Assembly: GCF_006345805.1 (NCBI RefSeq)
Contig: NC_043010.1
Coordinates: 19,468,001 to 19,532,000 of the forward strand
Origin: Octopus sinensis
Taxonomy: Eukaryota
Direction: 5' to 3'
DNA length: 64,000 bases
Within the stretch, counting starts at the first letter, position 1. The number at the start of each line of letters is the position of its first letter. The position numbers were made by a program, and so were the translations under genes. Below, one piece after another: positions 1 to 64,000 of this stretch. The notes beneath the pieces were generated by a model. The model was not told the DNA's origin, ran no database searches, and was given only the letters and a program-made list of their open reading frames with translations.

Positions 1-182
1 CAAACGGATTAAGTCGATTATATCGACCCCAGTGCGTAACTGGTACTTATTTAATCGAGACCGAAAGGATGAAAGGCAAAGTCGACCTCGGTGGAATTTG
101 AACTCAGAACGTAGCGGCAGACGAAATACCTCTAAGCATTTCACCCGGCGTTCTGTCGATTCTGCCAACTCACCGCAACGTT
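1..182 (-). mobile_element. SINE family B copy, cut by window edge
   Basis: Reverse complement matches the repeat at 39110, 39352 and 56327 (gagttcaaattccgccgaggtcgactttgcctttcatcc, B-box-like). Confidence 0.8.
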
Positions 183-1293
183 ATATGAATGTGTGTGTGT
201 GTGTGTGTAGATGTCTGATTTTATCATTTCCTCCATCCATTCTTTATTTGTCTCATTAATGTGTCTGTGTGCAGGCCATGCGTGTGTGTGTGTGTGTATG
301 TATGTTTGCATGCGTGTGTGTATACGTATGGCTTTGTGTGAGTCATTTCCGCCCACCAACACTTCACATTCTTGCTAATTCAGTGCATGTATGTAATGTC
401 TGTGTGTATGTGTATATGTGTGTGTGTGTGCGTGCGCGCGTGTGCGTGTTTATGTGTTGCATGTATATACGTTTGTATGCATGTATGATATGTATGTTTG
501 TATCCAGGCATGCATTGTATTGTTCCTGTGTATGCATGCCTGCATGCATGCTTTAATTTTCCTTGAGTTTATATCATGACTGACCACCTGCCTAGTAACC
601 AGCTTGTAAAGAAAGGATCTTCTATTTGTCATTCTTTTGTGCAAATCACCCACCCATCCATTCATCCATCCATCCACCTACCCATCCACCAATCCATCCA
701 CCCACTCATCCATCCATTCACCCATCCATCCATCCATCCATTCCTTCATTCATTCATTCATTCATTCAGCCTTTAAAGTTTTAAAACCTTGTAGAATGTG
801 ATTGTTCCAAGCCATCGTGATTGCTTGCAGAATACCAATTCTGTCAGTACTTCGGTACAGGCATAATGAAGGAATGTGGCCTTGTCCAGGCATGGACATC
901 CATTATCAGGAAGCAGGTCACATAAGATATCTTTTTATTTTTTATATTTTGTTTCAGCCGTTTGTCTGTGGCCATGCTGGGGCACCGCCTTGAAGAATTT
1001 TTAATTAAATCAACCCTAGGACTTTAAAAAAAAAAAAAATTGTACTAATTCTATCATTTTCTTCTGCTGCCGAACTACTAAGTTATGGGGATGTAAACAA
1101 ACCAACACCAGTTGTCAAGTGGTGTTGGGGATAAACACAGACAAAGACACACACACACATATATACAATGGGCCTTGTGAGTGGATTTGGTAGTTTCTGT
1201 CTACCAGATCCACTTACAAATCTTTAATTGGCTCGAGGCTGTAGTGGAAGACACTTGCCCAAGGTGCTACACAGTGGGACTGAACCCAGAACC

Positions 1294-1635
1294 ATCATCA
1301 TCATCATCGTTTAACGTCCGCTTTTCATGCTAGCACGGGTTGGACGATTTGACTGAGGTCTGGCAAACCAGATGGCTGCACCAGACTCCAATCTGATCTG
1401 GCAGTGTTTCTACAGCTGGATGCCCTTCCTAACGCCAACCACTCCATGAGTGTAGTGGGTGCTTTTACGTGCCACCAGCACGAGGGCCAGTCAGGCGGTA
1501 CTGGCAACGGCCACGCTCAAATGGTGCTTTTTATGTGCTACCTGCACAGGAGCCAGTCCAGCGGCACTGGTAACGACCCCGCTCGAATGTTTTTTCTTCA
1601 CGTGCCACCAACACAAGTGCTAGTAAGGCGACCTT
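1294..1635 (-). mobile_element. SINE family C with (GAT)n tail
   Basis: catcatcgtttaacgtccgc...ggatgcccttcctaacgccaaccactc recurs about 10 times (7548, 9895, 20895, 26730, 30380, 38105, 60188, 61190). Confidence 0.8.
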
Positions 1636-2516
1636 GTGTTTCAGAAACAAGCTTCTTACCACACAGCTATACCTGCTCCTCATCATCAGGCCGGTCACAC
1701 TACAAAAATAATTGAAGCTGATTTTTCATTGATGAACCATTTAGAAAAATACTGCAAGCCTGGCCCAGTTGGTGAGTGTGTTATGCTCATTATTGTAATG
1801 TTGTGGGTTCAATTCCTGGCCTAACCAATGTGTTGTAGCTTTGAGCAAAACACTTCATTTCGCATTGCACAGTCTACTCAACTGTAATGACTATCAACCC
1901 AGTGCCAGTGCAGCCTTCTCTCTCCCCTTAGCTGTCACACTCTGGATGCTTTGTGAGTCGAAGGGTGGGAAAACCAAGAGGGTGTTTGTGTTTACTTGAG
2001 ACTCCACAGACACCTGAAAGAATTAGTGAAAGTACAGTACATGTTATTAAGCCATTATGTCCTCACAGGAGATTGATAACTATACTGAGCTTAGGTAATT
2101 GGAGGCTTTCAATCAGTTACATTGCATAACTTAAAGTGCCGGTAAAAAAAATGCCTGATTCTTAATATGAATTCATGTGTTGAAACAAACCTTGTGTTTT
2201 GGTGGGGTCATTATGCCAATAAACACACACACACACACACACACACTCGTTCAATATCACTTCTTTATTGTTTGTCAATTGGTTAAATATCTAACCGACA
2301 AATTGATCGTTTGTTGAATGTGCTGGTTAAATGGTTATTACTGTTGTATTTCCTCGTCATATAGATGTCAGACGAGCGGCTAACTTCGCATTATAGCTTG
2401 TTACAATTTTGTTCTTCCAGACAACAATATTATACTGGGTGTATTCTAATTTCTAAATTTTAGAGATGAGGAATTCTGTACATTGGATGGATATGTCCTC
2501 ATCTAGTTTGTTGTTA

Positions 2517-2560
2517 CCACAACGTTTCGGCTGATTTACTCTCCAGCCTTCATCAGGTGT
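2517..2560 (-). ncRNA. Minimal type I hammerhead ribozyme motif (C3-G8 core) in a Penelope-like repeat
   Basis: Minus strand reads acac-CTGATGA-a-ggctg(gagagtaaat)cagcc-GAA-ACGT-T-gtg: short stem I, 5-bp stem II, palindromic ACGT stem III. Confidence 0.65.
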
Positions 2561-2644
2561 CCTGAGGAAATTTTGAGCCCAACCCTGGGTTCTCATTCCC
2601 AAAGTAATTTTTTTTTTGCTGGTGTTATTATTATTATTATTATT

Positions 2645-3210
2645 GAGTGAGAGAGCAGTGCATGCCATCAAAATGACATTGGGGTAAAATATACGAAGCC
2701 CAGTATACCCATCATGACTACCCGTCTGATAAGGGTACACCAGGCACATGCATCACAACTAAATGTGTGCGACATGGTGATCTCATATCAAGATAAACAG
2801 CGCATGACCTTACAGATGGGGCCCAGTTAGAATTTTCTTCTGGTCTGGTAACCCATCCCACTCAAAAGGTCCCTGCTTAAGGGTTGTTTAAGGATGTTGA
2901 ATGAAACACCCGTGTTTCCAAAGGTGAATTATTCAAACCCCAAAGAATTCCTCTCAACACACGGCTATGATGCTCCCCCAATACTTCTGCTCATGATCAG
3001 AGATGCACATATCGTCAGCCACTAAGGGACATGGTCAACTGGTTAAGGTCAAACAACTGACAAGCAAATCTGTGGTGTTGAGCAGAATATTTGCTGTAGC
3101 CCATCTTTTATACCAAGGCAAAACAATGTACATGATATCACTTCCAATCAAAGATTAGAAGCCATGAGTAGAAGCCATGAGAGCCACTGTCTGGTACTGC
3201 ATCAAAGCAT
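2645..3210. mobile_element. Probable retroposon fragment between (ATT)n tracts
   Basis: Complex GC-richer block bounded by ATT microsatellites, nested between the inverted copies at 2480-2610 and 3430-3580; family not identified. Confidence 0.4.
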
Positions 3211-3211
3211 A

Positions 3212-3268
<57 letters not shown>

Positions 3269-3319
3269 CATTATTATTATCATTATTATTATTATTATCA
3301 TTATCATTATTATTTTTTC

Positions 3320-3388
3320 AAGGCACTGCCTGGAATTGAACTCAGAATCCTGTGGTTCAATTCCGAGTTCAATTCCAGGCAGTGCCTT
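3320..3388. repeat. Hairpin with ~29-bp arms inside (ATT)n/(AAT)n
   Basis: aaggcactgcctggaattgaactcagaat ... attccgagttcaattccaggcagtgcctt. Confidence 0.9.
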
Positions 3389-3480
3389 AAATAAATAAAT
3401 AATAATAATAATAACAATAACACCAGCAAAAAAATACCTTAGGAATGAGAACCCAGGGCTGGGTTCAAAATTCCGCCATG

Positions 3481-3524
3481 ACACCTGATGAAGGCTTGGA
3501 GAGTAAATCAGCCGAACCATTGTG
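3481..3524 (+). ncRNA. Degenerate copy of the hammerhead motif at 2517-2560
   Basis: acac-CTGATGA-aggct...agcc-GAAccatt-gtg; the GAAACGTT segment is mutated. Confidence 0.45.
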
Positions 3525-5254
3525 ATAACAACAAACAAGATGAGAACACATGTCCATTCATTGTAAATAATGTAAATAATGTGTTCTCATTTATTTCCTA
3601 ATTTTATTCTTAGGCTCCACCGATAGTCCATTGATTGATCAATCTCGGTATTTCTATCTTTATTCATCTTTATTCATTATGTCATCACTCATACATGTAC
3701 ACTACTGGCACAAGATATTACATGGCCATGTTGGTGGTAACTAAAGTGACATCCCCTGCCAGGCTAGTCGGGTAAGGAGAGGTGCTTTGCAATTACTTGG
3801 TTTCAGGACTACTGCTGCCACATGGCCATACTGGGGCACCAGCTTGAAGGGTTTCAGTCGAACAAATCAACCCCAGCACTTACTTTTGTTTTAAGTCTGG
3901 TAGTTATTCTATTGGTCTCTATTGTTGAACTGCTAGGTTATGGAGATGTAAAGAAATTAATACGGGTGGCCAAGCAGTGGGGGTAGAGACAAACAAACAA
4001 ACACACACACACACACACACACATACACACACACACACACACACATACTCATGTATGTGTGTGTGTGTATGATGGGTGTCCACAGTTTCTGTCTACTAAA
4101 TCCACCCATAAGGCATTTATTGCCCAAGGTGCCATGCGGTGGAACTGAACCTGGAACTATGTGGTCATGGAGCAAATTTCTTAACCACACAGTCGTTTCT
4201 ATGGTTATATATTCACAAACACACACACACACCATAACCAACGTTGTGGGTCTGAGTTTAACTGTGCTGTGATTTAGAGAAACCCATCCAGCATTTAGTG
4301 TCAGACCAGAATATTCTTTGTGTATAGGATGTGGGGGTGGGGGACACCTGGTTCCAGGTGAATGGTATGCTCAGACTGTGACAATTCAATCATCACCATC
4401 ACCACCATCACCTCCACTGCTACCATCACATTGCCATAATCGTCGCCATCATTATCATTATCACATTCATCACCACCACCACCACCACCATCATACAACT
4501 ACTTTTACTTCCATTACACTCCCACACACACTACCATCATCACTACCATTAATACCATCAGCAGCAGAACCATAATTACCATCACCACCATTACCACCCA
4601 CTACCTCTTCCGCCATGCATCAATTTATGAAGTGAATCCTTCCTTAAAAGCCAAATGCCACACTGATGACGCCATTAGTCAACCACACACACACACACTT
4701 ATACATACATAAACACACTCATACTTACAGAGAACACATACACACACACAATCACAGACACACACACACACACACGTACTCAAACATACTTTACACTTTT
4801 ATTTTCACACAAATATTTATAAACACATTACACATATCTTAATGTATGCACATAGACACACACTCACACACACACATGTACTCAAAACATGTTTTACACT
4901 TTTATTTTCCCATGAATAAACACATTACACATCTTAATACATGCACATAGACACACACACAAACACACACACACACACACACACGCACACATACAATACG
5001 TACACGCATTCTTTTATTCGTTTCAGTCATTTGATTGCGGCCATGCTGGAGCACTGCTTTTTAATCTAATAAATCAACCCCAGGATTTATTCTTTGTAAG
5101 CCTAGTACTTATTCTGTCTGTCTCTTTTGTCAAACCACTAAGTTACGGGAGCTTAAGCACACCAATATCAGTTGTCAAGTAATGGTGGGGGGACAAACAC
5201 AGACACACAAATACATACATACGTACATTTATATATCACCACCACCACCACCAC

Positions 5255-5552
5255 CATGACTGACCAGGCTGTCAGATGTTGCTACACATCGCTGGTCACA
5301 ATGCGCTTCGCATTGTTTTAGCCTTCAAATGATGCCACCCCGCTGGCTAAGCAAGCAGGCCAACAGAAGAAAGATGAGAGAAAGTTGTGGCAAAAGAGTA
5401 CAGCAGGGATCTCCACCATCCCCTATCAGAGCCTCATGGAGCTTTAGGTGTTTCGCTCAATAAACACTCACAACGCCCGGTCTGGGAATCGAAATCGCGA
5501 TCTTACGACCGTGAGTCTGCTGCCCTAAACACTGGGCCATTGCGCCTCCACA
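5255..5552 (-). mobile_element. tRNA-derived SINE family D
   Basis: Minus-strand head ggaggcgcaatggcccagtg...gatttcgattcccagaccgggc with A/B boxes; second copy at 40968-41241. Confidence 0.85.
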
Positions 5553-5570
5553 TGTATATATATATAATCA

Positions 5571-6089
5571 CTAGACATAAGTTTCATAAACTACAAAATA
5601 TAAATAACTACATTACCACACCTGAAACGTACCTGTTATAAAACTTCATCTCGACTTGAAGGAATCTGAAGGTATTTAGAATGTGCAAACCTATTTCTGC
5701 AAATGTACTAAGCACTGATGCTGATCAATAAGCGTAGGAGCAAGGTAAATGCAGTAAAAATAGTGGGGGTCAGTGGGGCCTTATTTAAGTTGGTCTTCAG
5801 AAATTGAACCTCCTTACGATACTCCCTGGGAGTTCATGGTATGAAATTCGTTGCCATTGCTCCGACTTGGTCACCAATGCCATGTATTTAGTTTAAAATG
5901 CAGTAAAAATAGGGTTGGGGTCAGTGGGGCCCTAATTAAGCGGCCTTTAAAAAACAGACCCCCTTAGGACATTCCCTGGGATTAGGGGAGTTGGTGGTTT
6001 GAGTTTCGTTGTCCTTGCACCAATGGTCTAGAAGTTAATGAACATAAAATCGTAACAGACAGAGAAACATCACACAGATTTATAATAGG

Positions 6090-6090
<1 letters not shown>
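5571..6090 (-). mobile_element. Non-autonomous Helitron-like element, copy 1
   Basis: ~520-bp inverted homolog of 29344-29867; 5' TC and 3' CTAG termini, no TIR or TSD. Confidence 0.65.
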
Positions 6091-6136
<46 letters not shown>

Positions 6137-6208
6137 CATATATTGGTAAAACCGGTAAGATAACAAAAGAAAGAAAGAGACCTCAATATTATGTAAATAG
6201 AGGAATTT

Positions 6209-6254
6209 ATCTGTAAATATAATATGTGATAATTGTCACATATTATATTTACAG

Positions 6255-6256
<2 letters not shown>
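6209..6256. repeat. Fold-back palindrome ending an insert in (TA)n
   Basis: atctgtaaatataatatgtgataattgtcacatattatatttacagat. Confidence 0.9.
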
Positions 6257-6285
<29 letters not shown>

Positions 6286-7074
6286 CCAGCCCTCAGTCAA
6301 ACTGTCTAACCCATGCCGGCATGGAAAGTGGATGTTAAACGATGACGATGATAATGATGATGATGATGATAACATATATATGTGTGTGTGTGCATATATA
6401 TATATATATACAATGAGCTTCTTTCAGTTACCGTCAACCAAATCCACTCACAAGGCTTTAGTTAGCCGAAGGCTATAATAGAAGACAGTTGCTCAAGGTG
6501 CCACCACGCAGTGGGACTGAACCCCAAACCATGTGGTTGGGAAGCAAGCTTCTTACCACACAGCCACTTTTGCACCTTTACAATACTTTCATACACATAC
6601 AACACTTACCCCACACATACCTTAGATATATCCTACATGGACATGCATACTGTACATATACTGTGCACACACATACCACATGCGCAACACACACACAACA
6701 ATATATACACCTCCCCCACACCTATACATACAAACATGTCGAATACATGTGATAGCTTGTACCACAAACACCACCAACTCAACGATTCCAATGCTGACAC
6801 CACACCACAATTTCCACTACCATCACCACCGCACCAACCCCATGTCAAGCCACCACCACATCACCGCTCCACAATTCTACTATCATCAAAACCATTAGAT
6901 CTGACTGTTATTTCTAGCATCCAAAGTGACTCATGTAGAAGCCACCATCTATAATTCATGGGCAAAGTGATAGTGGGGGAGGAAACAAAAATCACTTTGA
7001 TAACAGCATTTATTTTTATTTCTTCAACTGATAAATTGATAAATTATTTCTATTTCTAGGTCATCGGTTTTTCA

Positions 7075-7112
<38 letters not shown>

Positions 7113-7541
7113 TGTTTGTGTGTGTGTGTGTGTGTGCGTGTGTGTTTGTGTGTGTGTGTGTTTGTTTGTGTGTGTGTATGTTTGTGTGAGTGTTTGTGTG
7201 TGTGTGTGTTTGTGTGTGTTGTGTGTGTGTGTGTGTGTGTGTGTACATTGTTAAAATATGCGTATAATACATACCTCAATTAATGACTTTCAATAATGTT
7301 GGTTTTTATGACCAACATATTCCTGTAGACATTGACCTCCAGGTGTTAAAAGTTGATTGTTATATGCAAAAATCTCGGCTCTCACCAGTCTACGGGCGGG
7401 ACATTAGGGAAGCTGTTCCTTCTCCACCATCACCAATAACACTGACACCACCACCATCCTCTTCTTGGTAGTCTCTTGGATCTGAGAAAAAGGATTCCAC
7501 AATTTCTTGCTGAACAACCAGCTTAGATGATTGTAAATCAT

Positions 7542-7577
<36 letters not shown>

Positions 7578-8293
7578 TTCATCATTTAATGTCTGCTTTC
7601 CTTGCTGGCATGGGTCGGACAGTTTGACTGAAAACTGGTAAGCCAGGGAGCTGCACCAGGTTCCAGTCTGATTTGGCTTTGTTTCTACAGCTCAATGCCC
7701 TTCCTAATGCCAACCACTCTGAGAGTGTAATGGGTGCCTTTTATGTGCCATGAACACAGGTGCTTTTATGTGCCACCGTCATGGGTGCCAGTTATGTGAC
7801 ACCAGCATCAGCCACAACTATGATTTCACAATTCTTCTCAAGCACAGCATATTGCCAAAGGTCACGGTCACTTGTCATCACCTCGTTGTGGCCCAACATT
7901 CGAAGAACATGCTTCACCACTTCATACCATGTCTTCCTGGGTCTACCTCTTCCACAAAAAATATATATTAGCTACACAGGCAGTCTTAATACCGAGACGT
8001 AATATTTATCCCCACTTAAACACAAATGTTCTGTTAGAACAGACTATACTGTGGTAGAATAGCATGAGTGACGCTCTCTCATATTAGCTTTTGGTGCAAA
8101 ATGCATTCTTATTTATATCGTTAGTGGGAAGAGATAAGTCCTCACCATCCCCAGCCCCAAGACCACCAGATCACTTGATTTTGACCTTCCTTAGTCCTGT
8201 CAATGATGGCTGCTTGACCAAAGCTAATATGAGAGTTTCTCTTGTGGCATCTACTGCAGTATAGTTTGTTCCTACAGAACATCCATACTTTAT

Positions 8294-8399
8294 ATTATTT
8301 AAATTATTTACATTTGATGGATATTTGTCCTCATCTTCTTTGTTGTTAACAACAAACAAGATGAGGAGAAATATCCATCATGTAAATAATGTAAATAAT
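8294..8399. repeat. Palindrome of the 3' tail of the 2.5/3.5 kb hammerhead element
   Basis: Centred on gttaac (8345-8350); right arm aacaacaaacaagatgagg...tgtaaataatgtaaataat matches 3527-3580. Confidence 0.85.
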
Positions 8400-8657
8400 T
8401 CCTCATCTCTTAAATATAGAACTGTATCCATGTTTTAGCAGGGATAAATATTATCTCATTTGTTCAAATGGTGATCAAATGTTTGTGTTGTACATTATCT
8501 CCCTCCCTCCATCAAATCGGTGTTGTCTGATTGGTTCATGGTATGCCAATTGTCACATGTCAAAGTGAAATGTTTCATTAAGAGCACAAAGCACTGCTAG
8601 TCTTGGAATGGAAACCATGACCTTAGAATCATGAGTGCAACATCCCAACCACCAGAC

Positions 8658-8908
8658 CAGTAGTTCTCAACCATTTGATTCCTATTTTACTCTCCTGTAC
8701 ATTCATACACATTCAATGTATATACCAAAAAAAAAAAATCCCATTGTATTTTTAGAATTAAATATTTTTAGGAATTGTATTAAAAAAATTGTTAAAATAT
8801 TTTGCATATTGTTGAAATAAAAGTAATTTATTGCACATAAATTTTAACAACAAAATCTTATATGAATCCCCACCCAAGGGTCGTATGGACTCCAGTTGAG
8901 AACAACTG
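8658..8908. mobile_element. hAT-type MITE
   Basis: TIRs cagtagttctcaac / gttgagaacaactg; degenerate 8-bp TSD caccagac / cactaggc. Confidence 0.7.
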
Positions 8909-9171
8909 CACTAGGCCAACATTCCTCACCACCACCACTGATGAGCCTATTATAAATATATATATTAGACTCTGTTGGCAACAAAGACCTGCCAAAATAA
9001 AGCATATATATATATGTCAGGCGTGGCTGTATGGTAAGAAGCTTGCTTTCCAACCACATGGTTCCAGGTTCAGTCTCTTCTCTTATAGCCTCAGGCCAAC
9101 CAAAGCGTGTAAGTAGATCTGGTAGATGGAAACTGAATGAAGCTCATTGTGTGTGTGTGTGTTTATATATA

Positions 9172-9245
<74 letters not shown>

Positions 9246-9273
9246 ACACACACACACACACACCACACACACC

Positions 9274-9320
<47 letters not shown>

Positions 9321-9702
9321 ATGGTTGTGTGTCTGTGTTTGTCTCACCACAATCACTTGACAACTGATGTTGGTGTGTTTACATCCCTGTAACTTTGCAG
9401 TTTGGCAAAAGAGACAGATAGAATAAGTACTAGACTTACAAATAATAAGTCCTTGGGTCGATTTGTTTAACCAAGGGCAGTACTCCAGCATGACCATGGT
9501 CAAAATGACTAAAATGAATAAAAGGACAAAAGGCTATCACTACGTATGACAGTTGGCAGTGTGACGTTGGATGTGAGGGAGCTGTGGAGGCTGGAAGTAT
9601 GGTTTGGTGGATAGGTTCTTGCCTGAAGAGGAGACTGATGAGTCATGCATATAATATGACACATGCATGAAGTGTGGTGCTACATGGTTGTGTGTGACTT
9701 AA

Positions 9703-10148
9703 CCCTTTCATTACCAACCTCGCTGAAACCGGCTCTGACACTAAGTACAAATGTCTTGTTTTCATAAGTTTTGAATTAAAATCTTCCACCAAACCTTAGT
9801 CACACTTTATGTTCCTAACATCAGCTTAATGATAACTAAGTTATTTTACTAAATTCTTTATTATATTTAAAGTAATTGAAAGAAACACACAGCATCATCA
9901 TTGTTTAACGTCCGCTTTCCATGCTAGCATGGGTTGGACATATGACTGAGGGCTGACGAACCAGATGGCTGCACCAGGCTCCAATCTTGATCTGGCAGAG
10001 TTTCTACAGCTGGATGCCCTTCCTAACACCAACCACTCCGAGAGTGTAGTGGGTGCTTTTACGTGCCAGTCGGGCGACACTGGCAACGACCAAGTCAGGC
10101 GGCACTGGCAACGACCTCAGTCTCAAAATAAATACAGTAACGAAAGGG
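9703..10148. mobile_element. piggyBac-like MITE with nested family C SINE
   Basis: TTAA|ccctttcattac ... gtaacgaaaggg|TTAA; related copy at about 51980-52179. Confidence 0.75.
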
Positions 10149-10707
10149 TTAAAGTGTTAGATGTGAAAGAAGCAAGTCTGTTTGATGGATGTATGAACTG
10201 AAGGAAAGAGAGAGTTTGGTTGGACGTTCACAAATCTTCCTGCAATTCTTGGAAGAGAAGGATAAGGACAGGTGATGGGAAAGGATGGTGAGTGGTTTGT
10301 GTTGTCAATCGAAGGTACATGTGGCAGAGGAAGGCATGGATGTGCTTACTGCAAGGTTTCGTAAAAAGAGAGTATGAGACATCATTTCTGATAAGCTACT
10401 CAACATCCTAGACTACCCTTTAACACATTGAGTGTCAAAGGGAAATGTGTAAATCAGTCCCGTGTGCCACATGTGGTTTTTTTTTCAAATTCATATAGTA
10501 TTTCAGTTGTATACAATAGCTGTATAAAGTTCATTTTTCAATGAGAAAACGTATACAATATACATATATGCGGCACATTTGTAAAGTTCCATGCATATAC
10601 ATATACTGTATACATGGCACTCAATGTGTTAAAGAAAGGCAACTTAAATGATTGCCTTGAAGTCCCTCAACAATACACTCCAGCATTTTGTCTATACATA
10701 TTTTATA

Positions 10708-10770
<63 letters not shown>

Positions 10771-10772
<2 letters not shown>

Positions 10773-11181
10773 CATAGGAGTGGCTGTGTGGTAAGTAGCT
10801 TGCTTACCAACCACATGGTTCCGGGTTCAGTCCCACTGCGTGGCACCTTGGGCAGGTGTCTTCTACTATAGCCTCGGGCCGACTAAAGCCTTGTGAGTGG
10901 ATTTGGGAGACAGAAACTGAAAGAAGCCCGTCGTATATATATATGTATATGTGTGCGTGTATGTTTGTGTGCGTGTATGTTTGTGTGTCTGTGTTTGTCC
11001 CCCTAGCATTGCTTGACAACCGATGCTGGTGTGTTTATGTCCCCGTCACTTAGCAGTTCGGCAAAAGTGACCGATAGAATAAGTACTAGGCCTACAAAGA
11101 ATAAGTCCTGGGGTCGAGTTGCTCGACTAAAGGCGGTGCTCCAGCATGGCCGCAGTCAAATGACTGAAACAAGTAAAAGAG
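10771..11181 (+). mobile_element. tRNA-derived SINE family A, full length
   Basis: A box tggctgtgtggtaag, B box ggttcagtccc, internal TA/TG tract, 3' end gactgaaacaagtaaaagag; more than 12 copies in the window. Confidence 0.9.
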
Positions 11182-11624
11182 TATATATATATATATAATA
11201 TTATATATATATATATATATAATATATATATGTATATATATATATCAGTGCTGGATTAACTATTAAGTAAAATAAAAATACGCTTAAGGCATCAACGGAA
11301 GTAGGGGGAGGGGGGCGTCAAAGAAATGGTAAATGGTTTACTGCACAAAAGAAATCACTTTAAACTTGCTAAAATGATATTCGAAGTGGTTTATATGATT
11401 GGAAACATAATGTCATAGTGTTCATGGCATCATGCTGAGGATCTGACAAAGACCTTGTAATTAAAAAGAGGAGAAAACTTTTCAAATATAAATAAAATGT
11501 CCAAAAATATGCATTATTTTCCATCTTTCTGTTGTTAGTTTTGTTTCATTTTGAAAAATAAAAATCTATTTTATGGTTTATTATTTTTTATACTTTGAAT
11601 TACATATATATATCATCATATATA

Positions 11625-11693
<69 letters not shown>

Positions 11694-11941
11694 GTATATA
11701 TATATATATGTAATAGAAATATTAAAATAACTAAGTCTCTCTAAAAGAGAACAGCGGCAGCGTTCCCGGAAAATAATAGTTATCGCCATACTAATATGGC
11801 ATTCTTATAAAAATAAGAAAAAAGCTGTCCGCTTATTAGCTCCATGAGGCCATCGCCTTAAGTTAGCTATTTGATACACAAACTGTATCCATATAACCTT
11901 CGAACAAGGGAGGTCAGTCGCTCCACACTACTTGACCGGCA

Positions 11942-11983
11942 GCTACAGACGCGTTTCGGAGTATTGCCCCTTTTCAATGCAGC
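11942..11983 (-). ncRNA. Type I hammerhead ribozyme motif, U3-A8 core variant
   Basis: Minus strand reads gctgca-TTGAAAA-gggg(caata)ctcc-GAAA-cgcg-TC-tgtagc; GUC site, palindromic ACGCGT stem III. Confidence 0.75.
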
Positions 11984-12472
11984 GTAGCCAGCCAGTAGGT
12001 GTCGCTTCCGACAATCTCTGTTCGATGGTTTTATTTACCTAGTTTCGGTGGAATACATCCACTTGTTTTCAATAATAGAAATATTAAAATAACTAAGTCT
12101 CTCTAAAAGAGAACAGCGGCAGCGTTCCCGGAAAATAATAGTTATCGCCATACTAATATGGCATTCTTATAAAAATAAGAAAAAAGCTGTCCGCTTATTA
12201 GCTCCATGAGGCCATCGCCTTAAGTTAGCTATTTGATACACAAACTGTATCCATATAACCTACGGACAGCTTTTTTCTTATTTTTATAAGAATGCCATAT
12301 TAGTATGGCGATAACTATTATTTTCCGGGAACGCTGCCGCTGTTCTCTTTTAGAGAGACTTAGTTATTTTAATATTTCTATTATTGAAAACAAGTGGATG
12401 TATTCCACCGAAATTAGGTAAATAAAACCATCGAACAGAGATTGTCGGAAGCGACACCTACTGGCTGGCTAC

Positions 12473-12514
12473 GCTGCATTGAAAAGGGGCAATACTCCGA
12501 AACACGTCTGTAGC
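12473..12514 (+). ncRNA. Type I hammerhead ribozyme motif, U3-A8 variant (inverted copy)
   Basis: gctgca-TTGAAAA-gggg(caata)ctcc-GAAA-cacg-TC-tgtagc; one change in stem III; predicted cut after 12508. Confidence 0.7.
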
Positions 12515-12676
12515 TGCCGGTCAAGTAGTGTGGAGCGACTGACCTCCCTTGTTCGAAGGTTATATGGATACAGTTTGTGTATCAAATAGCTAACTTAAGG
12601 CGATGGCCTCATGGAGCTAATAAGCGGACAGCTTTTTTCTTATTTTTATAAGAATGCCATATTAGTATGGCGATAC

Positions 12677-12725
<49 letters not shown>

Positions 12726-12749
12726 ATAAATTATATATATATATATACC

Positions 12750-13132
12750 CTTTTACTTGTTTCAGTCATTTGACTGTGGCCATGCTGTAGCACCGCCTTT
12801 AGTCGTGCAAATCAACCCCCATGACTTATTCTTTGTAAGCCTAGTACTTATTCTATCGGTTTCTTTTGCTGAACCACTAAGTTACGGGGTGTAAATACAC
12901 CGGCATCGGTTGTCAAGCGATGTTGGGGTGGACAAACACAGACACACAAACATATATACACACACACATACATATATACATATATACGATGGGCTTCTTT
13001 CAGTTTCCGTCTACCAAATCCACTCACAAGGCTATAGTAGAAAACACTTGCCCAAGGTGCCATGCAGTGGGACTGAACCTGGAACCATGTGGTTCGTAAG
13101 CAAGCTACTTACCACACAGCCACTCCTTCGCC
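12750..13132 (-). mobile_element. SINE family A copy
   Basis: Reverse-complement match to 10771-11181. Confidence 0.85.
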
Positions 13133-13194
<62 letters not shown>

Positions 13195-13304
13195 TATATA
13201 TATAGGAGGTACCAAAATCTTTTAAGTGCTTAGGGCCTCTATGGGTCTTAATCCAGCCCTGCTCTGTCTGTCTCTCTTTCTCTCTCTGTCTCTCTCTCTC
13301 TCTG

Positions 13305-13341
<37 letters not shown>

Positions 13342-14227
13342 AACTATCTATCTATCACTCTATCTCTGTCCATAGGTTGGCCTCATTCTACACCCATCAA
13401 CTCAACCACTCCTTACTAACGGGTCTTTCCGTTTCTTGTTAACAAATATTGTATGCATCACCCCTGACCATGCACACACTGTCACCAACCAGTCCTTCTG
13501 CCCCACAAAACGTCAACCTTCTGGAATTCCTGCTTTGCCGATGTTTTTTCTTGCATCAACTCCTTTGTAACTCCAGTTGGCCTGTGAAGACTTGGGGCCC
13601 CGAGTCCCTCCCTCTAGACAGATCTAATAAAACAGGCCAATATATGTCTGATAGAAAGTGTGTTAGTAAGGGACAAAGAGAGGTAGGGGAAAGTAAGGCA
13701 TATTTAATGCGACAAGGCAGATAGGAGGAGAGACATTAGCAATCTAGTGTGAAATTAGGTTCAAAGTGACTGTCTGCACCGCCTCCAACACACACACACA
13801 CCACACATAAACCTCCCTCTTTCTCTCTCTCTCTCTCTCTCACACACACTCCCTATCTCCCTCTCTTACTAATCTGTTTATTACACCCTCACTCTATAAA
13901 CTTACTCTTTTTCCTGATACTCCTGCTCTCCCTTCTCTATGTCAAACACCATCCCAACACTACCGCCACCACCACCACCTCTGCCATTGCATATATTGCT
14001 ATGTCAAAACTTACAACTGAGTTTTTGATTCTGTTCTAGAAATCTGTTGTGTACATCTAGACACGCACACACTTTGTGTGTGTGTGTATCTATATTACAG
14101 CATGATACATATGTGTGTGTGTGTGTGCACGCGCGCGCATGTGTATCTATCTATCTATCTATCTATCTATCTAATATATATATATATATAGATATATATA
14201 TATATAATATATATATTATATATATAT

Positions 14228-14595
14228 TCTTTTACTCTTTTACTTGTTTCGGTCATTTGACTGCGGCCATGCTGAAGCACCGCCTTTATTTGAACAAATC
14301 GACCCCCAGAACTTACTCTAGTACTTATTCTCTCGGTCTCTTTTGCCAAACCGCTAGGTTAAAGGGATGTAAACACACCAGCATCGGTTGTCAAGCGATG
14401 GTGGGGACACACACACAAACACGCAAACATATTCATACGATGGGCTTCTTTAAGTTTATGTCTACCAAATCCACTCACAAGGCTTTGGTCGGCCTCAGGC
14501 TATCGTAGAAGACACTTGCCCAAGGTACCACACAGTGGGACTGAACCTAGAACTATGTGGTTGGGAAGTGAGCTTCTTACCACACAGCCATGCCT
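14228..14595 (-). mobile_element. SINE family A copy
   Basis: Reverse-complement match to 10771-11181. Confidence 0.85.
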
Positions 14596-14982
14596 AAAAG
14601 ATTTGGGGAGTTTTCGTCAGGGTGATTCAAACTGATAGGTGTACAATCTGAGTGCTCAAATTGGTATGGCACTAAAATTCCAGTTTGAACTGCAGTTGAA
14701 CATATGATTTTGTGACTGCCTTTCTAAAGCACCTAGAAGTCACTTCTCCTTGAGCCGGTAGGTATAGATTAAAACAGATATGGAAAGGCAAATATGGTTG
14801 GACAAGACTTGACAAGTATATTTAATTTAGCTATTTTATTTTTATGGAGATGTACTTGCATAGCAAGTGACCTGATCTGAGATCGTGCGCTGGAACGCAA
14901 ACAATTGCAGCATGGAAGGTGTTTATAAGCCATTTAAGAAACACACAAAAACCGTTAGATTCACTTCAACATTTAAATTTAA

Positions 14983-15033
14983 TTTGCCAAAATATTTTTG
15001 TTGCTTTCAGGCCACAACCTGTTCACTGACAAA
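14983..15033 (-). ncRNA. Decayed type I hammerhead motif, G3-C8 core variant
   Basis: Minus strand reads tttgtca-GTGAACA-g-gttgt(ggcctgaaa)gcaac-aAAA-atat-TT-tggcaaa; G12 replaced by A; overlaps a palindrome with 23-bp arms at 15015-15061. Confidence 0.5.
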
Positions 15034-15649
15034 ATTCTGAATTTTGTCAGTGAACAGGTTGCAGTGTGTGTGTTCATAAGTATATATCTTTTACTCTCAT
15101 TTCATTCCTCTGACTGCAGCCATGTTGGGGTCCAGTACTGAAGGATGCAGTTGACCAAATCGACCCCAGTATTTATTTTTAAGTCTAGCACTAATTCTTA
15201 CTACCAAACCACAGAATTATGAGAATATAAACAAACCATCACCAATTGTCAAGCAGTGAGACTCCTACATATATGCACACAAAACACGCACACACATTTG
15301 AATATATATATATATATTAATTTTATTGTATTTTGTATTTATATTCGTGTAACATTGTCTGTTTTCCGTCCTTGTTTTCAGATACATTCGATGCTTTCTT
15401 CCAAGGAATCTAATGCTCTTAGCTTAGTTTTTCCTTGGGGCTGGCCAGATTGGAGCAATCTCAAGATTAATCAGCCAAAATTGCGAGGATGATCCGGTTC
15501 TTGACTGAGGATAGAAAGCTTTGAATGATCCGTCCTTGTTTTTTTGTATCGTCTATCTGGATGTTTTGTTGTCCCTTTTTGTATCATCTAGTTGTCCAGA
15601 TGTTTTGCGTTCTTGCCCCATTTTGTATTTTATATATGTATATATATAT

Positions 15650-15812
15650 ATGGCTGTGTAGTAAGAAAGTTGCTTCACAATCACATGTTCTGGGTTCAGT
15701 CCCACTGTGTGACACCTTGGACAAGTATCTTCTACTATAGCCTTGGGCTGACCAAAGCCTTGTGAGTGGATTTGGTACATGGAAACTGGAAGAAACCCAT
15801 TGTATGTATGTA

Positions 15813-15865
<53 letters not shown>

Positions 15866-16102
15866 TTATGTATATGTATGTATGTTTTTGAATGTCTGTT
15901 TTTGTCCCCCACCCCCCACCAACATCGCTCAGCAACGGATGTTGGTGTGTTTATGTCTCTGTAACTTAGCAGTTTGGCAAAAGAGACCAATAGAATAAGC
16001 CCAAGGCTTACAAAGAATAAGTTCTGGGGTCAATTCATTCAGCTAAAGGCAGTGCTCCAGCATGGCCACAGTCAAATGACTGAAACAAGTAAAAAGTAAA
16101 AG
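15650..16102 (+). mobile_element. SINE family A copy
   Basis: Match to 10771-11181. Confidence 0.85.
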
Positions 16103-16219
16103 AATATATATATCCCAATATCACAGTATCAACGAAGACCATCAGATGTTGTTGCACACCACTGATCACAATGCACTTCCATTTCTGTCTTGATTTCACC
16201 ATTCTTTTCCCTCTTGACC

Positions 16220-16790
16220 TAAAGTACTTGACTGGATCATCTTCCCATCAACGTGAAGGCCTTCCAAATGGTCTATTCCGATCTGTTGGGTACCATTTGG
16301 CAACTGCATGGATCCACCCGATGTCTGTGATCCATGTCACATATCCAGCCCAGCGGTACTTGTGCTCTCAGTACTCTGCGATAAAATTGTGCGCTCTGCT
16401 CCATTCTCGAATTATCTCATTCTGAATGTGCTCTCTCGGGGATATTCCTTGCATGGATCCTTCCATAGCCCTTTGCATCATAGCCAATCAATGTTCAGTC
16501 CTCTTCAGAGTGGCCCACTTTCCGCTTGCATATAACAGCACTGTTAGGACAGTGTTACTGAAGAATCTGACACATATGGCATTGTCTACCTTGGCCTTGA
16601 GCCCATCCTTTATTCAGTTAAATGTCTTCTTCCGTTCTGCCCTTGATCTCTTTAAGATTTCAGCATCCATATCTTGGTGCATATTCATTGTGCGCCCTAG
16701 CCAGAAGTACTCCTTTACCTCCTCTGTTTCATTGTTTCTCACCTCTATTTGACCTTATACTCTGTCTTCCAGTTGCATATATTTTAAAAG
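16220..16790 (-). mobile_element. RTE-clade LINE, decayed 3' ORF fragment
   Basis: Minus-strand translation gives KYRWAGYV..., WYPTDRNRPFGRP, resembling the RTE C-terminal W.GHV.R / KR..GRP motifs. Confidence 0.65.
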
Positions 16791-17528
16791 ATACCCTTTG
16801 CCTGAAGAGTAACCGGCTGTATACATCTCGCTTGGATAATTGTCACTTCTGATGTTCCGCTTGCTATGAAACATACATCACCCAAATCTTTCCTACGCCA
16901 TTCCATAACTCTTGTACTCTTATTCGCACACTTGGTAACCCTTGTCACCTGCCGTGAAATATGAAAAGAACTTTTTCAGTTTATCGTAGTTCGATATGAA
17001 AAAGATTCACAACCTTCAATCTCAATAAACTTCTATTATCCTAAATGCTGTTTTTTTTTTTATATTTACTACAGACTGCTTGAAGCTAACTTCCTTTCTG
17101 TTCCTTCTTCCTTGGATTTTACATTTTTATTCAGAGAAGACCTACTTTTGCCTGTCCCTTGTCACAGCTCCTTTCTCCAGCGTTCACCATTTCACCTCAT
17201 TATGGCTTAACAGCCTTCACCATTTGTTTTTACTGTTTTGTTCTTAATGTCCTGATTTTGTTACCCCTTTAACCCTCTACAAAAATCCCAAATTTTATTT
17301 AATTTGCTTCGCGTGAATGACTGCTTTAACGAAATCGAGTCTTCTCCCTACCTTCGAAACGCGGAATAGATAAGACAGGGAACAACTGATGAAGGGATTG
17401 TTCTTTATATTGCCTGTCTCCTTTCTCTATTTGTTTATTTGTCCGAAAATAAGTTGGTTTTTTCATGTTTTTGTTTTTTTATGTTCTCATTTTCATTTTG
17501 TTCATGTACCCTGAGTGCTGTGTATAGG

Positions 17529-17909
17529 TGTAGGAGTGGCTGTGTGGTAAGTAGCTTGCTTACCAACCACATGGTTCCAGGTTCAGTCCCACTATGTTAC
17601 ACCTTGGGCAAGTGTCCTCTACGATAGCCTGAGGCTGACCAAAGCCCTGTGAGTGGATTTGGTAGACGGAAACTGAAAAGAAGCCCATCGTATATACGTA
17701 TATAATGTTTGTGTGTCTGTGTTTGTCCCCACAACATCGCTTGACAACCGATGCTGGTGTGTTTACGTCCCCTTAACTTAGCGGTTCAGCAAAAGAAACC
17801 GATAGAATAAGTACTAGGCTTGCAAAGAATAAGTTTTGGGGTCAATTTGCTCGACTAAAGGCAGTGCTCCAGCATGGCCACAGTCAAATGACTGAAACAA
17901 GTAAAAGAG
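17529..17909 (+). mobile_element. SINE family A copy
   Basis: Match to 10771-11181. Confidence 0.9.
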
Positions 17910-17980
17910 TATATATGTATGTATATATACATATATATGTAGATATGTACATATATGTATGTATATATGCATATATATAT

Positions 17981-18026
<46 letters not shown>

Positions 18027-18049
18027 CATTTTTATGATTATTATATATA

Positions 18050-18412
18050 TATATAAAGGCGAAAGAAAAAGTATTTTCTATACCAATGTGCTGAAAAATA
18101 GACTTTAGATCATCTAACCACAAACAATGTGGAGGCACATGGCCTAGTGGTTAGAGCAGCGGACTCGCAGTCGAGGGATCGCGGGTTCGAATCTCAGACC
18201 GGGCGATTTCCTTTATAAATACACTGCATGATGAAATGTGGAAAGCAAGCTAACAGAAATTATTTAAAATTCCGTTAAAATTTCTGTTAGCTTGCTTTCC
18301 TCATTTCATCATGCTGTGTATTATAGACAAAAATATTGTATGTGGTTAGATGATCTAAAGTCTAGTTTTCAGCACATAGGTATGGAAAATATTTTTTCTT
18401 TTGTCCCTATTT
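18050..18412. repeat. Diverged fold-back element with a SINE D head inserted in the left arm
   Basis: gactttagatcatctaacca / tggttagatgatctaaagtc and gcatgatgaaatg...taacagaaatt / aatttctgtta...catttcatcatgc; insert at 18129-18207. Confidence 0.85.
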
Positions 18413-19290
18413 ATAATTGTTTATAATTTTCACCTTAAAAGCTATTTTAATATGCTGGCCACTGATAGGAATTTTTTGAAGAATTTCATCTTTATATTAG
18501 AAGTATATATATATATATAATCCTCTTCATCAGACTCTGAATTCATCCTTTACATTGCTAGAACCACATCACAAACACTGGCTCTTCTCTGCAGGGTTAG
18601 AAAATAGTTCAGCCTCCAACAGTTCCTGGTACTCTACAAGGCCCAAATTTATGGCCCATGATAGAGCATTATTACTACATCTGGAATGGAACAGCTTCCT
18701 CACCTTACACTCAGCCGAGCATGTGATTAGTGAGAACACAGCTTATCTGCGGATTTTCCATATCTCTGTTTTACTTTGTGTTACCATTTTTTTATCCATG
18801 CCATCTTACACACACATATACATACAATGTATGTACCTGTGTGTCTGTGTTTGTGTGTGTGTGTATGCAAGAGATAGCTAGTAATATGATGTTGTGGTAT
18901 GACATATTTTGACCCCGAGCAGCACAGATGTAAAGGGCCAGTCTGCTTAATGACAAAAGAGGTTATGGATAACAAGGAACTAGAAAGGGGTGGGTGGGTG
19001 GAGGGAGGGAACAAGAGAGTAGAGTCTGTCTGTGTGTCTGTCACCTAGTTAGGTTATATTATAAGACAATTGAATTGTCAGTCAGTGGGATTACGTACCC
19101 CATGACATCCTGGTAACTGAGGTTGAGGTGTAAGGGTGCTATTGGGATTTGTCTGCAATTGTTTCATAATATGAGAGGACCAGGGTGAACCTTCGCCCAC
19201 ATCTGTTACCACCCATGCATACTTGACTCTGCAAACTCCATCCAACCCATGCCAGCATGGAAAAGTGGCTGTTATGATGATGATGATATA

Positions 19291-19321
<31 letters not shown>

Positions 19322-19755
19322 CAACAACAACAGCACTGGTGAGTGAGGCTGACAAACTGATGTAGATTCTCTGCTGTATTATAGTAAACACACCATGTAT
19401 TGAGTTCTTTTTTTCCTGTCTCTATAAATGATCCTTTATATATACATGTGTGCGAAACATGCATGCATACATCCATCCATCTATCCATACATACATACAT
19501 ACATACATATATACATACATACATACAAACAAATACACATATACATATAGACACATACATATACATACACACATATATATATACACATGCGTGCACACAC
19601 ACACATACATATATTTATGAATTTATACAACTTTAAATCCTGTTGTAACACTTATGCCATTACATGCTATTATTACAATATTCACATATGTGGCATTAAT
19701 GATAATAAATGTATGTATGTGTGTGTATATATATGGTTGTATATGTGTGTGTGTG

Positions 19756-19801
<46 letters not shown>

Positions 19802-20894
19802 ATATATAATATATATATATATTATATATATATTATATATATATATATACACACATATACATATATATATATAATGTATAATATGTCTGCAGCATTGCTA
19901 AGTCTGCGCTGTCTGGAATTACACTCCATGAGCAATCTGTGTTGCAACCAATTTAGGAGAGATGGGAATAGTGGAGACGTCTTTCTTATAGAATAACACA
20001 CACACACACACACACGTATTATGTAATGCCCACATATACACAATACCCTATATTTAAGACCACACAGATTAATGTTTGTCTGTCTCATTCAAACTCTGCT
20101 TACCATTGAGAGCCTCAAGAGACTCTTTGTCTTGTTATTCATTCACAGACTCCTTCTTGAAATGTGAGAGTTCAGTTCTCTTCATCTTTCCTATTTCTTT
20201 GTTTGTTGCTATTGTTATTTAGCCCCAGGCCAGCTTTGATCATGCAGGCCCATGATCAGAAGTGCTCCATCTGCAATTACATTTTACCCATAATGCCTTC
20301 CTATTTGAAGACATTAAGTTGTGGTTTGAGAGACATTTAGTTACTATTTCTAACAGGTCAACTGACCACTTAGAGGGAATTTTTTTATTGTTGGAGTGCT
20401 CTAAGATCATGTTAGAATTAAAGCTGGAGTTCTTCTTATTAACCTATTTCAACTCTTCTGGTTTGAGAACATGCCTAACCTCCACCCAAGAGTCATGTTG
20501 AAGCCAACACAGACCTCCTTGTCTGAGGTGTGTTGAGTCATACACAGACTGACACACTTCTGAGGTGTGTGAGTATATTTTGCTGCTGCAGCTTTGCAAA
20601 GCACTTGGAGGTTGCTGGCATTGTATCTACAAGATATATTCAACACATATTGTAAATATATTGTAAGGCACATTCTTTGTTCACATAATTGTTAAAGAGG
20701 TACCAGATTCCAAGGGAAGTTATCAGTGAATGACTACTGTCTCTTCCAGAATGATATTTAACTCTCATCTATGGAAAACAAAGGAATCCAAATGCACTAG
20801 TTTTGTTGAGAATGTTTGTAAAACTGATGTCTGAGGAAAAGAGGGAAGAGCAGTGTTGATTCACTTAGGGTACCCATTTACAGGAGTGAAGCGA

Positions 20895-21185
20895 GCGTGA
20901 TCGTTACCAGCGTCGCCTTACTGGCACCTGTGCCAGTGGCATGTGTAAAAAGATTCGAGCGAGGTCATTGCCAGTACCGCCTGACTGGCCCCCGTGCCAG
21001 TGGCAGTAAAAAGCACCCACTACACTCTCGGAGTGGTTGGCGTCAAGAAGAGCATCCAACTGTAGAAACTCTTCCAGATCAAGATTGGAGCCTGGAGCAG
21101 CCATCTGGTTTGCCAGCCCTCAGTCAAAATTGTCCAACCCATGCTAGCATGGAAAGCGGATGTTAAACGATGATGATGATGATGA
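20895..21185 (+). mobile_element. SINE family C copy
   Basis: Ends gcggatgttaaacgatgatgatgat; internal short tandem repeats. Confidence 0.8.
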
Positions 21186-23102
21186 CAAGTCTAACATATT
21201 GTGGGCTGCAGTATCCTAAATTCTTGATCCTTTCAAAAAGGACCTTGTCACTGTTTCAGACCCTTCTAGTGATAAACAAAGCTAACAGTTTGACATCAGA
21301 ATTCTGTTTATTTTTGTTTTATTTTGCTTATGTTTTTGTGGATGAAAGTTAAAGCTCATCCTGGAAGAGTTACAGTAAGATTGTCAACTTGATAGAGAGG
21401 TTTGGCAGATCAGAAGCTACAGATCTGTGCCTGGTACACAGTCAACTACCAATGATGTTCTACTTCATCAACAACAACAATAACAGTAGCAACAACAACA
21501 ATATCTGTTATTCACTGTAATACTTCTTCTTTGTTCTGTACCACATTACTTGTGAACATTGACTCCAACTCAAGAATGCAGTATGTCTTTCACTGGAGTT
21601 TCCGTGGCTATGGTCTCGGATCACTGACATGATTTGCCAGCCAACTTACAGGGTATTTTTATGAATGGCTGTTGGCTTACATTGACTCCCCCTGTCCTTT
21701 CACAGGCCTTGTTTTTAGTTCTGCAAAGTGTCCACAACATCCTCCTCACCTGGTAGGCCAAGTGGGGGAGCCAGTTTGGTTGCTGACCACTCAACCATGA
21801 AAGAGGTAGTGCTGGGTCATATAGCACCAGCAGCAGGATTTTCCTGACCTGAAGTTACACAATAATACAGTATATCTTATGCATCAGACTCTGAGTTAAT
21901 ATGTCTTTCCAGACACTGCGCTAAGTCCTTGGACAAGACACTCCACTCTACCTCAGACTGTCTTGCAGTAAGCTGTTAAACTAAAGACAATATCTGCTCA
22001 CAAAGATGATATGATATTTCTTGTGATGAAAGAAAATGTCTATCTGGTGCTGGTGGTGGTGTGTTTAAAATTATATTGACTCACCAGATATCACAGATTG
22101 TAGTTAGAACTGAAGTCTGATTCCAATGATAAGGTTAACTGAGACAACCTTATCATTGGAACCTTATATTCTTCCTTTTCCTCTTCTTTCTTCGGGTTTA
22201 AATTTCCATGTCACCTTTCACCCTCTTTCTCTTGCATGTTTACATTAACTCCCTCTCTTATTCAGGCGCTCACATCTTAGAATCCTCTGCTCTATTCTCT
22301 GTCTATCTATCTATCTATCTCTTCATTGATTCCACTTCTTCCACCTCTCTCTTTTTTCTCTCCCTTTCTCTCTATCTCTCCATTCTCCATTACCAACACC
22401 AGCATCACCACCAATGCCTCTGCTACCACCCCTACCAAAACTGTCTATGTATGGTATCTGAGTTACTTCCCTTAGTGTTATACAAAAGGCCAATGGGCAG
22501 ATGGGAGCATACTAATATATAAGATAGTCTAGTGAACAAAAACTAATTTTCCTAAGTTCCAATGACTAGTCACTTCTACTTTGTGGTACCTATTTACAGC
22601 AAAGTAAACTGGGCTTTATACGTGTATATATGTATTATGTAGATGACAAATCTTTAAAAGCATAGATATCAATTGATAATATTTCATCAGCATAGCTGGA
22701 TGGCACTGTTGTATCACATAATTTCACTGTCAGCCAAACACTGAATGCCAGACAAAAAAAAAAAAATCAACCTAAGTGTGGTACCTTGGGCAAATGTCCT
22801 CTACTATAGCCCCAGGCCAACCAAAGGTTTGTGAGTGGATTTAGTAGACAGCAGCTGAAAGAAGAAAGAATCCCATCATTTGTGTGTGTATGTGTGGGGG
22901 TGTCTTTGTGTCTGTGTTTGGCAACTGGTGTTGGTGTGTTTATGTCCCCCACAACTTCGTAGTTCAGCAAAACAGACCAAGAGAATAAGTAGCAGGCCTA
23001 AAAGAATTAAGCATTAAGTACCTTGATCAATTCATTTAACTAACAAGCAATTCTTCAAGGCAGTGCTCCAGCATGGCCACAGTCTAATGATTGAAACAAG
23101 TA

Positions 23103-23134
<32 letters not shown>

Positions 23135-23229
23135 TATTTTATTTAATTTTATTTGTTAGGGAATAAAAATTCTGGCATAACAGGGGTTCAAATTATTCTC
23201 AATGAGGAAATATATATTTTTATTTAGAG

Positions 23230-23519
23230 ATAGTTGGCCCCTTCATCCCACCATGTAAAAGGATTTTAATTTAAATACTTACTACTTATATCTTGGCTAC
23301 ACATGTTTCTTGAGGTACATTTCCTGGTTCCTTAACCACGCCATGTTTTGCTGGAACCCTTCTTAATGATTGGGGTTATATTTTAAGAAGGGTTCCAGCA
23401 AAACATGGCATGGTTAAGGAACTAGGAAATGTACCTCAAGAAATACGTGTAGCCAAGATATAAGTAGTAAGTATTTAAATTAAAATCCTTTTATATGGTG
23501 GGATGAAGGGGCCTACTAT
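23230..23519. repeat. Fold-back element, ~137-bp arms, 16-bp spacer
   Basis: 23230-23366 is the near-perfect reverse complement of 23383-23519; lies near (TA)n. Confidence 0.9.
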
Positions 23520-23841
23520 TTGTTAATGAAAAAAAATATATATAGATATGTATATATAAAAGTTTTTGTCAGTACTTTACATTCGGAAACGAAATTGTGC
23601 TTACAGGGATTTATAAGACTTGGATGGAGTACAAATTCAAATAATAATAAAAAAAATAAAAAAATAAAATATATAGTAAAAATAATAAGATATAAAATGT
23701 AGGTGAACTAATATATAATAACATGAAAACCGTCCATGTGTGTGTAGATACATGTAGATACTTTTATTACTCCTTAACTCATAAACAAGCAAAAGAGCAG
23801 TTGTACTATATACAGAGTATTGTCTCCATTAAACACTCCCT

Positions 23842-23872
<31 letters not shown>

Positions 23873-24402
23873 ACACACATATGATTATCCCTGGAAATTT
23901 AGTTGCCCTTGGAAATTGAACCTAAACTGTGGCCTTTGAACTTTCTAAGTTTTCAAGCTTAAATCCCTGTTGACTGAGTCAGGATTAGTACAGACTGTAA
24001 TCTTTCTTTGTCCAGGGAACAGCGGGGGAAAGTGCTCGGTAATAATTACTTCCATTTGATGTTGTGGCTGTGATTCCAGATGACTTCAACTATTCCATAG
24101 TGAACTTCTTGAATGCCTTCCCCCTACCCCACCCTTACTGCCCCTACCATCGCATTCTGATAGATTTAATAGGATTTTGTGTGTGTGTTTGTGCCTGTGC
24201 GTGTGTGTCTGTGTGAGTGAGCATGTATTTGAGTGTTTGTGACTGAATGCATAGTGTGTGGATTTATGTGTATATTTGCATGTATGTGTGTGTATGTGTG
24301 TGCATTATACATATAAGTTCCTCATTTATGAATATATATATATATATATGTGTATATATATATATATATATACATACATATATACATATACACACACACA
24401 CA

Positions 24403-24448
<46 letters not shown>

Positions 24449-24985
24449 GTATATATATACATACAGACATATATATATATATATGTATGTATATGTATAT
24501 AAGCTCATTGAATGTGTGTCTGTGGGAGTGTGTGCTGTATATATGTCTCTATGTATATATGCATGTGTGTATGTGTTTGTGTGTGTGTGTGTGTGTGCGT
24601 GTGTGTGTGGTGAATGTAAATCTCATTTAACCCCATGGGGCAGTTTAGGAACAGTTTGCGTTCAATGTTGAGAAAATATTATTGCAGTCTTTTGTTCTCT
24701 TCAATGTATAAAAAGTGTTTGTAATTAAGGGCAGATAACTCGCTCTCTTCTCTGAGAAAAATTACTTAAAACATTTCATCATTTCCTTTATTTATTTATA
24801 AAAAAAAAAAATGATGCCAGAATCTTATGAAATTAGTGATGGTGTATTGTATTTCAGTGTTGGAAATATTGCAAAGGAAATTGTGTGTATGCTGTGTGGT
24901 GAGTTGTAATTTGAAGAATTCCTTATCAACTTGGTACAAAGACTTAGCTTATTCAGTGTTCACTATACTCTGTGTGTGTGTGTGT

Positions 24986-25032
<47 letters not shown>

Positions 25033-25902
25033 TCATTCTGTTTGTTTTTTATGTAATCCCTATTACACGGAACTCTTTCCTTGTAAACCTTATCACTCTA
25101 TTTTCTACGTGAACCCTATGTGATCATTCTTGTCCCTGTATGTGAACAACTCTGTGACATTATGACATGCTGTTCCCTCTCCATGACCCCTATTATGCTC
25201 TGTTCCCTCTGTATGGACCCTATTACACTCCATTCACTATGTGGCCTCTCTTATTCTCAGTGGACCCATTTTCATTGTATGAATTCCTCCCCTAATATAC
25301 AGCTCATAAGTGTACTGCTAGTTTGACTACTGCCACCACCACCACCACCACCACTACTATACCTCCTCATACCACCAATACTACTATTACTATAACACTA
25401 TTGATATTATTGGTACTACTACTACTGCTGGTTTAGATTTAGGGTTAGAATAAACACTTAGGATTAGCAATTAGGGACCAGTTTAAATGCCACCTTCTCA
25501 ATTACACATTATGAGTGAAAACCCCACCCCACCCCCACCCCCAGAAAACAGCTTCACTTTTCCATTCAGGAAAAATGAGGCAGAAATGTAAATATCTTCA
25601 GTTTTTTAATTTTTGTTCTCCAATTGTGGCCTCTACCATAATATATATCAAAACAGGAGATTGGAAAAACTTGCTGAATTTTTAATTCCATGTTACATAT
25701 GTTTCATTACAAGATAAGAGTCAACAAAGGTATACATTATCATCATCATCGTTTAAAGTCTGTTTTCCATGCTGGCATGGATTGGACAATCTGATAAGAG
25801 CCCAAGCTCCATTTCTCTTTTAGCATGGTTTCTACAGCTAGAGGCCCTTCCTAATGCCAACCACTTTACAGAGTGTACTGGGTTCATTTACACGGCACCA
25901 GT

Positions 25903-26335
25903 GGCCATTCAAGAATTTGGACCTGGAGATCTCTGCTTCCAGCGACTTCGAGGGCCACCTCCCAGTGGTGTCAGGCGTCAACGAAGAGCCCTCAACTACA
26001 ACAAGATGACTAAAGTTTTTTTTTTCCAAGGTCTGGGGTCTCCTGCACCTAAGCCCTAGACCAGGGGTGGGCAAACTTTTTTGATCGCGGGCCGCACAGT
26101 GCGTCTTTGGAACCTTGGCGGGCCTCATTTATAAAAATCAAGTGGAAATATTTTTAAAGGCGGTTATAGACCTATAAACACACAATTGATTGAAAGGAAA
26201 TTTTGTGAAATATTCCTCTCGGCGGGCCACATGAAAACCTATAGCGGGCCGCATGCGGCCCGCGGGCCGTAGTTTGCCCACCCTTGCCCTAGACCATCAC
26301 CTAATCACCCTTACCCGTCTTGTTGCTTAACAACA
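25903..26335 (-). mobile_element. ~190-bp dispersed repeat interrupted by a MITE
   Basis: Homologous to the uninterrupted copy at 50243-50440; strand inferred from the adjoining (CAG)n tract of that copy. Confidence 0.7.
26062..26286. mobile_element. hAT (Charlie-like) MITE
   Basis: TIRs caggggtgggcaaact / agtttgcccacccttg; perfect 8-bp TSD ccctagac. Confidence 0.92.
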
Positions 26336-27098
26336 ACTACACCAGCACAGGTACATTTGAGTGGCACCAGTGCAGGTGCTTTTCACATAGCACCAGCACT
26401 CCTGAGCCCACAAGATTAGGACTGCTCAGCTGGAAAGGAATGCCAAGGACAACCATGGTTTCACTTAGCTTGATGCATCTATCTAGAAAAAACATGTATA
26501 GAATCTCCTGTCTGTAATTCTTCAGACAAAGATTAAAACATAACTCCTGACTTATAATGAAGTATATGTAACATGTAATTACTCTGCAAGTTGAATTCCT
26601 AAAAAATTTCAGTCACTGCATATAACACATTTAAAATAAAACATCTATGTACATACGCAGGCTTACTGTGAACATGCAGATGTACTTCACAAAGATACAG
26701 CTTGGATTATATATATATATATAGAATGCATCATCATCATCACTTAGCTTCCACTTTCCATGCTGGCATGGGTTGGATGGTTTGACTGAGAACTGGCAAG
26801 ACAGGAGGCTGCACCAGGTTCCAATCTGATTTGGCAAGGTTTTTAAGCTGGATACTCTTCCTAATACCAACCACTCCAAGAGTATTAGTGTGTGCTTTTA
26901 CGTGCCACCAGCATGGGAGCCAGCCAGGCAGCACTGGCATCAGTCATGCTTGAATGGTGTTTTTACATGCCACTGGTACAGGTGCCAGTCAGGTGGCACT
27001 GGCATCAGCCATGACTATGATCTCACTTGGTTCAGCAGGTCTTACGAGTACAGCATATTGCCCAATGATTTAAGGGTGCTTTTAAACAGCCAGATATG

Positions 27099-27144
<46 letters not shown>

Positions 27145-27149
<5 letters not shown>

Positions 27150-27341
27150 TAATTTAGGGTATCTAAGAGATACTACCACGCTGGAAATAGCAGCCCAAAC
27201 TTGATTCTAAAACACATTAAATGTTCATATAGCACATTCTTCTCTCCTGGTGCTGTATCAACATTTAATGTGTTTTTAGAGTCAAGTTTTGGCTGTTATT
27301 TCCAGCGTGGTGGTATCTCTTAGATACCCTAAATTATAATT
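27145..27341. repeat. Fold-back element, ~90-bp arms, in (TA)n
   Basis: aattataatttagggtatctaagagatac ... gtatctcttagataccctaaattataatt. Confidence 0.9.
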
Positions 27342-27422
27342 TTAATAATAATTAACTTTGAAGGTTTTTATTCCCATGCTGACCACCTGATAAGTTTGGT
27401 ATTTAAATAATGATCTTATTCT

Positions 27423-27461
<39 letters not shown>

Positions 27462-27465
<4 letters not shown>

Positions 27466-28692
27466 CATCCCATAAATAATGCACTTTTTTTATACTTCTT
27501 TTATTTTTATTTTTAAATCTAAAATATACTCTCCTTCATTTTCTACAATGTTCTTCTGGTAGACTTTGACTTTCAAGGCCTCTCTTCCAAAATTCACTTG
27601 TCCTTGATGAAAAATACTCTCCCAGTACTCTTCTGACCTTGTCTACAGAATTCATATTTTTTCTGTCCAAATGATTTTGAAGACTGCGGAATAAAAGATA
27701 ATCAGATGGGGCAGTGTCCGGTAAATATGGTGGGTGGGGCATCGTTTCCCATTCACACTGCTCCAGCTTTTGGAATGTTATCTTCGCTGTATGTGACCAA
27801 GCAATCCTGATGGAAGAAAACTATTCGTCTTGAAGCCAAAGATGGTCGTTTTTCTTCTAGCACTGACCTGAGCTGCTCAAGCTCCTTTGTTATCATTTGA
27901 TTTGGGTTTAAAAGTTCAAAGTGGACTAAACCTTTCATATCCCACCAAACAGATAACAACACCTTACATGGGTGAAGACCTTCTCTGGCCTGGGGTGCCG
28001 GTGTTTCTCTTTTCCTAACCCATTGTCTTCGGTGCTTTCACATTTTTATAGAGAACTCATATTTGATCCAAAAAAGGTTCATTCATGAGACATGACTGCA
28101 AAGAAAAGCACACATTCACTCTTTGCATGAGATTAGACTTAGAAAGTTTATGAGGAAGCCATTGACTCAATTTGCTGACTTTTCCGATGGCACACAGGTG
28201 TCGATGAATGGCTGAATGACCAAATCCGCGCTTCTCTGCTAGTTCCTCAACAGTTACGATGGAATTTTTTTTTTCCACCAGGGTTTGCAGGATGTCCTCA
28301 TTGAGTTCTACAGATCTTCCAGGATGAGGCTCGTCTTCTAGGCTGTAGTTTCCGGCTTGAAATTTCTGGAACTACCATTGACACTAGCTTACACTTATTG
28401 TCTGATCCCCATATACTACATTAATATTCCTCACACTTTCCGTTGCATTGTTGCCTTTATTGAACTCATAAAGCAAAATATGCCGAATATACTCCTTTGT
28501 CACTTCCATTATAGCTTTGGAAAAATAACAGTTAAAATTGAACTGCACTCTTCAAAACTTGCACTAAGAATAAGGACAAGGTAAAATCACTACCTGCTTT
28601 TATAGCAAGTTGATACAGTTAGTTTATCCCATCCCCCTCCAACTTTTTATTTATGCAATCGAAGAAACAAAATTATTTATGGGATGACCCAA
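27462..28692 (-). mobile_element. Mariner DNA transposon, full length, transposase disrupted
   Basis: TIRs gggtcatcccataaataat / attatttatgggatgaccc; peptide fragments WLPHKLS, LLSVWWD, PHPPYLPDTAPSDYLLF in different frames. Confidence 0.93.
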
Positions 28693-28935
28693 TTTATATA
28701 TATATATGCATGAATGTATATATATATGATACAATATATATTTTATATGATGTAATACAATATGTAATCTAGACACACACTACAGTACTGGGGTTAATGA
28801 AAGATATGAACCACTAACCCTATCAGATGGTTGTTTGCTGCCCCTCTGCCCTATTGTTTCTGTAACCTACTAACAAAGGACCTTCTGGTTCAGTTTACCA
28901 TCCATACTTTTTTTTAGTGTACATGAGTGTATATA

Positions 28936-28973
<38 letters not shown>

Positions 28974-29097
28974 CTTATGTGGAGTGGGTTGTGGGTCCAT
29001 ATGTGTTTTATTTACATGCATGTGCTTGTATCTGAACATGTGTGTATGTTTGTGTACACACACTCATGCATGCAAGCATACACATACACACTTACAT

Positions 29098-29146
<49 letters not shown>

Positions 29147-29343
29147 AACACACACACATATAAGTTTGGTGCTACAAAAAACAACCTAACCTTTTGCATC
29201 ATTTGTAGAGAGAGCATTTATAACTAATAAAGAAATATATATGTACATGCACACACGCACATAGATACATACATATATACATACATACATACATACATAC
29301 ATACATACATGTGTGTGTATACATATACACACACACATACATA

Positions 29344-29867
29344 TCCTGTTATAAATTTGAGTAATGTTTCTCTGTCTGTTACATTTTTATGTTCCTTAAT
29401 TCTTCTTAGACCGTTGGTGCAAAGACAAGGAAACTCAAACTACTAACTCCCCTAATCCCAGGGAATGTCCTAAGGGGGTCTGTTTTTTAAAGGGCCACTT
29501 AATTAGGGCCCCACTGACCCCAACCCTATTTTTACTACATTTTAAACTAAATACATGGCATTGGTGACCAGATCAGAGCAATGACAACGAATTTCATACC
29601 ATGAACTCCCAGGGAGTATCATAAGAAGGTTCAATTTCTGAAGACCAACTTAAATAAGGCCTCACTGACCCCCACTATTTTTACTGCATTTACCTTGCTC
29701 CTACGCTTATTGATCAGCATCAGTGCTTAGCACATTTGCAGAAATAGGTTTGCAAATTCTAAATATCTTCAGATTCCTTCAAATCAAGATGAAGTTTTAT
29801 AACAGGTACGTTTCAGGTGTGGTAATGTGGTTATTTATATTTTGTAGTTTATGAAACTTACGTCTAG
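29344..29867 (+). mobile_element. Non-autonomous Helitron-like element, copy 2
   Basis: a|TCctgttataaa ... gtagtttatgaaacttac-gt-CTAG|t; homolog of 5571-6090. Confidence 0.65.
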
Positions 29868-30021
29868 TGATTATATATTTACATTGGATCAGTTTCCCAT
29901 GTAAAGACCAATTCCAGTGTTATCACTAAACAAATGATTCCTCCTATACGAAGGAACATATATTTGTAAAGAGATATGGATGAAGATGATAGGCATTTCT
30001 TCCACAGTTGCCCAACCCTAG

Positions 30022-30052
<31 letters not shown>

Positions 30053-30060
30053 TATATATA

Positions 30061-30356
30061 TCTTTATATATAAAAGAGAGGTTGTGTGTCTGTCTCCTAT
30101 GATTTAGATTCCTAACTACTCCCACATTTTGCGGTGCAGTTTAACCAAAACCAGGTATCTTATAGTCGTGATTCATATCGAGCCCTTCTGGGTATTAGCA
30201 CGCATCTACGATGAGTCTACGATTTAAAAAAAAATTTACCATCATTTTTTTCCATTTTAATGCATTTTTTTCGCTATTTTTTGGCTATAACTCTCTAAAA
30301 ATGCTTATATAGTTATTTCCCTTACAAACCCGAGCAACGCCGGGCGATACTGCTAG
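30061..30356 (+). mobile_element. Non-autonomous Helitron
   Basis: a|TCtttatatataaaag ... hairpin cccgagcaacgccggg ... CTAG|t, inserted in (TA)n. Confidence 0.85.
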
Positions 30357-32522
30357 TATATATATATAATTATTATCATTATCATCATCATTTAACGTCC
30401 ATTTTCCATGCTGTCATGGGTTGGACAGTTCGACTGGGGTCTGGGAAGCCAGGAGGCTGCACCAGGCTCCTGTCTGATTTGGCAGTGTTTCTACAGCTGG
30501 ATGCTCTTCCTAATGCCAACCACTCTGAGAGTGTAGTGGGTGCTTTTTTTACTTGTCACTGGCACAGGGGCCAGAGGAGGCTGCATCGACCACAACCGGA
30601 TGATGCTTTTTATGTGCCACTGGCATGGAAGCCAGTCTAGGCGGTGCTGGCATCGGCCACATTCAGATGGTTCTTTTTATGTGCCATCGGCACAGGGATC
30701 ACAACTACAATTTCCATTTCATTGTGATTTGATTTGATTTATATATATATATATATATATATACCAGTGCCACGCAAAATGCACTTTTCCATGTGAAAAG
30801 CAACCAGTACTCTCTGGAAAGTTGTTGGCTTTAGTAAGAACATCTCAGCTATTGAAACCATGCCAATGAGTTAATGAAACCATCCAACCCATGTGAGTAT
30901 GGAAAACAGACATTAATTGATGAAAAAGAAACAGATGTAACTTGACTATTTGAATAATATATGTGGATACCTTTATCATCATTTTGACGGCAGTTTTTCC
31001 ATGTGTGTAGCTCTGATTGAATATGTTGGGGCAGATTCTCTACAGGTAGACACTCTCTCTGTCACCAACCTTCATCTGTTTTACAAGCAAGGTAATATTT
31101 GTATACGTTGGGGGAGAGAGTGAGAGGTTTTATTGTGTGTGCGCGCGCGCGTGAACGTGTGTGTGTGTGTGTTTGTGTGTATGTGTGAATGTGTAATGCT
31201 TGTGTGTAACCCCCCCCTTGTAACATCAAAAGAAACTTACACGATGATAATGAAGGTTATGAAGGGGGGGTGTCATGGTAGGAAGGGTGATGAGTTGATG
31301 GTAGTTATGTTTTGGTGTCCCAGATGATTGTCATGATACTAGTTGTGGTGATGGTGATTATGATGGTGGTGGTGGTGGTGGTGGTGATGATGATGATGGT
31401 GATGATGATGATGAAAGTGAGGCTTCTTTGTGTGGGAGTTGAAAGGGTACAGGACAACCCACACCAGCGCATACACTTCTGACATTTATGACACTGACAT
31501 TATCAGACAAACACTGTTGACCTTTGACATACACCACCACCACCACCATCACCAACAACAACTCAAGAAGTATCTACTTGGTTGCTCGACCTGCTAGACA
31601 TAGCAGCTAAATCACTCTCATATTATGCACTACCATTTATCCTTAAATATACATTGGATGGTGTAGTTCTTGACATATTAAATCTGAATGAATGACAGGA
31701 TGGGCATGATTGGAATGCCCTTGATCATGAATCTATCATTATCAATCTGAGCCTACCTGAGTCTGCACAACAACATAACCTCCACCATGACAACTACTAA
31801 CAATAGCACCTCTGTGCGGTTACTTGATTTGCTACAAATAACAGCTAAGTCTACCTCTAACCACACTCTAGTACCTAAACAATGGATATGTCAGCTTGGG
31901 TGGTACAGGTTGGATTGTTTGTTAACAAAATAATGGGATGATCTTGGTTGGAATGCATCATTAGTCATAAGTCTGCTTGCTGGTTCAGAACTAACTCAGG
32001 GTTAAACAACAACCTCTAGATGTCCGTCTAGCAGTGTAAACAAATAATCTGATCTTCAAGTCAAACTTAATATAAAAAAATAAATTGTTTCCTTCTTGGG
32101 CCAGACTCATAAGGACCAATTTCCTGGTTTCCATGGCATATAAATTCCCTCACCCGGACAGGATGCCAGTCCATCACAGCATTACTCATATTTGCCAGCT
32201 GAGTGGACTGGATTAATGTGGAATGAAGTGTTTTGCTCAAAAAAACAACACATCGCCTGGTTCAGGAATTGAAACCACAATCTTATAATCATCAGTCCAA
32301 CACCCTAACCACTAAGCCACATGCCTCCACAAACTTAATATAATTGTGTGCAAAAAGAATGGCACTTTTCCCTCGGGTTCTGTGAGTTTTACAATATTGT
32401 ACTACTGTTGTGCCATTGTAATATTGTGTTACTACAATCCAGATTCTGTAAAATGTTGCTCTTCTGGTGTCCACCTTCAGGGTGCCAAACTCAATTCCTT
32501 ATAAATTGATATATAATTGATA

Positions 32523-32959
32523 GGATCTTTTCGGTTTGAACGGCAGTTTTTTCTAGCGGTGTCATATGAAATTGTCACCCATAATTATGACCCTAGTATC
32601 GATCTATTGCATTTCAATCTGTTTTAGGGTTACGGTTAGTTAGGGTTGGTTAGGGTTAGGGGTGGGGGGAAGGATATCTTTTTTTCTTCACAAATGTAAA
32701 TAAACCCAATTTGTTTCTTAAATGAGGGACATATCCATATGGCACAGAATGTTTTCACTTCAATGGACGTCATTGATTGGTTGAAATTGCAGAAATTGAA
32801 GAAATAAAAACAACAAATATCTTACAAACTATAGAATTTTCTCAATAAAGCCAAGAGAAAAAGATGCTTTATAAACACATTCTACCAGTATACGAAGTTT
32901 AAAATTTTTTAGTTACCTAGAAATTATGTTAAAAACTGCCATTCAAACCGAAAAGATCC
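32523..32959. mobile_element. MITE with ~28-bp TIRs, 8-bp TSD and internal TTAGGG-like repeats (possibly Merlin-type)
   Basis: ggatcttttcggtttgaacggcagtttt / aaaactgccattcaaaccgaaaagatcc; TSD aattgata. Confidence 0.88.
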
Positions 32960-33720
32960 AATTGATATGGAGCAAAGCCATAGAGATGACATCATTGACC
33001 TTGTATTTTTTTTTTAATTCTTCAGCATGTCAGTCATTATTATTCGTTGAAATTAATTTAAGACTGTTTTGAGTCACTGACTGAGGCCAAACTAGCAGAC
33101 CATGTTATAAATGGTGTTTTTGATTGTTACGCTGGTCTGTAACATAACAGCTTTGATGGGAGGTTTTTACAATATATACATAAGAAAACAATATATATAT
33201 ATATATATATTCATCATTTTGAACTGTTAATTCCTACACATTTTTTTCTCTCTCCATTTTTTCCTACTCAATCCTTTCTTTTGAAGAGTGTAGGGCTCAG
33301 AATGTCAAAAGACTTTTCCATTCTTCCCCAAGCACCAAACTAATACACCTGCTTGTTCTTCCCTCACCTGTCTTTCATCATCATCATCATCATCCAGTGT
33401 TTTAAATCTGAGTTTGTCCCTGCTAACGGGGGTGGCTGGATCTACCTCAATGCCATAGCAACTGCCCTCACACCATCTCGCCATCTTGCCCGTTTCCGGC
33501 ATCCTCTTTTTCAAACCAACCCTCCTAACCACCTCCACCTATCCCCTCCACCTTTTCCTTGGTCTATCTCGTTTTTGCGCTCCATTTACCTCAAATGCAA
33601 TCACCCTCCTCAGAACATGCTCTTCATCCTTCCCCAACACATTCCCATACCACCTCATTCCATGTGCCCTTGCCAGTCTTTTGTTTTCTGTAAATTTGAA
33701 CTTATATATACATGTATGTA

Positions 33721-33768
<48 letters not shown>

Positions 33769-34441
33769 AGAGGGAGGCGAAAATTGACCTGGCAGAAGCA
33801 AGTAGGAACACCAGATGCATTTCTGCCTTACTGGGAGATTTTTATAGCAAGTGTAGACAGTTGCACACTGCAGTGAAGTTTGTCACATCACATCCATGAT
33901 TTTAACTCGTCATGAGAAATTCACTGGCCAACTAACTTTTCCACCAACCTGTACATCCTTTAGCGAACCTTAAAGCACAAGATAAACAAATTTCTTTACT
34001 AAAAGCACCTAAATAAAGCTGACACACCTAAATAAACATACTTAACCACAAATGTTTGGTTGAACTCTGAACAATTAGCTTCCACCTACAAATAAAGAAA
34101 TCTGCTGACCATCTAACCTTTTCACTTACTTATATACCCCACCTCATCCGAACTCTTAAAATACTTCATGGCCAAAAGTTGGCACACCTAAATAATAACT
34201 GCTGATTATAAGGTTCCACATGCATGATTGAATTCTAAGCAATAACACAACTCCAATTTTAATCAATAAAAATCTTGCATAATATCTTTCCCTCAGAATC
34301 TACCCTGCAACCAACCTAATTACAATTCAGGGTGTGCTCCACCTGCCCCAGAAAAATTAAACTTACCAGAGACTATATAGAGCCAAAATATACCACACAC
34401 ACACACACACACACAACACACACACACACACACACACACAC

Positions 34442-34513
<72 letters not shown>

Positions 34514-34976
34514 TACACACACATTTATCTCCATACAAACAAACATATATTTGTGAATTTATATATAAACATATGTATACATACATATATACAGGCAAGC
34601 ACACACGCACATACATATGTCTGTATACATTTAAGAAAATCAATCACACTGATATATATATATCTTCTATACTGGGATCCATTCCATCTCCCACTGATAC
34701 AATATTGTGTTTTTAAACCCAGCCTCTCCATAGGAAATATTAATTCCAAATAAATACTGCAGTAAATTTTATCTATTACAGTGTATTTACATTAAACATG
34801 ATACATAAATAGCTATTTTAGTCTAATATTGCTTCTGCTTCATATAACGGATATAGGTCAGTGTTGGAGGTGAAGAGTAGCAGTGTTTCTGTTGATGATG
34901 ATGATGGTAATGGTAATGATAGTTATGATAATAATAATGATGAGTATGTTGAAGATGATTATGATGATGATACACA

Positions 34977-35192
34977 TGAGGGGATGCCGGAAAGTTCCTG
35001 GTTTTGGGTAAAAGAAAATATGGGAGGATCGTTAATTAGGATTTTATCCAACATATTCCCCTCTCAGATTCAAACACGTATTACTGTGGTCCGTCACTTT
35101 TTCTAAGCCCTCTAAAAGAACTCAGAAGGTTGGGCCTCCAACCAGGCCTTTCGTGATGCCCCTAAAGCCAGGAACTTTTCAGCAACCCCTTG
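34977..35192. mobile_element. Mariner-like MITE
   Basis: Imperfect TIRs gaggggatgccggaaagttcctggtttt / aaagccaggaacttttcagcaacccct. Confidence 0.65.
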
Positions 35193-35830
35193 TGTGTGTG
35201 TGTATGTGTGTGTGTGTGTGTGTATGTGTGTGTGTGTGTGTGTATGTGTGTATGTGTGTATGTGTGTGTGAGCTCACATGTACTTATCTGTGTGTATGCT
35301 TGTATGCATATGTATATGTGTGTATGTATGACCATATATTTACATATTTATATAATAGTATGTATATTTTTACGTAGGTATTTGTTTTTTCATGAGCTTA
35401 TGTATGTATATATTTATTTGTCCCTATGTGTGTATGTATATGTGTGGGTGGGTGTGCACGCATGTGTATGTGTGCATGAATATTTACGTATATATGTGTT
35501 TGTGTATATGTCTACGTGTCACCATCATGTCAGCCTGTCCCCTCTCTCCTCATCTTCCCCCCTTACAATACACCCATTTGACACTCCTCCTTTGCCTGTT
35601 AGCAATTAAACCAATTAGACCAAATTACTTCCCCCACCTCATTCTCTACCCATCATGCCTTATGACAGGGGAGTGGGTGGAAATAACCCCCTCCTGCCCA
35701 TTCCCTCCTTTACTGGCAATAGAGTGGTAGCGGCAGCAAGGCAGAAGCTGCTGATGCAGTGCTAACTGTATGGTAAAGATATTAGAGAGATGTTCAGTCC
35801 ATGCATACATACATACATATGTATGTATGC

Positions 35831-35877
<47 letters not shown>

Positions 35878-35998
35878 GTACGTGTGTGTGTGTGTGTGTG
35901 TATATATATGTATGTATATGTATGTATATATATATATATATATGTATGTATATGTACGTATATAAATATATATATATATATATGTATATGTACTATAT

Positions 35999-36066
<68 letters not shown>

Positions 36067-39000
36067 CGTATATGTACGTATATATATATATATATATCGT
36101 ATATATGTATATATATGTGTGTATGTTTGTGTGTTGTATTTGTCCCCCTCTCCCAACATCGCTTGACAACCGATGCTGGTGTGTTTACGTCCCCGTAACT
36201 TAGTGGTTCAGCAAAAGAGATCGATAGAATAAGTACTAGGCTTACAAAGAATAAGTCCTGGGTTCGATTTCCTCGACTAAAGGCAGTGCTCCAGCATGGC
36301 CACAGTCAAATGACTGAAACAAGTAAATGAGTAAATATATATATATATACACACACACTCATGCACACATATTTGCATCTTAATAATTCATGACAATGGA
36401 ACAATTTTATATCCCCCCCCCCCACCGGAGAAGGAGAGGAGTATAATTTATTTCTTTATTGCCCATGGGGGTGGGGTTAAACATAGAGAGGGACAATCAA
36501 AGACAGACAAAGGGATTAAGTTGATTACATCGACCTCAATGTGTAACTGGTACTTATTTCATCGACCCCAGAAGGATGAAAAGCAAAGTTGACCTCGGCG
36601 GAATTTGAACTCAGAATGTAAAGATTAAACAAAAATCCGCTAAGCATTTTGCCCGCCATGCTAACCATTCTGCCAGTTCACCACCTTAACAAGAGAAATA
36701 TAATTGATACTATTATGTAGTCTGGTTAAAGCATGTTGTTGGTGTTGCTTAGCCCTCGGTCAGCCTTGATTGAGCAGGCCTGTGAGCATTGGGGTCACAG
36801 ACATGACCACACCAACATTTTACACACGTTTCTGTTTATTTATTTATTGGGTTGTCCTTCACGATCTGTTCCAGAATGGTGATATCGGTAGCTTTATCTT
36901 TTGTCTTTCACCTGTTTCATTGATTAGACTGTGGCCATTCTGGGGCACCACCTTGAAGAATTTTAGTTAAACAAATCTACCCCAGTACTTTGTCCTCTTT
37001 AAATCTTGGTACTTATTCTATTGGTTTTTTGATGAACTGCTAAGTTACGGGGATGTAAATGCACCAACACTGGTTGTCAAGCAGTGATGGGGAACAACTA
37101 CACACACACCCACACACACACACACAAAACACACACACACACAAACATGCACATACACACACATTTATATATACAAGCTTGTTTCAGTTTCCGTCTACCA
37201 AATCCACTCACAAGGCTTTGGTGGGACTGGACCTGGAACCATGTGGTTGAGAAGCAAACTGGTTACCACACAGCCAGGCCTGTTCCTATGGCAGATATGG
37301 GAACCGTTTAAGGCGGCAAGCTGGCAGAAACATTAGCATGCTGGGCAAAATGCTTAGCGATAGTTCGTCTATCTTTATGTTTTGAGTTCAAATTCTGCCA
37401 AGGTCAGCTTTGCTTTTCATCCTTTCAAGGTTGATAAATTAAATACCAGTTGCGTACTGGGTGGATCTAATCAACTGGCCCTCTCCCCAAAAATTTTGGG
37501 CCTTGTACCTAGAGTAGAGAAGGATATGGGAACCGTTTCTGTAGTACAGATATATGATAGTAGCAATAGGTAAAAACATGGCTGGGAGGGGGGTGGAATT
37601 CTAGAGGAATGGTATTCTGTGGAAGCTAGATTGGATGCAGTGGTTAGTGTGATACCTGAGACAGAGAGGAGAGAATATGAGTTGTGGTGAGAGGGGAGAG
37701 AAGAGATTCAGGAGTGCCTGAGTGGAAATGACTCAAAACTAACCAGTTTCAAGCAGATGCCATAGTTGTAGCAGGAGAAAGAATCAGAGGGAGCGGACAT
37801 AGTTTGGTGTGTGTTGGTGAGTGACTTCATGCCAATTAGTTAGTTGATCTTGCTTTGGAAGGTAGCAGAGTGGGATTTGAGGGAGATTAGGTTACTATTT
37901 CTAGTATGTTCAGCAACCACCTAGTTGGCTGGATGTGAACTTGGAACATAAGAGACTCGTGCAAGGTACCACAACACATGTAACTGTACCAGTTTGTCCA
38001 GTCCATGATAATGACTTTCTTTTACTCTTTTACTTGTTTCAATCATTTGACTGTGGCCATGCTGGAGCACCACCTTTAGTCAAGCAAATTGCCCCAGGAC
38101 TTAATCATCATCATCACCATTCTTTAACATCCATCTTCCATGCTGGCATAGGATGGATAGTATGACGGGAGCTGGCAAGCGGAGAGCTGCACCAGGCTCC
38201 ATTGTCTGATATGGCATGGTTTCTAGGGGTGGATGCCCTTCCTAATGCCAACCACTTTACAGTGCGTGGACTGGGTGCTTTTTACACGGTGCCATAGGTG
38301 TGTGGAACGAAGGGAACATTACAAAGACATACTACAAAAAGTTGGTGATGACCTGGAAATTGAATGAAAAAAATTTTTTAAAAACAATGCAATAAAAGGT
38401 ATATATAGTACAGCAATAACTGATGATATGGGAACTCCAGCTGGGGCCAGTCACGGTGGTGTGTTGTGAGCTTGAGCAAGTTGCTTTATTTCTCATTGCT
38501 CCAGTATATTCAGCTGGCAAAAATAAGTAGTATTTGTAATTCAATGAACCATCCTTGTGACAATGTGTCCCACACTGTATCATCATCATCATCATTTAAC
38601 ATCCGTTGTCCATTCTGGCATGGTTGGATGGTTTGACCAGAGCTGGCGAGCTGGGGAAGCTGTACCTCGCTCCAGTCTGACTCAATATGGTTTCTATGGC
38701 TGGATGACCTTCCTAACGCCTACCACTTTACAGAGTGTACCGGGTGCTTTTCTCCCTGAGAACTACGTTAAGGGCACATGTGTCTGTGGAGTACTCGGCC
38801 ACTTGCACGTTAATCTCACAAGAAAGCCATTCTGTTGGTCAGATCAATTCAAACCCTAGTCATTGTAACCAATGGAGTGCCAGTTTTTTTTTTATAATTA
38901 ATAATAATGATTATTCCTTTTGTCATTAGGTTAATGGACAGGCGGGGGGGGGGGTTAAATTATAAAACCATTTGTGATAAGGTTACAAAGTTTGATGTAT

Positions 39001-39109
39001 GGACAATGGCATATGGGGCAAAAACCAGATGTGAAATATATACATTGTATAAATGTGTCCCAACAGAAGGGCCATCATCAGGGAACACTTTATTAATTTT
39101 CATACTACT

Positions 39110-39570
39110 AAGGCAGCGAGCTGGCAGAAACTTTAGCACACCAAGCGAAAGGCTTTGAGTATTTCGTCTGTCTTTACGTTTTGAGTTCAAATTCCGCCGA
39201 GGTCGACTTTGCCTGTCATCCTTTCGGAGTCGATTAAATAAGTACCAGTTGTGTACTGGGGTTGATGTAATCGACTTAATCCCTTTGTCTGTCCCTGTTT
39301 GTCCCTCTCTATGTTTAACCCTGCTGCAAGCAATAAAGAAATAAATATTTTAAGGCAGCAAGCTAGCAGAAACATTAGCATTCCAGGTGAAAGGCTTAGA
39401 GTATTTCGTCTGTCTTTATGTTCTGAGTTCAAATTCCGCTGAGGTCAACTGTGCCTTTCAGCCTTTTGGGGGGAGGGCATAAATTAAGTACCAGTTGCAT
39501 ACTGGGGTCAATCTAATCGACTGGCCCCCTCCCCTAAAATTTTGGGCCTTGTGCATAGAGTAGAAAAGAA
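39110..39570 (+). mobile_element. Two adjacent family B SINEs with different 3' tails
   Basis: Heads aggcagcgagctggcagaaac (39110) and aggcagcaagctagcagaaac (39352). Confidence 0.8.
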
Positions 39571-40967
39571 TCTTCATACTGCTTGGTCTACCAAACTACA
39601 AAATGTCCTTCACAAAATTCTTACCATGATCTACATACAGGACAATGGTCAGCGACAATTCCATTTCTCTTTGACTCAAATTTCTGTTGGGTTTAAACCA
39701 GAATAATGTTTTCCTGTGTTTGTATGCATAAATGTGTGTGTGTATATATATGTATGTGTGGATGAGCATGTGTGAACGTCTGTGTATATATCTAAGCCTG
39801 TCTATGTGTGGGGGCGTGTATTTATGTGTGTCTGTTCTTGTATATCTGAGTATGTGTATGTGATGATACGTGCAAGCATGTGTGTGAGTGTGAGTATGTG
39901 TTGTTGTCTGTGTGTGTGTTTATGGTTGGTGTGTGCATGCGTGAATGAGTTTATATATATCTGCAAAGTTTGATCATGTTACAAAAGTGGACAGTGTGTG
40001 TGTTTATAAACTGTCTCTGGAGTAGAGGAGAGTGGAGGGGAGCGAGGGAGTGAATTAGAACAAATAATAAAAGAGATGGAAAGGAAAAGTTAAGCAAAGG
40101 AAACAGAAAGAGAGAGAGAGAGAAAGTGACTGACTGACAGACAGACAGACAGATAAATAACCCAGACTCTGCACTAACAGCCATACACGCAGACAGACAG
40201 ACAGACAGGCAGGCAGGCAGATAAATATACTGACAGCCAGACAGACAGACAGATATAAACATAAACCAGTGTTTCTATATAAGTTGCCCACAAGGTTACA
40301 GATATTATAAATAAGACTTTTATATAAATACTAGCACAGTGATGTAGTGTTGTGCTGTAGTACAACGGTGGCGGCGGCGGCGGTGGTGGTGGTGGTGGTG
40401 GAGAGGATGATAGGACTTGTGGCGGTGGGTTTGTTATTGATGATGATGGTGATGGTGGCATATAGAGGCAAATTCACTGTATTATTTAAAGTATATTGTA
40501 CCCCCACTTTATAACTGCACAACTGCAACATCATGATGATGATGGTGATGGTGATGGTGAAGAGGAAGAGGGAGAGGAGGCTTTTCCTTTTTTGCCACCA
40601 AGCTCCCATTCACACAAAGAACAGAAAAAAATGCAGACTTGTCACAACCCAGTCCCACCTCAAATGGCTCTTACTGCCAAAAAGTTTGTCAGTTGGGGCA
40701 CCAGTCTCATTGCTGTGGCTTCTTTACTGATGGGGAGGCACAGTTCCAGAATTGCTCTGTAGTTTTCAGAAGCCATTGTGATTTGCAAGTGTCGACCATA
40801 TGTTATTTCTTGTGATCTCTCTACTTACAGGCAACCCACATTTGCACTTCAAAGTTGTTAACAAGTCAAAAATCAACATCCCTGCTAACACCTCACCCTG
40901 TTACCCTAGTAATGTGTGGGCCTATGAATTGTGGTATGATCTTATATGCAAATATCATGTGACTGAT

Positions 40968-41241
40968 CATGTGACGGACCAGCCCATCAGATGTTGCTAC
41001 ACATAGCTGGTCTCAATGCATTCGCATTGTTTTAGCCTTCGAATGACGCCACCTCGCTGGCTAAGCAAGCAGGCCAACAGAAGAAAGTACAGCAGGGATC
41101 CCCCCCCCCTCTGCCGGAGCCTCGTGGGGCTTTTAGGTGTTTTCGCTCAATAAACACTCACAATGCCCGGTCTGGGAATCGAAACCGCGATCCTACGACC
41201 GCGAGTCCGCTGCCCTAACCACTGGGACATTGCGCCTCCAC
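40968..41241 (-). mobile_element. tRNA-derived SINE family D
   Basis: Homolog of 5255-5552, CpG-rich. Confidence 0.85.
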
Positions 41242-41309
41242 ACATGCAAATATATGTTGCACTATCTCTTCTTGGTATTTTACCTTGCCCTTGGTTTTTA
41301 ATGTACTTC

Positions 41310-41730
41310 CTCTTTTACTCTTTTACTTGTTTCAGTCATTTAACTGTGGCCATGCTGGAACACTGCCTTTAGTTGATTAAATCGACCCCGGACTTATTCT
41401 TTGTAAGCCTAGTACTTATTCTATCGGTGTCTTTTGCCGAACTGCTAAGTTACAGGGACGTAAACACACCAGCATCGGTTGTCAAGTGATGTTGGGGGGA
41501 CAAACACAGACACACAAACATATACACACACATACACACACATACACATATATATACACATATACAACAGGCTTCTTTTCAGTTTCCGTCTACCAAATCC
41601 ACTCACAAGGCTTTGGTCGGCCCGAGGCTATAGTAGAAGACACTTGCCCAAGGTGCCATGCAGTGGGACTGAACCCAGAATCATGTGGTTCGTAAGCAAG
41701 CTACTTACCACACAGCCACTCCTATGCCTA
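41310..41730 (-). mobile_element. SINE family A copy
   Basis: Reverse-complement match to 10771-11181. Confidence 0.88.
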
Positions 41731-41748
41731 TAAAAACGTATTTATCAC

Positions 41749-41819
41749 CTCCCCAGCGGGGAATCGAACCCCAGTCTCCCGTGTGACAGACGGGATACTT
41801 ACCACTATACTACCAAGGA
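41749..41819 (-). tRNA. tRNA-Asp(GTC) gene or pseudogene
   Basis: tccttggtagtatagtggtaagtat-cccgt-ctGTCac-acggg-agac-tggggttcgattccccg-ctggggag; 71 nt, position 26 missing, extra G-U pairs; T5 tract about 12 nt downstream. Confidence 0.8.
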
Positions 41820-42529
41820 TATATTTCCATATAATAATCCCTGTTTGGTGAACAACACACAGGCCCTTACATCAACCAGAACTTCCATTAGTTTATCCTT
41901 TGAGGGCTCCCTGAAAACCAAACTTTCACTCTTTGTAAAACAGAAGTATGGAACTTTTCTTTTTGCTTGTTCTTGAACAATTTCTTAGGGAAAGATGACA
42001 AAGCCTTTTGTAACCCATCATTGCAAGGTTTCTTTCTCTGAATGGAACCTGATCATATCCAGACCTTTTCTTGGAAAACTAATATTTACACAACTGCTTC
42101 CAAAATCACTAACAATTATCCTCAGTAAAATTTATGTATGCGACTGTTGTTTGCCTTTCCACTGCAAATTTAACCGTTCAGCATTCAGATTACTCAGTCA
42201 AATGCTATGCTTACTTATTCACATTGTTTTAAATTAATCATAAGGGTTGAACATGCTCAGAAAAGTGGTTTATTGAGGATTTTAGGATGGTACTTGTGAG
42301 ACCCTTTCCAACAGGTTCTTGTCTACTCTTACAGAATTAACCAGAGCAAGTGAAATCGAGAGCTCTGAGAAGCAAAACGATGATGATTAAAATAATTCTT
42401 TCTACTATGGGCACAAGGCCTGACTTTCATGGAAGGTGGAGGGCCAATTTGTTACATCAACCCAAGTGCTGCTTAACTGGTCCCTTATTTCATCAACCCT
42501 GAAAGGATAAATTGATTTTAGCAGAAATC

Positions 42530-42561
<32 letters not shown>

Positions 42562-44532
42562 CATCGTCGTCGTCTATATTTACTCTACATAGACATATTA
42601 TACCTTTTTGGAATCAGGATGATCCTGAGACTGAAAATCTGCCCTTCATTTGGTTCTTGAACATCCAGCATTGAGATCTGATTTAAAAGCATTTGGGTTG
42701 CTATTTCTAGCTTGGCTGATTCAAACCATCTTGGTTGGAATTTGTCAGATGACATCAGAGATCAAGAGGGAGATGAGTGACAATTGCTTTGTTATTTTTA
42801 TGTCGAGATAAGAACTTTGGAACAAATTAGCCAACAGTTGGAATTCAACTTGGGACTGGAATAATAGAAGGATTGCATTACAGGATTAATTCTTATCTGT
42901 CCTTAACCTTCTGATCAAACACCATCAGGGCATATAGTCATTATAGATGTATGGTAGTCGTGCTATTTAGCTCCCTTTAGTTTTGGGTCACAGACCCAAT
43001 TAGCTCTCCACAGGAGCTAGCTTAAAAGCCTGCTTAGAATGTGGCTTTTAAGCTAGTTAATAATAATAATAGGCCTGAAATTCAGTGGGAGGGGACTAGT
43101 CGATTTCATTGACCCCAGTGTTTCACTGGTACTTAATTTATCGACCCCAAAAGAATGAAGGGCAAAGTTGACCTCGGCGGAATTTGAACCCAGAATGTAG
43201 CGACAGGCGAAATACCCCTAAGCATTTCATCCAGTGTGTTAACAATTCTGCTAGCTCACTGCCTTTCTACCAGTTCAATAATAACAACAATATTTTGTAA
43301 GAAGAATTTTTGTAATGCTTCTTTCTTCTATTTCCAGGTCAGCATTTGGACCATAATCGCCATAAATGGTAACAAAGACGAAATCAGTTTTGTCAGCAGC
43401 AAAAAGTGAACATTTGTAATATGAATTCATCCACAACAACATCAGCATCAAGAAAACGTACTTACAACATGATCAGCCGATTTGTTCCCATTAAATCCAT
43501 TAACAAACATTAAATTCACAGTAACCTCACAAACATTTAAATAACCGTTATCAAGGTCACCCATGTTCTTGTTGCCAACAAACATTAAAGCAATTACGAA
43601 AGCTAAAAGAATTACAGAAGAAGACTCATATTTGTTGTCATTTTAAAAGCAGGGATGGATCACCAGCAGATATATCTAATTCGGTCATATTTTGGATCTC
43701 AGTTTTCTCCGTTTCCTTCTAAAATATTTTGATGTTCGTATAATCAGAGATTAACAAGGATCAATGGAAGCTCCCGTGTTCTTTTTTTAAAACTCAATTA
43801 CATTCTGTTCTGTTTTATGGTGCAATTATTTAAAGGAAAGATGTCATTGGTGACCGACATTGTGTGTAGCTATACTTATGGGCGCCAAACATTAACACTC
43901 CCTTCACAAGGGAAAACAAAATCTATTTCTAACTCCATTTGCTAAAATAATGCAAAAAATGTTTTGATGTTTTTCATATATAAAGAACTAATATATATTT
44001 ATACTCATATATTTGTATAATATATATATACATATTATATACATATATATATATATATACACATCTTAATTTACGTACATACAGCCATATATATATTTAT
44101 GTATATGTGTATTTGTGTATTATATCATACAGATTCATGTAGTCACATGTATTTTTCCAAAACTAACTGTTTTATAAATTTGTCTCAATCTTTTCCTAAG
44201 ACTGACCAGTTTATGAGTTAAAAAACTAAAATTATAGCAAAAATAAAAAACGAAATGATTGTTTTATACATTTGATATATTTTAATTTGTATTTTTTTCA
44301 ACAGAGCTGTATATTTGCTGGTTCAAATATATTTTATATACAGTTTGATAGCTCTCTATATATATTTTGATATATTCTTTGGCATTTCTTGTACATTTTC
44401 ATTGAAATATCAAGATAAAGTATCATTGCTTCTCAAAAGTGAGTGATTGTATTAAATAATCTTTTATCCTATCTATAGACCCACTCACCCCCGGCATCTA
44501 TTTTCTTATTTGTCTATCATTTATCTGACAAA

Positions 44533-45180
44533 ATGACTAGTCCAGCCCCAGAAAACATTCCTGTTGAGCCAAAATCTCCAGCCAGGTCCAGAACTGAGAG
44601 TCTGAACACTTCTTCAAGTGTTGGCAACCTCAGATTCATCAATGATGAACTACGATCGCATGTCACCAAGTTGCGTAACCAACTAGAAGCTGAGAAGGGC
44701 AACCTGAAGCAAGCCCATCGGCAGAAAGTTCTTGACATTAAGAATGTACGGGAACTGGAACAGAAAAAAACATTGGCAACAATCATAGAACTGAAGAAGA
44801 AATTCCACGAAGAGAAAATCAAAGAGATAGAGAGTTTACGTGAGACAATTAGTCAGAAACTAGAATTAGAGAAGAACAAATGCCTGAAAGTGAAAGACAC
44901 AGAAATGACAAAACTACGACAGGAACTGGACGTGAAGGAGAAGATGCTGAACAAGCTGTTGTCTCAGACCAACCAGAAGACGAATAATGATCAAATTAAT
45001 GTAAAACTCTTGGATGAACTTAGCGAATTAAGGAGTACGAAACGACAGCTGGAAGAGTCCCTGTCGCAGGCAACTGTCATTGAGAAGCACCACAGTGAAA
45101 ATCTGAAGAAACTGTGCAGCAGTTATGAATCAGAACTGGTGAGGGTTCGAAGAGAAGCCCACATGGAGATACGCCATATG
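44533..45180 (+). CDS. JAKMIP: Probable first coding exon of a JAKMIP-like (Janus kinase and microtubule-interacting) coiled-coil protein
   Basis: 216 open codons with heptad composition; NDELRS, LEAEK, RELEQKK, ELKKKFHEEKIKEIESLRE resemble the JAKMIP N-terminus as recalled; start context aaaATGa; phase-0 donor ATG|gtaagt at 45181. Confidence 0.85.
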
Positions 45181-45346
45181 GTAAGTAAAAATTTCACATG
45201 ATTTATTTCATATCTTTCAATGTTTTTGTCTAAGTTCAAATCATTGGAGCACTACAAAATGTTTTCCATACTGATCATCTCTGGATCTCATCAGTTGACC
45301 ATATATATATATATATATATAAAGATAAATATAAATGATGATGATG

Positions 45347-45390
<44 letters not shown>

Positions 45391-45535
45391 AAAGTAATTA
45401 AGATTCAAGTCAGTTCTAATGAATTCACTTGAATGCGGTACTTAACTTAGATGCACCAGAAAACTATATGGTATTAACCATACAATAATGTGGGGTGATT
45501 ATAAATGAGAAAAAAGCAACAAGAATGGATTAGTT

Positions 45536-45626
45536 TTTTAGTACAATTGTTTCATACAAAGACAAGCTTTATTAAAAGCTGCAAATATTGCAGCAAATAC
45601 AAGTGTCCCCTACTCATCAGCTAAAA
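45536..45626 (-). ncRNA. Type I hammerhead ribozyme motif (inverted copy)
   Basis: Reverse complement of 45841-45931 with one stem II substitution. Confidence 0.7.
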
Positions 45627-45840
45627 CACATATGAGTTCTCCAAACATCCTAGTGGGTGAGGCTACACTCATGAAGTATCGGAGATAGTTCTATAAAAAG
45701 CAAATTTAGGTTGTAAGCGGACTTCCAAAGTTCTTTAATGATGATGCACAGTCTTATAACAGGTTGCTTTTTATAGAACTATCTCCGATACTTCATGAGT
45801 GTAGCCTCACCCACTAGGATGTTTGGAGAACTCATATGTG

Positions 45841-45931
45841 TTTTAGCTGATGAGTACGGGACACTTGTATTTGCTGCAATATTTGCAGCTTTTAATAAAG
45901 CTTGTCTTTGTATGAAACAATTGTACTAAAA
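45841..45931 (+). ncRNA. Type I hammerhead ribozyme motif, canonical core, branched stem II
   Basis: ttttag-CTGATGA-gtacgggaca...tgtctttgtat-GAAA-caattg-TA-ctaaaa; GUA site; palindromic ACAATTGT stem III. Confidence 0.8.
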
Positions 45932-46264
45932 AACTAATCCATTCTTGTTGCTTTTTTCTCGTTTATATTTATATATATATAGCTTTATCTGAGCTGTAAT
46001 TCTCTGGATCATGCACTTTTTGACATATTCTTACTCATTTTGTACATATTTTGTATGATGGCTGAGTTTGGTAAATGTTCAGTGAGGTGCCATTCTTTAC
46101 ATTTTCTTCAACCACACAAAATTATACAAGTTTTGTGTAATGTAGCACATGTAATTATTTATTTGTAATGTGGTTCAAAGTGGAGTGCTACTGAAACATT
46201 AAACTTACGCTGCACTGATATATTCATTTTCATCTTCATTGTTGTCTTATATATATATATATAT

Positions 46265-46298
<34 letters not shown>

Positions 46299-46317
46299 AT
46301 ATAATATATATATATAT

Positions 46318-46357
<40 letters not shown>

Positions 46358-46358
46358 A

Positions 46359-46870
46359 CAGTAAATCCTCGAGTATAGTCTGCCCTTGAGTATAATACAC
46401 AGGGGATTTTTAGGGGGCTGTACTTCTGAAAAACCTAAACCTTGTGTATAATACACACCCCTTCTCTAACTTGAGTCAAGGAGGTCTATATAACGTCCTT
46501 GGTTTGTAAAAATGTATACGGTAACGTCCTTTATTATTATTGTATATATAACATAATGTAAACGTGTAGCTTTTTTGTGCATTTTGTTTGCAGAAAATAA
46601 AGAAATAACAGTAATAACGTTTAATAAATGTTGCTCACTGCAAGTTATGGATGATTCTTTTATGACTTCATTGCTTCCATGATTAGTTTAAGGTATTTTC
46701 GTGCCCGACATCACAAAATGCATCTGAATAAACATTGCCGGACAGCAAATAGAGACTCAGACATTGCTTAGAAAATATTTTTCATTTTTAACCTCGTATA
46801 TAGTACGCACTAGGTATTTTGACCTTTAAATTTTTGGGGAAAAATGCAGATTATACTCGACGATTTACGG
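46359..46870. mobile_element. pogo/Tigger-like MITE
   Basis: TA|cagtaaatcctcgagtata ... tatactcgacgatttacgg|TA. Confidence 0.8.
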
Positions 46871-46876
46871 TATATA

Positions 46877-47818
46877 TTGGGTCATCCCATAAATATTGTG
46901 TTTTTTTTTGTACTTCTTTTATTTTTCAAAATTAAGACAAAGTTCTTTTTTAATCTAAAATATTCTCTCCTTCATTTTCTACAATGCTCTTCCATCTATC
47001 TGGTAGACTTCCAAGGCCCCTCTTCCAAAATTTACTTGTCCATGATGAAAAATACTCCTCCAGTACTGTTCTGACCTTATCTACAGAATTCATATTTTTT
47101 CCATCAAAATGATTTTGAAAACTGTGGAATAAATGAAGCCTTGTGCTTCCAGTAGGAAAGATTTTTATAGAGAACCCATTTCTTATCACCAGTAACTACA
47201 CAGTCCAAAAATGGTTCATTCAGCAAAGAAGAGTATACATTCACTCTCTGTACACAATTAGACTTGGATAGTTTATGAGGAACCCATTGACCCAATTTGC
47301 TGACGACTTTTCTGACGGCACATATGGGTCAATGAATGGTTAAATGACCAAATCCCAGCTCCTCTGCCAGTTCCTCAACAATTACAATGGGATTTTGTTC
47401 CACCAGGGTTTGTAGAACATCCTCATCGAACTCTACAGATCTTCCAGGATGAGGTTCTTCTTCTAGGCTGTAGTTTCCGGCTTGAAATTTCTGGAACTAC
47501 CATTGACACTGGCTTACACTTATTGTCCAATCCCCATATACTACATTAATATTCCTCACACTTTCCATTGCGTTGTTGCCTTTATTGAACTCTTAAAGCA
47601 AAATATGCTAAATATGCTCCTTTGTCACTTCTATTATAGCTTTGGAAAAATAACAGTTAAAATCAAACTGCACTCTTCAAAACTTGCACTAAGAATAAGT
47701 ACAAGGTAAAATTACTACCTGCTTTTATAGCAAGTTGATGCAGGTAGTTTATTCTGCTCACATCTGACTTTTAGTTCATGCAATCGAAGAAAACCACATT
47801 ATTTATGGGATGACCCAA
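46877..47818 (-). mobile_element. Mariner element, internally deleted relative of 27462-28692
   Basis: Same TIRs ttgggtcatcccataaata; WVPHKLS and VVTGDKKW motifs. Confidence 0.92.
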
Positions 47819-49333
47819 TTTATATAATCTTTGTCTTCTATCTACCTTCCTATCTCTCTTACTGTACATATGTGTGTGTGTGTGTGTGGTGTGTGTGTGT
47901 GTGTGTGTGTGTGTTTATAAACTTGTTACCAATTCAAATATGCTTCAGGCATATTTGAACCCATAGGAAAACCATTCAATGTATTTTGTGATGGAGAAAA
48001 TTTCTTGCTGTAGACAAATAGATGTTAAATACAGTGAGTCACTTCAGAATGGCCCCTGACAAGACTGTGGGATTCATACATTCCAGAGGTTATCTCCTCT
48101 TTAGCCACAGAGAGCGGAAAGACAAATGCTGCAAACTGACATGAGAGACTGACTCCTCTTCTAATATTCCTGTCATCGTTCAGTGACTGGCTGCACCATT
48201 CAGTGACACACCGCAAAAAAAGACAAAAGGTGGCAGCACTTAGCAAATGATGCATTTAGATACAAACTTGTAACAAGTTCAAATACATATTCACACACAC
48301 ACACATGCGCACACACACACACACGCTCACATACACGCACATGTTAGTGATGGAGGTCTGAAGAGTACTCTGTACTGAGGGTTAGAGTATAAATATTCCT
48401 TTATCCTGTAATAGTATGTTCTCATCTCAATATTCTGGGTTCTCTATCTGTGAAGATGGTCTACTGACATCGTTCCAGTTGTGGAAAGCTTTGACTTGAA
48501 GCCAAGATAAAGAAATGATAAACATAGATATGTTTATCTAGGTTTATTTTTATACACACACACACACATGCACATGCATACACATTCATCTATATACATA
48601 AATACATGCACATACTTATACATACACACACACACACTAATATATGTATGTATTTGCATTAGCTGTGTTTGTTTGATGGTGATGGTTTTTATGGTGTTTA
48701 GACTCTTTAACCTGGTGATTCTCAACTGTTTTAAAATCCAGGCCACATCTAAAACTTGCATTTTTTTAGGGGCCCAGACCCCAAAAAGTAAAACACAAGT
48801 CGATTAAAGAAAAATTTATTATATTTATAGAGGGAAAATTGTCAAGGGCCGCCAGAAGTATACTTGAGGGACGCAGGAGAACTGCCGGTTTAGAGTGTGA
48901 GCAATGACTGAATGTTGAACGCATTCACTTTTGAATCAGAATATCCTGGATTTTAACCCTTTTTGTTTCCCATTGGGGAAGTGTCTTCTACCATAACCTC
49001 AAATCCACGTATGACCTTTGAATGAAACTGGGTTGGCAGAAGCCGTATGGAAGCTGGTCAGATGAACCATACCTATAAATTAAACAAGCCAGTTACATCA
49101 CACGGGTTCTTTCTAAGAATTACAGTAAGGGTATATGAGTCTGTGGAATACTCAGTCACTTACTAAAATGCAATGAATCATTGCATTTTATGAAATAACT
49201 AGAATACTCAATGCTGGAAGTTCTGTGGCTCCATTTAGAGTTGTTCAAGAAGTGTGTGTGTGTGTGTGTGTGTTTGAATTGAAACAGTGTCTTATAACCC
49301 TTAATGTGAATTTAGATCCCCACTGAAGGTTTC

Positions 49334-49950
49334 ATAATTCTTTATTGCCCACAAGGGGCTAAACATAGAGGGGACAAACAAGGATAGACAAACAGATTAA
49401 GTCGATTATATCGACCCCGGTATGTAACTGGTACTTAATTTATCGACCCCGAAAGGATGAAAGGCAAAGTCGACCTCGGCGGAATTTGAACTCGGAACGT
49501 AACGGCAGACGAAATCCCGCTAAGCATTTCCTGGATCTTTTCGGTTTGAACGGCACTTTTTAACATAATTTCTAGGTAACTAAACAATTTTAAACTTCGT
49601 GTACTGGTAGAATGTGTTTATAAAACATCTTTTTCTCTTGGCTTTATTGAGAAAATTCTATAGTTTGTAAGATATTTGTTGTTTTTTTCTTCAATTTCTG
49701 CAATTTCAACCAATCACTGACGTCTATTGAGGTAAACAACATTCTGTGCCGTATGAATATGTCCCTCGTTTAAGAAACAGATTTGGTTTATTTACATTTG
49801 TGAAGAAAAAAAGTTACCCTTCCCCCCACCCCTAACCCTAAAAGAGATTGAAATGCAATAGATCGATACTAGAGTCATAATTATGGGTATTAATTTCATA
49901 TGACACCGCTAGAAAAAACTGCCGTTCAAACCGAAAAGGTCCCATTTCCC
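49334..49950 (-). mobile_element. 5'-truncated family B SINE containing a MITE
   Basis: Flanking direct repeat cccactgaaggtttca / cccactaaaggtttca. Confidence 0.75.
49533..49942. mobile_element. MITE, copy of 32523-32959 in opposite orientation
   Basis: Same TIRs; TSD catttcct / catttccc. Confidence 0.88.
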
Positions 49951-50242
49951 CACTAAAGGTTTCAGCTTCACCTTTTAGTCAAGATTTCAACTTGGTAGGT
50001 AGGGAAAAACGCTTGCCCAAGTTTCATAACTCTTCCTGCCCGAATCTTATTGTCTGTCACTAGTTATCTTTTCTTACTTCACTCACCCGCAATATTCGCT
50101 AAGAGAAATCGACGACAGATATTTACAAAGAAAGTCGTTAACTACAGTTTCCGTCTGCCAAATTTCACTCTGTATCGGCCAACCCATAGCTTAAGCACAA
50201 AATACTCAATGTACTGCAAAGGAGGGCAACAGCAGCAGCAGC

Positions 50243-50440
50243 AGCCATTCAAGAATTTGTACCTGGAGATCTCCATTTCCAGCGACTTCGAGGGCCACCT
50301 CCCAGTGGTGTCGGGCGTCAACGAAGAGCCCTCGACTACAACAAGACGACTAAAGTTTTTTTTTTCCCAAGGTCTGGGGTTTCTCGCTCCTAAGCCCTAG
50401 ACCATTACCTAATCACCCTTACCCGTCTTGTTCCTTAACA
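50243..50440 (-). mobile_element. ~190-bp dispersed repeat between (CAG)n tracts, uninterrupted
   Basis: Homolog of 25903-26335 with a single ccctagac. Confidence 0.75.
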
Positions 50441-52182
50441 ACAACAGCAGCAGCAGTAGTAGTGGTGGCGGCGGCAGCAGTAGTAGTAGTAGTAGTAGTA
50501 CGTGTTTTAAAATGTACGTTTTCAAGTTTTTGTGTTTTAACAACTGAACAGTACAAGGGAGACAATTTGCGAACAACTTTAAAAAAATTGTGTTTCTCTG
50601 GTTGGCATAAAATTATCATTTCCTCCACCATCTTGCAACCCTCGGGCAACACTAGTGATGGACAGGTTTAAGTATTAAGATAACATACATTCATGCATAA
50701 ATACGTACATATATACATACACACGTCTGCATACACTCACTAGATACATGCTAAAACCATTGAGCATGAAATCTAGATTTAGATGCATCATGTCTCACCC
50801 AGAAGACTGCATCTTTACTGTGAAGGATCAGAGGATGATAGTTCCTAAATATTTCTTCAATGAAAGAGATAAGGATAACTCTTAGCCTCAAATTTGTGAT
50901 ACAAAATAATTCTCGATTGTACCAGTCTGATTGACATTACCAACATCTTCGGCAGCTGTCCAGAAACGCCTTTGCAGTATTCCATTCTTGTGAAACTTAA
51001 TATTAATAAATACCTATTTTTTTCCATTCAATCGCCATACCAAAGTCGTGACAGAACCTAAATATAATCGCATGCTTAAAAATGAGGAATACTGGTTGGA
51101 TATTCCTTTCAAAAATCAGCAAAGCTGGTGAAAACACAATATGGCCTCACGTTCTGTTGGACGGAAAAAATTGTTTTGAGAGTCATTGTCATCCAAACAA
51201 TGTCCAATTTCCTATTAAAACATGCCTGGTCATGTGGAAATATTACCTTACTTGGAAACTGGTGAGAGTTGATGACAGTAAAGGCATCCAGCTAAGAAAC
51301 TCTTTCCAACCTTTGCAAGCATGGAATGGAATTGTGGACAGTTGATGATAATTGTTTATATGGGGGAAAGCCTCTCCTTTAGACATTATGTATTGAAAAT
51401 CAGACTATTTTCTAGTTTCATTTTATTTACGAATTTTATTTTCTCCATATTTTTGTATGGGTTCTTTAAGTGTGTTTGGAACTGTAAAGTTCTTAAATTC
51501 TTCAACAACATGCCTAAACCTTCTTAGCTTTATCTTCAAGATAAAGTGATGTTGGTGTGTATTGTTGTTGATCTTCCATCGTGGGCAGAGCTAATGCAAC
51601 TGGGTTAGACATTACTGCTGTATTCCCCCAACACACACACAGCTAAAGACCATCATACCAGGATGAAACCATTAATCAATATGAAGACAGCAAACAGGCA
51701 GAATCATTGCATGCCAGACAAAATGCTTAGAGGCATTACGTCTAACTTTACGTTCTGAGTTCAAATACCACCAAGGTCGACTTTGCCTTTCATCCTTTCA
51801 GAGTCAATAAAATAAATACCAGCTGTGTACTGGGGTCCATGTAATCCACTAAACTTGATCCCCGAAAAGCTGGCTTTGTGCCAAAACTTGAAACCAGTAT
51901 GAGATAGTGAATCTGCCCAATATCAAGCATTATAAACTTTTACTCTACAAACGACCTGTTTTGAGTTTGCACTCATCAATCCTTTTCATACCAACCTGGC
52001 TGAAACCTGCTCTGGCTCTGTAGTACAAATGTTTTCTTTTCATAAGTTTTGAATTAAAATGTTCCACCAAACCTTGGTCACAGTTTATGTTCCTAACACT
52101 AGCTGAATGATAACGAAGTTGTTTTACTAAATTCTTTGTTGTATTTAAAATTAATTGAATAAATATGGTAACAAAAGGGTTA

Positions 52183-52320
52183 ATGAAATTACTTTTGCTG
52201 TTTAAAAGACACTTTCTCAGCACTGTTGATGGCAAATACATACATACGAATGTATGTACATATGTGTTTGCCCTCAGTAGTTATGAGAAAGTATTTTTTA
52301 AACAGAAAAAGTAATTTCAT
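52183..52320. repeat. Diverged palindrome
   Basis: atgaaattacttttgctgtttaaaa ... ttttaaacagaaaaagtaatttcat. Confidence 0.8.
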
Positions 52321-52929
52321 TGGATACAGACGTACATACATACTCACACACACACATTTTTTTTCTTTCTCTGTTTTCTTCGATCTCTCTCAGTTTTTTT
52401 CCTCTCAACCCTTTCTGTTTATGAGCTTTTGCTCAAAACATCAAAGACTTTCCCGTTCTTCCTGAGCATTAAACTAACACACCTGCTTGTTGTTCTTCCA
52501 CCTGTCTTCGTCTTTTGTTTTCTGTAAACTTGAACTATATATAACTGTGAGTGTGTGTGTATGTGTGTATACATATTCTGTAAATAATAATATTTTATAA
52601 GCTTAAAGCTTATAGTGATCACCATGCAATGACTAAAGAAAATAGTCTAATAATGGGACATATAAGCCCTCAACAGAAAAAAGCAGGTTTTCCCATATGT
52701 GTGGGACTTGAACTCATACCTCTACTATTTAGGCAACCAAGTGTGCTACACTAGCAAACCGACCTACTTATATATATGTATATATATATATATATATAAA
52801 TATAATGGGGGTGATAAATTGAATATTAATTTAATTAACATCAATTTAAAACCAGTAGCCTAGCATATAGAAAAATCTGAAAATTCAGAAAAATTGTAAA
52901 ACACATACGCATGTATGTGTGTGTATATA

Positions 52930-52981
<52 letters not shown>

Positions 52982-53000
52982 TGTATAATTTAATAAATAT

Positions 53001-53178
53001 AAAATCAGTGTACAATTATACACAAAAGAGGTGACCTTAAATAGGACACCTTACATGTTAAAAGGAACAGTCAAAGCCCAAACCACGGTTGAGAGAAATT
53101 TCGAAATTACTCTTAACCGTGATTTGGGTTTTGATTGTTTAGGGTCACCTCTTTTGTGTATAAATGTACACGGATTTT
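53001..53178. repeat. Fold-back element next to microsatellites
   Basis: tatacacaaaagaggtgacc / ggtcacctcttttgtgtata; centre aatttcgaaatt. Confidence 0.85.
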
Positions 53179-53180
53179 GT

Positions 53181-55788
<2,608 letters not shown>

Positions 55789-55975
55789 ACAGCTATACTT
55801 GTGGTACATGTTTGTAGGGACGACGATTGACGGTTACACCTTCTCCGCAGCAACATCATCATCATCATCATCGTTTAACGTCCGTTTCCATGCTGGCATA
55901 GGTTGGACGGTAAGATATCGACAATACCTTACCATATTGGTGCGAATTATCACCACAATGGGATGGACCAGCAAA

Positions 55976-56153
55976 GAATCTTTTCGGTTTGAACGGCAGT
56001 TTTTAACATAATTTCTAGGTAACTAAAAATTTCAAACTAACCCTAACCCTAAAATGGATTGAAATGCAATAGATTCATACTAGGGTCATAATTATGGGTG
56101 ACAATTTCATATAACACCGCTAGAAAAAACTGCCGTTCAAACTGAAAAGATCC
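55976..56153. mobile_element. Internally deleted copy of the 32523 MITE
   Basis: Both TIRs retained; ctaaccctaaccctaa inside. Confidence 0.85.
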
Positions 56154-56326
56154 GATATCTCTTATAATAGTCTCAGGAAAGATTGCTGAATATGAAATTC
56201 AAGTAGTGACCAAAACATCAGTTTACACACACACACACACACACGGCAGTTAAATGATGGGTTTCATGCAGAAGCAACATGCTGTCATTGAATTGTTGAT
56301 GAGCAAGTGGTATGGATTGTGGATCA

Positions 56327-56715
56327 AGGCGGCAAGCTGCAGAACCGTTAGCACGCCGGGCGAAATGCATAGCCGTATTTCGTCTGCCGTTACGTTCTGA
56401 GCTCAAATTCCACCGAGGTCGACTTTGCCTTTCATCCTTTCGGGGTCGATAAATCAAGTACCAGTTACACACTGGGTCGATGTAATTGACTTAATCCGTG
56501 TATCTGTCCTTGTTTGTCCCCTCTGTGTTTAGCCCCTTGTGGGTAGTAAAGAAATAGGTATTTCGTTTGCCGTTACGTTCTGAGTTCAAATTCCGCCAAG
56601 GTTGACTTTGCCTTTCATCCTTTCGGGGTCGATAAATTAAGTACCAGCAACGCACTGGGGTCGATGTAATTGACTTAATTCGTGTATCTGTCCTTGTTTG
56701 TCCTCTCTGTGTTTA
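56327..56715 (+). mobile_element. Family B SINE with tandem partial duplication
   Basis: Body repeats from gtatttcgt at about 56558. Confidence 0.85.
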
Positions 56716-57044
56716 ACAAAGATATTTCACAAAAGCAATGTGCACTGGTAGACGAAGAAGAGGAAAGCAGCATTGAAGACTAATTATACTGTAAGCAACC
56801 ATTCACTGCAACCACTGACACGAACCACTGGTCAGTGGATGAACTGATTCACAACCACTTTGTAGAAGTGGTGGACATTAGGAAGGGCATCCAGCCATAG
56901 AAACCCTGCCAAAACAGACAATTGGAGCCTGGGGTAGCTCTCTGGCTTGTAAGCTCCTGCCAAACCATCCAACTTATACCAGCATGGGAAACAGAGTTAA
57001 ATGATGATGATGATGAAGACGACGACAATGATAATGATGAAGGT

Positions 57045-57310
57045 AATTTTTTTTCAAAACTAGTGACAGGGAATGAAATGAGGCCTTAGCTTTATGAACC
57101 AAAAACAAAGTCTCAATCCATGGAATAGTTTAACATTTCTTCTTCAAAACCTAAGTAATTCAAGAGCTTGCAATCAGCACCAAAAGTTATGATGACTATA
57201 TTTTGGAATGACAAGGCCATCATTTTCCTTGATCTTCTGGAACCTGGCTCTGCCATGAAAAATGAGTGGTACTCAAAGATATTCTAAAAGCTTAGAGAAA
57301 CCATTAAGAA
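57045..57310 (+). mobile_element. Mariner transposase remnant
   Basis: LVTGNE, YEPKTKSQSME, KVMMTIFWNDKAIIFLDLL. Confidence 0.75.
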
Positions 57311-58869
57311 GAGACAGAGCAAGGATCTGGAAATGATCTGCTTTTCAGTGCAAAGAAGAACATTCTTTGAGGAAAACAATTTGATGAAAGAGGCTTAGAA
57401 GAAATGGGTACAGCAGTGTGCAAGTAAATTTTTTCAAAGAGGATTTTCAGGAGTTTGGGTTCAGCAGTCGTGCGAGTGGATCAACTGAGACGGAGTCAAT
57501 GGTTGAGGCTGTGGAGAGGAAGAGTTACTCTGCCATTGTGTATAGTTTGGACAACAAAGGAAAAGCATGGTCTGTCTCAGACTGTGCACACAGAAAGGTC
57601 TTTGGGATTCACCTTCTCAATCGTAGCAGATATACATTTTCATTTTTAATTGACAGAAAGTTACAGATTGATAAATGCTTTCAACAAAACTCTCAACTGA
57701 TAAGTCATTTTGTAACTTACTGTTGATTAATAAATAAAGTGTGTGTGTGAGAGAGAGGGGGGAGACAGACAGAGAGGAGAGAGAGGGGGAAAGTGACAGA
57801 GAGGGAGAGAGACAGACAGACAGACAGATAGAGAGGAGAGAGAGAGAGGGAGAGACAGACAGAGAGGAGAGAGGGGGAGAGTGAGATAGCCTTCTGACAC
57901 TGCAAGTATAATAATATCACCCACTAAATTCAAATGGGTAGGGGGTACCAGAGCCACATTATGTGTTTTATTCTCCTAATCCCCACCGTAATCCAGAGTT
58001 GGCTAAACTTCTCTTTGTGAAGATCATAAGAACATGTCATAAGGTTTCTTTCTAGGGAGCTGCATTTGGCAACAAACTAAACATACTCAATAAGAATTCT
58101 TTTTCTTACACAAAAACATAATTACCATTCTTGTAACTGAATTATTTGGAACTGAAAGTGATGTTGTGTCTTAAATGTTACTGAATAATTCCTCTAGTAT
58201 GAAATGAGGTTTATGTAACTATGCCCAATCCTTTCAAAGAATTTTCTGGTCAGGATTTGGCATTGCCGAACTTATACGCCAGGCAGCATGCACATCTAAG
58301 TCTGTTAGAAGTTAGCTGTTCTTCAGTTAAATTTCTCTTTACATATATATGTTGGGTGCAAAGAATACACACATTTTCTTTGCAGGCTGTTTCTATTTAC
58401 CAAACTTTTCTGCATTGATTCCTATACAGAATAAAGTCAGGTGCATATTCTTCAAAATATTCCTGCAGAGTATTGTCTATGCTGAGATCATTAGACTCTG
58501 TTTCTGAAGGGGAAAAAAATGCAGCAAATTTATCAGTAAGCCGCCTTGCAGATGTATTTTTTAAGACAGGTACCTGCTGGTTGTAGTTCTCTAAACAGGA
58601 ATGTGTAACAGTTTGTATGTCTCTAAGAAGAAGAAGAAGATGGAGGATGAGGAGGAGGAGTTGTGTTTAGTTGTTTGGGAATGTGGGAAAATTTCACTTG
58701 AAATGATTACATTTCCAGGACTTTGGTATCATCATGTTCATGATCATCATCATCATCATCATCGCTGTCATCATCATCATCATCGTCATCCTCATCGTTG
58801 TCGTCATCATCAGTCATCATCATCATCATCATCATCATATTGGTCATTGTCATAATGATGACAGTGGCA

Positions 58870-59900
58870 GCGGCAATGGGGACAATGATGCCAATACCTT
58901 GTAATTTAATCTTTTGCCAAAAATGTGAACTGTGAACACCGAATCACGCAACCATTCTGTCTAAATGTTCTCATCTCATGTTCTTCATTTCAAAGAAGAA
59001 CAGTTTCTTCTCTCAGATTCCGTGCTTTTCTCAGAACATTTCTCATCCTTAACCAATGAACATTGCTATGATGCAGTTACATCTAAATATACATATTCTG
59101 TAACATCCAACAAACTCTGTCTGTAATTTAAACACTCACCCTGGCTCTAATTAAATTAATAACATATATTACTCCAGAATCAATCATGTGTAAAATCCAG
59201 AACAGATTTTTGCAGACACCTTTCGTATGTTCTATGGTGGAATGGAAACTCTGTGTGAAATGGAAGCTCATATTTCTCTTCGTTATTAAACTGCTTTAGA
59301 AGACTTGCTTGTTCTCCTTTAACGAAGGTGTACCATCTGTTGTAATGTTTGCCAACTTGTTCCAAGATAAACTAGACTATCCAAGCAGACAGAAATCTTG
59401 GCATTGCAAAATTATCACCAATTCCTCAAATAAATACAAGCAGTTGCACTGTGTCTCATAATGTCAGCACTTTCATCAAGTGCCAGTGAGTAATACACCA
59501 ATGACTTGCCAACCTCAAGTAGAATCTACAAAATGGCTTCAATGTGGCAAACTGCAGTCCTCCTTGACAAAAACTTGGCTTCAGTTTCTGCTTTTAATCC
59601 AAGGCAAACAATATCAACTGCATCAGACTTACAGTCATTGAAAAATTCTGCTAGAGTTGAATTCTGTTTGGCAATTTTATAATCAAGCACAAAACTTGCC
59701 TTTGTGGTATCTTTTTGCATGATTGTTTTACAATGAAAGTTTCTTCTTTTAAATTTCTCAATGTCGCTGGTATTTTCACCATAGTTCCACTCTCTGATAA
59801 ATTACCTGCAAAGTTACTGTGTTTTATCTAAAATTATATCTTCAAATTATCGTATATTTTTTTTGCCTACAAGTTGAATTTTTCCCAACCAAAATTCAAA
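58870..59900 (-). mobile_element. hAT transposase remnant (SPIN/Buster/GTF2IRD2-like)
   Basis: TKASFVLDYKIAK, LSRRTAV, YYSLALDESADI in broken frames. Confidence 0.7.
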
Positions 59901-60187
59901 GCCAGGTTGACTTACACATCAAAATGACTTTGGAGAACCAAAAGTTCTTTGTGAATTGCAACAGGATTTGTAAAGATGTTAGAATGTTTACCCTACATTG
60001 ACTTGTCTGCCAGAAAATATGGTATACACCTTAAAAATATCAACACTGTCATGGTATTTAAGGAATATTGCTTTATTTCTAATATCTATAAATGAATGTC
60101 TATTCATCCATGCTTTATTATCTATATACAACATTCAATTTTTGTAATTTTCATAGCAGTCATTGTTAGAATAAATTTAAAATCAAT

Positions 60188-60655
60188 CATCATCATCATC
60201 ACTGTTTAACGTCCGCTTTCCATGCTAGCATGGGTTGGACGATTTTGACTGAGGGCTGGCGAGCCAGATGGCTGCACCAAGCTCCAATCTTGATCTGGCA
60301 GAATTTCTACAGCTGGATGCCCTTCCTAATGCCAACCACTCCAAGAGTGTAGTGGGTGCATTTTACATGCCACCGGCACGGGGGCCACTCAGGCGGCACT
60401 GGCAATGACCTTGCTCGAATCTTTTTACACATGCCACCAGCACAGGTGCCAGTGAAGCAATGTTGATAACGATCACACTCGAATGGTGCCCTTTTACGTG
60501 CCATGGGTACGGAAGCCAGTTGGCTGCTCTGGCAACGATCACGTTCGGATGGTGCTCTTGGACCCTACTAGCACAGGCATAAGTGCCAGTAAGGTGACGC
60601 TGGTAACAATCATACACGAATAGCCGCTCTGTCAACGATCACACTCATATGGTGC
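60188..60655 (-). mobile_element. SINE family C copy with expanded internal repeats
   Basis: Repeated acgatcacactcgaatggtgc units. Confidence 0.8.
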
Positions 60656-60849
60656 ACTTTGCACCCCACTTGCACGAATGCCAGTCATATATTTTGAAAT
60701 TATTAAACATATGTTGAACACTTTGCAGTTCTCGTTTCAAAATAGTCACTTCTAACTGTAATCTTATTAAACTCTTTATGCACACAATAAAAATGTATGT
60801 AAGAAATTTGGTGAGAATGTCTGCTGGTTGCATGCAGCCAGCTGCCAGT

Positions 60850-61812
60850 CATAATTTTCCCACCTCTGCCCTACATTATCAATTGGCCACTCAACATAAT
60901 AGGATCATCTAACATCTTACCATGGTAACCAGTGTTACTCATTGTTATTATGTGGTGTGGAGGACTGAGAGATCTTCATGAATCATCAGTGAATGTGTGC
61001 GGGAATTACCATGGATAAAGTTTGTTTTGGTGGGTCACCTTCAACACTCACCCTTCCCCTCCTAAATTCAGCTGCCCACTTTTGCACTGTTGATAAAGCT
61101 GGAGCATCATCCCCTAATGTAGCAACCATGTCAGCTTGAACGTCCCTGGGAGCTAAGCCCTTTTTTCTGCAGGTACTTTATAATAATTGGCATGCGTGCC
61201 AGTGAAACGTTAAAAGCACATCTGAGTGTGATGGTTGCCAGGGCCACGGATTGGCTCCCATTTGCCGGTGGAACATAAAAAGCACCATTCAAGCGTGATC
61301 GTTGCCAGCGTCACCTTACCAGCACGTGAAAAACAACATTCGAGCGTGGTCATTGCCAGTGCCACCGGACTGGCTCCCATGCAGGTAGCACATAAAAAAC
61401 ACCTTTTGAACATGGTTGTTGCCAGAACTGCCTGACTGGCCCTCGGGACAGTGACATGTAAAAGCATTCACTACACTCTCAGAGTGGTTGGCATTAAGAA
61501 GGGTATCCAGCTGTAGAAACTTTGTCAGATCAGATTGAGCCTGGATGAGCCTTCTGGCTCACCAGTCCTCCATCAAACCGTCCAACCCATGCCAGCATGG
61601 AAAGCAGATGTTAAATGACGATGATGATGATGATGATGACAACTCCAAATTTTGTCCGTTTTCAAGTGAAGTCCCTACTAGTTACATTTGAAGTTTTCTT
61701 TGAACAATCAGATATTAGTTTACTTGGAAAGAAATAATGAAGTGAAATGAATACATGCAAGATTTCACAGCTGTGGCATCTAGTTGGCCTATCAACTTTC
61801 CAGCCCACCCTC
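60850..61812 (-). mobile_element. 5' part of a mariner element interrupted by a family C SINE (61190-61640)
   Basis: Minus-strand IKYLQKKGLAPRDVQADMVATLGDDAPALSTVQKWAAEFRRGR (mariner helix-turn-helix region). Confidence 0.7.
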
Positions 61813-64000
61813 ATAGCTCCAGAAGACATGCCCACCTCAGTGAAACCGAGTTCTGGAAGCACTGTACATGTGTGTACAACAATGAGCACTTTGCCCAGTC
61901 TCCTCAGCAAATCACCTCAACCCATCCACCCATCATCTCTCCCTCTCCTGCTCTCTTGATGCTGTTGTATTTTTCTTGCTACCCTACCAGAACCATTTCC
62001 TTTGTAATCCATTCTTCATCCATTCTCTCCACCCACACTTTATATCGATCAAAACCCCACTCCACCTCCACACACACACTGAACTACCCAACCAAATATC
62101 TCTCCTCATGCATGGTGCTTGCCTTTCTCCCCCTCCCCCACAACTCCTAGGGCCTGCTCTAACCGCATGTCATTTCTCTCTCATCGTCCATCCCCACCCC
62201 TGGTGACTGTATCATCATTACTACCCTGCATCCCTCTACCTTCTCCAACTCCTGCATCATTCGTCATCTCCCACCCCTTATCCACCCTTCAACCCTACCC
62301 AGTCATAACAATTGTTCCCTCCCTCCTTCCCTCTCTTTCCCAGCCTCTCATCGCTTGTTCCTCCCCCTCCCCACCACCACCACCACATACTCACGCAAAC
62401 CACCCAACTCTCTTCGTTCCTCTATCCTCATTCACTTCTCCTCACTTCGTCGTGCCATAAAGGCTCACCTGGACACTTCATCACCAATATCTATCGCTTT
62501 GCAGCTCCTCTTCTCCCTCTTTTTCACCGTGTAAAGCCATGTAGCCCTTCTACAAGAATCTGCTCAGCCTTTTTCTAGCATGGCGATTGTCACCGCCATT
62601 CCTTATGGGGTTTACGGTCTTGCGAGCTGCATGGCAACCTCACAAGTGCTAGTGGCACAAAAAAAAAGGGGTCCATGTTGCAAAGATAGGGTATCATAGC
62701 ATCTATGCTATATTAGAAATGGTAGCATAGAAACCGTGCCAAAGCAGAGCCTGTGTGCTTATATGTTTATCACACACACACACACATACACACACAGACG
62801 TTTCTCGGTATATCAAATTGAAAATTACTGTAGTCTTCAGCTTCCAATAGACATACTAAATAATTTGTTCCTCTTCAGTATTGTATACTCTTCGTTTTCC
62901 CTCCTTGTTCTCACAGAACTGTTCGTGTGTGTGTGTGAGCGCGCGAGTGCGTGATTGTACGTGCGTGCGCGTGCTTGTGTGGGCGCGCGAGTGCGTACGT
63001 ATACGTGTGTGTGTTTGTGTGTGTGTGTGTGTCCATATCTCATTCTGACAATAAACTCTTCTCTTCATCTTCCTTTCTCTCTCTCTCCTTTCCCTCCCTC
63101 TCTCTCAATTCTCATTTCATCCTTAAATTCTCACAATATTTCTGTACTTGATCCCACATCCCTTAATCTTCTCCACTCATTTCCCCTGTTGTTAAAATAA
63201 GTACCAGTTATGTATTAGGGTTGTTGTCGTCAAGTAACCCTGTCGCCTAAAATTGCTGACCTTGGGTCAAAATTTGAAACCGTGTAGTTCTGTGTCCGTC
63301 CGTCCCCCTCCATCTCCGACCATTATTTCTATCTTTCCCCATTTATCCTCCCCATCTCATTCTTCTCTCTCTGTTTCCCTTTTTTGTTAACGTCTGCCAA
63401 CAACAGCAACCTTCTACTTTTCTCTTCTCTCACTTTCCCCCCATACCTTTCTCCCTCTTCTTAATCTTTTCTCTCTTTTATCTTTACCCTTTATTCCTCT
63501 CTCTCTCTCTCTCTCCCTTTTCCTAATATATCGTCTGTCTTTTTTCTTTACTTCTCACTCATCCATCAAATCCTCATCTTTTACCCTTTCTCTCTTTCCC
63601 CTCCTCCTCTCTCTCCCACATCACACCATTTCTTTCTCTTCCTATTTCCCTCCTCTCCCTTTTTACCCTATCTCCTACTTCTCCTCGTCCTCCACCCAAA
63701 CATTCTTCCCTCCCTCTCTTTCTGAGTGTTGTTTACCAATTTTTCACTCTCTCTAATTGTCTGTCAGTTCGACTGATTGCCTGTTCATTATAAAACCATT
63801 CTGCGACCGCCGTTCCTTGCTCAGTAGTGCTGCTGTTGTCCTCTTTGCTAGTCGAGCTGTAGTGGTATATATATATAAATGTATGTATATAGACATCTAA
63901 GGAGATAGATATATATGTATGTGTGTATATATAATATCTTGGAGAACGAGTTATTTATTTAGCGGTGAATTGTCAGCCGTCCGGCCATTCAGTTTTATTT

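What the first reader, a model, noticed from the sequence alone, without database searches (positions are those of the whole stretch)
45500..45967. Back-to-back hammerheads in a 204-bp inverted repeat about 320 nt downstream of the JAKMIP-like splice donor
Seen: a canonical type I hammerhead on the gene's sense strand (45841-45931) and its mirror on the antisense strand (45536-45626). Stem II is extended and carries two extra hairpins (gctgcaatatttgcagc, agcttttaataaagct). Inference: in the pre-mRNA the upstream arm would pair with the ribozyme and silence it, forming a ~200-bp duplex. That could explain tolerance in an intron and would be a strong ADAR substrate; coleoids are known for extensive A-to-I editing. 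Editing or co-transcriptional folding might switch cleavage on.
Basis: partly seen in the sequence, partly recalled or inferred. Interest (0 to 1): 0.8.

Follow-up and report, generated by a model that had tools for sequence, protein, structure and literature searches.

The report
Head-to-head Penelope-like retrotransposon ends in intron
The two mirror-image hammerhead motifs are the ends of a common Penelope-like retrotransposon inserted back to back in an intron, an ordinary footprint that likely does nothing for the host gene; the one unusual trait is an overlong ribozyme arm holding a conserved AAUAAA that may act as the element's poly(A) signal.

Summary
The 204-bp inverted repeat and both hammerhead cores are real. 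They lie in a 58.5-kb intron of a JAKMIP-family gene that is spliced normally. They are not a host switch. The repeat belongs to a ~575-bp insertion (45387-45961) in a (TA)n tract: two 5'-truncated 3' ends of a 4.2-kb Hydra-clade Penelope-like element, joined head to head at a 2-nt overlap. The genome holds at least 2,337 intact-core copies of this hammerhead; 48 of 53 close neighbour pairs are head-to-head, a described insertion form. One arm carries a ~120-nt tail and the other none, as at 26 of 27 distinct junctions scored, fitting two reverse-transcription start sites. The duplex is predicted to beat the ribozyme fold by ~125 kcal/mol and to zip up before the ribozyme is transcribed. Modelled A-to-I editing does not free it, and RNA contigs show no A>G excess. 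What looks new: 57-60 nt lie between the core boxes, where published Hydra loops II are 3-10 nt. This arm holds AATAAA/ATTAAA 23-26 nt before the cut site in 124 of 130 copies, a poly(A)-signal layout (untested).

The parts
45387..45765 (-). Left copy: 5'-truncated 3' end of the Hydra-clade Penelope-like element, read leftwards: 62 nt of 3' UTR, the 204-nt arm, then the tail
   Evidence: 96% over 387 nt to natural full-length copy L047 (alignment runs to 45379 through TA microhomology)
45387..45499 (-). Tail: the first ~115-120 nt of the next tandem unit (5' UTR), present on this arm only
   Evidence: 55 of 129 copies end here, 68 of 129 at the pLTR end
45704..45763 (-). The 60-nt 'spacer' is element 3' UTR belonging to the longer left copy
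   Evidence: query 1-62 matches on the opposite strand next to the arm at many loci
45764..45765 (.). TT overlap shared by both copies at the head-to-head junction (microhomology)
   Evidence: gap -2
45764..45967 (+). Right copy: 204-nt 5'-truncated 3' end, stopping at the pLTR end without tail (unambiguous to 45961)
45841..45931 (+). Minimal type I hammerhead, sense to the host gene: core 45847-45853 and 45914-45917, stem II 45854-58/45909-13 with a distal extension, palindromic stem III 45917-45924, predicted cut after 45925
   Evidence: (covariation in stems I and II)
45536..45626 (-). Mirror hammerhead, antisense to the host gene, with a private change at 45610 in stem II
45873..45889 (+). 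Terminal hairpin of the extended stem II
   Evidence: pair probability 0.95-0.99 for 6 of 7 pairs; one pair with compensatory change, 91% of cells paired
45894..45899 (+). AATAAA inside the stem II extension, 26 nt before the cut site; candidate poly(A) signal
45944..45957 (+). Conserved U/GU-rich tract 19-32 nt after the cut site and just before the first insertion end; candidate downstream poly(A) element or RT-start signal
45349..45386 (.). (TA)n target, left side
   Evidence: sequence; 111 of 129 copy ends are followed by TA-rich sequence
45962..45981 (.). (TA)n target, right side (imperfect); no target-site duplication can be told
   Evidence: sequence
44533..45180 (+). Coding exon of the JAKMIP-family host gene (coiled coil); splice donor at 45181
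   Evidence: open frame; joined to the next exon in runs X4 and X10; JAKMIP_CC3 downstream on the same strand

Best explanation
This is a head-to-head pair of 5'-truncated 3' ends of a Hydra-clade Penelope-like retrotransposon, sitting in a (TA)n tract in an intron, likely made in one insertion event and likely inert for the host gene. Shown: the element's anatomy, the copy number, the two fixed 3' ends about 120 nt apart, one of each per pair, and the TT overlap. Inferred mechanism: the RT/GIY-YIG protein nicks both strands of (TA)n; each nick primes cDNA at one of two internal start sites on the element RNA (pLTR end; pLTR end plus ~120 nt); both cDNAs stop early and are joined at a short microhomology, which puts a hammerhead on each strand. 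The ribozyme serves the element, probably as a weak, dimer- or protein-dependent cutter. In the host pre-mRNA only one sense copy exists and the antisense arm is predicted to zip it into a ~200-bp duplex as it is made, so it would stay off; any editing would be passive and would more often damage the core than free it.
For: 97 matches on many contigs among 40 of 1,681 candidates scored. Natural tandem copy L047 with a 4.2-kb unit, RT and C-terminal GIY-YIG, carrying RWK, DKT, CxCX5C and CxxC..E..N..CxH, the Hydra diagnostics of PMC8557442 section 11. 2,337 intact-core hammerheads. Among the first 100 matches listed in each, neighbours within 5 kb were 48 head-to-head, 1 tail-to-tail, 4 direct. 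29 of 30 head-to-head rows (26 of 27 distinct junctions) pair one tail end with one pLTR end; the remaining one also bears a tail by inspection; chance about 6e-9 if ends were independent. Literature: opposite-strand min-HHR pairs 100-700 bp apart and low in vitro activity (PMC4209133, parts 1-2 read); head-to-head inverted pLTRs with a tail on one end (PMC3846280 and PMC8557442, passages); two internal RT start sites, both strands extended, predicted dimer, protein-assisted HHR (PMC11167929, parts 1-2 read). Duplex energetics. Spliced host mRNA present.
Against: No cleavage, editing or RNA-end data specific to this locus could be had: all runs were assembled contigs pooled over thousands of copies. 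The right junction appears in contigs of all five DNA-like runs laid (13-24 unambiguous element letters, under the tool's 31-letter bar), including haplotypes that differ in the flank, so the insertion may be fixed, which leaves room for host use. The two-site priming model rests on a Poseidon-clade element in vitro, not on this family. Clade placement is by motifs, not by a tree with reference sequences.
Confidence: 0.9

Rival explanations
1. One reading: the inverted arm is a safety catch on an intronic ribozyme, and A-to-I editing or co-transcriptional folding releases it to cut the JAKMIP-like pre-mRNA in a regulated way.
For: The region is intronic and sense; the duplex is near perfect; coleoid editing targets repeats and introns (PMC9068888 passages); the right junction seems shared among diverged haplotypes.
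Against: The same layout occurs at many unrelated loci as an insertion product. The growing transcript is paired in register at every length tested. The editing model leaves 15-70 kcal/mol in favour of the duplex even at full editing and destroys core As. The lone ribozyme fold is itself 3.9 kcal/mol above the ensemble and has a 2-bp stem III. No A>G excess in RNA-like contigs, Fisher p 0.67-1.0.
Confidence: 0.04
2. The head-to-head form is made by the insertion mechanism but is enriched inside introns by selection, because the antisense arm masks the sense ribozyme and its AAUAAA, whereas lone sense copies truncate host transcripts and are purged.
For: The duplex would bury both the core and AATAAA 45894-45899, which lies 713 nt from the donor. 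Roughly half of copies are not in close pairs (40 and 56 of 100 paired), so both classes exist to be compared.
Against: Not tested: no gene annotation was available to count lone sense, lone antisense and paired copies in introns. PLE minimal hammerheads cleave poorly (PMC4209133), so there may be little to mask. U1-dependent protection near a donor (recalled, no call) could be enough.
Confidence: 0.2
3. The repeat is an assembly artefact or a foldback DNA element (MITE) unrelated to a retroelement.
For: Arms are 99% complementary; no contig spans the whole stretch.
Against: The arms differ at two sites, one private to the left arm; the arms have different, family-typical ends; junction positions differ among loci, as 5' truncation predicts; the arm is contiguous with an RT-endonuclease ORF in L031, L032, L034, L039 and L047.
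Confidence: 0.02

Closest known systems
Hydra clade of C-terminal-endonuclease Penelope-like elements (Craig et al. 2021, PMC8557442), including Hydra-1_Obim from an octopus
   Same: RT then GIY-YIG; RWK, DKT, CxCX5C linker, CxxC and CxH around E and N; (TA)n targets; hammerhead near the 3' end with a wobble or mismatch at the first stem II pair, which several listed Hydra HHRs also show.
   Different: A different family from Hydra-1_Obim (proteins differ widely by eye; no alignment run). Unit 4.2 kb against 'generally <3 kb', owing to an Asn-rich insert and a ~1.2-kb stretch between ORF end and cut site. 57-60 nt between the core boxes against loops of 3-10 nt in all 26 Hydra rows of File S2.
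Inverted pLTR insertions of Penelope elements (Adineta vaga PMC3846280; Drosophila virilis PMC2377424; PMC8557442 Fig. 2 legend)
   Same: 5'-truncated inverted copy joined head to head; tail at one end only; microhomology joins; Asn-rich ORF inserts as in Adineta.
   Different: The tail is ~120 nt here (about 100-120 across subfamilies) against 30-40 bp described; the one-tail/one-no-tail rule is counted here at 26 of 27 junctions.
Minimal PLE hammerheads (Cervera and de la Pena 2014, PMC4209133)
   Same: Type I, palindromic short stem III, dimer-dependent design, opposite-strand pairs 100-700 bp apart already reported in Schistosoma.
   Different: Long stem II rod with a terminal hairpin and a conserved AWUAAA; long loop II is listed only for PLE-X elements of spike mosses (29-36 nt) in File S2 of PMC8557442.
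Poseidon element PAc of Anolis (Frangieh et al. 2024, PMC11167929)
   Same: Two internal RT start sites that define the tail; AT-rich targets; start sites lie 3' of the hammerhead cut.
   Different: Different clade; there the hammerhead overlaps the start codon, here the ATG is 211 nt after the cut site and both start sites are in the 5' UTR.

Membership tests
Penelope-like element (EN+) | Single ORF with RT followed by GIY-YIG endonuclease | tested here: met
   L047, L039, L034, L032; Pfam RVT_1 E 0.001-0.009 and GIY-YIG E 3e-4, all below curated cut-offs; 10 relatives at 32-39% identity, 6 with PF26215; the copies examined are broken by stops or frameshifts
Penelope-like element (EN+) | Partial tandems forming pLTRs that carry a hammerhead | tested here: met
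   L047: two pLTR copies 4,200 nt apart flanking the ORF
Penelope-like element (EN+) | 5'-truncated inverted copies and a tail at one end | tested here: met
Hydra clade | RWK in place of GxKF/Y; DKT in place of DKG | tested here: met
   (RWK and DKT found in the ORF frame; DKG not found; the one GxK[FY] match is in another frame among stops)
Hydra clade | CxCX5C linker; CxxC and CxH flanking the conserved E and N | tested here: met
Hydra clade | CCHH motif (two Cys between GIY and YIG) absent | tested here: met
   Read from the translations: one Cys only between VIY and YLG/YIG
Hydra clade | (TA)n insertion preference | tested here: met
   111 of 129 copy ends followed by TA-rich sequence
Hydra clade | Generally shorter than 3 kb (typical, not diagnostic) | tested here: not met
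   unit 4.2 kb
Hydra clade | Phylogenetic grouping with described Hydra RTs | not tested
   Reference proteins were seen only as supplement text, not as stored sequences
Nematis or Neptune clade (first guess, from recall) | CX2-5CxxC linker plus CCHH motif | tested here: not met
Type I hammerhead ribozyme | CUGANGA, GAAA and UH core with stems I-III | tested here: met
   94% of cells paired and 28 double changes over 21 distinct copies, 0 of 500 shuffles as high on these measures, 90 and 170 of 500 on the pair-count and pair-type measures
Type I hammerhead ribozyme | Match to an Rfam hammerhead model | tested here: not met
   the long stem II and tiny stem III probably fall outside the models
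Type I hammerhead ribozyme | Self-cleavage | not testable with these tools
   needs in vitro transcription
Canonical polyadenylation signal | AAUAAA/AUUAAA 10-30 nt before the cleavage site and a U/GU-rich element after it (definition recalled) | tested here: met
   124 of 130 copies, 23-26 nt before the hammerhead cut site; GU-rich tract conserved. Layout only.
Canonical polyadenylation signal | Polyadenylated RNA 3' ends at the site | not testable with these tools
   only contigs were served
JAKMIP gene (host) | JAKMIP_CC3 domain in the same gene | tested here: inconclusive
   two matches over cut-off, same strand, downstream of exon 2, the only ones in the genome; exon chain between them not traced; the exon alone gave no Pfam match and only a 0.89 atlas lead at rank 10

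The most novel reading that the evidence does not exclude
This Hydra lineage has built its poly(A) signal into the ribozyme: AWUAAA sits in the lengthened stem II at the spacing that would aim the host cleavage-polyadenylation machinery at the same bond the hammerhead cuts, with the GU-rich element just downstream. One site would then choose between a polyadenylated mRNA for translation and an uncut or ribozyme-cut template for reverse transcription from two start sites 3' of it, one used by each subunit of an RT dimer; more than 2,000 copies would scatter latent poly(A) sites through host introns, masked when inserted head to head.
Probability: 0.3. Interest if true: 0.6.

Novelty: new variant of a known kind. 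Interest (0 to 1): 0.3.

Why it matters
As posed, the finding is an ordinary retrotransposon footprint and should not be pursued as an editing-controlled host switch. What remains of value concerns the element. The role of hammerheads in Penelope-like elements is still open (PMC8557442 discussion passage; PMC11167929 found cleavage dispensable in vitro). A family with thousands of copies, covarying stems and a hexamer that changes between the two canonical poly(A) forms gives a direct test of whether ribozyme and 3'-end processing share one site. The near-strict pairing of one tailed with one tail-less arm is a genomic read-out that a two-start-site, dimeric priming model must explain.

Tried and rejected
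Rfam found no hammerhead. My first clade guess, Nematis (recalled), was dropped after reading the diagnostics. The idea that the G.U first pair of stem II marks decay was dropped: 1,953 exact copies carry the GTAT form against 593 with GTAC, A-U and U.U forms also exist, and published Hydra hammerheads show the same. A preferred 5' boundary at 45764 was rejected: truncation points vary among loci. A branched stem II with two hairpins was rejected. RNAalifold without constraints did not recover the hammerhead; it gave the terminal hairpin and a competing hairpin over stems II-III, so the fold was imposed. Editing test: A>G plus T>C against C>T plus G>A was 21:18 in DNA run X1 and 33:22, 30:26, 25:24 in X10, X8, X9; these contigs mix all family copies and drop rare variants, so this shows no absence. 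The unique intron flank 46008-46250 had no cover in those three runs, which is uninformative. No contig joining across the whole insertion (empty allele) was listed, but the (TA)n stretch 45294-45399 was skipped by the tool. So whether the long stem II occurs outside this genome is open. Lunse et al. (PMC5785218) is not held. Searches for a prior report: 'hammerhead ribozyme'+'octopus', 'Nematis'+'Penelope-like' (36), 'hammerhead'+'intron'+'inverted repeat'+'ADAR' (54), 'Penelope'+'polyadenylation signal'+'pLTR'+'hammerhead' (66), 'hammerhead ribozyme'+'retrotransposon'+'AAUAAA' (67); none listed a poly(A) signal within a PLE hammerhead. Repbase, Dfam and subscription journals could not be searched, and bioRxiv supplements were not seen.

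Full report
Observation. The inverted repeat is as described: arms 45500-45703 and 45764-45967, 60 nt apart, differing at two positions. The + strand carries a type I hammerhead at 45841-45931 with CUGAUGA at 45847-45853, GAAA at 45914-45917, a palindromic ACAAUUGU in stem III and a predicted cut after A45925; the mirror lies at 45536-45626 and has a private change that breaks one stem II pair. Rfam does not recognise it.

Host gene. Contigs of runs X4 and X10 leave the genome at 45180 and continue into a sequence found once in the genome, at C14:19571685, behind an AG and in frame. The intron is 58,504 nt and the gene is spliced across the repeat. The genome's only two JAKMIP_CC3 matches lie further downstream on the same strand, so 'JAKMIP-like' is likely right, although the exon alone gave no family match and I did not trace the exons between.

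What it is. The arm is a high-copy repeat (97 matches from 40 of 1,681 candidates scored). [quoted passage not shown] RWK, DKT, CxCX5C and CxxC..E..N..CxH, no CCHH, and (TA)n targets match the Hydra clade as defined in PMC8557442 (section 11 read). That paper lists one octopus Hydra family, whose protein differs widely from this one by eye. In the window, the left copy runs 45765 to about 45387 on the minus strand and includes the 'spacer' and a tail; the right copy runs 45764-45961/7; they overlap by TT and both ends abut (TA)n.

How common. The genome holds 2,337 intact-core hammerheads of the long type against 11 matches to a short pattern, which look like deletions or chance. Among the first 100 matches listed in each of two exact searches (593 and 1,953 in all), neighbours within 5 kb were head-to-head in 48 of 53 cases, at 56-4,611 nt; the window's pair, at 369 nt, is typical. 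Opposite-strand minimal hammerheads 100-700 bp apart were already reported (PMC4209133, parts 1-2 read), as were head-to-head inverted pLTRs with one tail (PMC3846280, PMC8557442, PMC2377424; passages).

Mechanism of the insertion. Of 129 distinct copies with enough flank, 68 end at the pLTR end, 55 about 120 nt further, 5 elsewhere and 1 continues into a tandem. Of 30 head-to-head rows, 29 pair one of each; after merging duplicated loci (L045/L049/L052; two rows of L086) this is 26 of 27 junctions, and the last also bears a tail on inspection. Independent choice would mix the ends about half the time. This fits two internal RT start sites, as shown in vitro for a Poseidon element that extends both strands and is predicted to be a dimer (PMC11167929, parts 1-2 read). 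That each nick uses one start site in a single event is my inference. Both ends lie 3' of the hammerhead cut (42 and 163 nt by alignment end), so the template is uncut, re-ligated or multimeric RNA.

Alone, the ribozyme fold lies 3.9 kcal/mol above the ensemble, with stem III almost unpopulated, as expected for dimer-dependent PLE hammerheads. In the repeat it costs 122-125 kcal/mol. The growing transcript has the right arm paired in register at all six lengths tested, starting before the ribozyme is made. Editing was modelled by sparing core and stem As: at 50% editing the gap is 97-112 kcal/mol with I read as G and 42-66 with I unpairable; at 100% it is 70 and 15; the chance that five core As escape 50% editing is 3%. 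These are rough nearest-neighbour figures without inosine parameters. RNA-like contigs show no A>G/T>C excess over a DNA run, a weak test because copies are pooled. Passive editing of the duplex remains plausible (PMC9068888 passages). The right junction appears in contigs of all five DNA-like runs laid, two of them with other flank alleles, which suggests that the insertion is shared, but the overlap is under the tool's bar.

The ribozyme is under selection in the element. Over 21 distinct copies chosen to span subfamilies, stems I and II and the terminal hairpin are 94% paired with 28 double changes; slid controls give 29-50%. Two of the five measures did not exceed the shuffles, relatedness inflates the rest, and an unconstrained consensus fold did not recover the hammerhead.

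What looks new. There are 57-60 nt between the core boxes (56 and 48 in single copies), against loops of 3-10 nt in the 26 Hydra rows of File S2 of PMC8557442. Within this arm, 124 of 130 intact-core copies carry AATAAA (110) or ATTAAA (14) ending 23-26 nt before the cut site; 6 carry neither. Among 18 representatives at 72% mean identity it is the only 6-nt window inside the stem II insert to reach the 0.93 conservation cut (0.95), and a U/GU-rich tract after the cut is equally conserved (the core and one tail motif were forced by my selection). On a tree of 61 tail-bearing copies built without the hexamer, ATTAAA needs three changes, two of them resting on single rows. By eye, 5 of the 26 short-loop Hydra rows have AATAAA or ATTAAA just 5' of stem I. 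This is the layout of a polyadenylation signal (definition recalled) aimed at the ribozyme's own cut site. Against it: the DNA is AT-rich (1.5 AWTAAA per kb in the window), the hexamer could be kept for pairing or tertiary contact, the GU-rich tract could serve RT initiation, and no RNA ends were seen. The searches listed no prior report; Repbase, Dfam and most subscription journals were out of reach.

Verdict. The locus is an ordinary head-to-head insertion of a Hydra-clade Penelope-like element. The family's long-stem hammerhead with a candidate poly(A) signal is a modest, testable variant. Interest 0.3.

Noticed in passing
window 46358-46870: Imperfect terminal inverted repeats flanked by TA (CAGTAAATC.TCGAGTATA at both ends), the look of a Tc1/mariner-type non-autonomous element (label recalled) in the same intron.
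   Followed up: no
window 46871-46908 and 47787-47824: A second 38-nt inverted pair, 89% complementary, 878 nt apart, directly after the first; probably another DNA transposon.
   Followed up: no
window 41749-41819 (-): tRNA-Asp(GTC) called by ARAGORN and Rfam; gene or tRNA-derived repeat not determined.
   Followed up: no
L047 (G000:C2:135536386-135540850, -): Near-complete tandem copy of the element with frameshifts; the ORF carries a long Asn-rich insert between RT and endonuclease, as described for Adineta Penelope elements.
   Followed up: partly
window 45387-45499 and family tails: The tail holds several conserved blocks and a TATGG..ACCATA hairpin across subfamilies, and both insertion ends are preceded by a TTGCT-like motif; candidate protein-binding or RT-start signals.
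   Followed up: partly
L100 (G000:C1:115954940 region) and L147: Copies where the inverted junction falls inside the palindromic stem III or inside the tail, giving hybrid palindromes.
   Followed up: no
L046 8846-9250: Endonuclease fragment of a different Hydra-like family next to a copy of this one.
   Followed up: no
window 45048, 45075, 46017, 46194: Runs labelled organism C carry exon and intron variants (two substitutions in X8 and X9; one substitution and a 13-nt insertion in X5 and X6), so the served runs span diverged haplotypes or species.
   Followed up: partly
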